Of a stretch of 64,000 bases of DNA, positions 1 through 64,000 are shown piece by piece. Every line of letters starts with the position of its first letter. The first letter of the stretch is position 1. The notes beneath the pieces were generated by a model. The model had not been told where the DNA came from and searched no databases. It saw only the letters and a program-made list of their open reading frames with translations. The position numbers and the translations under genes are program-made. Location of the stretch: positions 1 to 64,000 of the forward strand of contig JAHLWZ010000222.1 in assembly GCA_020536535.1 (NCBI GenBank). The letters are read 5' to 3'. Source of the stretch: Pelomyxa schiedti (lineage: Eukaryota > Protista > Evosea).

Positions 1-467
1 GTAAATTTCTCATGAGAGCTAATGAAGTTCATCTTTCCTGCAGCTGCCTTGTTACCAGCTGCGTGGTGGACTGCTATCATAGGCTTGCTTTTGACTGTCC
101 TGTTACCAGTCTTCGCTGCCACATCGTTACCAGCGTCGCAAACCACTGCCAACTTGTCGGGAGTGGCCCAGGTGACTGACTTGTTACCAGTCCTGGCTGT
201 TGCTCCAACAACAGTGCTTTCATTATTATCAGCTGTCCGAGAGTTACCAGCTGATCCAGCTGTCCGAGAGTTACCAGCTGGACTTATTTCAGAGCTCTGA
301 TTATCTTTATTGCTTGCCATAGCAGTCCTTGAAGCTTCAACTTCATTGTGTACTCTTGAAAGTTCCTGTTCATCGCTCTCAGTACCCCTTTGTCCACGGA
401 AGGTATGGTTTCTCCCCAGAGTAAGGTTGCCTCCCTCACCCCAACTCCAGGGCTCATCTAAAAATTT
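1..467 (-). CDS. Probable N-terminal part of Pol, reached by -1 frameshift (partial)
   Basis: The -1 frame from the slippery site reads FLDEPWSWGEGGNLTLGRNHTFRGQRG...AAGKMNFISSHEKF with no stop for about 155 codons to the window edge. No protease motif is visible yet. Confidence 0.6.
398..467 (-). promoter_or_regulatory. Programmed -1 ribosomal frameshift signal (A AAU UUU plus predicted pseudoknot)
   Basis: Minus strand reads CGA AAT TTT TAG. After an 8-nt spacer, stem CCCUGGAGU(U)GGGGU pairs with ACCUUACUCUGGGG, and loop GGGAGG can pair with downstream CCUUCC. Confidence 0.7.
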
Positions 468-1855
468 CGCTGGAAAGAGCTGCTCCCATGTGCAGCTCCC
501 CCTTCATATGGGCAATGTCTTGCGAAGTGACCTGGCTCATTACACTGGAAGCAGATGAGGGCTTGGCTATTCCGCATTCCCTTGGGTGTTGTTGTGGCAC
601 CCCTGCCTTGCGTGGGGCCCCGGCTGAATGTCTGCCTTGAGCCTCTCTGATAAAAGCCACCTCTCACAGCTCCTCGGACCACTACACCTCCTCTGCCTCT
701 CATATGTCCTCGCCTTGGCACACCCCTCTGGGAATTTACAAAGTGCACAACATCCGGCTTAACTGTGCTCTTGGCGGGGCTGTCCACCTTGGGGAATTTG
801 TCTGGTTCGCGGAGGTAATAGCAGCCCACACAATCAGCTAATTCCTTGAAGGTAGAAAATTGCGGGTGAATTACCTCTATTGTTTTGAGCCAATCATCTG
901 GGAGTAGCCGCTTGAAATTCTGTACCAACCCAAACTCTGAGGCTGTTCCTGCCGCCTCCAAGTACACTCTGCGGAATCGGCTTATCATTGTATGCCAGTC
1001 TTCATTCTGATTCATACGGAAATGATCAAGTTTCAGGGTGGCCCCCTTTGACAAGCTGGTGTCAAAGTTGTCTACGATCGCCTGCAGGATTCCCTCAACA
1101 GTTTGTTCTGTCTCTGTGCTTGTAGCCACACTTGCTGGTTCCCCTTTAAGTGTATGATACAGTGCCAGCAAAACTTGGTTCTCAGAGAATCCTTCCATGA
1201 GCTTCTGACAGTGTATCAGCCACTGGTGTACATTGATGTTCTCTGGTCCCAACGCAGGTAGTTTGAGCTTATTCTTGTTATCCTTGGATGCTAATCGGAA
1301 CTCCATTGTTGTGTGTGTGTTAGGAAGTGTAATAGAGAACATGGTTTCTTCCGCTTCTTCTTCTTCTGGCATCTCCCTGCTCTGTGTGGAAGTTACGGCT
1401 GGGTCTTGCAGTGGTTTCCTCACGCGGCTTCCACTCAGCTTCCCAGTGATGTTTGCGATCAGAGTCTTCTCCATTGCAGCTATTCTTTCATCTATCTGGT
1501 GGTTCACCAGCTGCAGTAGACCCGGTTCCTCAGCTCCTCCTTGTGCGCTTGCTGTTTTATTCCCAGCCAGTGGCTCTGCCAGCTCGTCTTGTTGTGTTGT
1601 GCTTGTTGATGTGCCCCTCTCTGTAGTGCCAATATTGTCTCTTGCAAGCGGGCTTGGGAGTGGAGTGTGACGGGCTGGAAAGAGCCAATACCCAGATTGG
1701 TTATTTGCCAATGGGGTTGGTGGTGGTGTTCTTCGCTGATGTTCTTCAGCTGTGTCACCAGACCGTGATTCAGGTCTGTCAGAAACCGCACCTCCAGATG
1801 TGAGTGGCACGTCCTCACGGGGAGTGACTGCTGCACTCGTTGTTGTAGTGGTCAT
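458..1855 (-). CDS. gag: Retrotransposon Gag (capsid-like region, RGG-rich stretch, CCHC zinc knuckle)
   Basis: 465-aa intronless ORF. Has CFQCNEPGHFARHC (Cx2Cx4Hx4C), MHR-like 'RMNQNEDWHTMISRFRRV', and 'L..TLKGEPA' typical of retrotransposon Gag. Confidence 0.85.
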   Translation of the reverse strand: MTTTTTSAAVTPREDVPLTSGGAVSDRPESRSGDTAEEHQRRTPPPTPLANNQSGYWLFPARHTPLPSPLARDNIGTTERGTSTSTTQQDELAEPLAGNKTASAQGGAEEPGLLQLVNHQIDERIAAMEKTLIANITGKLSGSRVRKPLQDPAVTSTQSREMPEEEEAEETMFSITLPNTHTTMEFRLASKDNKNKLKLPALGPENINVHQWLIHCQKLMEGFSENQVLLALYHTLKGEPASVATSTETEQTVEGILQAIVDNFDTSLSKGATLKLDHFRMNQNEDWHTMISRFRRVYLEAAGTASEFGLVQNFKRLLPDDWLKTIEVIHPQFSTFKELADCVGCYYLREPDKFPKVDSPAKSTVKPDVVHFVNSQRGVPRRGHMRGRGGVVVRGAVRGGFYQRGSRQTFSRGPTQGRGATTTPKGMRNSQALICFQCNEPGHFARHCPYEGGAAHGSSSFQRNF

Positions 1856-1873
1856 TTTGAAAGGGAAGAAGAA

Positions 1874-2143
1874 TGTATTTATTATTTTACTTGTTCTGAG
1901 GTGAGTGAAAGCAGTGTTGCTTATAAGCCCAGAGTCCCATGAATTCTGAGTATTCTGTGGACGCGATGCACAGCGTCAGGTGCCATGGAATTCCTGGAAG
2001 TTGTCCGACTTCTGTGGGTTGCTCTGTGCTGACACCGCGATTCCCTTTTTCGGGAAGTCATCACTTTCACAGGGGTGCGGGGTGCGCGGGGCGCGGGGCG
2101 CGTGGTGCGTGGGGTGCAGGGTGCAGGGCGGCTTCTGCCAACA
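1874..2143 (-). repeat. Candidate 5' LTR
   Basis: Minus strand starts TGTT at 2143 and contains TATAAG (~1921-1926). It ends at ...AACA (1892) or AATAAATACA (1874). The partner LTR would lie outside the window. Confidence 0.45.
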
Positions 2144-3389
2144 GTATATTTATTTGTTTATCGAGCTATTTTATTTAAATAAAATTAAATAAATTTAATT
2201 AATTTTATACTGTTTAATTATATTTATTTATTTTGTTTTTTTTTTATTTTATTTTATTTAGTTACTTATTCTTTTCTTTTTAGTTGTATGCAATGGACAC
2301 AGTGGTATGTTTCCGTTTGTGTTTTAAGTCTTCCTCTATCCCACTAGGGCCATCCATGCTTGTCACACTTAAATGGATGGCTCAAGCTGGAGCCTGCATG
2401 TATGTTCTGTCTTCTCTGTTTTTATTTTTCGATTTTTCACCCCAAAAACCAGGTGGTGTGGGTATCATGGAAGCATCACTGGCCTTCTGATCTCCAGCAG
2501 TTTGGCCACTAGTCTGTGGCTTCTTCTTTCTTTCTTTCTTTCTTTCTTCTTCCCAGTGTTGCACAGTGCTAGCGTTTTCGGCATTCCCGGCACAAGCGAC
2601 ACTGGTATGTGTCTCCTTTTTTTATTTTTCAGTCTCTCACCTCTATTATTATAGATGGTGCCTTGCCAGCTTCGTAGCTGAGAGCCTGTCACCAATTTAC
2701 ATCCCCTCTCCCCTTTTATCTTCACCACACTCAACAATTTTAACAGATGCCAGAAGGACTGGCATCCACCTCCACACCCGCCACCCTCTTGCCCTTGTGC
2801 ACCCCACTCTATCTCACATCTGTGCTCTGTGCCACTGCTGTGCTCCTCTACCCTCACCTCTGTGCCCTGGCCTGATGCCCATTTCGGACATCAGGCAAAA
2901 AAAAAATTTTTTTTTAAAGTTATATGAGTACCACGAGCTCCGTAAGGATTGAGGCAACCAACAGCCACGTTCTGGCATGGTGTGGTACCACACGGACCCC
3001 AGAAGGAAGAAAATAATTAAGAGATTAAAAGGAAAAAATTGTAAAATGACCGCCCCGGGGCGGTCATTTTACAATTTTTTCTTTATTGTCAAACGACCGC
3101 CCCCAAAACGATGGGGCGGTCATTTTACAATTTTCCTGTGGTTTTTCCTCTATGTAAAATGACCGCCCCTGGGCTCCAGATATGCCCCCTACAGCATTGC
3201 CGCACCCCTTTAATGTATTTCCGAGCCTTCCACTGGTATGTGGCTTCTTGTTTCTTTGTTTTCTTTTTCCCATAGCACTGGTACACTGGTATGCTTTTTT
3301 TTTTTTTACACTTAAGTGGTCAACTTGCCTGCTGCTGACATGACAACCACCGACGTACATCCTTCTCCTTTTTTGTCATTGCTGAACAG
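2144..3389 (+). other. Chain of small exons and short GT..AG introns (unknown spliced locus: lncRNA, decayed gene or orphan)
   Basis: Intron-like blocks with GT donors, pyrimidine tracts and YAG ends at 2144-2283, 2305-2347, 2400-2452, 2512-2556, 2605-2654, 2674-2746, 3236-3275, 3289-3316 and 3355-3389. Confidence 0.45.
3032..3169. repeat. 50-bp perfect palindrome plus further inverted copies of GGGGCGGTCATTTTACA
   Basis: 3032-3081 reads GAAAAAATTGTAAAATGACCGCCCC|GGGGCGGTCATTTTACAATTTTTTC. Further copies lie at 3113-3129 and 3153-3169, with a partial copy at ~3091-3103. Confidence 0.95.
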
Positions 3390-3656
3390 TTGTAGGTACC
3401 GGACTGACCAACCCCAACTCCCCTAACCCACTCTCCCGCTTTTCCGCTTTCCAACTACCACACTTTACTGTGACGGGTGCACAACCAGGCCCAAATTTCC
3501 CTTCTTCCTCTTTCACTCTCATGCGTATTTACAACGTTTACTTCTCTCCAAAATGTGGATTTAAAAAAACGTGGCACGATTTTTGGGACTGCCCAAACTT
3601 TTTCGGTGTGCACACGATCAAAAAACGAGCGTTTTTCTGGGAAAACAGTGTGCACA

Positions 3657-3838
3657 CAGTTTGCAGCACGCCAACGGCCAACAGACACACCAATGTGCTT
3701 CCCACCCCAAAAAAATCAGGCACAGCCTGGACCATTTTTTTGTTTTTGTCGATTTGGGTCCGATCGGACTTTCTACACTCTTTCACGCGCGAGATGGTTC
3801 GGTCCTGAATGCTTTGTGATGGTGTTCAGGACCGTGTG
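3657..3838 (+). repeat. Left terminal inverted repeat (182 bp)
   Basis: Reverse complement of 6924-7105. Contains palindrome GTCCGATCGGAC and hairpin CGGTCCTGAA...TTCAGGACCG. Confidence 0.95.
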
Positions 3839-3911
3839 TGTTTGAGTGCATTTTCTTATACTTAGTGTTATGGGCTTGTTTCTGCGAAAAGTGAAAGACA
3901 CCAATCGATTC

Positions 3912-6701
3912 TCAAACACCTGATCTGGGGTGGGATCCCTTTTCTCGGCGGGCTCTGTATCTGGTTTGGTAGGTTGTTTGGGAGGGCAGTGGGCTTGTTT
4001 GAGAGTGTTGTTGTTTCTTCCTTTTTTTCTGTGTGGGTGTTTCTGGCTGCTGATTGTCAGGCTGCAAAGGTGGGGAATATCCCTGAGGGTGGTGAAGGGA
4101 TTGAACTCCTACTTGTGGAGTGGGAAGTTGTTCCATGAGAGATGGAGGTGGTGTTTGGGGAATGGATTGTGGTGGAGTTGGAGGATGAGGAACAGGCAGT
4201 GGTGGAGGAATAGGCTGTTGTGGTGTTTGAGCTGGGGTTGTTGAAAGGGTTTCACCATGGAAATCTAGTGTTTCTTGTGGCACAGGAACATCTGTACTTG
4301 AAGGTGGAGGACGCTGTGCAGATGAATAAATACATTGTAGAGAGAGAGCCTGTGAGGGAACCATGAAGGATTGGGAAGAAACTGAAGAAAACATTGTTGT
4401 TGCTGGATGTGGTAACATGGTGTGATTCTGGTGGATATCAGTCTGCCATGGATCAGGAGGCTGTTGAGACATTGGTTGCAGTCCAAACTCTTGATTAACA
4501 GTGTCTGTTGACACCAGAGCATGAGGTAGATTGACAGAGATCTCCTGTCGTTTCCTTGAATTTGGGTGTGCATGAGCATCATAAAAATGCCATTGCTCAG
4601 TCCACTTCACTTGTTCAGAGAGGGTCAATTTTTCTTTACTAGCTTTCTTTTTAGCAAGTTGGAACTGTTCCAGAGAATACTGAGTTGAACTCTGGTGTAT
4701 AAGATCACACAAGGTAATGATATTACCTTTGGTTGGAGAGAAACTGTCAGAAGCAGCTGCTGTTGGTGAAGAAGAGGCATGTCGAATTGGAAGCATGTTG
4801 TTCAATAGGTTCAACATTTTTCCTTCCAATTGGATATTGCTAGATTGTGGGGCAACCTGGAGGACAGTATCTAACAAGTTGAAGGAACTCTCCACCTTCT
4901 GTGTGGAGATTGGTTGTGTGAAGCAATACTCTTTGCGGAATTTGTCTAGTGCTCCATCTGGGGTGATTTTCACAGCTTTGTTACTGACACATGTCAGCAG
5001 TTCAGCATAGAGCTGAGGCCATCTCACCAAAAATTTGTGTATCTCCTCCACAGGGGTTTGGATGATGCTGGAAAAAGCTGATTTCATCCTCTCTGATTTG
5101 GATAACTTGCCTTCATTGGTGTGAATAAGCAACTTGGCAACAGTATAGCATGAATCATCATCTCCCAATGCAACCATTACCTGTGGAAAACTTGTCCAAG
5201 GATCAAAGTATTCCTTGACAGCAGTGTCATAGGCTTTGAGGAACTTGTTACCCATCCCTTGAGCTTGGGAAGGTGTTTGAGAAGGAAGGTGTGTTGTTTT
5301 GGGAAATTGCTCATGACCACCATGTTTCTCCATATCCACTTGCATGTCTCCAAGCTTCCCTTTCCACTCTTGGATCTGGGAGATGGTTAAAAGAAGGAGT
5401 AAATGTGAAACAACAACTTTCTTTGGAAGCAAATGTGCCTTAAAAGATGCTGGCAAGTTGTGCAATCTGTCAGGTGCTTCTAGCCACTCAGTGAGTTCAA
5501 TGTGAAAGGGAGCAAATTCGTAGAGAAAAGAAAGCTGCATGCGCAGAGTCTGGTTTTTTAACCAAGCAATCATAGTGGCACAAGTATCTCTCAAAGAATG
5601 GCGACTGCTCAGGTAGTGTGAATTGATATGCTCAAAAAAAAGGAGCAACTGTGGAATTCTCTCTTCAACCCAAATAGCAGCTTTGAGAACTGTAAGCCAA
5701 CGTGTGGGTATTGGTCGTGGAATGGTTGTCTTGTCTTTCACTGGTTGGTGTCTCTCCTCACATAAACTGTAAAAATTGGTTGTTGCTTCAGTGCCATTCA
5801 GTCCCTCATTGAAAATCCAGTAAATGTGGTACAGCATTGCAACAGCATTTGCATTTGGGGAGTTACGGGGACAGGCACCTGGTGTGTGTTTCTTTTGAGA
5901 GATGTTAAACCCTTGAGTCATTCCATGAAGCAAGGCCAGATTTGCTCCATGGAGCAGACAGCCAGTTGGTTGACACAAAGTAGTGTCAAGTTTCTCTTTC
6001 ACCAAAGCTATGGTTCCCCCAATTTCTCCTTGCATGCCAGAACAGTTATCTGCAATGAAGGTAGCTGGTGGCACTGCAGAAAGACCCACCTTCTCCAATG
6101 TTTCTACCACTTGGTCAGAGAGTAATTCAGCAGAACAAGAAGTAGTAAATGTGTAACTCAGAAGCTTGTACACAGTGGTTTGTGCTTCAGTGGAATAAAA
6201 AGAAATAAAAATTGGAATGAAGCTTTGATGACGCCTCTTGGATTCATCCATCAAGAGATGATAAGTGGAGACCCCTTGTAACTCTGCAGCAAGGTGTTGT
6301 TGATCCAACTCATTCAAAGCACCAATAATCCTTGGGATGTCAGTGCGAGATGGTAAGGCTTTCACATCCACAGGTTGACCAGTGATGCAACACTGATGTT
6401 ATGGTTAAATGATTGTATAGTTCAGAAAAACATATGCATAAGCAGCAGCAAGAACTTCAGGTAGCTTTTTGGCACTAATGTAAGTGGATAACCAACGAAT
6501 GAACACAGCTTGTGTTACAGGATCTGCTGTAACAGGGCAATAATTGTTCTGTGGTTGCAAATGGAGCTCCTTACGGCAAGCTGCTTCAACAACTTCAGTA
6601 ATAGGCTTTCCTTTTGCTGTTGCCAGCTTTTTTAACTGCTCATAAACAAAATCACAAATGTAAACATGTTTAGAGCTAGCACGTGTTTTTCTAGTTGACA
6701 T
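3912..6701 (-). CDS. hAT-like DDE transposase (spliced) with P/Q-rich C-terminal tail and basic NLS
   Basis: Motifs LLMDES, IADNCSGMQG, GCLLHGANLAL (CxxH), PTRWLT and KVESSFN. Exon 1 (6701-6432) joins through a 39-nt intron (6431-6393), and there is a probable 42-nt in-frame intron near 5376-5417. Confidence 0.8.
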
Positions 6702-6923
6702 TGTCTAAACAACCAAAAAAAAAAAAGACAAATGTTAGTTAAACACCCTACCATAGCATCACACAAAACTGTTTCAAGTTTCTCTCAGACAGAGTCTTGG
6801 CTTCGCGGTACAATGTTTGTCTTAACTCGGGGTTTCCGATTAATCGGGTTTTTTTTAAGGGAAAAAGTTTTGATTATGCTTGGGGGGTCCTTGTCTATTG
6901 TGTGCTCTGCCAAATACAAAAAC

Positions 6924-7105
6924 CACACGGTCCTGAACACCATCACAAAGCATTCAGGACCGAACCATCTCGCGCGTGAAAGAGTGTAGAAAGTCCGATC
7001 GGACCCAAATCGACAAAAACAAAAAAATGGTCCAGGCTGTGCCTGATTTTTTTGGGGTGGGAAGCACATTGGTGTGTCTGTCGGCCGTTGGCGTGGTGCA
7101 AACTG
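6924..7105 (-). repeat. Right terminal inverted repeat (182 bp)
   Basis: Reverse complement of 3657-3838. Confidence 0.95.
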
Positions 7106-7464
7106 TGTGCACACCCCGCGATCGGGGGAATTTTTTTTCCCCTTCATTTGGTGTGCACACAAACGAAAAGGAAAAAAAATTAGGTTTTTGGCTGTTCTCA
7201 GCATCCAGCCCACGCTGAGTCCTGCAAACGGTTGCACCCCGTGGCCGATGGTCTTGTAGAAAACGCCTTTTTTTTCCGTCTCAGTTCCTCGTCTCTGGAC
7301 TGAGAAAACTAATAAACCCGATAAAAAGTGTGCACACTTGGGCAGTCCCAGACATTGGCATCGCGCATAGAAACAGAACGCCCCAACAGACATTTCTCAT
7401 CTGCGGAACAAAAAGAAAAAGAAAAGGGAAAAAGAAAAAGGGAAAAAAAATTAACAGTTAAGAG

Positions 7465-8105
7465 ATGGCAAAGTGGTTTTATAAAGGAGACCTCAGGTAG
7501 TACGTCTGGCCGTTTTTTTCCCCCCAATATCGTGTCACTGACAGCAAGGAGGTTTAAAGGCGATGATGGTTGGGAGCCCTACACGTACGCGGACTCGGCT
7601 AAACTGGAAGACGCCTACCAGGTGTGCTGAATGTTGTTTTTGTTTTCCTCCAGTATACTCATTTTATGGTAGGAGGACAAAACAACAGTGAAACTCAACT
7701 CTAAATATCGTGTTAATTTGCCAGAAATGTATCAATACAGGTAGAGGAGTACTTAGGTTGGCATATCTTCTAAGAACTTCCTGTAGGACAGATGACGAAA
7801 GTAGACAAAGGCCAATCAAACGGGTGGTTGAAGCCAAACCAAAGAAACCAAAGGAAAAGACAAAACGTGTATGGTCCCTCCCTGGAACTAATTATAGTCC
7901 CAAATACACACCCATCTAAACCTTCCACTTCTTCTCACCATTTTTAATACAGGTGTGTGTTGTTGTACAAAGGACGGGAACAAACGTGGATGTACTGGGA
8001 GTTTATAAAACTCTGGCAGGAGCCAAGCACAAACAGGACAAGAGTCTCGCCAAGGGGATATACGATTCCGTTGTTATTATAGAGAAGTACATGTCATCTT
8101 CCTGA
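7465..8105 (+). CDS. Small WWE-domain protein (spliced)
   Basis: MAKWFYKG...DDGWEPYTYADSAKLEDAYQ...YRVNLPEMYQ...RQRPIKR fits the WWE consensus. Confidence 0.7.
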
Positions 8106-8219
8106 CTTCAGTACTTCTTCACGCCCGGGAGTTACTTTAATCAACAACGAATTTGATGACATTTTTCTCCTCTTTTTTCGACAACACAAGTTAAAAAAAA
8201 TAAACGAAAATAAACGACG

Positions 8220-9245
8220 ATGGAGGACGCGAAGATGGTCTTGCTTGGCGACACAAGTACGCTGAGATCTACGGTTGTTTATTACGTCTCATTGTGTGTG
8301 AAGGCGTGGGGAAAACCGCACTGGCCCAGCGGTTTGTGAATGAGGCTTTCACTGGGGACTTGACAACTACAATTGGCGCTTCCTATTTTTCGAAGCAAAT
8401 GTACTCCCCAATCCAGTTTGGTGAGTCACGAACATTTCTCTTAGGTTCGTCGAGGGGATAGGTTTGAGGTTGCAGATATGGGACACGGTGAGTGGTTTAT
8501 TACTTTCATTTTGCAAGTTAGCTGACGTGTCCTTCTTTTAGGCTGGACAAGAAAGGTTAGCTTTTCAACCATTTCAGGGTCAATTCACTTAATTGGTGAC
8601 CACCTCTCTCCAAACAGATTTAGATCTCTCGTATAACCTTCCTCATTAAAACCAACACAATTAAAATCCCACAAAGGGACGCATGTATTACCGAGGGGCA
8701 AATGCAGCACTTCTTGTGTCAGTTTTCTTTTCTCGCACCTTCTTAGATCGATCTTACCATTCACAGGTATGACTGTACTGTTAAGAGTAGTTTTGCAAAA
8801 GCAAAGGAATGGGTCACAGGTTATACCCTTCTATGGTAGCTTTGTTCTAACCACCGGAACACAAGAGTTGAAAGCCAATGCACCAGAAAATATTGGTTTT
8901 TTTTTAAAACCTGTTGAATCAAATCTAACCCTGCCTTGACAACAGTTATTGCTATTGCTGGAGCCAAGTGTGATTTGTGTGCTAGTGCAACGAATCAAGA
9001 AGAAATTGCTGCACTCAAAGCTGAAGCACAGGCCTATGCAACCGAAATGAAAGCAATTTGGGGAGAAACGTCTGCCAAAATGAATATTGGTAACTACACC
9101 CATCAACTTGTGGTACCAATTGACATGTGTAGGTGTTGAGGATATTTTTAATCGAATCACCCACGAAATTGTGAACCGTGGCTCTTTTAAAGTTGATTCT
9201 GGTGCTGTACCTCTCCACACAAAGAGCTCATGGGGTTGTTGTTAG
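8220..9245 (+). CDS. Rab GTPase (Rab5/21/22-like), many micro-exons
   Basis: VLLGD.GVGKT, TIGASY, IWDTAGQERFRSL, YYRGANAA, ETSAK, and C-terminal GCC*. Confidence 0.9.
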
Positions 9246-9333
9246 TTGTGTAAAAGAAGGGTGTAAAATATTTCCCCAAAAGGAGTAGAAATTGTTGTTG
9301 TGGCCCTCAGGCTCCAAATAACCAGTTTTTTAC

Positions 9334-12300
9334 TTAATGCTTTGTTCCACGTGCAGTGGTTTTGGACTTTGTTGTTGGTTGGCTGGGATTGTGTGTCTCA
9401 GAATAAGGGTCTGTCTCAACATCACCAGTTTCAATGAGCACGAGCAGATGCTCCGTTGATGAAATCTCCGGGTTGGGGAAGTTGGGAATGGGCCTGAGTA
9501 GGGCCGTGCCAGTGGCATCGTCAATAAAAACCCGCACTATTGCTGTATTCCCTGTCTCTGTGGCCGGTGGTGCTGGAGGTGTGCCATGACGCGGGCTGAT
9601 AGCACACTGTGGGGAGAGGGAGCGGGAGCGGGAGGAATTGGAGCGGGGGCGGGAGGAGTGAGAACCGTATCTGGAACTGGAGCGGGAACGTGAGCATGAA
9701 CGGGAGCGCCTTGAAGGGTGATGAATGGAGTGAGGGGATGAATGGGAGTGACGGTTTTGAGAAGAGTTACGGCTTTTGGAAGTATTTCTTGTCCTGAGTG
9801 TGGTGGTTGGTGGGGGAGCAGCAGCCGGTTTCTTCTTGGTCCAACTGAAAAATCTATCCTGGAGATGCTTGCACACAGCAAGAGTCAAGCGTGTGTGCTT
9901 GTCAATTCGTTTGAGCATATCGCGGATATCACGTGTTTCGACTTTCTTGTTCTTGCACTCAATTGTGATTATCCCACCGTCTATTTTGATGTCGGTGTGT
10001 TCTGCGTTCGGCACGCGTTTCAACGTGCTGAGTTTCAACCCCGCGAGTGCACACAACGCTGTGGGCCATTCACAGTTTGGGGGTGGCATGAACCCAACCC
10101 CTGGGAAGAAGAAATTGACAGCAGCAGCACTTGCGTAATCACCTCCAGCAGAGGCCCCAACACCAGAATGGTCACTGCCAGTTTTTGTTGGTGTTGACGG
10201 TGAAGGAGGAGGGGTGAGGAGCTGACAGAACTGGTGGAGTAGCGGGTGAACTTCAATTTTTGCTGGTGGCTGTGTGGGGTTCCAGGTTCCATCCTTCGTT
10301 TTTGGTTCTCGGAGGAGGTGCCTCAAAAAGAAGCCAAGGAATTCTGTTGAATTCAAGCCTTGCTTTGAGAACCCAATGCTGCGTGATGCGGCACATGCAG
10401 CAACACCAGCCAACTGCTCGAGGTAATTCGCACTTGAGGCTGGTGCCGAGGCATTGCTGATTGCTGTGCACCCACACGTGGGGTGAGTCGCGTCATAAAA
10501 GGCCACTCGGGCTGTGGTTGCATTCCCGAACTTGTTGAAAAATGGTGCAAACTTTTGGGTTCCCAACAGAGACAAGTGGAGCCAAAGTTCTTCATTGGGG
10601 TTTGGAAAGTAACTGCTGGGGTTGAATATCCTCAATTTCCAGAGCAGTTCCCGAAATGTTGACAACTTCAATGTGTGCACACCTTCCTCGAGGTCAAGGT
10701 GTGCGAAATGCATCGCCACAAATTGTTGTTTGGCAGAAGTGGTCTCGTTCCGCTTTTGGCTCACTGCTGTGGGTTTCTTCTTCTCCTCGCTGTTTTGTCT
10801 TCTTCCGGTCTTATTTCTGTCATCATGCTCAGAAGACAAGGGAGCATGCGGGCAATTTTCAGGGCTTTCAGGGAGGAAGTAGCAATCGGCACAGAACAGG
10901 CACACCTGTCCAGCCTTCCCAGGGCTGGTTCCCCGTATGGAGGGCTTGGAATTCAATGCCCACTTGAAAAGGTTGTTGCTCAGAATGTTAAGTAGTTCAG
11001 GTACGTTGTCAACCAGGTTTCGAAGGATGTTGCTGTTTTGTCTGCTGACAGACGAAGAGGTGGTGCTCGTGGCGATACTGCCAGTCGAGCTGCCGCGGCT
11101 GGCATCAACGGAAATGCTGCTCAGTGAATTGGGGTCACATCCACTTTTGTAGGAAGAACCCTTCAAGAGTGCGATTTCGCGGTCCATTTTCAAAATACAT
11201 CGAGAGATTGCAAGTGCAAAACGAGGTCTGGCAGTGTGGATGAGACACTCCAGAAAGGCAGAAACAGCTTTGTCTGAGGAAGAAATGTGATCAAGAACCG
11301 GGGTGACATCGGAAACGACCATGGGACAAATGGATGGTGACTTCTTGTGTACAAGAATGCACCATCGTTGTGGCTTCATGGAGCAAGATGAACCTGAAAT
11401 TTCGAGAGATCCAGCGAAGTTTGCGATGTTCACATCGGTGCCACAGAGGATCGGACACACTCCACACACACGCAGTGCATTCCTGATGAACAAGTGCTCC
11501 TTATCCTTCAAATTGGCCTCGTCAAGGAAAAAGTAGGGGCACTCAACTTTGGAAAGGTTTAGTGCTATCTTTCTGACATCGTCTGCCAAACACTTGTTTG
11601 AGAGTGTGACTGAAAAGGGTTCCTGGAATGCGCACCAAGGCCAGTCCATATCTCTGTGACTCAGCACCCACTTGACCCATGCGTGGGTCCATAGACTCTT
11701 TGACAATGATGCAGTGCTTATCCCCAACTTTGAACCACTGCAGATGCTCAACTGTTCGATTTCCTCCATGTCCTTCTTCACACATTTGAAGAGGGATTGG
11801 GTGAAAGATAAGAAAGGATAGAATATGAACTGCGATTCAGCCTTGTCCACCTTATCTTCGAATACTAAGGGAATGTATCTTTTCTGTTGTTACTAGAGAA
11901 GAGGGGGAAGGAAAAAGCACACATAGTTTTGCGTGGCAGGCCAAAAGCAAGTTGAGTTTTACCAACTCCCGAAGAGCCACAAACCAACACAAAAGGGCGG
12001 TGTTGAGTTTTGGTGGCACAATCCCGGCACTGTTGAAACGCTTCTTTCAGTGCCTTCAAGCTCGGATCGTTTCCTTTGAGTTGCTGGCCAATTTTTCTGT
12101 ACTGTTCCACAGCTTTTAGGTTTTCCTCTGCCAAAAACAAACAAAAAAAAAAGGTGAGGAAATTCAGAGGCAGGGAAAATCGTACCTGGTTCTTGGCTGC
12201 ATTGAACTTCATGATTGATTCCTGGATTAGAGTGAGAAAATTGGTGAGAAATAGTTGGATATGGCAACCTGCTTGTCTCGCAGCCTGCATCGCTTTCAAC

Positions 12301-13292
12301 CGAGAAGCAAGCTGACCCTTCTGACTTTGCAAAAGTTCTATTGATGCTCTCAGTTCTCCCTCCGTTGCTGTTATATTACTTCCACAAGTTGCCAATTGAT
12401 TTGTGTAATTTGCTAGTTGGCCAGCCCAAAAAACCCATTGCTTTTTTGTCCATGCTAAACTGTCAACTAAACTCTGCCGCTGAGGATCTTGATTTGTGTG
12501 CTCCAACTGTATTCTTACAGCGGTGTTCTCATTTTCATCACTGTTCTGCCTGGCTCGTGTTTCTTTCTCTTTTGATTCTGTCACCAACTTTGTAATCTTT
12601 GATTCCAACTCTTGAACTTTGGCTTCCAAATCTTGAAGCCGGATTTTCGCCTCTTGTTCTGCCACTTCCAATTTTTTTTGCTTGGCTCTTGAGGCTATCT
12701 CTGCCTCTTCTTCCTTAATTCTCTGCTCAAGGTGTCGAATCTCCTTGTTGATCATTTCTGCATCAGCGGGGTCCTCGTCAGCAGCGACAACATCCACCCT
12801 GAGCCTAGCAGAGGAGGGATGTAAAACCCCAGTGGTGTGCTCAGAACCAGACATTTCCCCAGCTCTGCGGCGTTTGTTGTTCATGCTTCCATCACCACCA
12901 CACATGTGCATCTCGTTGGAGGAGGGGTCGGCGGCTCGTTTGCTAGGAAACGTAACCTCTTCGTCGTCTGTTGGAGTGGTTGTTGTTGCAATCACCACTG
13001 CCCCTTCTCGAGTTCTAGAACGACGACGCGAAACCGAACGCCGACGGGTGCGGGAGCGATGTCGGGGGCTGCGAGAGCGGCTGTGACGAGACCGCGAACG
13101 CGAACGCGAACGGTGACGGCTACTGCGATGATGGCGATGACCATGGTCGTTGTGGTGACCCTTGTTGCAATGGTGACGACCGTGGTTGCGACTACGTCTA
13201 TAACCATGGCTGCGACGGCGGTTGCCGTACGATGAGTCAGAACCCGATCCCCGCTGCGGGTTTATTGTATCAGTTAACTTCACTTCGGCCAT
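9334..13292 (-). CDS. Crinkler (CRN)-like protein: RS/His-rich N-terminus, coiled coil, P-loop NTPase, PD-(D/E)xK-type nuclease
   Basis: Walker A GSSGVGKTQLAF, then an intron at ~11879-11922 joining to 'IYIPL...SQFIFYPF...FKCVKKD'. Walker B FFLDEA, sensor CGTD, and REase-like 'LEQL...TDIKIDGGIITIECKN'. Confidence 0.7.
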
Positions 13293-13486
13293 ACCCTCAA
13301 GTATTTTTTACTAAAAAATTCACCGGTCCCTGGAGCAGTCCCTGTGGAAGGGAGAAAGGAGTTTTGTTTTTGACAAAACTCCTGGTCCAGCAAAAGCGGT
13401 AGTGAGTACCAAAGTTGATGATCTGAATACTGGACTCCAAACTGGAGGTTCCCTAACCAAGTTGGATATTTTCAAAAAACCCATAC

Positions 13487-14538
13487 ATGGCTTCCAACAA
13501 CTCCAACATCATTCTCCAGTGCATTGACCCACCATACAGATGCGCAGTTGCAGACCTCATAAATACAGTCGAAGCCAACCCAACCTATGTCAACGTAACC
13601 GTGCCTACGCACAATCAATTCCACACACTCATGGCATGACAACACAACAACTTAGGTCCCCAATGTGTACGGGTGGACACCTCTTCGATGCGCAGTGTCT
13701 CTGTGGTGCGAAGCTGACGCCCTTCACCTCGCGACAGCACTTCTTCGATGTGGAGCAAACGCCAGGATGGCGAGCACCAAGGGGTTGCTGAACCCCGTGC
13801 ATGAAGCGGCTCGCAAAGGACGCTTGGAACTGATCAAGGCGTTTGCCGCGCACGACCCCACTTTGATGGAAACGGAAGCTGGTGGGGGTTTGCGTGCCTT
13901 GCACTATGCTGTGGAGTCAAAGAATTTGGCGTTGGTGCAGTATCTGGTCGAGGTGCTGCATGTTAATGTGGAAAGTGGGAGTGCGGTGGGGCTGAGGCCG
14001 TTGCACTACGCTGTGGAATCTAAGAAAATGGAGATCCTGCAATATCTAGTGGAGCATGCTAATGTGGACGTTCAGGCTCTAACTACGGATAACAACTCAT
14101 GCTTACACTATGCTGGGGCTGTGGGCTGGAAGGAAGCTTTTACTTATTTGGAGAACCGCGGAGTCCAGGCCAACACCTTCAACAGCAATGGTGGGTTCTA
14201 TCTATCAATCCACTGTTCGTTATAGCCAATTAACCTCAAGCTACACAGGTTGGACAGCATACGGAAAATTATGCGCTCCTCTTGTGCGCAAACATTTGGA
14301 ACAACTTAAAACTTTTGTTGGACCGACTCTTTCCAAACTCAGTGCACTTACAATTATGACACTGGTCCCAGTGGGCACGGAGGAGGTACTTTCAAGCAAA
14401 CTTCAATCAATTCATTGATAAAAGGCATTCTTGGCTGAGATGAAGGCACTGCCTCCAGGCAGTTCATCCACCGCTGTTTGGAGACATTTCCTCTTCAACC
14501 AAGTCTGGCACGCCTATAAGCATGGTATACACCTATGA
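13487..14538 (+). CDS. Ankyrin-repeat protein with SOCS/BC-box-like C-terminus (paralog A)
   Basis: Ankyrin repeats PVHEAA, ALHYAV, PLHYAV, CLHYAG, and 'PTLSKLSALTIM'. Close paralog of 52447-53417. Confidence 0.8.
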
Positions 14539-15181
14539 TAGTGCTATTTTCGGCACTACACTTCTAATGTTCAACAAGGCAAAACAGGAAAAAGTATCAC
14601 TTTATTTAAGGTCACCCTTAATCAGACTTCTTCTGTTTCCCGTCCCTCTTAGCCTGTCGTGCTTCATAGGCTTTTTTGGTGTTTTTGGCCATTGGTCTGC
14701 AACCCTCACGGAAATCGTTGTGGAACTTGATGCGTACTTGCCTGTTGGAAAGGAAACATTGGTTGGTGATGCTCGTGCTTTGAACAAAAAGGGAGAAAGC
14801 TTACTTGAGGTAACGCATTCTTCCTGTTCCGGTTGTTCTGCGGCGTAGTGCTTTGTGGCTCCAGTGGTCTTGTGTATGGAATGTGGGAGTGGAGGTGGTT
14901 TTGTTTGTTGTTGTTAGATTTCATAGAAGAAGTCACTGAAAGTGAGGAACGGGTGTCGTAAAAAGATTAAGAAGAGAGAATTACATTTGCGCATGCGAGC
15001 AGCGGGGTATCCACATGATGCACACTTGTTGTGCTGAATGTGGAACGATCTCCTGCCGCACCTCAAGCACAACCTGTGGGTCTTGTTGTGTCGCTTACCA
15101 AAGCTAGGTGTGCCCTTGCCCTACACCCCCCAAAAACAACAAACACCCTGCCGTGAGTCTCAAAAAAAAAAAAAAAAAAAA

Positions 15182-15191
15182 NNNNNNNNNN
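15182..15191. other. Assembly gap flanked by poly-A tracts
   Basis: Run of N. Confidence 1.
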
Positions 15192-15485
15192 ATTCACATT
15201 CAGTCAATTCCCCGAAAACATCCAAGCACAACTACCAATTCAAAAAAAAAAAAAAAAAAAGTGGGTGCAGAGCGTGATGGGGTGTGTCATTAGCAGTGTC
15301 GCAGATCCGGCACGCGACAAACCATTTGTGGGACGGATCGATACTGCTAGGACAGAGAAAAAATAGCGATCAAAACAACGAAACGCAGAAATTTTGCACA
15401 GTACGTCAGTTGCTCAACTGCCCTAAATCCTGTTTTAAGTGAGAGGGTTTCTATTCTAATGATAAAGGGAACAATTTGATCGCCA

Positions 15486-17743
15486 ATGTACCGCGACATT
15501 TTACCTGGTCGCTTCAGTTGTCATTTGGAATACGGCAATGCCCTGGCTGCATTTTTGTCAAAATATAGCCTGTTGTTCGACTTTGACGCGAGATCTGCAT
15601 CTCCTGTGGACCAGAAGCCAGTTTGACGCTCTCCTTGCCTCACTTAATGTGACATCGTTCATAGGTTCATATTTTGATCGACAACGGGTGGGAGGCGAGG
15701 GTACCGAAAGAGTGGAGGTCTTTTTTCGAGGGTCTGAGATCTGCTACTCCCACACACAATGATTTCACTCTTGGGCTCTTGGCACTGCAAAGAGGGGACG
15801 TCGATTCCTTGAACAAAGTGCACCCTGTACCTGAGTCACTAGTGCAGTACATGAATGAAGCCAAATCTCTTTTGCCTGCTGAAATCGCATGTGACAATGT
15901 GGAGGTACATGCATTGAATGTACAACAATCCTCTGCGACAGCAACGACGACTTCTACTTCCACTACAGAACCTACTGTTTCGACATCAAGTAGTGTTGAT
16001 CAACCACCCCAACCAGCCTCAGGAACAAGAAAGGGAAAAGGGAGAGGCAGTGCTCTACCTATAAAAGAAGGACAAAACTCTCCTGCATTTGGGTCCCTTG
16101 GTTTAATGTCTTTCAAGAAGAGACACGAAGTGGAACGTCTTGGAGGTCTTATTGTGAGGTTAGTGTGCAGTTCTTTTTTTCAAAATGTAATCCTATTAAT
16201 TCTCGCAGTGTTATAAAACAGACCAATGCAAATGTTGTAATAGACTTTGGTGCTGGGAAGGTAATATATTTCCTTTTTCAGAATACTAGCTGTTGTCAAT
16301 CTTTTATTCATACATGCTGAATTCCTGTTAGTAACAAATACATTGTATCCTCAAGGGATATCTGACGGGATATATCACATTAAATTGCCCGGACGTAATT
16401 GCTGTTGGTGTGGAAGCAGGGGATGCTCAGACAGAAGGCTTTCGAACGAGGGCAACAAAAGTCTGTACAAAAGTGACAATGAAACCACGAACAAAACAAA
16501 CCAAAGATGGAATCAAAACTGAGGAACCATGACCCCCACAATGCGTTTTCGTCATCAAGACTTATTATTATTCAAGACTATCTTCCCTTGACTATAGAAC
16601 CAAATCAATTCACAGAGATTGTAAAAAGGTAAAATTGTAGACTAAAGACAAACTCATTTTGAACTCAGACATCTCCCTCATATAACCGAAGTACGGTCCA
16701 TTCTAGTGGGACTTCATTCTTGTGGAGATCTATCACCTACAATCTTGAAGTTATTTTTGAACACAAGTTGCCATTTAGTATTTAGAATTTCTGTTCATAC
16801 ATAACAGATGCTGTGGCCACCGTTTCTGTAGGGTGCTGTTATCACTTGGTATGCGATCCTCCTTGTGACCCTTGTGCCAGTTTGTTTATCATCGAACTAT
16901 AGCTTTCAGAGGGGCGTGGAACTCCATTGAGCAAATTTTTCACACTAGGTCCTACTAAACTTGACTTCCATCTCTGCACAGGCAGGTAAGCACTTACACA
17001 GTTATGTTATCTATCTAACAACACCGGAAAGGCATATCGCGGCTAATCCAGTCCCGCAGCATCAAACTGCTTCAGAATTACAGCAAATGGTGAGGTCACA
17101 AAGTTTCCGGGCTGGACTGGAATCGTTCTTGTACATGCTAATAGGAGGGCACCCCGAGACACACCGCCCCATGGTCCATTTTCTCGGTAGACATACATTA
17201 ACTAGCTATTAACTGAACTTGCCAAGGTAAAACGCCAGAAAAACTACTATACAATTTTGACCTCTATGCTGAGCATTCATTAAAGAGGTTGCTGAGACCT
17301 GCCACCAAGAACGAATCTTGGCCTGAAGCTTACCGGTACCTTTCTGTTGTTCCAACTTACTTCATACTCACTGCTAGTACAGAGTCCAATTAACTACCAA
17401 AGTGACAGGGCTCCTTTCTACTCCTAGACCTGAACTTCTAGCTCAACTCCGAGATTTCTACCAAACACTATCTCCCACTACCTCACAAACTCTTTTTCAC
17501 GTGGAGTGCTTTGCGGCACTGAGGCACCTGATAGGCCCACTGCTCGAGGCTCTGATTCTAGTAGACCGCGCACTGTATCTCAACGAGAACTGCAGCACAG
17601 GCCCCACACCCCTCACTCAGCCGGCGCAACTTCTCCAGCTGTTCAGCCCATCAGTATCCCCCAGGCGCATCGCACTCGTTGCCACCAAACAACCCCCTCC
17701 CTCTTCTCCTGAGGAGGAGCAACCAGATGAGCACCACTCTTAA
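15486..17743 (+). CDS. METTL25/RRNAD1-like methyltransferase (spliced)
   Basis: MSFKKRHEVERL, VIDFGAGKGYL, VGLHSCGDLS, VGCCYHL, LEALILVDRALYL, LFSPSVSPRRIALVA. Confidence 0.85.
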
Positions 17744-17827
17744 ACCACGTGGAATCACCAACTTGTCTTCGCAGCCACGAAAGTGAAGGAATCCTGCACT
17801 TTCTAGAAAAAAGAAACAAAAACCAAA

Positions 17828-19034
17828 ATGTCCACAGAGGAACATGGCACAACACCCAGCACGAGGAGTGAAAACCAGGAGGAGATAGCTTCCTTTTTTA
17901 CTGATCACTTGGAGGCACCAACACAACTCACAACACAAGCCACACCACCGGCAGCCGATCACGCGACGAAGTGCACGACGGAGGTCGTCGCAGCCACGCC
18001 GTCTTATGTGGGTCAGCCTCCGGCAGAGACGGACACATCGAGTCAACGCGCAACGGAACCGACTTTGATTGTCGACGGTGTTGCTGCCTGTGAAGCAAAG
18101 CCAACTGCCATTACTGAGGAATTGGTGGCACCACAACAGCCACGCGCACCAACCTCAATTGGGGCCGCCGAATCGATTGTTGCGCGTGTGTTCTCTGCGC
18201 TCAAGACACCAAAGCCTGATTTTGAGAATGAGGACGTTTCGGTGAGGAAACAGCAATTGAGTTCGGCTGTGCCTTCTCTTCAGGATGCTGAGAGAACCAA
18301 GTTGGAGTGGGCTGTACCTGAGGGGCTGAAACCTGGTTTATTTCTTTCTTTGTTGGGGGATAACATCTAAGTAGCAGTCTAGTTTGTTCTCTGCTCCTTT
18401 GGAAACAGCCTATCAAAACAACCGGAATTCTCTTGCTTGTACAACTGTTCTTTTATTACATCCTTTGGTCGCAGTATACTCTGTTGACGTTGGTGTGCCG
18501 CTTTCATCTTGCCATTCTGCTGGCTTTTGCTGTTCATGTCTATGGCAACAAATTTGCAGTCGCGTATCTAGGATTTGAACCAAGGGCAAAAGAGTGAGTA
18601 CATTGCCCTCAACCTCACTCTTAGTTTCTATAGGAATCTTCACTCCACTCCATTAACTCAGGAGACACTAAAAGAACTTATTGCGCCTATCCTGGCAGTC
18701 ATTGATACGTTTTTGCAGTACGCTGTCAAAGTGTTCTACTTCAAAGAGCCCAGACACTCTTTTGGGGTTTTTTCATAATTACAACACCAACCACACTTAT
18801 CTTCCCATGTAGGCTTTTGTTACTTTGTATATCGCCTCCAAGATTGGGAAACACTTCAGTGGGGTTACCCTTGCCTACTGTTTTACATTGTCCTTGTTCA
18901 TGTTACCTCCACTTTACATGCGGTACAAGGATAAGGTAGACCGGAAGCTGTGGAATGTGTATGAACACCTGGAGGTGAACAAGATTAAACTACGCGAAGC
19001 TCTCCGTGGTGCCATTAAGAAGAAGTCACAGTAA
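17828..19034 (+). CDS. Reticulon-like protein
   Basis: Acidic/T-rich N-terminus, then LLLWKQPIKT, long hydrophobic segments, and 'LFMLPPLYMRYKDKVD'. Confidence 0.8.
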
Positions 19035-19084
19035 AAAAAGAAGTCTTCTTAAAATTTGTACATTTTTCAAGTGTGAAGGATTCC

Positions 19085-19812
19085 TTATAAGGATTCTATC
19101 CATGAACAAAGAGCCGCACAAGCACCAAAGAACAACAAGTCCACAATATAAAATTTGATGTGACTTCTGGCTATCAAGAGCATCTTCTTTAAAGTACTCG
19201 CCTTTTGCAGAAAGAAAATAAGCTTACGGTAAGCATAGAGTACACAACAGTAAAAAAAAAAAACAGAATAACGGAAAGCCAAACACAGCAAACCTTTTCC
19301 GGTAGTTCAGGCAAACAGAACAGGCTGAATCCAAAATAAGACCGGACCGCCATGAAGAAGAAAGCAACTACAAGCTCCACCAAAAGCCACCCACAAGTAA
19401 TAGTCGAGAGGGTCGCGGACCTCAGAACCGGCTTCCACCAAAAAGCAACCACGGTGCACACCACGAACATCCACCTCTGGACGGTGCTCCACAGCCCCAT
19501 CCCACGGTTCTCAGTCGCCCGATTTAGCAGTTTCCCCCAGCTCTGCGCCACCACGCTCGCGGCGTCGCTGCCGTCCGCGGCCCCGGCGCTTCCTTGCTGC
19601 TGATGGCTTTGTTGGGCTTGTTGTTGCTGTTGCTGCTGCTGGATGGCGGCTTGGGTGGCTTCGCGGAGTGCGTTGGCGTCGCTGCGGCCGCAGAGGTACG
19701 ACATTCGAGACTTCTCGCCTCCTAGAAGGGCCTTTCGCCTCCTCTCGCGTCTAGCAGCATCGGCAGCCGAGGGTGGTGCCCCTGTAGTATTGGCTTCCTC
19801 GTTGCCACTCAT
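19085..19812 (-). CDS. GET2/CAML-like ER membrane insertase receptor
   Basis: N-terminal AARRERRRKALL..EKSRMSYLCG basic motif, a linker, and about 3 C-terminal TM segments. Confidence 0.55.
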
Positions 19813-20022
19813 CCTTTCTTTTTTTTTGTTCTTTTCTGTTTTGGTGACTGGTCCTTCGGACAACAGAACTGGCAAGTCGGTAGACATCCGTCTGATGAAT
19901 GAAAGCACTCTAGGAGTGTTCTTCGGGTGTTGGACAGACTTCGGAAGGATCTGTGCCACTCCTGGAGTTCACCTTCCCCAGATAGGACATTCCAGGAAAG
20001 AAAAGCTCTAAAGAGAGTTCTG

Positions 20023-21588
20023 ATGGGGATTTGGTGGCCGATGGGGCGTTTCGTTTTGGCGGCGTGGGTGCTCGCCGCCTTGTACCTTACGTCATACACA
20101 ACTGCACAGTCCGACTCGGTCTCCAAATCTATTTCCAAGTCCACATCCATCTCACTGTCCTCTTCTGTTTCTTCCTCTTGGTATTGCTATTCCTACTTTT
20201 TAACTAAAAGTATGGTGTCATTTATGAATACTACAGGACAGAGCCTGAGTGCAAAGATAATGTCGAGTGCTTTTCTACTGCTAGTAAGTGTGACTACGAC
20301 AGCATGAAAGTTAATACACCCGCCTGTAATATGACGAAGCGCAAATGTTGTCCAAGAGGTCAGTGGTGCGTGGATGAGTTGTGCGCAAAAAGCAGCGAAG
20401 TAATTTCTTTTTTCCCTTAAAATCTTACTAACCTTTTTGCATTCAGGGTATGGAATGTGATGCCAACAAGACTTGCCTCCCTGATGGTACTGGCACACGT
20501 ATGACAACGTGTCACAAGGGGAAGTGCAGAACCCTTGTAAATGCTGGAGATGATTGTAGTGGTGACTACCTATGCTTTGGTAATTTAGTGTGTGAGGATG
20601 GAAAATGTGTTGGCAGGAAGGTCGGCGAGAATTGCACTGCTCCTTCCTCTGATGATCTCATGTTCCCTTGGAGGAGTATTGGAATGTCCTGTGAGTGGGG
20701 AGCTTTTTGCAACAAAGCTACCAAATTATGTACTGCATTCTTGACTGAAAACGCCACGTGTGCCCTTGGTGCAGGACAGTTGCCTTGTGGTACGGACATG
20801 CAATGTGATATGTCAACTCGCAAATGCACTAAGATTTTTACAAAGCCAGTGGGCAGTGTCTGCATTGCTGGCGTAGGCGCCCTGCTCACTTTTCACATTT
20901 CTCATTATTGTTTCAGGTAGCCCAAGGAGATGTTTTATGTGTTCCAGGAACAAGGTGTCTCAATGGCAAGTGCTCTGTGTATAACGGCTCAGTTGTACAA
21001 ATTGTGCCCCATCTTTTTCTTTCCATCTTATTTCCGAATTAAAACCTTTTAAGGAATGCAAAAACGACGACCAGTGCGATGGCGCCAATACCTGTGAATG
21101 TGATCCATACACTGGGAAGCATTACTGCACCGTCCAGAGGCAGTATGTGTGCCTCCCAGAAACCGCAAAGATGTTTGCCTGCTTTGCTGAGCATCAGTGC
21201 CCGAGTGCCTATATGTCCTTTTCGCAAAAGAGTTGCACGAGGAAGAACTGCCTAGACCAGCAGAATGATGCGTGTGTACTACACAATCAAGCACTTAATA
21301 AATAAAACAACCACTGGGTTCCGGATCGAATTCACATTCACACAAATGCACTCACTTCCCAACAGGTATGCCTGTAACCTATGCAACTACGATGCACCCT
21401 ACTACGGCGACTGTGTATCACAGCCCGCAAAAATCCACTACTGTGATGTACTAGAAACATGGCAGAGTTTGGCCATTGTTGGTGGTGTGGCTGGTACTAC
21501 ACTCCTTGCTATTGTGGTCATTGGCTCTGCTTGCTTGATAACTCGCTACAGAGCAAAGAAGAAGAACTATGACCAGTTTAGAGACTAA
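20023..21588 (+). CDS. Cys-rich type I membrane protein
   Basis: Signal peptide, repeated Cys modules (GDDC..C.GNL.C..GKC), C-terminal TM helix followed by RYRAKKK. Confidence 0.7.
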
Positions 21589-21853
21589 GAAAACCCAATA
21601 AAAAACTATAATAGAAACTTTATAAGGGAACAAAAACAAATTCGTTGTTTTAGAAGGCTGCCTATACCAACTCGATTATCGCTTCCGTGGTTCTTTTGTG
21701 GCTTCCAGTCCTTTGAAGAAAGGAAGGAATTAAAAAGAAGACCTGCAACTGCACCTTCCAGAAAAAAAGACGGTGAAGGTAATCAAAACCAGATCTTTTT
21801 GAAAATTCAAAAGAACAACGTGCGTGGTGGGGGCGAGGTAGATCGGGTTTACG

Positions 21854-22974
21854 ATGTCGGACAAACGCTACAATGTGTTTCCGACTCGAATGCACGTAAC
21901 AATTTACCGTGTTGTGAGTGTGCCTTGACAGCGTCTCGGTTTTCTTTCTTTTGCTTTTTTTTTTTGTTACTGTGGTCGTTGTACTGCTGTTTGGTGGAGT
22001 TTTTTTTCTGACTGCAGTAGGGCCCTTTCGTCGTACAAAATACGACTAAAAGGTGCCGAGAAAGGGCACTCTTTGTTGAAGAAGAAAAGTGATGCCTTGA
22101 CTGCTAAATTCCGAGCTATTCTGACACAAATTATCGACGTATCCCCCTTTCGTTAACGAAAATCTTCTTAAGCATTTCCACAGCAAAAAGAGCAGATGGG
22201 CTCCTTTATCAAAGCAGCTTCATTCACACTTTCCCAAGCCAAATATGCTGCTGGTGACATCTCGTATGTTGGGTGTTGTTGAGGCAAAAAACGGTAACCT
22301 GGTTCCAGGCAAACTGTTGTGGAAAATGTGAAACAAGCCACATTCAAAGTGAGATTGACACAAGAAAACATTGCTGGTGTACGACTACCTGTTTTCCAGG
22401 CAATTCACCCACAGGAAGGGCTGGGTACGCGCCAAGTTATATTTATGTGGTTCTCACGTGATATCTAGCTCAGGACCTTACCGGGCTGGGCAAGGGTGGT
22501 TCCAAGGTCAATGTCGCCCGCAGTGCTTACGTCAAGTCTTTGAAAGCCATCGTTCAGTTGGCCTCTTTGCAAGTATGTCTCGCCCAACGCTCTTTTTCCC
22601 AATGTAACAGTCTTCTTTCAGACAGCTTTCCTAACACTTGATGCTGTCATTAAAGTCACAAACCGAAGAGTAAATGCACTCCAGTATGTCGTTATACCTC
22701 GCATTGAGGGGACAATCCACTACATCAATGGCGAACTTGACGAGAGAGACAGAGAAGAATTCTTCAGGTAAGAAGAACTTGTTAAAACTTTCACTGTAGT
22801 AACTCTTTCTTTCCCAGACTGAAGAAGGTCAAGAACAAGAAGAAGCGTGATATCGCCAAGCGCGCCTCCGAACTCAAAAGCGTTGGTGTTGAGCTCGATG
22901 ACGACGGCAAGATTACAACTGCAGTGAAAAACTTGGTGGATAATCAGGAGGAAGAGGATAACATACTGTTTTGA
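21854..22974 (+). CDS. ATP6V1D: V-type ATPase subunit D
   Basis: VFPTRM|[60 protein letters not shown]. Confidence 0.95.
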
Positions 22975-23036
22975 AAAAATAAAATCTGTTTACTTTCTCT
23001 TGTTTTCGTTCAAAACTTAGTGGGTGTAGTGTTGGT

Positions 23037-25212
23037 TCAGCCCTTTATTACTGCTATTGGTCTTAATTTGAAGCACTTGGAACTAATTCCTGCTGCGTGG
23101 CATGTATCCACAACAGCAGTAACATCTTTGTAGGATTCGGGTGCCTTTTTGTTTCGTTGATGGATGAACGAGCAAGGTGAATAAATACCTCTTCCATAAC
23201 CAATTTAGGTGATGCCACTCGAATACTGATTCCTTGGGAAGCTAGCTTGGCCAATACATCTTTGTAGTCTAAGTTGTTCCTGTTGCGTGTGAATCACAGA
23301 AGAATGAAATTGGATATCATAAAATCTGACGCGAAAATAACCTGCTCTTATTTCTTGACAGTGCTCTCCCAGCGCCATGGCATGTGCTTCCCCAGCATTC
23401 ACTCATTCCTCTCTCAGTCCCTGTGAGAACGTAACTACATGTTCCCATAGTCCCGCCAATCAGAACTGGTTGCCCCGTAAATTGGTAGTCCACTGGAATA
23501 AGTGGATGATGCGGAGGGAATGCGCGTGTAGAACCCTTTCTGTGAACTAAAAGGCGATGAGGTCGACCATCTACAAGATGCTCCTCTACTTTCGCTATGT
23601 TGTGTGATACATCATACACAAGATGCATGTCTAAGTCATCTGGTGACATCTCAAACTGTTTTGCAAATGCCTAGGTACAAAGTAAGGCAAATCAACCATA
23701 AAGTACAGGTTTTTACCTGCCTAACCAAAAAGGTCATTGACTGACGATTTACAAAGGCATAGTTCGCTGCGGCGGCCATTCCGTCAAGATACCATTTACC
23801 TTCCTCAGAAGATATTCTCGCACATGCAAGCTATATTAGGTCAATTGAGAAATACATGGAAACAATAAACCTGGCGGTCATTAATGTGTATATTTTGTAC
23901 AGCCATTGCCTTCTCCATTACCTGTAAGGCATCCGTAGCAACTTGATGCCCAAGGCCTCTGCTACCACTATGAATAAAAACACACACCTGATAACTGAGT
24001 GGGAATTGACAATTGGGGTTTCATGACACACTTGATTTTTTTGATCAATTCCCATTTTGGAGGCTGCAAATTTATCATATATCTCTTCCACTACTTGGAC
24101 TTCGATGTAGTGATTACCTGCCCCAAGTGTCCCGAGCTAGTTATTATTATGCGAAAAATTTGTGGAGGGATTATGTGTACCTGAGGAAGTCCACGTTTAC
24201 GGGCACGTGAACTCACTTTGGCGGGATCTGCGTTTAACATTCGCCCATACTCCTCGCAATGCTCTTTATCCTCTGCCCAGGCATATCCCTCTCTCAGTGA
24301 CCAGTCAATTCCAAGCTCCTTTATGGGGAAAATTAGTACTGACTTGAAACATACTTACACACCAAGGCGGCATCTAGGTCCCCTAAAGTGGTGGGAATTA
24401 CACCTTGCGAGCCAACTCCTACTGGTATATGGTCAAACAGAGACTGTGCCAATTGCTCTTTCACAGGGAGTACATCTTTCAAAGTCAGGTTTGTTCTAAT
24501 CAGTCGGACTCCACAGTTTATATCAAAACCCACACCCCCTAGGTGTTTCTTAACAAAGCAAAGGTTTGGACGAGTAACCACACCAGGGGATACAACGGAG
24601 AGCGGATCGTCCATATCAAAAGCAGCCACATTCCCAATAGCAAATCCATACCTTTTTTTTTTTGTTTGTTTGTTAGTTATTAGACTGCATGCAAAATATG
24701 TACAGCAATAAAGAAGGTATTATATATATATATACCCAGAATGTATATCAGGCATTCCAATAGAGTGCTTAACAATACCAGGAAGACTAGCCACATTTGC
24801 AACCTGCTTAACCTAAAGACATGACCACAAGTAAGATACATAACCCGGTCAGACAACCAATAAATACAACACAACATGGAAAGTTGCACGTGATATATGT
24901 GTAGCACTTACAGCAGGAAGAAACCCCGCGAATCCAGGATGTGCACAATGGTGTTCCAGCTCCTCAAATACCAATCTCCTCAGTGCCTCATTTACAAAGA
25001 ATTTCCCCTCCACCTTGTGCCTAGTTAGACTCAACATCCAAATTGAAAAAGGGGAAAAAGGGCAGCAGCAGCGCAACCCTCGAATTCGAGGTGGAAAGAA
25101 AGAAAAAACCCCATACCCTCATGTCGGGCACGAAACCCTTTCTTATTGCGTACTGGACATCCCCTGTTTGCTCAATGAACCTCACTTGTTGATCAAACCT
25201 GGCTGCACTCAT
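23037..25212 (-). CDS. RTCB: RNA-splicing ligase RtcB
   Basis: [76 protein letters not shown]. Confidence 0.97.
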
Positions 25213-25305
25213 CACCACCTCGTGCAATTTCCAGATTCGAAACAGGGGAAAAATAAATCAGACGGAACAAGTCGACTTGGGCTTCTTCGGTCGGGGCTGA
25301 TCGGC

Positions 25306-27266
25306 ATGGTGTTGGCGTTTGCAGTTGCATTAGCGGTGGTGATAGTGTTAGCACCTGCGTGTTTTGTGGTTGATGCCTCTCGGTCGGTGCCTATCACCAC
25401 CCTGACCCCTCCCATAATTGAAGAAGTGCTGACGAAGGGCGATTACAACCTCCACGTCGTGTTGTTCACGTTACTTTGTAATCTTACTCCCTGAGTCATA
25501 CAAAAAAAAAAGTAGTCTAATACTAGGCTTATTTATCTTCACTTCAATAACCTGAAACAAACCATTCCTTGCCAGATAGACGATCATGTTCAGAGTGTGA
25601 GGAGATGTACACTCAGTTCCAGCGTGCACGTGGATTGTTGGGAATGGCCGATCCACCAGTGGATATGCATATATTTGATGGTTTGGCTGAGGGAGCTGCA
25701 GTTGTGTCAGCGAAGTACAATATTGCTTCCTTCCCTGTGATAAAGGGATATGTGTCTGGATTAGAAGTATTCACTTATAATGGACCTATCACGGGTAACG
25801 TGCACTGTTATGTCTTTAGGATTTGAACTGAACAAACGAAGCTGATGCTATAGCAAGTTTCATTTTGTCTATGAATGGACCGGCAGCAAAAGAGATCAAC
25901 TCTGTTAAGACACTGAAAAAACTTATCGCAGAAAAGGCCTGCATCTTGCTGTTTAGATCGTTTGATAACAACAAATATAGGATAAAGTGTTTACTGTGGG
26001 AATTTTCGAGGCAGAAGCAAACAGTGCAGGCTTTTTATTAGCTGCACAGACACTGCGCAAACTTTATTCATTTTACATAATCAAGGACCCCCAGTAGGCT
26101 TGAATACACCCTTCCCAACTGTAACCTCAATTTACTAGATTGATTTCTAAACTAGTTTCTGAAGAGCAGTACCCACCTCAAGGAATTATTACATACCGTC
26201 ATTATGCTTCAGACACTCCATTCGAAGTTTTTAAACTGGATGTTCAAAATGTACAACAAATTTCTGCCTTTGTTCGTGGAACAAGTCTTCCCCTTGCCTC
26301 AGTATATGAGGTCGGTTTGTTCTTCTAGTTTTCTCTGACCCTGTTGTAGCCATCGATCGAACGCTGGTATTCTGAAATGCCAAGATTTACAGTCTATACC
26401 ACCGTTTCAAATTCGAAATCGGTGGAACTGCTATTATCCCAAATGCGCGAAGTCGCGCAACAGTTTGTTGGACAACTGGCATTTGTAATCATGGATAAAA
26501 GTGTGAGTGAATACACTCAATTCAAATTTGCCTCAAAGGCGCCTGTGATGAGCATTGTCGATACGAAAAACCATCTTCTCTATAAACCAGAATCCCCTGC
26601 ATTTTCTGTAGATTCTGCCACCGCCTATGCTTCTAAATATGTTCAAGGCCACCTTCAGAGGTTTAAACTTTTTATTTTGTGAATTACAAGTCTGACTTTC
26701 CTTTTCACGCAGGTACATCCAATCTGAACCAATTCCTGCAAGAAAGAACCTGGTAATTCAGGATATCGTGGCACTGAACTACAAAGAAGAGGTGCTTGAG
26801 GCACCTGAAGACATACTGATACAAGTTTCATCTGCATTTTTCCCTTCTATTCCAACTTAAAAAGGGTCATTTATAGATTTACTATCCAGATTGCATTCCA
26901 TGCCAAAAGTTCCTACCCACTTTCATACAGCTCGCAAATAGTAGTGTTCTCGTTAATATTCGTCTCCCTAATTTCACCTTACAGGACTATCTCCTCTGCG
27001 GCAGACATTGAAAATTGCACAATACAACTCTGTAGAGAATGAACCCCAACCAGGATATAAAGTAACTGGGTTCCCAACAATTTGTATCATCAGGGCAGAT
27101 AATAAAGAACACAGTAAGTATTATTCCACCACCAAAGATCATTCATGATACTAACTGCTCCCTCCATTTTTGTCTAGTCACATACAGTGGCCCCCCTGAT
27201 GTTGACACCTTGGAGCAATGGGTGCTCTCTTCCATTTTCCATAAACCACCTAAACCTGAACTATGA
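25306..27266 (+). CDS. Protein disulfide-isomerase-like (a-b-b'-a')
   Basis: Signal peptide, CSEC and CIPC motifs, SFPVIK, IQSEPIP, GFPTI, and C-terminal KPEL. Confidence 0.8.
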
Positions 27267-27312
27267 GTCCCAAAAAAAACGACCCAAGCAAACTTTTTTT
27301 TGCCAAATTACT

Positions 27313-28983
27313 TTAGATTGGTGAGCCCAGAAACTTAGATATTGTTGTTGAAAGGCTTCTTATTGCTTCGATGAGTGCTGCTGGAAGTGGGGGTTTTATA
27401 ATTCTAGGCCATGCTGGAATTACTTGTCTGACTGTTGAAAATGCAGTGGAACTTGGAGTTGAGATTATCCCAGTGCAGGGTACTGAAGCTTGTATGTCAG
27501 AATCTTTGGCCTCTTCTGTGGCACTTGGCGGTTTGACAACAAAGCATGTTGTGGCTTGTATGTACGGTATAGCATGCACACTTTGTAAGTAGGTCTGTAG
27601 GACATGAAGTTCGGAGCAGCAGTCGTAACAGTGATCCATGCCAGGCAAGGGAAGTACTTCACTTTCAAAGAATGTTGTTCGGGTAACAGTATTGAAGTGG
27701 TACATGACATCGCTATACCATCCATGATTGTATTCCAACTTAGGAAAAGGGGTATCCCCTTCAGGTCTTGTGATAATCAGTCTGCTTTCAGAGCTTGTGC
27801 GTCCTGCCCACATTTGGAAATGAAGAACGCCATCAAGGTACAAGGTCTTTCCTGGACTGTAAGGAAGCCTGAATTTTAGCATAGAAACACGTGGACGCAT
27901 TGTTTCTATCCAGCCCATTTGCATATTCATCTCTTGTTGTATTTGCGCCTCGGTGGCTGCATTTGGCATCCCCTTGGATATAAACGGTTAGTTTCAAATA
28001 GTAGAACTAGAGACTTACCTCTATCCCTCGTATATCACAGATAAAAATAAAATTCTGCAGTACTGCGTATTGTTGCGCATGTTTGTCAGTGAAAAACTCC
28101 TGGAATATTTTTATCCTATCAGTTTCATGAGCATGGAAATCAGCTGGGTCAAAGAGATGGAACTGTAGTGTTGGAAACAACTCTCCACTCATGAAATTGA
28201 TGTGTGTGCCAGGAGCCGCACCAGCATACACAACAAAGTCACCGGGATTGCAATACTTTGCCAAGAATTCAATTTCACTCAGAATGAGTTTGCGTTGTCC
28301 AAGGTGCATAAGAGTTTTTGCTTCACCACAACGGCGGGCGTAGGTTAGAGCAGGTGTTTTTTCAGATATAATTCTATCACAAGGTTCCAGGCACCGGAAA
28401 GGCCGCATGAAGTTTCTTTTGTTTGCCCAGACCTGCCGCATATGAGGATTTTCATCCCACAAAGACATCATTTCAGTAGAAAGATGTAATGACTGTACAT
28501 CAAATTCCCGATTGAACTGCATGTTAGGTTTATATATGAAATAATGACACAAGTCGGTGACCTTTTCTACGTCCATTTTGCACAATGTACTTCCAAGACA
28601 TCCTTTCCTGAGACTAAGCTCATGTGCGGAATAAGTCATAACTGCATCAGGTCTCACAATGTACACAGGGTGCGTCCCCATTCCGTCGTCTTCTTCGGTA
28701 ATGTTTGTGGAATTGCTATCAAATAACACAGCACCAGTCGAGTTCCCTGCTGCGTTTGAGATTGTATGCTGAAGCCAGCACAACCGAAAGGAAAATTTGC
28801 GTTTTTGCGTCAAACTTGTGATGACAGTGGCAAATCCATACTGTCCTTTTGCGATGAGCTCAATCAACTCCTCACCAGCACCCACCAAAGCTATGTTTCC
28901 TAAACCAGGTACATTTGGAGTGGCAGAACTGCGAACTCACTCAAAACAAAACCAGTGCAACTGAGGGGGAGCACGGCACCCAT
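27313..28983 (-). CDS. VP39-like cap-specific mRNA 2'-O-methyltransferase (poly(A) polymerase regulatory subunit family); start uncertain
   Basis: HLGQRKLILSEIEFL, VVYAGAAPGTHI, LFDP, FICDIR, SMLKFRLPY, WAGRTSSESRL, YHFNTVTR, DHCYDC. Confidence 0.85.
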
Positions 28984-29012
28984 GTCCCTTCTGCTATATA
29001 CCCATTTACCAA

Positions 29013-32000
29013 CATGCAGGCCCCAGTTATGCACAATGCAGTTTTTTTAAAAAAAATCAAAGACAACAAGTTGTCTGCTGGAAGGTCGTTGATGCAGGAG
29101 CAGCCAGCCAACAACAATGGGAATGGAAGCGAAGGGGCGGTGGGTCTTGGTCTGGGGCTTGGCCTGGGGTCCCCGTGCGGAGGGGATTACGGCTTCGGCG
29201 TCGGCCTCCACGACGACGTCGGCGCCCTGTGCGGCGGCCTCACCCCCCTTCCCCTTCCTCTGCCTCTGCTCTACGGCGGCGCCCCTGCCTACCCCCTCCA
29301 CGTCCCCGAGTCCCAGCCCCAGCCCCAGCAAAACAACACCCAACAGCCACCACCCCCACCACCCCCACAACCACAACCACAACAACAAGAACAATCTGCG
29401 CGACCACTACAGCAGGTTCATCAACCGCAGGGATCCGTGTCACCTTCGTCTGCGCAGTTGCAGACGACTACGAGTTGCAGTGCTAGTAGCGGTATGCCAA
29501 ACAACGACCCACGTGGTGGTGCTGGGTCGATGGAGTCTGTTGATAATGGGCAAACTGCGTCGTCTGTGGGTTCTGCTAATACCGGCATAACGCACAGCAA
29601 TGGCGCCATTATGGGAATGGGAATGGGAATGGGAATGGGAATGGGAATGGGAATGGGAATGGGAATGGGAATGGGAATGGGAATGGGAACGGGGGCTGGA
29701 CACCCCAAGGGCAATTCTGAACAGTCACAGGGAAGTGGGGTTGGAATAGGAATGGAATCTGGTGGTGCTGTTGATTCTGACACAACCAGGTTGAATCAAC
29801 TGAGTGGTGCTAATGATGACACTGGAAGTGGGGCTGGTTCCGCGTCTGTTGCTGCTTCTGGTTCTAATTCTACTTGCTCTTCTAGCTACGACTTGACGAG
29901 CAAAATGAGTGGTACCACTGGTTCTGCAGCAATACCTGGAGAAAGCGGGAATGGGGGAGGCAGCAGCAGTGATGGTGACCAGGATGAAGACGATGAAGAG
30001 CTGGACAATATTATGGTTTCTGCAACTGGCTTGGATCAGGTACCTGGTAGATGGTCCTGGAATTCCCAAACACAAGTGTACCTGCCTCAGAACTCACACT
30101 CACGTGGATCTAGGCATACACAGTCTACTGGTCACCGCCACAGGCAACAGCAACCTATTCCCTACTTCTGCAGTCAACCACCTCAAATACAATTCCCTCA
30201 AGGGATCTTTCCTGCACCCTCTTCAGTACCTTGTGTTACTAATACGCGAAAACACACTCAAGGACGCAATTCAATTCAACAGCCACACGGCAGAGGTGCC
30301 ACTTATACTCCACAGCTGGAATCAAACCCCACACAACCGCTGATGACGGCTCCTTCACTTGTTCCTTCTCGTGCTTACTATCCTTCACCACCAACGTTGC
30401 CACACCCTGCTGTCACCAGTCCCCCTCCTCCAATCAGCACGCATGGTGCACAAGTAGGGCCAATTCAACCTATACAACTTCAGACCCAGCCAACACAGTT
30501 ACATGATCCACAATCGCAACAACTTGCCCTTCGTAAACAAGATCTCACTCCGCGTCCCACGCAAGCTGTCAAAGCACAAGATCAATCCCCGCAACTTCCG
30601 CATCCTCCAGGACCAGTTCAATTTCACTACCCCAACTGTCTTCCATATATTTCACCTTGTGTTCCCCAGACTCCCCCATCTCCTCACTCTGACACAGGAC
30701 TGAAGAATATTACTGCTACACTTGTTGGGTAACTTAAAGCATCCTACTACATACCTCTCACATAAAAGCAGATCTGTATTTCCACAGGAGTTTTACGGTT
30801 TTAGTGGACTTGATCTTCCCAAAGAGTTTGGATGCAATGAATTCCCAGTTGTCCACTTCCTGTTACAAAATGCTTGTCCTGCAATTGTATCATCACGTCC
30901 TGCAACTCCTTCTGCAGGTAACTGAGCCTAAGTAATTTTCATTAACAGTCACAAAGGTTCCGATTCCAGTTTTCTTTACTTGTATGATGGAACATGTCCA
31001 AATTATTTGGAAGATGGGTTAAACTGGAAATCAACCAGCAAGATGGCACTGAAGCTTATTGTGTATAACACTGCTACTCATAGGTCTCCATTGTGTCCCC
31101 CTTCCATTTTGATTAATTAGCTTGAAGGTACAAAATAAAGAACCAAAAAGGGGAAGAGGGAGTTCCTGTTATTCGGAGGCAAACTTGGCAGGGTGCTTCA
31201 GATTTATGGAGGAGGTAAGGCATTGTACGCCACCAAGTTGAGGTGAAGTTTATGTTACAACTCTTCCAGACACGAGTATAAGCTCATTGTGTGCAAAACT
31301 TTTTATAATACACAACCTGATGGCAGCTTGTGGCCATTTCAGAATTCAGCTCTACAGAATTTCCCTTGCCTTGTTCACTATTTCCAAAAAACTCACAATA
31401 GTACTATCCTTGCAAGAACAACAACAACCACTGTAACCTACCACAACGCTCTATTCTACTTACATTAGTGGTTCATCATGCACACAGGGAATGGCATTGG
31501 AACGGTGAGTCTAGCCTCACCCTTTGTTCCCCAAAAAAAGCGGCCACGGACCTGCAACTCACCTTGGAACACTTCTGTGCCATTTGATCCGTAAGTGCTT
31601 TTTTTTTTCTATTTTTTTCTTTTTGCCAATCAAACTTCAGTACCCTTACCCCCGTTGTTCCGTCAAGTGCGGTACCACCTCTCCAATCACAGGCTTCAAC
31701 TCCAGTGAGTGGGAACACACACCCCGCCCATTTTTCTATCCCACTTTCTGATGATGATTCCTTTGCCCTCTCTTCTCAGTAGGTTTCCTCCTTTTTTCTT
31801 TTTTCTGGAAGTGATAATCCTTCTTTAGATCAACAGAAACTCCTGAGATTGAAGCCGTTACTCTTCCAGTTACCTATCCTTAACTTTGCAGTATTCTGTA
31901 ACGTGGAAAATAGGTTAAAATGTATGCACCTCTGGCTGGACCGGCTGGGGAATCAACGAGAATTCTTGTGGTAATACCTGATTTTTCTCCACAAGGGACT

Positions 32001-32955
32001 GTAGCAACATTCAACTATGTTTTTGAAGGCTGCACATTAGTTGCAACGGTAATAATTCTTGCTTATTTGTTTTGACAATTTGATGAACGGTAATAATTCT
32101 TGTTTATTTGACAAAAAGGAAATCAGTAAAGATTGTTTTGAAATCTTTTCCATTCCCAGAATAAACGCAGGAATTGTTTCATTTTGGCTTGTCTGCACTT
32201 ATAACAATCAAACACGCCTGTCATCTTCTTGTCCCTTTCTCTACACACCCAGTGATGAATCTGGTACATCTAAGTCCTATTTCCTCTCAATGATGATATA
32301 TAGGGAAGCTCTCTCTTGTATCGTTTAATCTTGCATCCAATTTCGCTGTTCGGCAACTGCTGACTAATTTTCAGTATACAGTGAGAGAACTTGACCTCTC
32401 TGACAACAAACTTGTGTATGATTCGTCCTGCTTGTCTCGTAATTTTTTCATTCATCTTAAAAAAAGAGATGTCACATTCCTTCAGGGGTTCAAGCGAATG
32501 AGCCGGCTAGTACTGGACAGAAATAGTATACACTCGGTACCCCGCAACGCGCATTTGAAGTTGTTAATGCCCGGCGACAGGGCTCTAAGTTCCCTATGCT
32601 TGTGAAGCTCAAATCACTTAGCTTGAATGACAACCGCATTGACAACCTACAAACCATTGTTGCCACGTTGTGTAAGTCCTTCCCTCGTTTGAGGCACCTT
32701 ACTATGCAAAATAACCCGGCATGTCCATACACCCGCACACAACCCCATCACTACTACAACTATAGGTATGTTCCTGTTTCTCTTTCTTTCTGCTTCTAAA
32801 TCCTTGTCATTCTAACCAATTTCCACTGGAAAACAAAAATCAGGATATATGTTCTGAGCAGGCTTCCACAACTCGGATTCCTAGATTCAACAGAAGTGAA
32901 GTCAGAAGAGAGAAAGCATGCAGAGTGCATCCGCGGATCAGATGACGATGTCTAA
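29013..32955 (+). CDS. CAMTA-like factor: Q/P/G-rich N-terminus, CG-1-like domain, IPT/TIG domain, C-terminal LRMDA-like LRR
   Basis: '[14 protein letters not shown]...[10 protein letters not shown]' and 'CLVHYF' (CG-1-like), '[19 protein letters not shown]...PFLY' (TIG), and 'ELDLSDNKL...LSLNDNRI...MQNNPACP...YNYR|[14 protein letters not shown]' (LRR plus cap). Joining of these parts into one gene is inferred from GT-AG phases. Confidence 0.6.
29611..29688 (+). repeat. (ATGGGA)n hexamer microsatellite encoding (MG)n
   Basis: About 13 tandem ATGGGA units, in frame. Confidence 0.95.
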
Positions 32956-33098
32956 CTCCCCAATGACCACATTGTATCGTGTGTAATGAACAAAAGAAAT
33001 GTATCAATCAGAACACCCGCTTCTTCCTGGGTTCTCTTCTGCGATTGCCAATCAAACAAAAATTGTTTCCGGAAAAGCGAAGACAAACGAACCGTAAA

Positions 33099-35466
33099 AT
33101 GGACGGCAGCAATAACATGCAAGTGAGAACGATATCTACTCACGTGGTGTCACGAAACAGGGGTGGTGCAGTCCCCACCCTGGCCGCACTCGCGGCCCGC
33201 GCCGCCCTGCTCTCGCCCACCGCCGTCCCGGTCCCCGTCCCGCAGGAGCCCTCCACTCTGGACCCCCAGGCCCAACTCGAAGCCGACTTCAAGTGTATGG
33301 GATCCCCGCTGGGGATGATGGTGATGTCCCCGGCCCGCGCGGCCGAGATGGCCTGCGTGTGCTGCGGGGATGGTGCAGGGGGAGGCGGGAGCGGAAGCGG
33401 AAGCGCGAGCGGGAGCCAGGGCGAGGCGCGGGGGAACGGGAGCGGGGTCGGGGCGAGGGTGAGGCTGGTGGGGCCGGGGCGCAGCGAGGCGTGGGGCACA
33501 GTGGGCCATGCGGCGGCGCTGCGGGACGCCTGCGAGTGTGGGCGCGGCTCCTGGGGGGCCTGGGCGCGGGGGTGCGAGCCTGGGGCCGCTGTGGGGAGGT
33601 ACGCCGCAATGTTTGTGGCTCTGCAGAGGGGCAGGACCAAATTCAGGGCCGAGGGAGTGAGGCTGGATTTATTGCCTGAGGACGAGCCTGAGGCTACTGA
33701 ATCACAGCCACAACCACAATCAGACTCAGTTCAGGCTCAGGCAATGAATTCCAATCAAACTACATCAAGTTCAGGAAGTACCGGGTCCAGTAAAACAACG
33801 GAGACCTCTGTTAGCAAGGGAATGGAGGGGGGGTATTGCAGGTGCTCTTGTTGTTGCTGCTGCTATCCACGGCTGGCAAAATGGTGTTGTGTTGGACAAC
33901 CTGGGGCAATTTTCCTGGACATGACAGGGTTGTGTTCACTTGTTACAAACTCAACAGTGCTTTCTATTATTGAATCTGTATCCAGTATTCAGGTGTTATA
34001 CTCACAGCTACTGGATTGCTGCTTTCTGTTGTAACTTGAGCTCTAGGTGTTGAGGCTTGATCAAAGCCAAATTGGGGATGCAGGTGTTTCTGCTTTGTGC
34101 TCTTGCTCCTTCAGCACTCATTTGATATCCATGTCTCTGGTCGATTGCTCTAACATCACAAATGATTCTGTGATGTCCCTATCCAAACTTCCTAGTTTGA
34201 CAGAGTTATCTCTTGGTACACAATTTAAATTTCCCATTCCACCTTGAAAATTGTCATTTCTTTTCTTCCCAAAAAAAAAAAAAAAACGCCAGCTACAACT
34301 AATAACTTCAAGCTTATGTTTTCTGATCAATTTCAGCTGGTTGCACTCAAATTACTGATGAGGCTATTACACATTTTTCTTCAACCTGCACTACCATAAA
34401 ACGACTAGATCTTTCGCATTGTCTGGTATATTGTCTATTTCCTTATTGTTCTAGAACTGAATGGAACCTGGTGGGAAAAAAACAGAAATTAACACAAGAA
34501 AGTGCAAAACATCTTGGTACGATTTCCTCTTTGATCTATCTTAGTTTAGGCTGGATTATGACCCTTGGGTAGATGCTGTTATTAATCTCAACAACATTAA
34601 TTTTGTACAAGAGATGGACTCAACCTACTTGGCAAACGATGTAGCCATTTACAAACACTCAACTTATGTGGAAGTGGAATTAAAGATGTTACCCTTGCCA
34701 AATTACTTGAGCAGTTGCCAGAATTGAATTACCTGGTTTCAACAACATTTTTTTTTTTGTTTCTCATTTTCTTGAAGGATATAAGCTGGTGTAACAACCT
34801 GTTTCAAAATGAGAAACTACTTAAAGTTGTCCTCGAAATTAATCTTTCTCATCTAACCTTGGCACTAGTCCTTTGGAGCAATACACACACTTCACCTCTC
34901 AGGCACAAAAATCAATGACCAACTTCTTCAAAAAATTTTGTCTTCTACTCCCGCACTCCAGGTAGAAAGTTTTACTATCTTTCGTATTAATAACCCCGAA
35001 TAGTATCTCAGTTTAAATCAATGCCCTTCTCTTTTAGGGGATGACATTAAAACCGTTCTACTGCAAGCTAAACAATTGAAGGTTGTCTACCCACCCGTAG
35101 CAATGGCGGGCAGTAACTTACACCTTTAAGGAAGTGGAAATACTATTTTCCATAAGTGAAGCCAGTGCCAAAAAATTGTGCAAAGACCCATCCCCGGCGT
35201 TCCACCTCACTGTTTCACCACTTCCAGAAAGGCTTTTCACCCAAAAAAGCCACAAGGCTTTAACCCAACAAACACCACCAGTAAAAAGCACACCAACACA
35301 ACAAACAGCTTCAAACACAACACCAACAACGTCCCAACAAGGTGCCAAAGTACCACCATCAACCAAACCAACAACAACAAACGCCTCAACAGCAAGCCCA
35401 AAAACAACCAAAAAACCAACAACCACAAATGGCACAAGAAAGCCCTTCCTGCGTAGACTCTTTTAA
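33099..35466 (+). CDS. FBXL/AMN1-type leucine-rich repeat protein with T/K-rich tail
   Basis: Repeats such as LRLDQSQIGDAGV, MSLVDCSNITNDSV, LDLSHC, LNLCGSGIKD. Confidence 0.7.
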
Positions 35467-35633
35467 CCAACACCAGTTCCATTTAGGTTCTCACCGGCCA
35501 CTTCCCACCCTTTTCCTCCAGTAGTACATACAACTAAAAGCCATAAGGAACACTTCCTCCCATCTGGGATTCTTTTCTTTTTTCTCAGTCTTTGAACTGG
35601 CTACGAAATGGCGAAAAAAAACTGTGTCGAGCG

Positions 35634-38600
35634 ATGGGTGTGCGGTTAGGTGGTTTTTTTGTATGGGGCGCGGTGCTGGTGATGACTTGTGGGTGTGCCG
35701 CGGAGTGGCGGCAGGGACACGCAGGCTGGGCGCGGACCGGTGGAACTCCCGAGGGCAAAGTGACGGCGTGGAGTGCTGGGGAGTGCCACGACGCCTGCGC
35801 CGCGGAGGCAGCGTGTAGGGCGTGGACTTGGTACTCGGGTGACGGGGGGGCGTGCTTACTTATGGGTGGTGTCACAGTACCTGTGGTGGACAAATTTGCG
35901 GTACTTGATTGCTCGTTACCTTTTCGGGAGGTTTTGATGAGAGTAAATATCTTGTTAGGTTTCTGGTGTATCTGCTTCAGATTATTCATTGGAACCTAGG
36001 GCTTACAATCCACTCCCTGTTGGTTCTGTGACACCACAGGGGTGGTTGTTGAAGCAGCTTCAACTGCAAGTAACAAAAAAAATAAAATAAACAAACGAAT
36101 TCTCCCTTAACGAAATGCTGTAGGAAGAGGGACTGGCCGGCCATCTGGCACTTTTCTGGGCAGATATTGAAGAGAGTATCCCTCCTGCCTCCATTCGTCC
36201 CATCCATCTAACAGCTTTTTTCTCAAAACAAAAGGCGTTTGGATTGGTGGGACTGCTGATGGTGGATTGCATGAACGTACACCTTACTGGTTGAATGGAG
36301 TCACCCCATTGGAATTCCAGTTGAGAAATGCTGCAAAAAAAGCGGGTGTTGGAGATGATGCTCTCTGCCAAGAGGGAGTTGATATGATGGTATTTACTCA
36401 TTATCCCTGCCTGCAATCGCAACGTCACTACCGTCACTACATACTTGGCAACAAGACATAACTGTAGATATGCAGAATTATGACATAACGAATTTCTACA
36501 CTTCAAGTGTACAAGCCTGCCATGACGCATGCGTTGACAACATGGCTTGCGTTGGATTTGTAGTCAATGACTGTGATCCAGAAAACATTATGTGTTGGCT
36601 GAAGAGTTATGTTGGGCCAACAACAGCAGCCAGTTGTAGATGTTGGGGTACTGTTGATAGAACATATCCGTACATTTCATTAAGACTCGCGCCTCTTCTA
36701 ACTATTCTTAGCCCATTGTGGAATCAAACCCAAGAATACCTGACATATATTCTTGCCCATCAAGAGGCGGATGGATGGATTGGTCCAGATGATGATCCAT
36801 ATGATGGAAACATCTACTGGGGTAGGTTTGATGTGTTACAGACATTCACGCAATGGGCAGAAGCAGATGTGAGTTGCAAATAAATTTGCCTCCTTACTTA
36901 GTACAATACAGCCATCCATGTTTGACCAAATCACTGTCTTCCTCATGAACTTCTTGCTTGATTTGCAGGTTTATTTGTTTTACAAGTAGGTAATCTTATA
37001 CTGTAAGTAGTGGAGAATGACCAACTATGTCGGTCTTCAAGGCTGGGCTGCAGGTTTTGATTTCTGAATTAATGTTCCTCCATGTAATCCCTTTTACCTC
37101 AGCAAGGTGGATGGACCTTGAACTCACTATTCAATGGATGCTTGAAAATGCTCCTCAGGGTCAAGAGCAGGTGTTCCATGTTTAAAACCAAATTAGAACC
37201 TGAAAAAAATGTCTTAGGCACTGTGGGATCTTGGGGAAATGGCCCATTCTCAAGGGTATGACTGGGAGACATGGTTTCAGACTTGGACTGGTTATGCTGA
37301 TACACATGGTGTAAACAATGCACAAGCTCTTAAGAGTGCCGCCGTATGGTGGCGTCAGTCTCATGACGACACTCTTCCTGGTATGACTCTAGCCTTAAAA
37401 ACCTAATCAAACCTACAAACAGATCAGTCAATTTCACGTGTCTGGAATGTTGACAAGACATACGGAGTCTCTTCAGGATTATTCTGTGCAGACGAAGTTT
37501 ACTGTGAATCACCAGAGGAAAAACATCCCTCCAGAGGAACTGAGCTATGTGCTGTTGTTGAAGTTATTTGCGCATAATTATATCGACCCTCTCACCTTAT
37601 TTCAGGCAATGTTTAGCTACGAGACTATGTTTGCAATTCAGGGAGATGTAATGTTTGCTGATAGAGCCGAGAGAGTGGCCTTTAATGCCTTACCGGTAGA
37701 TATACAAAGCCCAAAGTGAATTTTCACGAAAATAGGCAACTTGGGCATCTGCCACAGGAGGCGACATGTGGAACCACCAGTATCTCCAAGGAACAAATCA
37801 GATATTTGCTACACATGCAGACCCTCACATTTGGTCAAGTAAGCACATTTATTGGCACATAAATTATCTGACATTGGGTAGCTGATGGACCAGATTCAAT
37901 GATATATGGTCTGGAGCCAAACTATGGCTGTTGCACTGCCAACTTCCCACAGGGTATTGGTCTCCTCTCTCCCCTAATTGGGTAACTTGTTTTAGGCTGG
38001 CCTAAATATTTACAGTACTCCATATTCACGACTGCAGATGGAGGGGTGGCCATTGGGCAGTATGCTCCTGCCATTGGTGTTCTCCCAGACAAGAGTGCCA
38101 CAGTCACTATTGATACTAATTACCCATTTGATAGTACCATACAAGTATTCTCTCACAAATGTTTCCATCACGACTAACCAAGTGAAAAACCAGGTTACTC
38201 TTTCAACAACCATTGCAAGATCACTTAACCTTCGGATTCCACAGTGGGCAACAGATGCCTCCATTTTAATTAATGGCAAGTCATCCACCAAGCCAGCTGC
38301 TGGGACAATGTACACTGTAAGTTTGCTCGCATCTAGAACAGAACTGATTTTCCTTAGATTTCTGCTCCTATTGGAATAACCACTGTCACACTAGATGTTA
38401 ACCCCAGCATCCGTCTTGAGAGCTGGTATCCTGGTGCCGTGTCTTTGTACCGCGGTCCCCTCATGTTTGCAGCGAACCTTCCTGGCTCATACTCCATTCT
38501 CACCACCTATGCATTTGAGTCTGTAGATGTTGAAGTAATGCCAACCACGGAATGGCGCTGGGCCCTGGATATAAACCCAAATGACTTGAGCCAGCTCTCC

Positions 38601-38941
38601 TATTTCCAACCCGGCTATGTTGACGGTACAGTTACCCCAACTTCAAACAATAGTACCTAACCTCCCTGAAAAAACACACAGGAAATGCTCCCTTCAACCA
38701 CACAAACTTTGCATGCTACATAGAAGCTCCCGTCCGGCGTGTAAACACATGGGGACTCTATAAAAATGCTGCCGCAGCACCACCACCTTCTCCCGCTTGC
38801 TCTAACTCCTCAGCCTGCTCCTCTGCTTCGGGTACTATCAAATTAGTTCCCTATGGATGCACAGACCTCAGGATTTCCCAAATGCCTTTGGCATACTACT
38901 CGGTGCCTGATGGCCTCCCCCCAATGGAATATTGGGGTTGA
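35634..38941 (+). CDS. Secreted GH127-like glycoside hydrolase with PAN/apple-like modules
   Basis: HERTPYWLNG, HGVNNAQALK, GTELCAVVE, DRAERVAFNALP, YGCCTANFPQGWPK. PAN-like 'CHDAC...C.AW/GF' occurs twice. Confidence 0.85.
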
Positions 38942-39117
38942 ATACAATTCGATACCACTGCTAAAGTAGTAACAAAAAAAGAATCGAGTTGGCAACCAAT
39001 GCTCCGTTGGTGGCCTCATAAAATAAGGAGTTTTCTTTTTTTTCTTGTTGTTTTTTGAAGTATTTGTACACTGCTAACAGAAACAGTAATGTAACAACTG
39101 CTACCAAAACTGCACTC

Positions 39118-40404
39118 TCACCAGCTTGTGAATACTGCAAGAAACTGTACCGCACCAGTAGCCACAAGGTCTGTGTTGAGAGTATTCCGTTCCTTATTAG
39201 TCAGAACCTCGAGCAATTTACTTCTTCCGAGGCTCCAGTGATGTGCGCTTTTGTATGTGGCTGCCAACACGACGCCCGTGTAGTCTGATATGTCGTTTTG
39301 GAGATCAAAGCCCTGGCTTGCAATGCCGACTTTATTGCTGTCAAGAAACTTGATGGATAAATTCACTAGTCCGATATCTTCGTAGCCTGTAGGGCCGAGA
39401 CTGTCCAAGAAATGCCGGACAAGGGCTTCAGTTGATTCCCTTGGAAGTTGGAATAAAAGTAATCGTACAACAATTGGTTGGTCTGTGTTATGGTGTTAAT
39501 GGTATTTTTTGAGGCTCGGAAAAGTACTGAAAGTCTCCTTCCATGTTTGTGCTGGAAGTATGGGCGAACAATCTGGAGGATGATAAGTTGCCGGTAAAAA
39601 TCGGGAAAAAAGATTGTACCAGGAGAGCATCTGATTGGTGTTGAGGGGGTAAGAGGGCTAAGATTTAATATACTCTCGGATGAAGTGACAATTTTGGGTG
39701 AACTCTGAATATCTGCAGGGGATTTAGAGTGTCTCCCTTGCGTCTTCTTAGCTGAGTCTCGTTACAAATAATAATAATAAAAAAAGGTTGAGGTGAATTA
39801 CAAGGTTGTCTGCTGCGTATGTGAAAAGAAGGACTGACTACAGTCTCGGGATAGTTCGGAAAGTTTACAACAGCGGCAAGTTCACAGCATAAATGATCTC
39901 TAGAGGGAAAGAAGTGTCAATCAAAATACTTTGTTTGAGTCAGGAAACAACCTTGAAGAGGTACATATAGCTTTAACTTGAAAGGAGAATTTCTCTCTGA
40001 ACTGTTCAACCATGGGTTTGTCATCCAGCTGGACAACTTGAGCAACTTTGCCGTTGGCTTTGTTGCACTTCCAACATAATTTTTCTGAGGGAAATGAATT
40101 CAGAGAAAGCTATCAACAGGATTTAACTCACCAACAAGCGTGTCAGCTGTGCAAAATTGCACATTTCTCACTGCTTCAAATACATCTGCCTCACTCAAAT
40201 TGAACTGTGCTCGCCATTCTTGTTGTACTCGCACAGTCAGCTAAAACAGGATGTCAAAAAAAATACGAGAACTTTGTCAGTAGCATTCATAAAACATACA
40301 GTTGCAGGGATACGAGACCGCACAACACGGTCTATTATGATAGTAGGTTTGTGCACAATCTTTGCCAGAGGGGGCAAAAGCATTTCAGGCACTAGTGAAG
40401 ACAT
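39118..40404 (-). CDS. CudA-family (amoebozoan) transcription factor-like protein
   Basis: 'LCWKC...FSFQVKAICTSSR|DHL...VSPSFHIRSRQP'; CTSSRDHL is the CudA-family signature. Confidence 0.6.
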
Positions 40405-40900
40405 TCTGATAGATCGATTGTCAAAGTCCCAGGGGAGCGAGAGTGGCGCGCGTTGCTTTGTGCTTAATTTTTTATGATTTATGGTTTATTAAATACCCGC
40501 CTGGAACAATGCGAAATTAAACAGCGACTTCTAAGCTCCAAACGCATCCCGAATAATGTTACATGAATGTTGATGTGTAGAAGAAACGATCCTGCCCTAA
40601 ACGGGAACTCATCGATGCCCAAGTATGCTCCTACTTGAGTCAGGCGAAGTTGATATGCCTATCTTGCCGTGTTCGGGTATTCCCGCTGCGGCCACTGTCC
40701 ACATATGGTGGTGATGAATCCTTTTACACCAGATAACAGCCATGATTTTCTAGCGTTAGTTGAAATAATCATGTTCCGCTAATGCTACTTGGTTCGCCAT
40801 GAGGCACGAAGTTCGATTCCCGCCCGTTGATGTTCCGTGCTGAGACTCTGATTGCCACCGGCTGCGTGACAAATCAGAGTTCCTGTTCCTTCACCGAAAA

Positions 40901-42168
40901 ATGATGATGATCGTTGTTTGGTGTGCCCTTTTGTGGGTGCTTGGAGGTGCGGAACAGCGACAACCACTAAGATTCAGAGCGGGAGATGGCGGCACGTGCG
41001 GTTGTGGTGTGAATGGTTGCACTTTCACTGTTGCGACATTTGCGGACATTCACTTTGGCGAGCCGTTCGCGACACAGGACCCCAGATCTAAGGCCATTAT
41101 GAGGCGGACACTGGAGATCGAAGATCCTGATTTGGTTGCATTCACCGGCGACCAAGTGACTGGCAATAACATCGAGACTAACGGCACTTCCGCGTGGTAC
41201 TGTGGCATGTATGTCGCTACGACATCGGTTTTGACTTGGGTTTTCACTAGGGTTGATGCCCTTTCTGTTACGAATGAGAAGGGTTATCCATGGATATCTA
41301 CATTCGGCAATCGTATGTAAGGAAGCTACGCAATGTTGCCAACGGATTATTTCACATTCAATCAAGACGATGACACTGCATACGAGGGTAATACCGCTCG
41401 AACAACCACCACAAGAACAGAGTACATGCAGGTGGACACGTCTTATGCGCTTAGTTACTCTCAGTTCTCACCACCTGGAGTAATGGGCATTTCCAACTAC
41501 GTTGTGCCAATCCTTTTTCCACTGTGTGACGATCCTGCTTTGTTGATATATGTTATGGATAGTGGAGGCGGTACCTTACCGGAATATTTTGATGAGTCAC
41601 AAATCCAATGGTTCATTCCTTTCCATTTCGCCTCTTGCCGAATACTAAGTCTTTGCTTGGATTTGATCCAAATATGCAGGTATCGGGACACTTCCGCTTC
41701 CTATCAGCAACAATACGGTAAATTGATTCCCGCAATTTCCATCTTCCACATTGAACTTCTTGAGGTGCTATATATTCTTTACCTCTCTTTCTCAATACTT
41801 GTAGTATGTTGGAATATTTGATGAGGACACATGTATAGGTGTACAAAAGGAGATCGAGGCAAGCCCGCAAGTGCAAAACACGGGATTTTTCTCTGCTGTG
41901 CAGGAAATGGGAGATGTCCGGGTCATCATTGTTGGCCACCAACATGACAACGACTTCTGCTGTGAACTGGATGGAATACATCTATGCCATGCCCGTCACA
42001 CAGGAATGGGGGGCTACTGCGACGGCCTCATGTGCGACCGCGGCTCCCGCATATTCCAATTCAACCTTACAGAGACATCATCAGGTTCCACCACCATCCA
42101 CACCTCAACCTGGGTCCGAATGGAATCCCTTAACGTGGAGCACTCTGGTGAATGGGACTGGAACTAAC
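40901..42168 (+). CDS. Secreted calcineurin-like metallophosphoesterase (DCR2/PAP16-like)
   Basis: FADIHFGE, FTGDQVTG, FGNH, MDSGGG, FHI, VGHQHDND, ARHTGMGGY. Confidence 0.85.
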
Positions 42169-42292
42169 TGTTTACCTGTTGCCAGAACAGATACACCTTA
42201 CAGAAACTTCGCCAATAAAAACTTTTTCAAATTTCGGTGCCGAATGAAGATTCAATCATTCGCGTAAACATAAAAAATAGAAAACCAATTCG

Positions 42293-43658
42293 ATGGCCAG
42301 TACGAGTGCTACAGGGTCGGTGATGGGGAGTCTTCCTCCTGCCTATATGGGGGAACATGTCCAACGAGCTGTCGTGGATGCTCCTTTTGTAACTTGGTAA
42401 CAATCGATTGTGGGACGGTGTCAGAGGTGAGGGAAGGCTAATGTAGAACATAGTTTGGTGATTGACACTTCTGGTACTATACCTATTACGCCTTCGGAAG
42501 CGATAGCACAAGCAAAGAGAATTTGTGGGGCAAAGCCTCTCCACCTCATGTTGTCAGGTCGGTCCCTGAGGATAGATAAATGGGGCACTCCGGCCTATGC
42601 TAATTTGGAGGTTATTAGATAGTCTCTCACTTTTTAAATTTCAACTGAACATACCTTTATTCGACTACACTTTCTTACTCTTCAGTAGATCAATCGGGAG
42701 ATATTCGGTGTGAATCCTTATTGAATATAAATGTGTTTACGTTAACATAAACATTCCACAGTTAAAGTCCCCGCCACTGTGTGGTTCAATAGCTTGCACT
42801 CTACTAGAGCCACTGCAGTTTCAGGCAGAACTCTCTATCTTCAACCAGCTCCCATTGAGGCTGTTGGAGATGGTGTACCAGTTAGCGTCCATGGTTCGTT
42901 ACAGCTCACGAATGCCAAGTCCGTCACTTTTTACCATTTAACAGGTTCTCATATGGAAGTATCTGGGCCATATCTCACTGAGGCAGATGTTGACTGGATT
43001 CTTGCTGCCGCTGAAAATGATATACATAGTTATATCCTTCCATTCACCGAAAAAACGGAGGACATAACGGGATTGCTTGTGCGTATTTGAGCCAACTCCC
43101 GAGTAACGAACTAAATTTATATCTAGGAGCTGGATCCTGCAGCTAAAGTAATTGTAAGCATAGATTCTGACAAAGGTGTCAATTTTGTTCGCTCAGTTTT
43201 ACCATCTCTCCCGTTCGCATCAACAGGTGATGCTCCACACAAAACTGCTGCCTAATAACATTCTATCAGTCGGAGTTATGATTTACCGGCCGGAAGTCTT
43301 GACATGCTTCGAAGATAAGACTGATATCATTGAGGTTGAACTCCAGAATTCAACAAACACTCTTCCTCACCAGAATTAGTGCCTGCAAAGGCTCATACAA
43401 TACGATGCAAAGGCCATATCCAATCTAGCATTCACGTCACTTTTAAAGGGACCTCTATCACAGTCTGATGTTTCCGATTTACATCTCCTCAGGTAACCAA
43501 ATCTTCTGCTAACCACATCACCCTGACACGAGCCACATAGAACGCTCGGATACAAGAACTTCTTCCTGCGTGGGCCAGTTTGTCTAGATCCAGCGGCGAT
43601 GCAATTAGCGGCGACGGTGTGGAAGAACTACACATCTCGTTACCCCCTTTCTTCATAA
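42293..43658 (+). CDS. Short pyruvate-kinase-barrel-like protein with degenerate active site
   Basis: MGSLPP, 'LMLSGRSLRIDKW', 'YLTEADVDWI...YILPFTEKTEDI...KVIVSIDSDKG', 'VMIYRPEV', and 'SQSDVSDLHLLRTLGYKNFFL..PVC' follow the PK A/B domain order. No C domain is present. Confidence 0.5.
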
Positions 43659-43763
43659 AAAGAAAAAAAAGCATCTTTTTTGTATGACACATTAAAAAAT
43701 TTTTCCTGTGGCATTTGGCAGGAGCGGCCCTCCACAATCTCAAAAAAAAAAAACTGAGGGATA

Positions 43764-44712
43764 ATGGACGTGTATGCAGAGCGGTTACTGTCGCAAATCG
43801 CAGAACATGGTACCACTTCTCAAGCACGGTAGGCTGTGGTGCTGATTGTAATATCAGAGCAATCACACAGAAGATACGAGATCTTGTTAGCTGCGGAAAG
43901 GGCGAAGAATACTGAAGTGCGCAGTGCACTGGAGAAGGTTAGATTTACTTGATTAAAGATGGAAAACATACACAAAAAAGAACCAAATGGAGCTGGTGAA
44001 AGCGTTGGAGAGAGTTGAGACACTGGAAGCTGAGGCAATGAAACTAGCACTGGAAAAGGATAATGCCATAGCTACAAAAGAACATTATTCCATGGCTCTC
44101 AAGGTAGGAGGAGTCTTGTTCTTTGTCCTCAATGTGACCAACAGCAGGATTCCAGGGAAGAAGTTCAACGAGCGAAGCAACTCTTGAAGGAGAAAACCAA
44201 TGAACTGTCAGAAACTAAGTATGTAAAGTGTTACTCTACTACAAGAGAGTCCTAAATACTTCACAGGGAACATCATGCAAGGGAGCTAGATGAAATCAAC
44301 CAACAACTCCGAGAAATTGTGGCGTTCCACAAAAAGCTCCTTGAGGAAAAATCACAAACTGGGGCATCAGTAGCCATCCATTCCCCCATTTCACACTCAT
44401 AGCCCTCTTCAGTTCATTTAACTGTAACTGCGCCATTTTTCCGGGTCAGCTTCCACACTAAGAGGTGGAAGTGGCAAAAGTTTAGAAGCACTTTATGGGA
44501 TACCCCGAAGTGAGAGATGCTTGCATCTGCGCTTGGAAAGCCGAAATATTTCCAACAAGTCCACCGATGTTGTATCAGCAACTACTCAGTGCCGTACAGA
44601 ACACTGGTGCGTATAGATGTAGGATGAACATGTGCAACCCAAAGAACTTTCCAGTGATTTCAACTGCAATAATAATCCCCTTCCCTTCCAACCCCAGCTC
44701 CGTCAATGGTAA
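43764..44712 (+). CDS. Coiled-coil protein (spliced, ends approximate)
   Basis: E/K/L heptad-rich exons joined by short GT-AG introns. Confidence 0.5.
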
Positions 44713-45136
44713 CTGACTTGATGCTCACGACAACCACAGCACAAGTAACGGTCAAATTTTCCCAGTGCGACTGCCTTGGCTTCGCGCTTAGATGTAGCGG
44801 GTGCTTAAGGGGGTGACTTCGCTGGCACAGTCAAATTTTTTGTGTTAATCCATCAAATCTGTAGCTAGGTGCCCTGAATTTTGGATTCCCTGATTGACAC
44901 TTGCTAGTTACATCACCCGTTTGACACCACTTCACTGTACTCCGTTCCTTTTTAAACCCCTGTTTCCCCAGATCTATGTTGCGCTTTAACGTTAAAATAA
45001 AACTCGTGTCTACGAAGGCACATAAAATCTCCCGTTCTTCTTTTCTCTGTTCTATTAGACGACGGCTATGGCATTGCTAAATTCTAATCACGCCGGGGTG
45101 CCACAAAATCTCTTAACTGAACATTCTGTTTGCAAT

Positions 45137-48100
45137 TTAGAAAATGCCGAGACGGCTAGCGCTGGTACTGAGGTCATCGAAATTGAGCTGACGTGCAGGG
45201 GTAGAATAGTCGGTTATACTTGCAGCACTGTTGTTGCCTGGCGTTGTGTTGTTTCCTTCAACAAGAGCTCTTGTAGTCGTTATCCTTCCTGTGGAAAGAA
45301 GGGACAACTCCTGCTGAGTGTTGTGAGCACTCGATGAAGACACGTTCACGGTTGGATGTGTCGAACTACTTCCTTGCACTGTAGACTCGTACTATAAATG
45401 GTCACAGGGGAAAAAAAAAAGGGACTGGAAGAACCTTGAGTGAATGTTGGGATACTTCAACTCCCTTTGTTGCTGCTAACAAGGTCGGGTTGAGTCTAGG
45501 AATATGGTTTTCTTGTGCAGGAAATTAAAAAAAGGTTTACTTGGATGCACACAAAAAGTGCTCTAACGCCAAAGAATGCTTGCCCATAACACACAGAAGG
45601 TTACCGAGTAAACATTCCAAATGAGGTGATTGAACAGTACTGCTTCCTTCTTCCAATCTGTACGAAAGAGCGTTTATTTGCTTGGAGAGGAGTGAGTTTA
45701 GATAAAACATTTTAAGTGCCGCATTTGTGTTCCCTTCTCTGGCAAGTAGTTCCGCTAAACCAATTAAAGCGCTAATACACAGAGGATCAGAAGAAACAGC
45801 TTCTTGATATTTCAGTTTAGCCTAGCCTTGTTAGTAAGTAAATCAATTAATCGTGATAGAGAATAACTTGTTGTCTGCAATTTTCGTCCCCCCACGACAT
45901 GGACTCTGCAAGCATGGAAACCGCATCGGGGTTGGAAGGTAGGGAGTAGTATATATCAGAAGCCACCCGTGAGGCATCAAGGAGCATCCCCAATCTGCAG
46001 TATGTGTGAACAAGTACTAGCCAATTATGAGCCAAGGACGAGGAGAAGTGGGTTGTACATTTCGCAGCCTCTATAGTATGCAATTCCTTAAAGGCTGAAT
46101 GAAGTGGCATCAAAGCGAGATTGTACTGTTCCCCATCAATCAAAAGCTGCCCGTAAAGGAGATTCGCCTTGAAGATTTTAGTGGAACTAACACAACCAAC
46201 ATAAGATAACTGTACCTGACCATGTGAAGCGTCCTAAGAAGAGTGTATATAAATACATGAGTTATTTACTTCCTTAATTTCATTGAAGGGTGGGAAGTAA
46301 TTACAAGAGACAGGGCATTCGAAATTTGTTCTAGAGCCTTGCATTTTGTGTTGGTTTGCTAAAAATGACATTAAATGTGAATCATTTACTTTGGTATACT
46401 GGCCACAAGACTTGAAGCGATAAGCTGAAACAACCCAAGGTTCAGGTCGCATTGGATTGGATAACATTAACTCGGATTCTAGCCTTAATACAACTGAATC
46501 CATGCCAAAATAGTTTTAGATACTAAGTATGTATACTTTTCGAGTGCAGACACATCACTTTGGTCATAGAGTAGAGAAGCATAGATATCCATGGATTGCT
46601 GCGCTGAGGGATACTTGGTCCTAATCTGTTCATAACAATTCATGGCTCCTTGACATCTATTTAATCCAATCAAGCACTTGGCTATGAAGAGTGTCATTGC
46701 TAAAGCTGGAATGTTTCACCTGCCTTTTAGGTCCAATGTCCACATGTTGTGAGGGCAAATGGAAGCAGCAGGGGAAAGGGCATCAAGGGCAGAAGAGTAT
46801 TTCCTCTTCGAATAGAGGCTAGTAGCCGATATAAAAGAAAGTAAACACGAAATGACTGGTCCTGTCATTCCTTCATAAAGTTCGACGAGCCCTGCACTAT
46901 TTCAGCTTCCTTTAACCAAAGATGAAGTTGGTACTTTGTTCAGCACCCATCTCGCAAAGAGCAATGACGGCTTCAATTGTAAAAGGATATTTTCTTTGAG
47001 ATAAGGTGTTAAGAGAAATAGAAGAGTATGGTCTACCGTAGGCAAGTGATATAGGTCTCCGCAGCAACACTAAAGGGGAAAATTAATAACAAAGTAGGGA
47101 TGACCTTATTTTACAAATGACACACCCGTCAAGGTTACTGTGTCTATAGTGCTTCCCCAGAATCAGGTTCAAATGCAAATTACGACATTCTGATGGAACT
47201 GCTTCAGCCTATTTGGATGTAATCAGCATGTCGAATGGCACGTGTGGGTACATGTTGAGCTGCTTCCTTCTCTTGGTTAAGAGCAACATAACATTTAGCC
47301 ATTTTGTAGTGCAGATCATTGATTCGAGGTGGGGTTGGTTGAATTTTACGTTTCAGAATAGATGCAAGAGATTTCTCGAACAGCCCCTTTTGATAATCGG
47401 TGAGTTGTCTCAACCACACTAGTGACCTACCAATGCCCTACGATACTCTCTTGATGCCAAAAAAGCATCGCCCGTAAGTTCATCTGTCACAGAAAGATCA
47501 GACTCAACGGAGGCACTTCCACCAATTACACAACAGCATGTCAATATGTCCTCCAACACCTCTACTGAGTTCGAAGCCCCACACTCTGAAAGGGCAATCA
47601 AAGACTGCAGTGCCAGTGACGATGGTTGGACAGGTGTGGGTGGGGCAACCTCATCGCACTTCTCACCTCCATTCTCTGTGATAATCCTTGGCCCTATGAC
47701 ACACCTAGGCCCAGACACTGGTGTCTTTGGCCTAGTGGCTGGTTTCTTCTTTGCTGGTGGCATTGGTGGCCCACAACGGGAAGGCGCCTGCCTCTTTCCA
47801 ATGGAACCGCCGCTCCCTCTCGCCCCTCTTGCTCCCCTCCCCCTCCCCATAGGCGGTACGTTTGACAGTACATTGTTGCCTTGAGCAGCACCGACCGGTG
47901 TGTGAGCATTGGCACCAGGAGAGACTCTGCTTTCTGGTGGTGGTGATGCCTTCCGTCGCTCTGGCCCCACCCCCGGCACTGCTTGCATCTGATTGCCATT
48001 CGCATTAGTGGGAGTGGTGACCGGTGACATTCTGAGTATCGACACAGGTGATACTCGCCTGTGGGCCATCGCCAAACGTCTCCTTGCTGCGGCCTCGCGC

Positions 48101-48213
48101 CTGACGGCGGCCATGGCCCGATTGACTCTCATCCCTACAGTGTGGCCGCTGTCCGGGGCCTCTGGCTTTTGTTGCGGTTGCTCTTGCTGATCCTGTGGCG
48201 TCGAGATCGCCAT
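45137..48213 (-). CDS. APC7-like TPR protein (anaphase-promoting complex)
   Basis: GDAFLASREYRRAL, 'LHYKMAKCY', CPFTIEAV-like segment, 'MDIYASLL', 'RPEPWVV', and TPR repeats. Start uncertain. Confidence 0.65.
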
Positions 48214-48572
48214 GGGCACATTTGCGGCCGTCAGCGGCGTAGTCGCGGTTGGTGTTTGCGATGTGGGTGCAGTCGTAGCAGATGTAGGTGTCGTCGTAGA
48301 TACCGTCGTAGTTGGCGGTGGCGTAACAAACTGCGAGGCTAACGACGTAGGAACTATAGGAGTTGTACTAGGTGATGTCGACTGGATCTCGGCCTTTCGG
48401 CCGGCCGACGTACGGGCGTGGTGGTTGCGGCCCTTAATTTTAGGTTTTTTTTTTGTGTTTCTTCTTTATCTTCTTTCCATTAAAACAGGTTGCGTGATGG
48501 CATCGGGACTTAGAACCACTGGATACACTAATCCCCTGCCGCAACAAGATGAGAATCCTCGTTCTATTTCTC

Positions 48573-50600
48573 TCATGAATTTTGAAGTTCATAACTTATT
48601 TGTGTCAGAGAGAAAGGCTGGTGGAAGGTATCTAGATGGGAGTTTGTTCTCACTAGACTCCACATCAGATGCAAGCGAGAGAATCCACCACCTTCCATGT
48701 AGTTTCACGCACTGTACACTATTAATCCCTAGTTTGTAATTAAATAGGATCAGTGTGGGATACTTGGGGTGCATACCAATTGCTAAGGGGTTTTCTGGGA
48801 GTTTCCGGGACTCATATGTGCTGAAAACATGTGCCAGACCCCCAAATACCTCCATTCTTCTTGCCAATTCCACCTGTAAAAGAATTAGAGCATCTCAGAT
48901 GAGGAGTTATAAAACTTCAAGGTAGCCTTTTGCATATGCCGGGTGCTCCACAATGGCCTTAGTGGCAGCAATAAACTCGGCAACGGACATGACCTGGTCA
49001 GCTACTGTTATAACAGCTTTATTTGTTACAAACAAGCATCGTAATCGTTCCCAGTCTGGTGACTGACCTGCAGAAAAGTAGTGAGAAACTTGTTGTAACT
49101 GGCAAAGTGCATCCACCAGGAAGGAACGACATTGCCTCGTATAAGGCTAGCATCACGGAATCGATATTAGCACCATCACCAAAAGAGTCGTCTGTAGCGG
49201 GTTGTATAGTTGGGGATGGTAATACAGGAAGTTTCATTGTATGTTGAAAGGCGGTAGGTTGTTGCGGAGGTGGTGGGAGATCGGGTGGAAGGATAGGTAA
49301 TTGCGAGAGAGGTGGCATTGGAGAACCTGGAAGTGTGGGAAGCGTTAAAGGTAGAGGAGGTGTTGGAAGTGCTGGAAGGGATGTAGGTGGGAGAATAGGA
49401 AGTGGTGTTGCAACCGGTACTACGGGTAGTGGTGGAAGCGTGGGTGTGTTTGTCGTGGGAGGTAATATTGGTAAGAGGGGAGAGGGTGAGGATACCGGCG
49501 ATGCCGATAGAGGTGGAGGCAAAACTGGGGGCAGTGATGGTGGTGATGGGGAAGAAACTTGGAATCCAGACCGTGGTGAACTAAGAGGAGAGGTAGGGCG
49601 TGAAGATGAGTGGTGAGACGATGATTGGGACGAAGCCGGGGGTAGCTGTAGCGTCTGGCCATTATCTAATGATAGAGGCAAGGATGGAATAGGTGCTTTT
49701 AGAGAATTCCTTTTATGCTCGGTAGTTCCGGTCTTATGCCTGTGTTTTGTAGATGGAGTCCCTGTTATCAGTAAATTATTTTGGATAGCCACCAATACAT
49801 ACAAAATACAGGATACATAAACCAAGAAAGAAAAAACAAAATGCACACACCCATAGACACATTGATACAAGTAGAAATTCGAAGTGACAAGGTAACTCAC
49901 CATCGCTTGAATCATTAAAAGTAGGGGAAGGAATAGACGAAAACGAGGCAGACCTCGCCCTCGTCCTGGGGGAAGGCTCCGACGTAGTTGGTGCCATTGG
50001 CACGGCGAGCAGCGACAGCGACGACGGCGCCTCGGCGGCACGCCTGCTCACTCCATGTGAGGACCCCGACGTAGTGATAGTGGTCGAAGACGACGACGAT
50101 GCGGATGAAGATAATGAAGACGATGGCAATGCACTTGCAGTGGCTGATGATGATAATGATGTTGTCGTTGATGACGTTGATGATGAGGTGGAGTGGTGCC
50201 CACTTGAAACCACAGGGGATGTGCCTCGTGTGGAGGAGTGTGGGGGAGGCGGGGAGGGATCGGGCTTGTCGGACTTGGAACTGCTGCTGCCCGTGAGTCT
50301 CTTGAAGGCTGAGGAAACCCTGCTTGTGGAGGACGGGGTCGAAGAGGGGGAAGAGGGAGGGGCGAGGGAGGACGAGGAGGTGGAGGGGGTGAGGGCCGGG
50401 GGCCGCCCTACGAAGGAGTGGCTAACCACCGTGGGGGTGGGGATGCTGCCCGTGCTGCGGTGGATGCGGTGCGGCGCGGGCGCCGACGACGTCGTCGCGT
50501 CGGCGCTGGCGGCAGATGTGGACCCGCTGCTGTACGCAGACGACCGGTGCGAGTGTGATGACGTCTGCTCGCTGGGCGTCTGTCGGCTGCGGTAATCCAT
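48573..50600 (-). CDS. S/P-rich protein with C-terminal bacterial-type NTF2-like domain
   Basis: 'NIDSVMLALYEAMSF.PG..PDWERLRCLF...ELARRMEVFGGLAHVFSTYESR...GINSVQCVKLHGRWWILSL'. Confidence 0.6.
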
Positions 50601-50823
50601 CCGTGTAATTTACAGACAGCGAAATTCTCACAAAGATCACTTTCACTGAACGCTCACCAAGTCATCGGAGCCAAGGATCGGCCCCACAAGTAGTGTATCA
50701 TCGAGTTGTTGCAAAACACACACAGAAACACAGAAGAAAACTTCCAGGAGAAGGATCCCACTGGGGGTTTCGGGATCAACCAGCAGGAACAGTAACGAAA
50801 ACGAAGGAACAAAATAAAAAGAA

Positions 50824-51443
50824 ATGGCAGCGGATCCGTCGCTAGAGGAATTCACGGCAGCGCTCACCGAGCTGAACAAAAACCAAGAGGCGATACAACA
50901 GATCGTTAGTTTTTGCAAGACGTCGTATACACCCGGCTGCGACGCCGAAGTGTTCCGCTCCAGCAAGGAATACACTGCAAACGTGCTGCTCAACGTGGCC
51001 TATCACGTGCAAAACGTAGCAACGAAACTAACCACCTGCATGCAAGTGCAACTGGCCGCTCTCGATAAGCTTGACGTTCAAGTGAAAACCCTAACTGATG
51101 TAACTTTTCCCTCTACATTTCGTGCTCTCTGATGAAATCTTTTTTTTCCCGTAGCACATGCAAGCGTTACATGACTTCAAAGGAACGGAGGAATTTCATG
51201 CACCAGAGGCAGCTCGCACCTATCAAAGAGTACCAAAAGTGCTCAAGCTGGAAGGTATACTGTGAAGATACAATTTGCATATTCTCTGAATCTAAACTAC
51301 ACCAAGAGGCACAACTGCCCGAACACGCTAAACCAATACCTCGCAATAAGCGAAACAGTGAAGATTCGGCTCCGCCACCACCTCCACCAGGTACAATTTA
51401 CCACTTATGCTTTTTTTAACCATACACTAAAGGGAGGTCGTAA
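50824..51443 (+). CDS. Abl-interactor (ABI) homolog, SCAR/WAVE complex subunit
   Basis: 'IQQIVSFCKTSY...SKEYTANVLLNVAYHVQNVA' ABI N-terminal motif and a poly-Pro tail. Confidence 0.8.
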
Positions 51444-51529
51444 CTTAGGGGAAAAAAAAGTGGGGTTGTCCATGTAAATTGCATAAGAAACAAAGATTTT
51501 TACTATCTGTTTTTCAGTCCGAGTGCTTT

Positions 51530-52253
51530 TTAAGGGATATTATTGGTGGTATTCCAATGCAATTTTCCATAAGGTGTCCAGCCTGTGTACAGCTTTGTTA
51601 TTCAATTATTAAGAAATTCAATTTTGAGGAATCACCTAGTTTGTTGAAAGAGCAATCTGGAACACCCCGACTCAACAAGTATTGATAACCTGCATTCCAA
51701 CCCACTGCTCCAGCATAATGCAGGCACGAATTGCCATTGGCTGTCAACGCCTGAATGTCCACACCCACAACCTCCACCAAATATCTAAGAAGATCCATGT
51801 TCTTAGATTCCACAGCATAGTGCAGAGGTCTGAGCCCCACGCTGCTCTCACTTTCCATCAAATGTCTGTCATACTCAGCAAAGACCTTGACAATTCGCAA
51901 CAGCCCGAGCCTAGCTGCCTCATGCACAGGATTCAACGATCCCTTGATGCTCGCTAGCGACGGATCTGCTCCACATTGAAGCAGTGCTCTGACCAGCTGA
52001 AGGGCATCAGCGTTGCATTGCTTTTGGTTGCGACCGTGCCGCTGTTTTGGATCAGCCCACACCGTGACAGCAATACGAAGGGGAGTCCACCCTTCGCAAT
52101 TTGGCACCTGACAGGGTGTCAGGTGGTGAGAGGGTGGGGAGGGCATACGTTGACGGTTGTGGGATCGGCTCGAATGTTTTCCACAATCTGTTGCACGGAA
52201 CAACTCTCTGGGGGAGGGTCTATCCGCTGGTAAAGTGGTGGCAGTGTCACCAT
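51530..52253 (-). CDS. Ankyrin-repeat protein (paralog C, lacks the C-terminal box)
   Basis: IDPPPESCSVQQIVENIRADPTTVNV, GWTPLR, PVHEAA, PLHYAV, CLHYAG; ends GWTPYGKLHW...*. Confidence 0.8.
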
Positions 52254-52446
52254 TTTTTTTCCTGTCACGGTGAAAGCCGAACCACCACCTTTTTACTGGC
52301 TTGGGTGGAAAACAAAGTTAGAACTTGGCAAGAGTTTTTGAAGACTTGGAAAACTTGAAACAGCTTGTGGAAGAAGAAGTTGTTCTGGTAACCTTATCTT
52401 GTAACAGGTTTGGTGCTGTGGATGGGAAGGGCTTTTTCCCAATTGC

Positions 52447-53417
52447 TTAGAATAGAAATCCACGGTCATGGGTGTAGGAATGCCAGACTTGATAGAAGTG
52501 GAAGTAAATCCCTGCAGTAGTGGACAAACTGCCTGGAGGAAGTGCGTTCAGCTCATCCAAGAATGTCTGTTCATCAGTCGAATTGCAGGAATTTTTATCG
52601 AAGGTACCTCTTCTGTGCCCACTGGAACCAGAGCCATAATTGTAAGTGCACTGAGTTGTGTAAGACTTCGTCCACCAACAGTGTCAAGTTTTTTCACGTC
52701 TAGACGTACATCAGAAGCATGTAATTTCCCGTATGCTGTCCAACCTGTGTAGCTTTATGTTAATTGGGTTTAAACAACAGCGGAGGATTGATAGAACACC
52801 ATTGCTGTTGAGAGTGTTGGCCTGGACTCCGCGGTTCTCCAAATAAGAAAAAGCATCCGCCCAGCCCACAGCCCCAGCATAGTGTAAGCATGAGTTGTTA
52901 TCCACCGTTAGAGCCTGAACATTCACATTCGCAATCTCCACCAGAAACTTGAGCAATGCCATGTTCCGTGACTTTGATTCCACAGCATAGTGCAATGCAC
53001 GCAAACCCCCACCAGCTTCCGTTTCCAGCAACGTGGGGTCGTGCGCAGCAAACGCCTTGATCAGTTCCAAGCGTCCTTTACGAGCCGCTTCATGCACGGG
53101 GTTCAGCAACCCCTTGGTGCTCGCCATCCTGGCGTCTGCTCCACATCGAAGAAGTGCTGTCACAAGGTGAAGGGCGTCATCCTCGCTCCACAGAGACACT
53201 GCGCATCGAAGAGGCGTCCACCCGTATGCATTGGGGACCTAAATTGTTCTCAGTCGTTCTTTATTCCCTATCGGTGGGCTGTGTGTATTTTGAGCTGGAT
53301 GGGATTTACGTTGACATAGGCCGGATTGGCAGTAATTGTATCTATGATGTACGCAACTGTGCATCTGTACGGTGGGTCAATGCACTGGAGAATGATGTGA
53401 GGTGTGTGCGAGGCCAT
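52447..53417 (-). CDS. Ankyrin-repeat protein with SOCS/BC-box-like C-terminus (paralog B)
   Basis: High nucleotide similarity to 13487-14538; 'RSLTQLSALTIM'. Confidence 0.8.
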
Positions 53418-53557
53418 TTTGTTTTTTTTTTTTGTTCCTTGGATTTCAGGCAACATGGCTTTTATGGGAAAGACCGAAATGAAAAGCCACTCCAACGAGT
53501 GGAAAGCGGAATGGTAAAGTTTTTCTTTTTGGTTTCGCCAATACAACGGGCAGGTTT

Positions 53558-55960
53558 CTACTCTCCAAGGAGTAATGTGGTGACGGTTTGGGATTGCTGT
53601 ACGAGGGCCGCATAGCGGGTAGCTCTCACTTTCATCATTTCTTCCAGAGCATCCCAGTCCTTTGTAAAGTAAATCATGGATTTGAATATGTGGGTATGGT
53701 ACCTTCTTTGGGACAATTTTGCATGCGAACTTGTGAAGGAACAGCATAAATTCCTCAGAGTTTGTCCCATTGGAGATTATAAGGGAGCCGGGCTTGGTTG
53801 CTGTGCCGTTTGTCACCTCCCACAGCGAGTATGCCAAGTCCAACACAAAGGCGCAGTTGTGACTAACGGTAACTATGGCTCCCGGGAATTCGCGCAGCGC
53901 TTTGGATAGAGCCATAACAGTTTCTCCGTCGAGGTGGTTCGTTGGTTCGTCCAGAAGGAGTACCTCTGGTGGGCTAGCTGATGCAAATACATCGGCCAAT
54001 ACGAGTCTCACTCTCAGACCCCCACTCAAGTAGCTTATTGGGCACAGTGCTCGGTCATTCCCACCTAAGCCAAAGAACCCCAAGTGTTGTCTGATTGCGC
54101 CCTCTGTTTGGAAGAATTGGGCATGCCGCTTCATTAAGAAGTCCACAGGGGTAGAATAAAGGTAGTTCTCGAGTGTTGCGAGCTGATATTGATCCAGCAA
54201 TGAAACCCGAACAGAGCGAGCAATATTTCCTGTAACAGTAGCGTTCTCGAGACAATCCGCAATCAATCGGAGAAGTGTACTCTTCCCACTGCCATTTTGT
54301 CCAACAAGAGCTATCCTATCACCACTATTGATGGTAACATCAACGCCACGAAGAAGCGTGCGAGACCCTTGATATGTAATTGCCACATTACCCAAGGTTA
54401 CTAGAGCCTGTGACCGCCTTGCCGCACCCAAAACGTTTGGAGGGAGATTGAGTGGCAGAGCAACGTGGGGCTTAACTTGTTCAGCCTTGCTCGGTAGCCG
54501 CACCAGTTTTACATCTAGCTTCTTCAGAGAGTATCTCTTGTACCTTTTTCCATCCTCACGATACAGTCCAACAAATTTTTCTGCTTTCTCTGCTCGGCTA
54601 ACGCTCTGCTTTAATGCAGCATCATTTCCACTCCTTCGAGCCACAACTTGCTGGTGCTCCACACTCTCTTTCACTCTTGTCTCTTCACGAACGCGGGCAT
54701 TATAAATCCTCTCGTGGAACTGCTGATATTCAGCAGCCTTTGCTTCGTAGTTGGAGTAATTCCCAGAAACCACGTGGAGACTACCGCCGCCAACAGAGAT
54801 AATATCAGAGCAAACCAAGTCAAGAAAAGCAGCATCATGGGAGACGACAATGACAGTCGATTCCCAACTTCGCAGCATACTGGCTAGCATAAGTGTACCG
54901 CACAAGTCCATATGGTTTGTAGGTTCATCCAGCATGAGGACATCTAGCTCACTTAACATGGCACGGGCTATCTCCAAGCGTGTGCGCCAACCCCCACTCA
55001 AGGAACTCACTGGTAGCTTCATCATATTCGCTGGGAAAGCGAAATTCTGCAGAACTTCTTTTGCTCGTTGCTCAGCTAGCTGCCTATCGTGCTGCTCAAC
55101 ACCGACCTGCGCAAGGTCATCGAGAAAGTCGGTGTCATCTTTTCCATCTGCACCTAGAGCTCCTGAGGCCACGAGGTCCTCAACTTCCTTCTTAAGAAGC
55201 GCTAGCTCCCTATCTCCAGTCAAGCAGTACTGCAGGGCACTCAGTCCGCACCCCCGACTCCGCTCTGCATCATCCTGGCCTACATACGCAACCACGGAGC
55301 TTCCCCCGCCGTCCTCTTCCAGCTGCTTAAGCATTGCTTTCAGTAGAGTTGTCTTGCCGCATCCATTTTCGCCCACCAGACCGTAGTGATGGCCTCTCAA
55401 CAGGGTGAGGCACGAGTGATGTAGGAGTAGACGGTCTCCAATGGACAATGTCATTCCTCTTCCAGCCCACAGAGTTTCATCCCCAGATGCAGAATTCACT
55501 CCGGAAAAGAACTCACCATCAAAGCTCACTTCCTATAGGAATGCGGGTGCTAAGTTAGCCATGTCGTGCGTCGGAAAAACAGCAAATAAGTGTGAACACA
55601 CACCGAGTTCTCCTGCTGTCTGGCTCCCACCTTGGCCGACGCCGTAGTAGCGGCTGTACCACTTGAACTAGTACCGGAGCTTCCCGTATCTTCCTCCGTC
55701 CCTCCCCCCGCATCCGCTTTTGATTCCGTGGTCCCAGTTGTCACTGTTGGTGAGGATTCAACCGCTGATACTTCGGTCGCCGTGCTTTGAGTCGTGGCAT
55801 TCTGCTCAGAATCATCGTCATCCGGCGTGTGTGTTGATGTCGCTGTGGTGGTGGTGGTGGGTGTGCTCGCATTCGCATTTGTAGCCGCTTTTTTCTTCGG
55901 TTTCTTAGCCTTCTTTGGCTTGGCGCCTATCGTGAGCGTGTACGCCTGCTGCTGCGTGGG

Positions 55961-56003
<43 letters not shown>

Positions 56004-56233
56004 CCTGGTCCTGGTCTCGCCGCCGATGCAGTGGTGCTCGTGCTCGCTGTTCTTCCCGTGGTTGTAGACGTAGTGGTAGTGGCGGGCTTGGGCGTCGGTG
56101 GTTTCGGTCCTGACGCCGAGGGTGCTGGTGATGAGGAGGTGCTCGGTTTTGGTTTTGGCTTGGGCGTCGACGTCCCGGTTTGTTTGGATGTCGTCGCTGT
56201 GGTGGTGGTGTTGGTGCCGCGTTTCTTGGTCAT
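53558..56233 (-). CDS. ABC-F family ATPase with T/K/Q-rich N-terminal extension
   Basis: Two ABC cassettes (GENGCGKTT/LSGGW/LDEPTNHMD and GQNGSGKST/LSGGL/LDEPTNHLD), no TM segments. Confidence 0.9.
55961..56002. repeat. (CAA)n microsatellite encoding poly-Q on the minus strand
   Basis: About 14 TTG units. Confidence 0.9.
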
Positions 56234-56537
56234 TGCGTGGTGTGTGGTGTGTAGCTTTGTTGTTTATTGCTTCTTCCGGGCTTTGTTTTGTTTTTTTAAT
56301 TTGTTTTGGTTCCTTGAGGCTTAAATTGGGATTGTTGTCCCCAAATCTTATGACGATCGCTGCAGAAAATAAGAAATGACCATCGCAAACAGGAATGTGT
56401 TCTGGCAAGAGAAAATCGCCTAGAAATGGCACAGCCATTTCCGTACTGTTTGTTTTGTGTTGGGAGACTTGCTCCTGGCGGTGTGGGCTGTGGTGTGATT
56501 CGGTGCTGGGTTCTGGGCACTGTACTAATGGTATGGT

Positions 56538-57805
56538 TCAGGAGGAACTTTGTGGTGTGACTCTTTTGGCGTTGTTTACATGAGCCAATGACTGCGGCAG
56601 ATTGTCAATCATGGACAAGGACCATGGTATGGGGTGGCCGTCACAAACAAAGCTGCCGGATTGTTGAGGGTGGAGAGCACTTTCAACGACGACTGCTGCT
56701 CCCTCGGCCGGAGTCAGATACGGAATGTTTCTGCCTTTCCAAGTTGGGGGAACCATCTTGATTGGTGAGTTAAAGGAATTTAGAACGGTGAGGATAGTTA
56801 CATCGGTCAAACAAGGCCTGTTGGACAGCCCAGGGTGAACGGCGGTGCATGAAATAGTATCATCCAAAGCTACAGCTTGGGTGATGCCGTTGAGGAAAAG
56901 CTTTGATGTATGATATATGAGGGGTGAGAATCCCTTGGCAGCTATGGCTTCCTTTCCTCCGGAACAGTAGGTGGCAACCTGAAGGGATATCAGACCAATA
57001 GTACTAAAATCAGCGGTTTTGTACATATTCATCTGCAAGGGCACAGAGTGACTCCACCGAGTGTCTCGAGAACAGTGTTGCCTTGGCACCCTCAGACATT
57101 GCTCCAAAGGCGTAAAGTGCTCCAGCACTAGACACATTAACTATGCGGGGTTTGACTGACAAGAGATTCGGAGCTGATGAACGTCTCTTTTCCATAGACT
57201 GCTTCAGGATGGGGGTAAAGGCATTGAGAACCCGCACTGGCCCCTTCAGATTTACGTTGAATGTCTCCCTAGCAGCCTGTGGAAATTAAGGATATGATTA
57301 CTGCTACAGAGTAAACATTTCCAGAGAAGGAGAGACCCGAGGCTTCTGCTTCGTCAAAAACAACAGTTGCGGAGTTTAATATCTACAAGGAATTGAGTTT
57401 TGAATACAGTCCTTAAATCATGATTGATGGCACCCACAAGCACATCAAGAAATGGGAACAATCTGCAGTACTCGTTTGCCGCCTTTGCAACAGATTCATC
57501 GTCACCCAAATCGATGAGAAGCCCATGCACTCTGTCGGCTGCACCCTAGTGTGTAACAAGTTACATTTTTTCTATTCCCAAGCGTAACGTAATCCACAAC
57601 CATGAAAAAAACGAACGAGGAAACGTACGGGTGAGTGGAGGCGCAGTGATGAAATGCAGTCGGCAAGGCGAGATGGGTCGCGGCACCCGACTACGACCAC
57701 AGCATCAATGGGCGATGACAGCAGTTGCTTGCACGTCCACAACCCAATGCCCTTATTCCCACCAACAACAAATACGAACTGTGGGTGCTCTCCCCGTCCT
57801 TGCAT
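56538..57805 (-). CDS. Short-chain dehydrogenase/reductase (carbonyl-reductase-like); 3' end uncertain
   Basis: VVGGNKGIG, GCRD, ILNSA, RIVNVSS, YHTSK, AVHPG. Confidence 0.85.
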
Positions 57806-57959
57806 TGCTCAAAGCACCAACTTAAAGTTTGGGACTCCCCACTGCCGATTTTGAATACGAAAATAGCTGATGAAAAAATTTGGTAACAACAGCAGGAAAA
57901 TTTTCCAAACGAAAAACCTTGTTTCCCGTGTGAACTCAGCTCCTCTTGTGGTGTTCTAT

Positions 57960-59286
57960 TCATGAAAACAATAACGCAGTGGGGGTACTGTCCAGACTTT
58001 GTTGGTAGTATTTATGCCTTACTCGGAACGGGTACCAGGCAACAGCTGCCCTTGCTGCTGTTATTGGGGATCTAGTGATCACCACGGCTGTCTCAGACTT
58101 CACCCATGGTTCGGTTCTTACATACCTAAGTACCGCCTGCATTCTGGCTCTCTTAGGAACCTCTTCAAAATGTCTTTTGACAAGTGTGAGAATGGACCGT
58201 TGATTACTTCGCGGAAGGTCTTCTGATTTGGATCTCTGGGAAACATACTCAGAGTGTGACTCAGCCTAGAACTACACTAGCCACCAACATAACAAAGGAG
58301 TTAAATAAAAAACCTTAACCTTGTTCCTTTCTATTCTTGTGTTTACATTGATGGGCGACAAGGGTATCAATCCCACACAAGAAAGTATTTCTTTTTATGT
58401 CTTTTCTACATTTGTGTGGTGTATTGTTAAGAAAGGGATACCAGGGCACCATTTTGGGTGAGCCAAGTAACGGCTTGCTCCCGTTCTGCGGCACTGCTAA
58501 ATAAGAACTCCATGTGGTGGTTTTCCTCATCTACTTTGACGTGTTCCTTGTTAGGGTTGTGTTAGATACTGATTCTTGAAAATATGTGCAGGGGTAGAAA
58601 CTTTATATCGAAATAAGCATAGGTATTTGCTGTTACTCCAATCACCATAGCACATCATGTAAAAGGTGTGGTTCAATGGGTGCAGCCCGATGATGCCACC
58701 ATCAAAAGACAAACAGTCTCGCGGCCATGTCTGCGTTTGTTGTTTTTAATTAGTTGACTGTGGTTTGTTGCTGCTTGGAAATATTAATGTCTTCTTTCTT
58801 TTGTGTCCCAGAGTGAGAGGAATGCTGCCAAGTGCAATACACCTTTGGTGTGTCAGACGTCCTCGGGAGGCACCTCACAACCGAATGAAACTTTGGAAAA
58901 AGGTCATCCACCAGGCGTGGCTCCCGCATTATCCTTAACCAGCCTTGAGCACGTCGATGTCTCCGTACACATTCCGCAACATCGCCACCTTCCTGCACGT
59001 TGAACGACTCGGCTTCTAGGTCGACCATGTCCTGCCTCGTGCCGGCGACCTCTCGCCCCGACGCAGTCTTGAGCATCAGGCGCCCGTTGGTGAGCACGGA
59101 GCACCCCACGACGTCCTCCCCGGTCGTCTGCGACTGGCCATAGGCTCGTGCATTCCTTGCGGAACAGCGTTTGTGGCCACCTCATCTCCTCCTCTTTGAA
59201 CTCCCACACAACAACTGCTGGTCGTGTGCTACTCGTAGTTGCGACTCCGGGAGTGGTACGCGTAAGTTTCCTGGCTGGTGGGTCAT
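57960..59286 (-). CDS. Hypothetical spliced protein, possibly PH/GRAM-like; 5' end unresolved
   Basis: Coding-like exons ('GCSVLTNGRLML', 'HMEFLFSSAAEREQAVTWL') separated by short introns. Confidence 0.35.
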
Positions 59287-59339
59287 TATTTATTATGTGT
59301 TCTGTTCGAAGAGAAGGAAACAAGAAAGAGAGTATTATT

Positions 59340-60867
59340 TTACAACAAATCTACGGGGTCATCACCTGAGGATATTACCTCCAGCACGGCACTGGGTACC
59401 ATGCCAAAGGCTTGCCCACCACGGGCCAACACCCACGGCTCATCTTCAGTGAAGGGCTGGTATGTCGGTTAGTGCCTGTAGGGAGGAGAGGGTTTAGAAG
59501 GTGGTACCTGGGCAAAAAGAATGTCACCGGCAAGGCATGACATCTCGCCTTCCGCTGTTGCTGTGAAGTCTTGTGTCACTCTGACACACACCTGAATGCT
59601 TGCAGTTAGAAAATAGGAGAAAGGAATCCGGAACAACCTTAATCTGTTCTGGAGCGGCAGAACGAGGTGTGTTTGTAGGTGTTGTGCGCTTACTGTCGGT
59701 TGGGACAGACGTGGTGGTATCTAATACAGGTTTCGATTTTGGTGTGTGTAGAGACTTTGATTTGTGTAATGATGATGAGCCACTGGAATTCAGCAAGCCT
59801 TCAGCCATGCTCAGCCTTCCTTCCAGCTGTGCTATAGAAAGATTTTTATCATTTCTAATAAGCAGGGTGAGGAACAGAATATAAATGGAGAAGTTTCACA
59901 ATTCAGCTTCCAGAGAAGCCACTTTGTCTTGAAGAGCCTGTTGTTCTGCCCTTCGTGTTTTTTCTCCTGATACTATCTTTTCAATGAGGGAGTCCCGTTT
60001 GGAGTTCTGTTGTTGTAACTGTTCAAGCCGAAACTTAAGTTCACCCGTTTCTCTTTCAGCTGCAACCCGCAATTCTTTTTCATACTGTACAGAATTTGTT
60101 GTTGTGGTTGCACTTTTTTCCAGTGTCATCCGCAGTTTCTTTTCATCTTGAAGCTGTTGCAACAACGTTGCAGAGTTTTCTTGCACCCTTCGTTGCATAG
60201 AACTAAGCTGTAGGTGGAAACAAGTGTATTGGCCAGATTCTAGAAGGGATACAGTGATACCTGGTCACGAGCATCACTCAATTGATTGTGGAGTGCCTCT
60301 TTCTCTGCTTCGAGAATATCGATTTTGTCTTTAAGAGCGCTGGTGTCGTGAGTACTGCCTTCCATCTTGGCTTTCAGCTCCATTATGCGTTGCACTTATA
60401 GAGGTTAGATCCAAAAACGATATGGGGATAAAAAAAGAAAGAAGCAAGAAAAACTTTTACAGAAGGGAGGGGGAAAAAAAAAGAGATACAAGAGTACAGC
60501 TTGTTTCTGCAGCTGCCTGAGCGTCTTGACGTTCCTTTCTCAGCATCTCCACCAGTTGGTTCACTTTACCAAGCAGTAACTGGTTATTTGACTCCAGGGA
60601 TTCCAGTTTCCCCTTAAATGTCACACGTTTGATACGTATTTAACACGTATGAAGTACGATTGATACGTATCATTTAAAAAAAAATTAAAAAATTAAAAGA
60701 GGCTCGTACTTTGAGTTCATCAATAGTAGCTTCCTTTGCCCTCCGTTCCTGTCATTGAAATTAGGGGAAGTTTTATTGGTCACAAACCAGCACCCAACCT
60801 TGAGTACGAGAACAGCGGCACCAGCACGACACACGTCACACAACGCAACCACGTTACTGTCGTCCAT
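59340..60867 (-). CDS. Coiled-coil protein with C-terminal SH3 domain
   Basis: Spliced end reads VRVTQDFTATAEGEMSCLAGDILFAQ|PFTEDEPWVLARGGQAFGMVPSAVLEVI (SH3). N-terminal CxxC. Confidence 0.7.
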
Positions 60868-61078
60868 TTACTCCGTGGGCCTCCCTTATCCCCGTAGTAC
60901 TATGTATGTTACTGCCTGTTAGATCTCTGGATCTCGACGGTGATGATTTTTCTGGTTTTTTTTTTCCCTTTCTGACCAGGTGTAATTATCAGAATCAATG
61001 TTCGTGCTTGTTGCTGAACGAAAAAAAAGTCGTTTGTGCGACTTTGGTGATGGATTGACAATCATTTTTATTATTCTT

Positions 61079-62201
61079 TCAGCAACAACCACCATCTTTC
61101 TTTTTGGGGTTGTCTTGAGTGATTTTTACAGTGGAGGGCTTTTCATCAGTACCACGTGATGGGTTTTTGAGATTGACGAGCACTCGTTTGGTAACCTCTT
61201 CAAAGAGTTCATCAATCCCTGTTTTTGTATGTTAATTGTATTCAAGATGGTATCTAGACTACCTTCGTTGTTGAGGGCGGATGTTTCAGAGAACACAGCT
61301 CCGATGCTAATTTACAGTTAATAAAAAAAAAAAAACCGGAGTATATCCAAAGGGAAATCGAACCTCTTCGCATATTCAGCTCCAACAGATGTTGGTACAA
61401 CTCTCCTTTCTGTCAAATCTTTTTTGTTTCCAGCAATGCCAATAACTGCGCAGAAAAGAAAAACAATGTGAGAGTGACCCGAATAAACAGTCATATACCA
61501 ATATCACCAGTTGTTTTCTGTCTTAATTCTTATGTTTTGTAAAGAAAGAGGGAAGTCAGTATGGAGCAAAAAATAAACAATGATACCTTCTATCCATTCT
61601 TTCATGCGTTCAAAGCTTTCATTTGTTATTACTTCATACTACAATTTGAGTAAATTGATAAGTGGAGGTGACTTTAACGAACCACTACAATGGCAGCTTG
61701 TGCGCCACGATAATCTACAGGTTTTTAAGATGGTTGTTAAGTGTTTGAGGCATACACATAGGTGCCATAGATCGGTATCGTTCCTGTCCGGCTAGTGAGG
61801 AGTAAGATAATGGATAACAGCAGTTAAGCTCAACCTGTATCCCAAATTGCCAATTTTAATTTGGTCCCCTCTATGAACCTACAAGTTTGGTTTGTTGTTT
61901 AATAAATGGGAACTTCTTCCAGTCTTTGATTGAAATTTCTACATTATGCATACAATCTCTTTGTCATGTACGATGCTCCAATTGTAGTGACTTGGTCAGA
62001 GTATGTGCCCTGTACAAATCGCACACCAAGGCACGTTTTTCCAACAGCTTTTTGTTTTTTGTTGACAAACAAAGAAGAAAGTGAAATAGTGGCTGTGTTG
62101 CCCAAAAAAACTGTCCATTTGACGTTGTTGATGACAAAGAACAACGACACACATTGTGTGCCAAGTAGCACGTATTTGAGATCTGACTCGTCGTCGGCCA
62201 T
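61079..62201 (-). CDS. Rab GTPase (Rab5/21/22-like)
   Basis: VLLG...VGKT, [37 protein letters not shown], GGCC*. Confidence 0.92.
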
Positions 62202-62415
62202 TACACACGGTTTACAACGCCTTTTGTTTGTTTTTTTTTATTTTTCTGGCGATTTTTTTTTTGCGATTGATCGCTCGGAAAAAATGAAGAGATAATGAAT
62301 GAGATCAGATTGCATCAACCAAGGTCAGGGGAGGGACGTCAAAGGAAAACTAAAACGCAAAAATTCAAGAACGCATGCCGCTTTCGGAATGGTGTTTCGG
62401 TTTTCAAAATGAGGT

Positions 62416-64000
62416 TTATACAGAGGATGTGGGAATGTTAGTGGGAAGTGGTGAAGTTGAGGAATAATGACGTGGTGTTGTTGGTGGGGGTGTTGTGGAG
62501 GCTGAAAGAGGTAATGTGGATGATGCTGGACTGGTGGTGTTGTTAACAATGGGTTCCATCACCCCCAATGCACCTTTGTTTATTGTAAATGTTAACATCC
62601 TTTACTAATGTTATTTTTATTGAGGAGATACCTGGGGAGGGAGAGGTGGTGATTTGAGAAGCCGCTCTGAAAGCAATAAGAAAAACGGGGGAGAAAAAAA
62701 TTAGTAAAAGCCGCACTCGACGTTACTGCTGTCTTGCTTTGCTGCTCGTTTCTCGAGAGTGAGAAGATGCTTCTCTTTAGCCTCTAAAGCTCTTGAAGTG
62801 TCTTTTTTTTTTTATAGTCAGACCTTAATATACGAAGCACTTCCTCACCTTCATGCTCCAAAGCAAGCTTTTTTGCCTCAATTTGGGCCTGGGTAAATGA
62901 GACAAGGTTATTACATACTATGAAAGGTACTTTTTTTGCTTCAGCCGAGACATGCTCCAGCTTTCTCTGGAGTGCGTCTATTTTCCCCCTTAATTTATCC
63001 TCTGTACTCTTTATGGACTTGGAAAGCCGTAGCTTTTCGTACTTCTCATATACTTCACTCAATTGCATTTCCAAGTCCATGACCTTTAGGATTTTTGAGG
63101 TGGGGTTTTCAAATACTCGTACTTTAAGGCACCGGTTTTCCAGATCCTTTATTAGACTATTTTTTATTGCTGTGGACTCAACAAGTTGAATTTGCTGAAA
63201 AGGAAAATTTAGTGGATTACAGGGCAAAGGGACAATTAAGCAGGAGGCATACAGATTCTTGTTTTACAGTGACAAGTTCATTTTCAAGCTTGCGTATTAA
63301 GGCTGAATCGTTTCTACTACTTTGTAGAGATGACGCCTTGCAAGAATTTGTGTAAGATATGTACAAAGACACAAAGTATACCTGAAGTAAACGAAGTTGA
63401 TCGCGGTAAGACGTAATTGCTCTAGCTAAAAATGAGTTGGAGATTTTGGATAGTTGAAAGTACTTGGTCAAGTCGGTATTGTGAGAGAGTTGTGTGTTCA
63501 GTTCCGCTTTTAGCAAGTCAATCTCCGCTAGAAGTTCTTGTTCCTTAGAAGTAGACTACGTTGAGCAGAAATTACATAAGCGGTGGCTTTTTTACTAACT
63601 CCAACTGCATGATTTTTATACCTGTTGACTAGCTGATGCCTCTTCAACAGATTTGTCACATTCTGAGCTAAGGTCAAGATCCCTTGAGCCCGAATCCTTT
63701 TGCATTGGAAAAGTGTAAAAGAAAGAAAGTAACTAAGTTGATACGTACTGGTGGTAGTGCTGATATTTGGGTGCCAGTTTCTTCTCCACTTGGTACATTT
63801 TCCTTTTACTGTGAGTTAATTATGAAAAAAGAAGAGGGAGTGAACTTTCAAATCTTTCACGTCTCTTGGTGCATCATAGGAAACGTCAGTGATTCGAGAA
63901 TGAGTTAACGGAATAGCTTGAGGGCTGAGAGGAGGTTTTTCCTCTGTTCGAGTTTCGTGATCAACGACATCCAAATTCGGCGAAATGGTTGTTTGAGTTT
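62416..64000 (-). CDS. 3' part of a coiled-coil protein with S/T/P-rich tail (partial)
   Basis: Heptad-rich exons with short introns; the 5' end lies outside the window. Confidence 0.55.

Follow-up and report, generated by a model that had tools for sequence, protein, structure and literature searches.

A hAT-type transposase of Pelomyxa schiedti with a predicted ribbon-helix-helix head in the position of the BED finger

What does a hAT transposase use to recognise the ends of its element when its N-terminus holds no BED zinc finger? This question is raised by a locus of Pelomyxa schiedti in the first 64,000 nucleotides of contig JAHLWZ010000222.1 (GenBank assembly GCA_020536535.1; the whole of this stretch is called the window here), for which an initial annotation had proposed a hAT-type transposase headed by a domain of the ribbon-helix-helix (RHH) type. 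RHH domains are seen as belonging to prokaryotes and viruses. The most probable explanation is a divergent hAT lineage with an RHH domain in the BED position, represented here by an intact, recently active member in which two heads would pair and the resulting ribbon would read palindromes.

The transposon spans positions 3584 to 7350 (3767 bp, or 3.77 kb) and carries its gene on the minus strand. Its borders are given by the alignment with other copies, which breaks off at 3583/3584 and at 7350-7359; the flanks of 70 distinct element ends are not alike, and read contigs fork at 3583. The copies are 98-100% alike, and the stretch 3584-7350 is a young, multicopy DNA transposon. It is bounded by a perfect 13-nt terminal inverted repeat, TGGGACTGCCCAA, found on the plus strand at 3584-3596 (the 3' end of the element) and on the minus strand at 7338-7350 (the 5' end). 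At least 79 exact copies of this 13-mer are present in the genome, where a search tolerating up to one mismatch returns 82 + 86 matches versus 12 + 19 for the reversed control. Further inside lies a 196-nt subterminal inverted repeat, whose left arm (3648-3843) is 98% complementary to the right arm (6919-7114). The initial annotation had taken this longer repeat for the end of the element and had described palindromes in and around it; both palindromes exist, while the true ends are the 13-nt repeats.

hAT termini usually begin with YARNG. Those of the present element read TGGGAC, not YARNG, and are preceded by ANNNT, the base right before the terminus usually being T. An 8-bp target-site duplication was searched for at the 70 ends, none of which has an 8-mer partner, whereas a 5-mer partner exists for 41 of them, compared with 29.8 expected (12 of 1000 shuffles). 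The flanks are biased towards A at position -5 (61 of 70 ends) and T at position -1 (60 of 70), and the bias ends at -5. The target duplication is thus probably 5 bp long (ANNNT) and not 8 bp. The three copies whose two ends share a contig (C222, C159 and C476) have unequal flanks at all lengths tried; the genome was assembled from single-cell data with SPAdes and RNA scaffolding (PMC8887013), and this procedure may have wrongly paired the ends of these three copies. Duplication length varies within the hAT superfamily, to which groups duplicating 5, 6 and 7 bp are counted (PMC12730594), so the missing 8-bp duplication does not exclude hAT membership.

The catalytic part of the transposase is encoded by exon 2 (3912-6392, minus strand), whose 826 codons comprise a core with the hAT fold (codons 1 to about 530) and a P/Q-rich tail whose end is basic. 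A probable second intron of 42 nt (5376-5417, minus strand; GT-AG) is open in frame and is removed in the GenBank model KAH3765254.1; the 14 residues encoded by this stretch are absent in all 15 homologues and receive a pLDDT below 50. The first catalytic Asp is found at exon-2 codon 49 (6246-6248, minus strand; MDES), where it aligns with the DET of a Buster-type hAT, sits where a predicted strand ends and is conserved in all 10 rows of the family alignment (A5) that cover the column. The second, at codon 115 (6048-6050, minus strand; ADNCSG), is followed by a C..H motif. Codon 501 (4890-4892, minus strand; QKVESSFN) encodes Glu in every row of A5 aligned at that column and, judged by the hAT motif around it, would provide the third catalytic residue. 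D49, D115, C141..H144, the TRW at 229-231 and E501 (numbered by exon-2 codons) are conserved across a 16-row alignment.

The AlphaFold2 (AF2) model of exon 2 (pLDDT 74.8, pTM 0.73) places strands at 44-83, 111-114 and 141-144 and about 20 helices after them, and in it a predicted RNase H-like domain is split by a large all-helical insertion domain, as in hAT transposases. A Foldseek search with this model places Hermes at ranks 1-12 without exception (E 8e-8 to 9e-6; TM by target 0.50-0.57; 552-589 aligned columns). Additionally, hhalign aligns the family profile with a Buster-type protein carrying DUF4371 (probability 97.2%, E 4.5e-11), with both catalytic Asp residues and the C..H motif in register. 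Several sequence searches are silent: exon 2 has no match in Pfam, the hAT dimerisation domain PF05699 being absent at E 1, a word-index protein search with exon 2 yields no match at E 1e-3, and neither phmmer with the exons nor the family profile A5 finds anything among PDB sequences. A conserved QP.ST..VE..FN resembles the type of motif found in PF05699, and the Hermes fold match reaches the C-terminal helices. A second profile, A2, built from paralogue fragments, was dropped as MAFFT had stretched the fragments, leaving 314 positions, and its PDB matches were noise. Relatives of the family number 24 among 1.8 billion representatives, and DUF4371 was detected in two of the 20 that were scanned.

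An enzyme of another RNase H-fold superfamily that is merely hAT-like, such as the P element, Kolobok or an unnamed group, could account for the silence of the Pfam hAT models and of the profile search against PDB sequences, as well as for the untypical termini, long inverted repeats and probable 5-bp duplication; the P element does appear in the fold search. It does so only after Hermes, with an E of 1.8e-4 and a TM of 0.25, and this weaker match, set against the long Hermes alignments, the hhalign match to a hAT-type protein and the acceptance of hAT groups with duplications of 5, 6 and 7 bp (PMC12730594), makes such an origin extremely unlikely. The hAT-type core claimed by the initial annotation is borne out by the Hermes fold match, the Buster-type alignment and the conservation of D-D-E, C..H and TRW.

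Upstream of this core, exon 1 (6432-6701, minus strand) contributes 90 codons that are conserved in four lineages of the P. schiedti genome. It belongs to the minus-strand open reading frame 6701-6405, which begins with MSTRKTRASS; the 32 residues quoted in the initial annotation are residues 11-42. Between the exons lies intron 1 (6393-6431, minus strand), which is 39 nt long, follows the GT-AG rule and contains in-frame stops. After its removal codon 90, which ends at 6432, meets position 6392 in frame and the 826 codons of exon 2 follow, as had been proposed from the sequence alone. In a sister lineage, an intron at the same position is 46 nt long (GTATGA..TTTCAG) and changes the frame, while in L027, P0003, P0004 and P0008 a single reading frame without an intron spans head and core. 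The GenBank model KAH3765254.1 likewise uses intron 1 and makes the join between exons 1 and 2. The conserved intron position, the frame-changing sister intron, the intron-less homologues and the GenBank model thereby support, from sequence comparison, the joining of exon 1 to the transposase core.

RNA across 6393-6431, which the initial annotation had named as a check on this join, does not show splicing: the sole contig across the junction (6276-6483, depth 3.9) retains intron 1, and no spliced RNA contig spans it. RNA contigs cover only 6276-6647, that is, exon 1, intron 1 and 117 nt at the start of exon 2, and the rest of exon 2 has no RNA contig cover. These data, together with the retained intron ending the frame 8 codons on, would suit an exon 1 that is expressed mainly or only alone, as a 98-residue RHH protein (ORF 6701-6405) that regulates the element, with the transposase starting downstream. 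Such a start is hard to place, given that there is no ATG near the beginning of exon 2 and the listed reading frame there begins at a GTG (6371). Moreover, homologues carry head and core in one reading frame, the sister lineage would lose its frame without splicing, and the conserved helices of exon 1 run on into exon 2 in all homologues; as for the unspliced contig, the RNA library, whose depth is 3.9, may contain DNA or pre-mRNA. Separate expression as the main or only fate of exon 1 is thus very unlikely. A spliced transposase and a stand-alone exon 1 product could also coexist.

With exon 1 read as the head of the transposase, its nature has to be established. Exons 1 and 2 were searched separately, and Pfam reports no BED or zinc-finger family in either; the sister lineages do not preserve the Cys and His residues of exon 1, and the heads lack a conserved Cys/His pattern, in agreement with the earlier observation that a BED finger is missing. 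Instead, residues 9-47 (6561-6677, minus strand) form a predicted RHH unit, with a strand at about 11-16, helix A at 17-30 and helix B at 36-46. This corresponds to the RHH sequence pattern of about 40-45 residues with an alternating strand, helix A, a tight turn and helix B with a Ser/Thr cap. The strand-helix-helix pattern and the cap recur in the four lineages within the genome, at 17-43% identity, and the pattern is also kept in the foreign proteins P0002, P0003, P0004 and P0008, giving eight heads in all. The module is therefore conserved, a point that the initial annotation had left to the collection of homologues. Conservation within exon 1 is highest in its second half, residues 58-90 (6432-6530, minus strand), which forms two helices and contains IRWLSTYISAKKLPEVLA and an invariant Ser76. 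The IRWLSTYISAKKLPEVLA motif is common to the four foreign proteins, in which the catalytic core follows it without a break, and we infer that this region is the counterpart of the helical domain behind the BED finger in ordinary hATs.

When the profile of the eight heads is compared with the PDB, the RHH protein ParG (1p94) ranks first (E 0.0019; domain 0.0037), aligned in register on its folded RHH domain, and the next RHH proteins are SvtR (E 0.26) and AvtR (E 0.97). A profile of four head sequences reaches ParG at an E of 1.1 only. Pfam matches to the heads include RHH_1 (0.071), RHH_3 (0.11) and PSK_trans_fac (0.096), all below the cut-off, and no RHH model of Pfam reaches its threshold on any head; exon 1 by itself matches only PF07704 (E 0.1). 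A search of the whole genome with RHH_1 gives no match at E 10, under conditions in which control searches did match. Among the language-model neighbours shown by the Atlas (0.89-0.91) are RHH_5, RHH_1, NikA-like, RepB-RCR_reg, Arc, RHH_3 and HicB, in addition to one cluster without a common family. All of this RHH evidence, the dimer model described below included, may respond to a single sequence pattern.

Exon 1 modelled as an AF2 monomer is of poor quality (pLDDT 56.6) and contains helices and no strand; the missing strand is expected because the strands of an RHH domain fold only in the dimer. Foldseek finds nothing at E <=0.001 with this model; its best rows are DndE, which has been described as a tandem RHH protein (PMC10853773), and at an E of 0.6 they are not taken as evidence. 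For residues 5-52, a homodimer model scores an ipSAE of 0.39 versus 0.02 for the best control, with a pLDDT of 72-75 and at least 90% of contacts shared between runs. At that mark, 21 of 30 proteins solved as pairs pass, compared with none of 23 solved as single chains. The predicted interface involves residues 9-17, 19-26 and 34-48, its closest contacts being 13:13, 14:13, 41:41 and 42:42, along with those of helix A (19/22/23/26) to helix B' (42/45/46). This contact map, with strand-strand, B-B' and A-B' pairs, fits the intertwined RHH dimer that the initial annotation had named as a check, and the controls were passed, although the model may have scored through memory of RHH-like patterns.

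The same results bear on the possibility that the head is not an RHH domain at all and represents an unspecific N-terminus of amphipathic helices, or else a helix-turn-helix in degenerate form, that happens to match the strand-helix-Gly-helix pattern, with DNA recognition located elsewhere, for example in the following helical region. Sub-threshold Pfam matches, the empty genome search with RHH_1, a low-scoring and strandless monomer whose fold search is not significant, and the fact that conservation peaks in the second half of exon 1 and not in the putative RHH unit all speak for it. On the other hand, the ParG match improved from 1.1 to 0.0019 on addition of more distant heads, RHH families make up nearly all of the Atlas neighbours shown, and the dimer model beats its controls with contacts of the RHH type, the lack of a strand in the monomer being expected. 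On balance, a head of another kind appears unlikely.

For the preferred reading, a hAT transposase with an RHH head, candidate binding sites are available in the element ends. The 10-bp palindrome GTGTGCACAC occurs at 3606-3615, 3648-3657, 7105-7114, 7151-7160 and 7328-7337; these five are among six sites in the window, versus 0.14 expected per window. Genome-wide, 253 sites compared with 50 for the reversed control represent a 5-fold enrichment. Each terminal repeat has one GTGTGCACAC site adjoining it or 9 bp away, and further sites lie more internally. A second palindrome, GTCCGATCGGAC, is found at 3758-3769 and 6993-7004, once per arm of the 196-nt repeat (none expected in the window), and its two copies are explained by the inverted repeat. 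A look for palindromic repeats in the sister lineage's ends showed none that was obvious, and the surroundings of the metagenomic homologue P0004 hold no inverted repeats. We infer that the head of the P. schiedti transposase binds DNA, with the GTGTGCACAC palindromes as its candidate sites, and that the element is active in transposition.

The proposed mechanism would then run as follows. The transposase keeps the RNase H-like D-D-E core with its large helical insertion, C..H and TRW, and a predicted RHH unit of about 40 residues sits where ordinary hATs have the BED finger, the conserved helical region leading from there into the core; the RHH unit and the first helices are encoded on exon 1 and joined to the core across the 39-nt intron. 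Two transposase molecules would pair via their RHH strands into a two-stranded ribbon, and this ribbon would recognise short palindromic sequences, of which the 10-bp GTGTGCACAC sites are the likeliest, bringing the enzyme to both ends. Cutting and joining would follow the course of other hATs and produce a target duplication of probably 5 bp (ANNNT) instead of 8 bp. A more far-reaching version, which we consider unlikely, would see a separate, unnamed hAT lineage of Archamoebae and several uncultured eukaryotes, in which the BED finger has been swapped for a prokaryote- or virus-type RHH domain and which is marked by termini reading TGGGAC, by long inverted repeats and by a target duplication of 5 bp (ANNNT). 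End recognition and subunit pairing would there be one act, carried out by a dimeric ribbon at palindromic sites, and the 98-residue RHH protein made when the intron is retained would compete for the sites and repress the element. Truncated P-element proteins, which act as repressors, offer a parallel for such a free RHH protein.

Both the hAT superfamily and the RHH fold are already known; what would be new, on computational support, is a hAT lineage in which an RHH domain replaces the BED finger. If this holds true, a hAT core can work with a very different, obligately dimeric DNA reader, and the head would be among the very few RHH domains in eukaryotes, raising the question of its origin by capture from a bacterium, plasmid or virus versus independent evolution. 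A 40-residue head and a 10-bp palindrome would also offer a compact, testable system in which to follow the way hAT transpososomes locate their ends and bring them together. In addition, annotation based on Pfam misses the whole lineage.

Among known systems, Hermes and the hAT superfamily (PDB 2BW3, 4D1Q and 8SJD) share with the P. schiedti protein the core fold, the split RNase H-like domain with D, D and E, and the C..H and (T)RW motifs, and their elements are likewise of the cut-and-paste type with terminal inverted and subterminal repeats. In contrast, the present protein has an RHH-like unit instead of the BED finger, 8-11% identity to Hermes and no Pfam hAT match, and its element shows a 196-nt subterminal inverted repeat, TGGGAC termini and probably a 5-bp duplication. 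The nearest recognisable sequence relatives are Buster-type hATs and their domesticated kin (DUF4371; ZNF862-like, P0024), reached by phmmer at E 1e-3; the Atlas leads for the transposase are PF27073, PF14291 and PF05699. The first half of the Buster-type catalytic domain can be aligned, including DE(S/T), DN..M.G..GG and C..H, but these proteins begin with a zinc finger, as judged by eye from P0024, in place of the strand-helix-helix found here, and the element's own protein is too dissimilar for any Pfam model. A 5-bp duplication, here favoured by the flank statistics, is also the mark of hAT5 (PMC12730594, citing Kapitonov and Jurka, 2007), which PMC12730594 places within an animal hAT lineage; the likeness drawn here concerns the length of the duplication.

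Some heads of eukaryotic DNA transposases are of the helix-turn-helix type. Others are the zinc-based BED, THAP and WRKY-GCM1 domains (PMC1702500). A search of the literature retrieved no eukaryotic transposase bearing an RHH domain, and the family lies outside Pfam coverage, in keeping with the suggestion that the architecture was undescribed. The closest counterparts of the head are ParG, CopG, Arc, MetJ and the viral SvtR/AvtR, DNA-binding proteins from bacteria, archaea, plasmids and viruses, which likewise arrange a strand, helix A, a tight turn and helix B within about 40 residues and whose paired strands are matched in the predicted dimer. These proteins are small and free-standing or prokaryotic, and the sequence likeness to them is marginal, with no Pfam threshold reached, whereas the RHH unit described here forms the N-terminus of a eukaryotic transposase of about 900 residues that is encoded with spliceosomal introns.

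The minus-strand transposase gene within the transposon at 3584-7350 begins with an exon 1 ORF at 6701 (MSTRKTRASS), and residues 11-42 of this ORF are the 32 residues in which the initial annotation had suspected a ribbon-helix-helix (RHH) head. The proposed 39-nt GT-AG intron (6431-6393), likewise present as described there, contains stops and would join codon 90, ending at 6432, to the 826 codons of exon 2 (6392-3912) in the same frame. GenBank lists a near-identical fragment (KAH3705933.1) and a 770-residue model (KAH3765254.1), both labelled 'hypothetical protein'. The host, Pelomyxa schiedti, is an anaerobic amoeba, and its assembly (52 Mb, 5337 contigs) is consistent with the published single-cell genome (PMC8887013). 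Another GT-AG stretch of 42 nt (5376-5417, minus strand), probably also a short intron, is open in frame and is spliced out in the GenBank model; it codes for 14 residues (VVVSHLLLLLTISQ) that are missing from 15 of 15 homologues and disordered in the structure model. Near HPATTM, KAH3765254.1 departs from the long frame via a third predicted intron, followed by 27 out-of-frame residues and a stop (3912-4400, minus strand). The uninterrupted ORF continues here into a P/Q-rich tail whose basic end reads KKRKK. A comparable tail, P/Q-rich and Lys-rich, is present in the divergent copy L027, so this longer reading may be the correct one.

The fusion of head and core is favored by comparison among relatives. 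In the sister lineage, an intron at the same position (46 nt, GTATGA...TTTCAG) changes the frame, so that this copy needs splicing, whereas L027 and the foreign homologues P0003, P0004 and P0008 encode head and core in a single uninterrupted ORF. The two exons are connected in this way in the GenBank models too, which are themselves predictions, as they were built by Augustus, PASA and EVM with transcript data (PMC8887013). Splicing at the locus itself was not borne out by RNA: in the one run holding the locus, whose library may contain DNA or pre-mRNA, the sole contig over the junction (6276-6483, depth 3.9) retains the intron. Contigs within the gene cover only 6276-6647, lying on exon 1 and intron 1 and reaching 117 nt into exon 2, and this single-cell run yielded no contig on the remaining 2.3 kb of exon 2. 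Intron retention would possibly yield a 98-residue head-only protein. The run also contains 50 nt at 7251-7300, entered as outside the element.

The head is likely to be an RHH domain, a reading on which four computational lines of evidence, namely conservation, profile searches, language-model neighbors and a dimer model, agree. In alignments, the succession of strand, helix, turn and Ser/Thr-capped helix is kept in four lineages of the genome (the window's own, the L019 type, L027 on contig C485 and L044/L032 on C233/C18) and in four foreign homologues (P0002, P0003, P0004 and P0008), with 15-43% of residues identical to the window's head. A profile of four heads retrieved three RHH proteins (AvtR, SvtR and ParG) among five sub-threshold PDB matches (E 0.5-1.1), and with a profile of eight heads ParG came first (E 0.0019), the alignment falling on the folded RHH domain of ParG. 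Sub-threshold Pfam matches were obtained with RHH_1, RHH_3 and PSK_trans_fac on different family members; none of the heads reached a Pfam RHH threshold, and RHH_1 searched against the whole genome had no match. The language-model neighbors shown for residues 5-52 (0.89-0.91) were RHH_5, RHH_1, NikA-like, RepB-RCR_reg, Arc, RHH_3 and HicB, besides one further cluster with no common family. A homodimer model of the same residues scored 0.39 vs. 0.02 for the best control (pLDDT 72-75; three runs sharing at least 90% of contacts), passing a mark attained by 21 of 30 proteins whose solved structure is a pair and by none of 23 whose solved structure is a single chain; such a pass may reflect the model's memory of similar complexes. 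Strands meet about a two-fold axis (13:13, 14:13, 15:13), helix B contacts helix B' (38:38, 41:41, 42:42) and helix A also rests on helix B'; this predicted pattern is the RHH arrangement that the initial annotation had anticipated. The monomer model of exon 1 was poor and without a strand, as expected of a fold that forms only upon dimerization. Further along, residues 58-90 form two helices with an invariant Ser76, represent the most conserved part of exon 1 and, in every homologue, lead on to the catalytic domain. They would correspond to the helical domain that comes after the BED finger in typical hATs, in which case the RHH would stand exactly at the BED position.

For the enzyme itself, Pfam found no family, PDB sequence searches no match and a word-index protein search no relative, and an exhaustive HMMER search of 1.84 billion representatives returned no more than 24 proteins with E of 1e-3 or below. 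Exon 1 and exon 2 were searched separately. In a Pfam scan of 20 relatives, DUF4371 exceeded the cut-off only in P0024 (a beetle 'ZNF862-like' protein, E 3e-10), and P0012 matched it weakly (0.0047). With the HMMER relatives as input alignment, AlphaFold2 modeled exon-2 residues 1-620 at usable quality (pLDDT 74.8, pTM 0.73), with an RNase H-like sheet and then about twenty helices. Foldseek ranks 1-12 are the Hermes hAT transposase (E 8e-8 to 9e-6, 552-589 alignment columns, TM by target 0.50-0.57), followed by the P element (E 1.8e-4, TM 0.25). An hhalign comparison of the family profile with the DUF4371 protein (97.2% probability) set the two Asp motifs and C..H in register, and the family alignment retains D49, D115, C..H, TRW and E501 throughout. 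Together, these results identify the predicted fold and the catalytic motifs as those of hAT transposases. The closest foreign homologue, P0002 (E 8e-34), has a long Ser/Pro/Ala-rich N-terminus ahead of the head and, at residues ~900-1186, a Cys/His-rich C-terminal extension of ~290 residues (NSCWCDAALVALC...), unrecognized by Pfam, which may be a captured peptidase-like domain. P0004 is encoded on a JGI metagenome contig (L081 1-1012) that is marked as eukaryotic and repeat-rich by an LTR-retrotransposon pol gene (RT_RNaseH, Integrase_H2C2, rve) ~4 kb away from P0004.

The 196-nt inverted repeat (3648-3843/6919-7114, 98%) proved to be subterminal. Similarity to other copies reaches out to 3583/3584 and 7350-7359, where perfect 13-mers TGGGACTGCCCAA form the true ends (3584-3596, plus strand; 7338-7350, minus strand); flanks beyond them are unrelated among copies, giving an element of 3767 bp. 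Exact matches to the 13-mer number at least 79 genome-wide; when up to one mismatch was allowed, there were 82+86 matches vs. 12+19 for a reversed control. Besides several copies that are complete or almost so (92-100% identity), the genome contains many deletion derivatives (e.g. C159:9325-9969, 645 bp) and at least three other lineages (protein identity 25-60%). Outside the repeat the ends are unequal, with 64 nt at the 3' end (3584-3647) and 236 nt at the 5' end (7115-7350), and both types recur many times across the genome. As a 5'-type end adjoins the gene's 3' end in the copy at C1440:3739-4170, the short end may have arisen by deletion. Three copies with identical search matches (C262:11588-13600, C402 and C1334) are an internally deleted, frame-shifted sister-lineage derivative, whose termini, GATTTGG(A/G)ACGGCCAATG, are related to TGGGACTGCCCAA.

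Flanks of 70 distinct element ends carry A at -5 (61/70) and T at -1 (60/70), with no bias further out; ANNNT is a palindromic target consensus. A reverse-complement 5-mer partner was present for 41 ends vs. 29.8 expected, and an 8-mer partner for none of the 70. These flank statistics favor a 5-bp ANNNT target duplication without proving it, since the paired flanks are unequal in the three copies whose two ends share a contig. Within its end regions the element carries five copies of the palindrome GTGTGCACAC vs. 0.14 expected per window, one of them abutting the terminal 13-mer at the 5' end; genome-wide, this palindrome is five times as frequent as its reversed control. GTCCGATCGGAC occurs once per arm of the inverted repeat. 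A sixth GTGTGCACAC lies outside the element (10673-10682).

From this list of parts we infer a mechanism in which the RHH ribbon would pair two transposase molecules, the paired heads would bind the 10-bp palindromes beside and within the termini, and this binding would recruit the hAT core to both element ends. Cleavage and integration would then take the hAT route, with a staggered target cut of probably 5 bp; binding, site choice and activity are the conjectural steps. The suspicion that this architecture was undescribed held up, as no eukaryotic transposase with an RHH head was found in a literature search and GenBank holds the protein only as 'hypothetical'. Compared to usual hATs, the element is without a BED finger, YARNG termini and an 8-bp duplication, and Pfam gave no match to the hAT dimerization domain. 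A review of transposase heads describes eukaryotic elements with zinc-chelating BED, WRKY-GCM1 and THAP domains (PMC1702500), and a 5-bp target duplication is known from the hAT5 group (PMC12730594).
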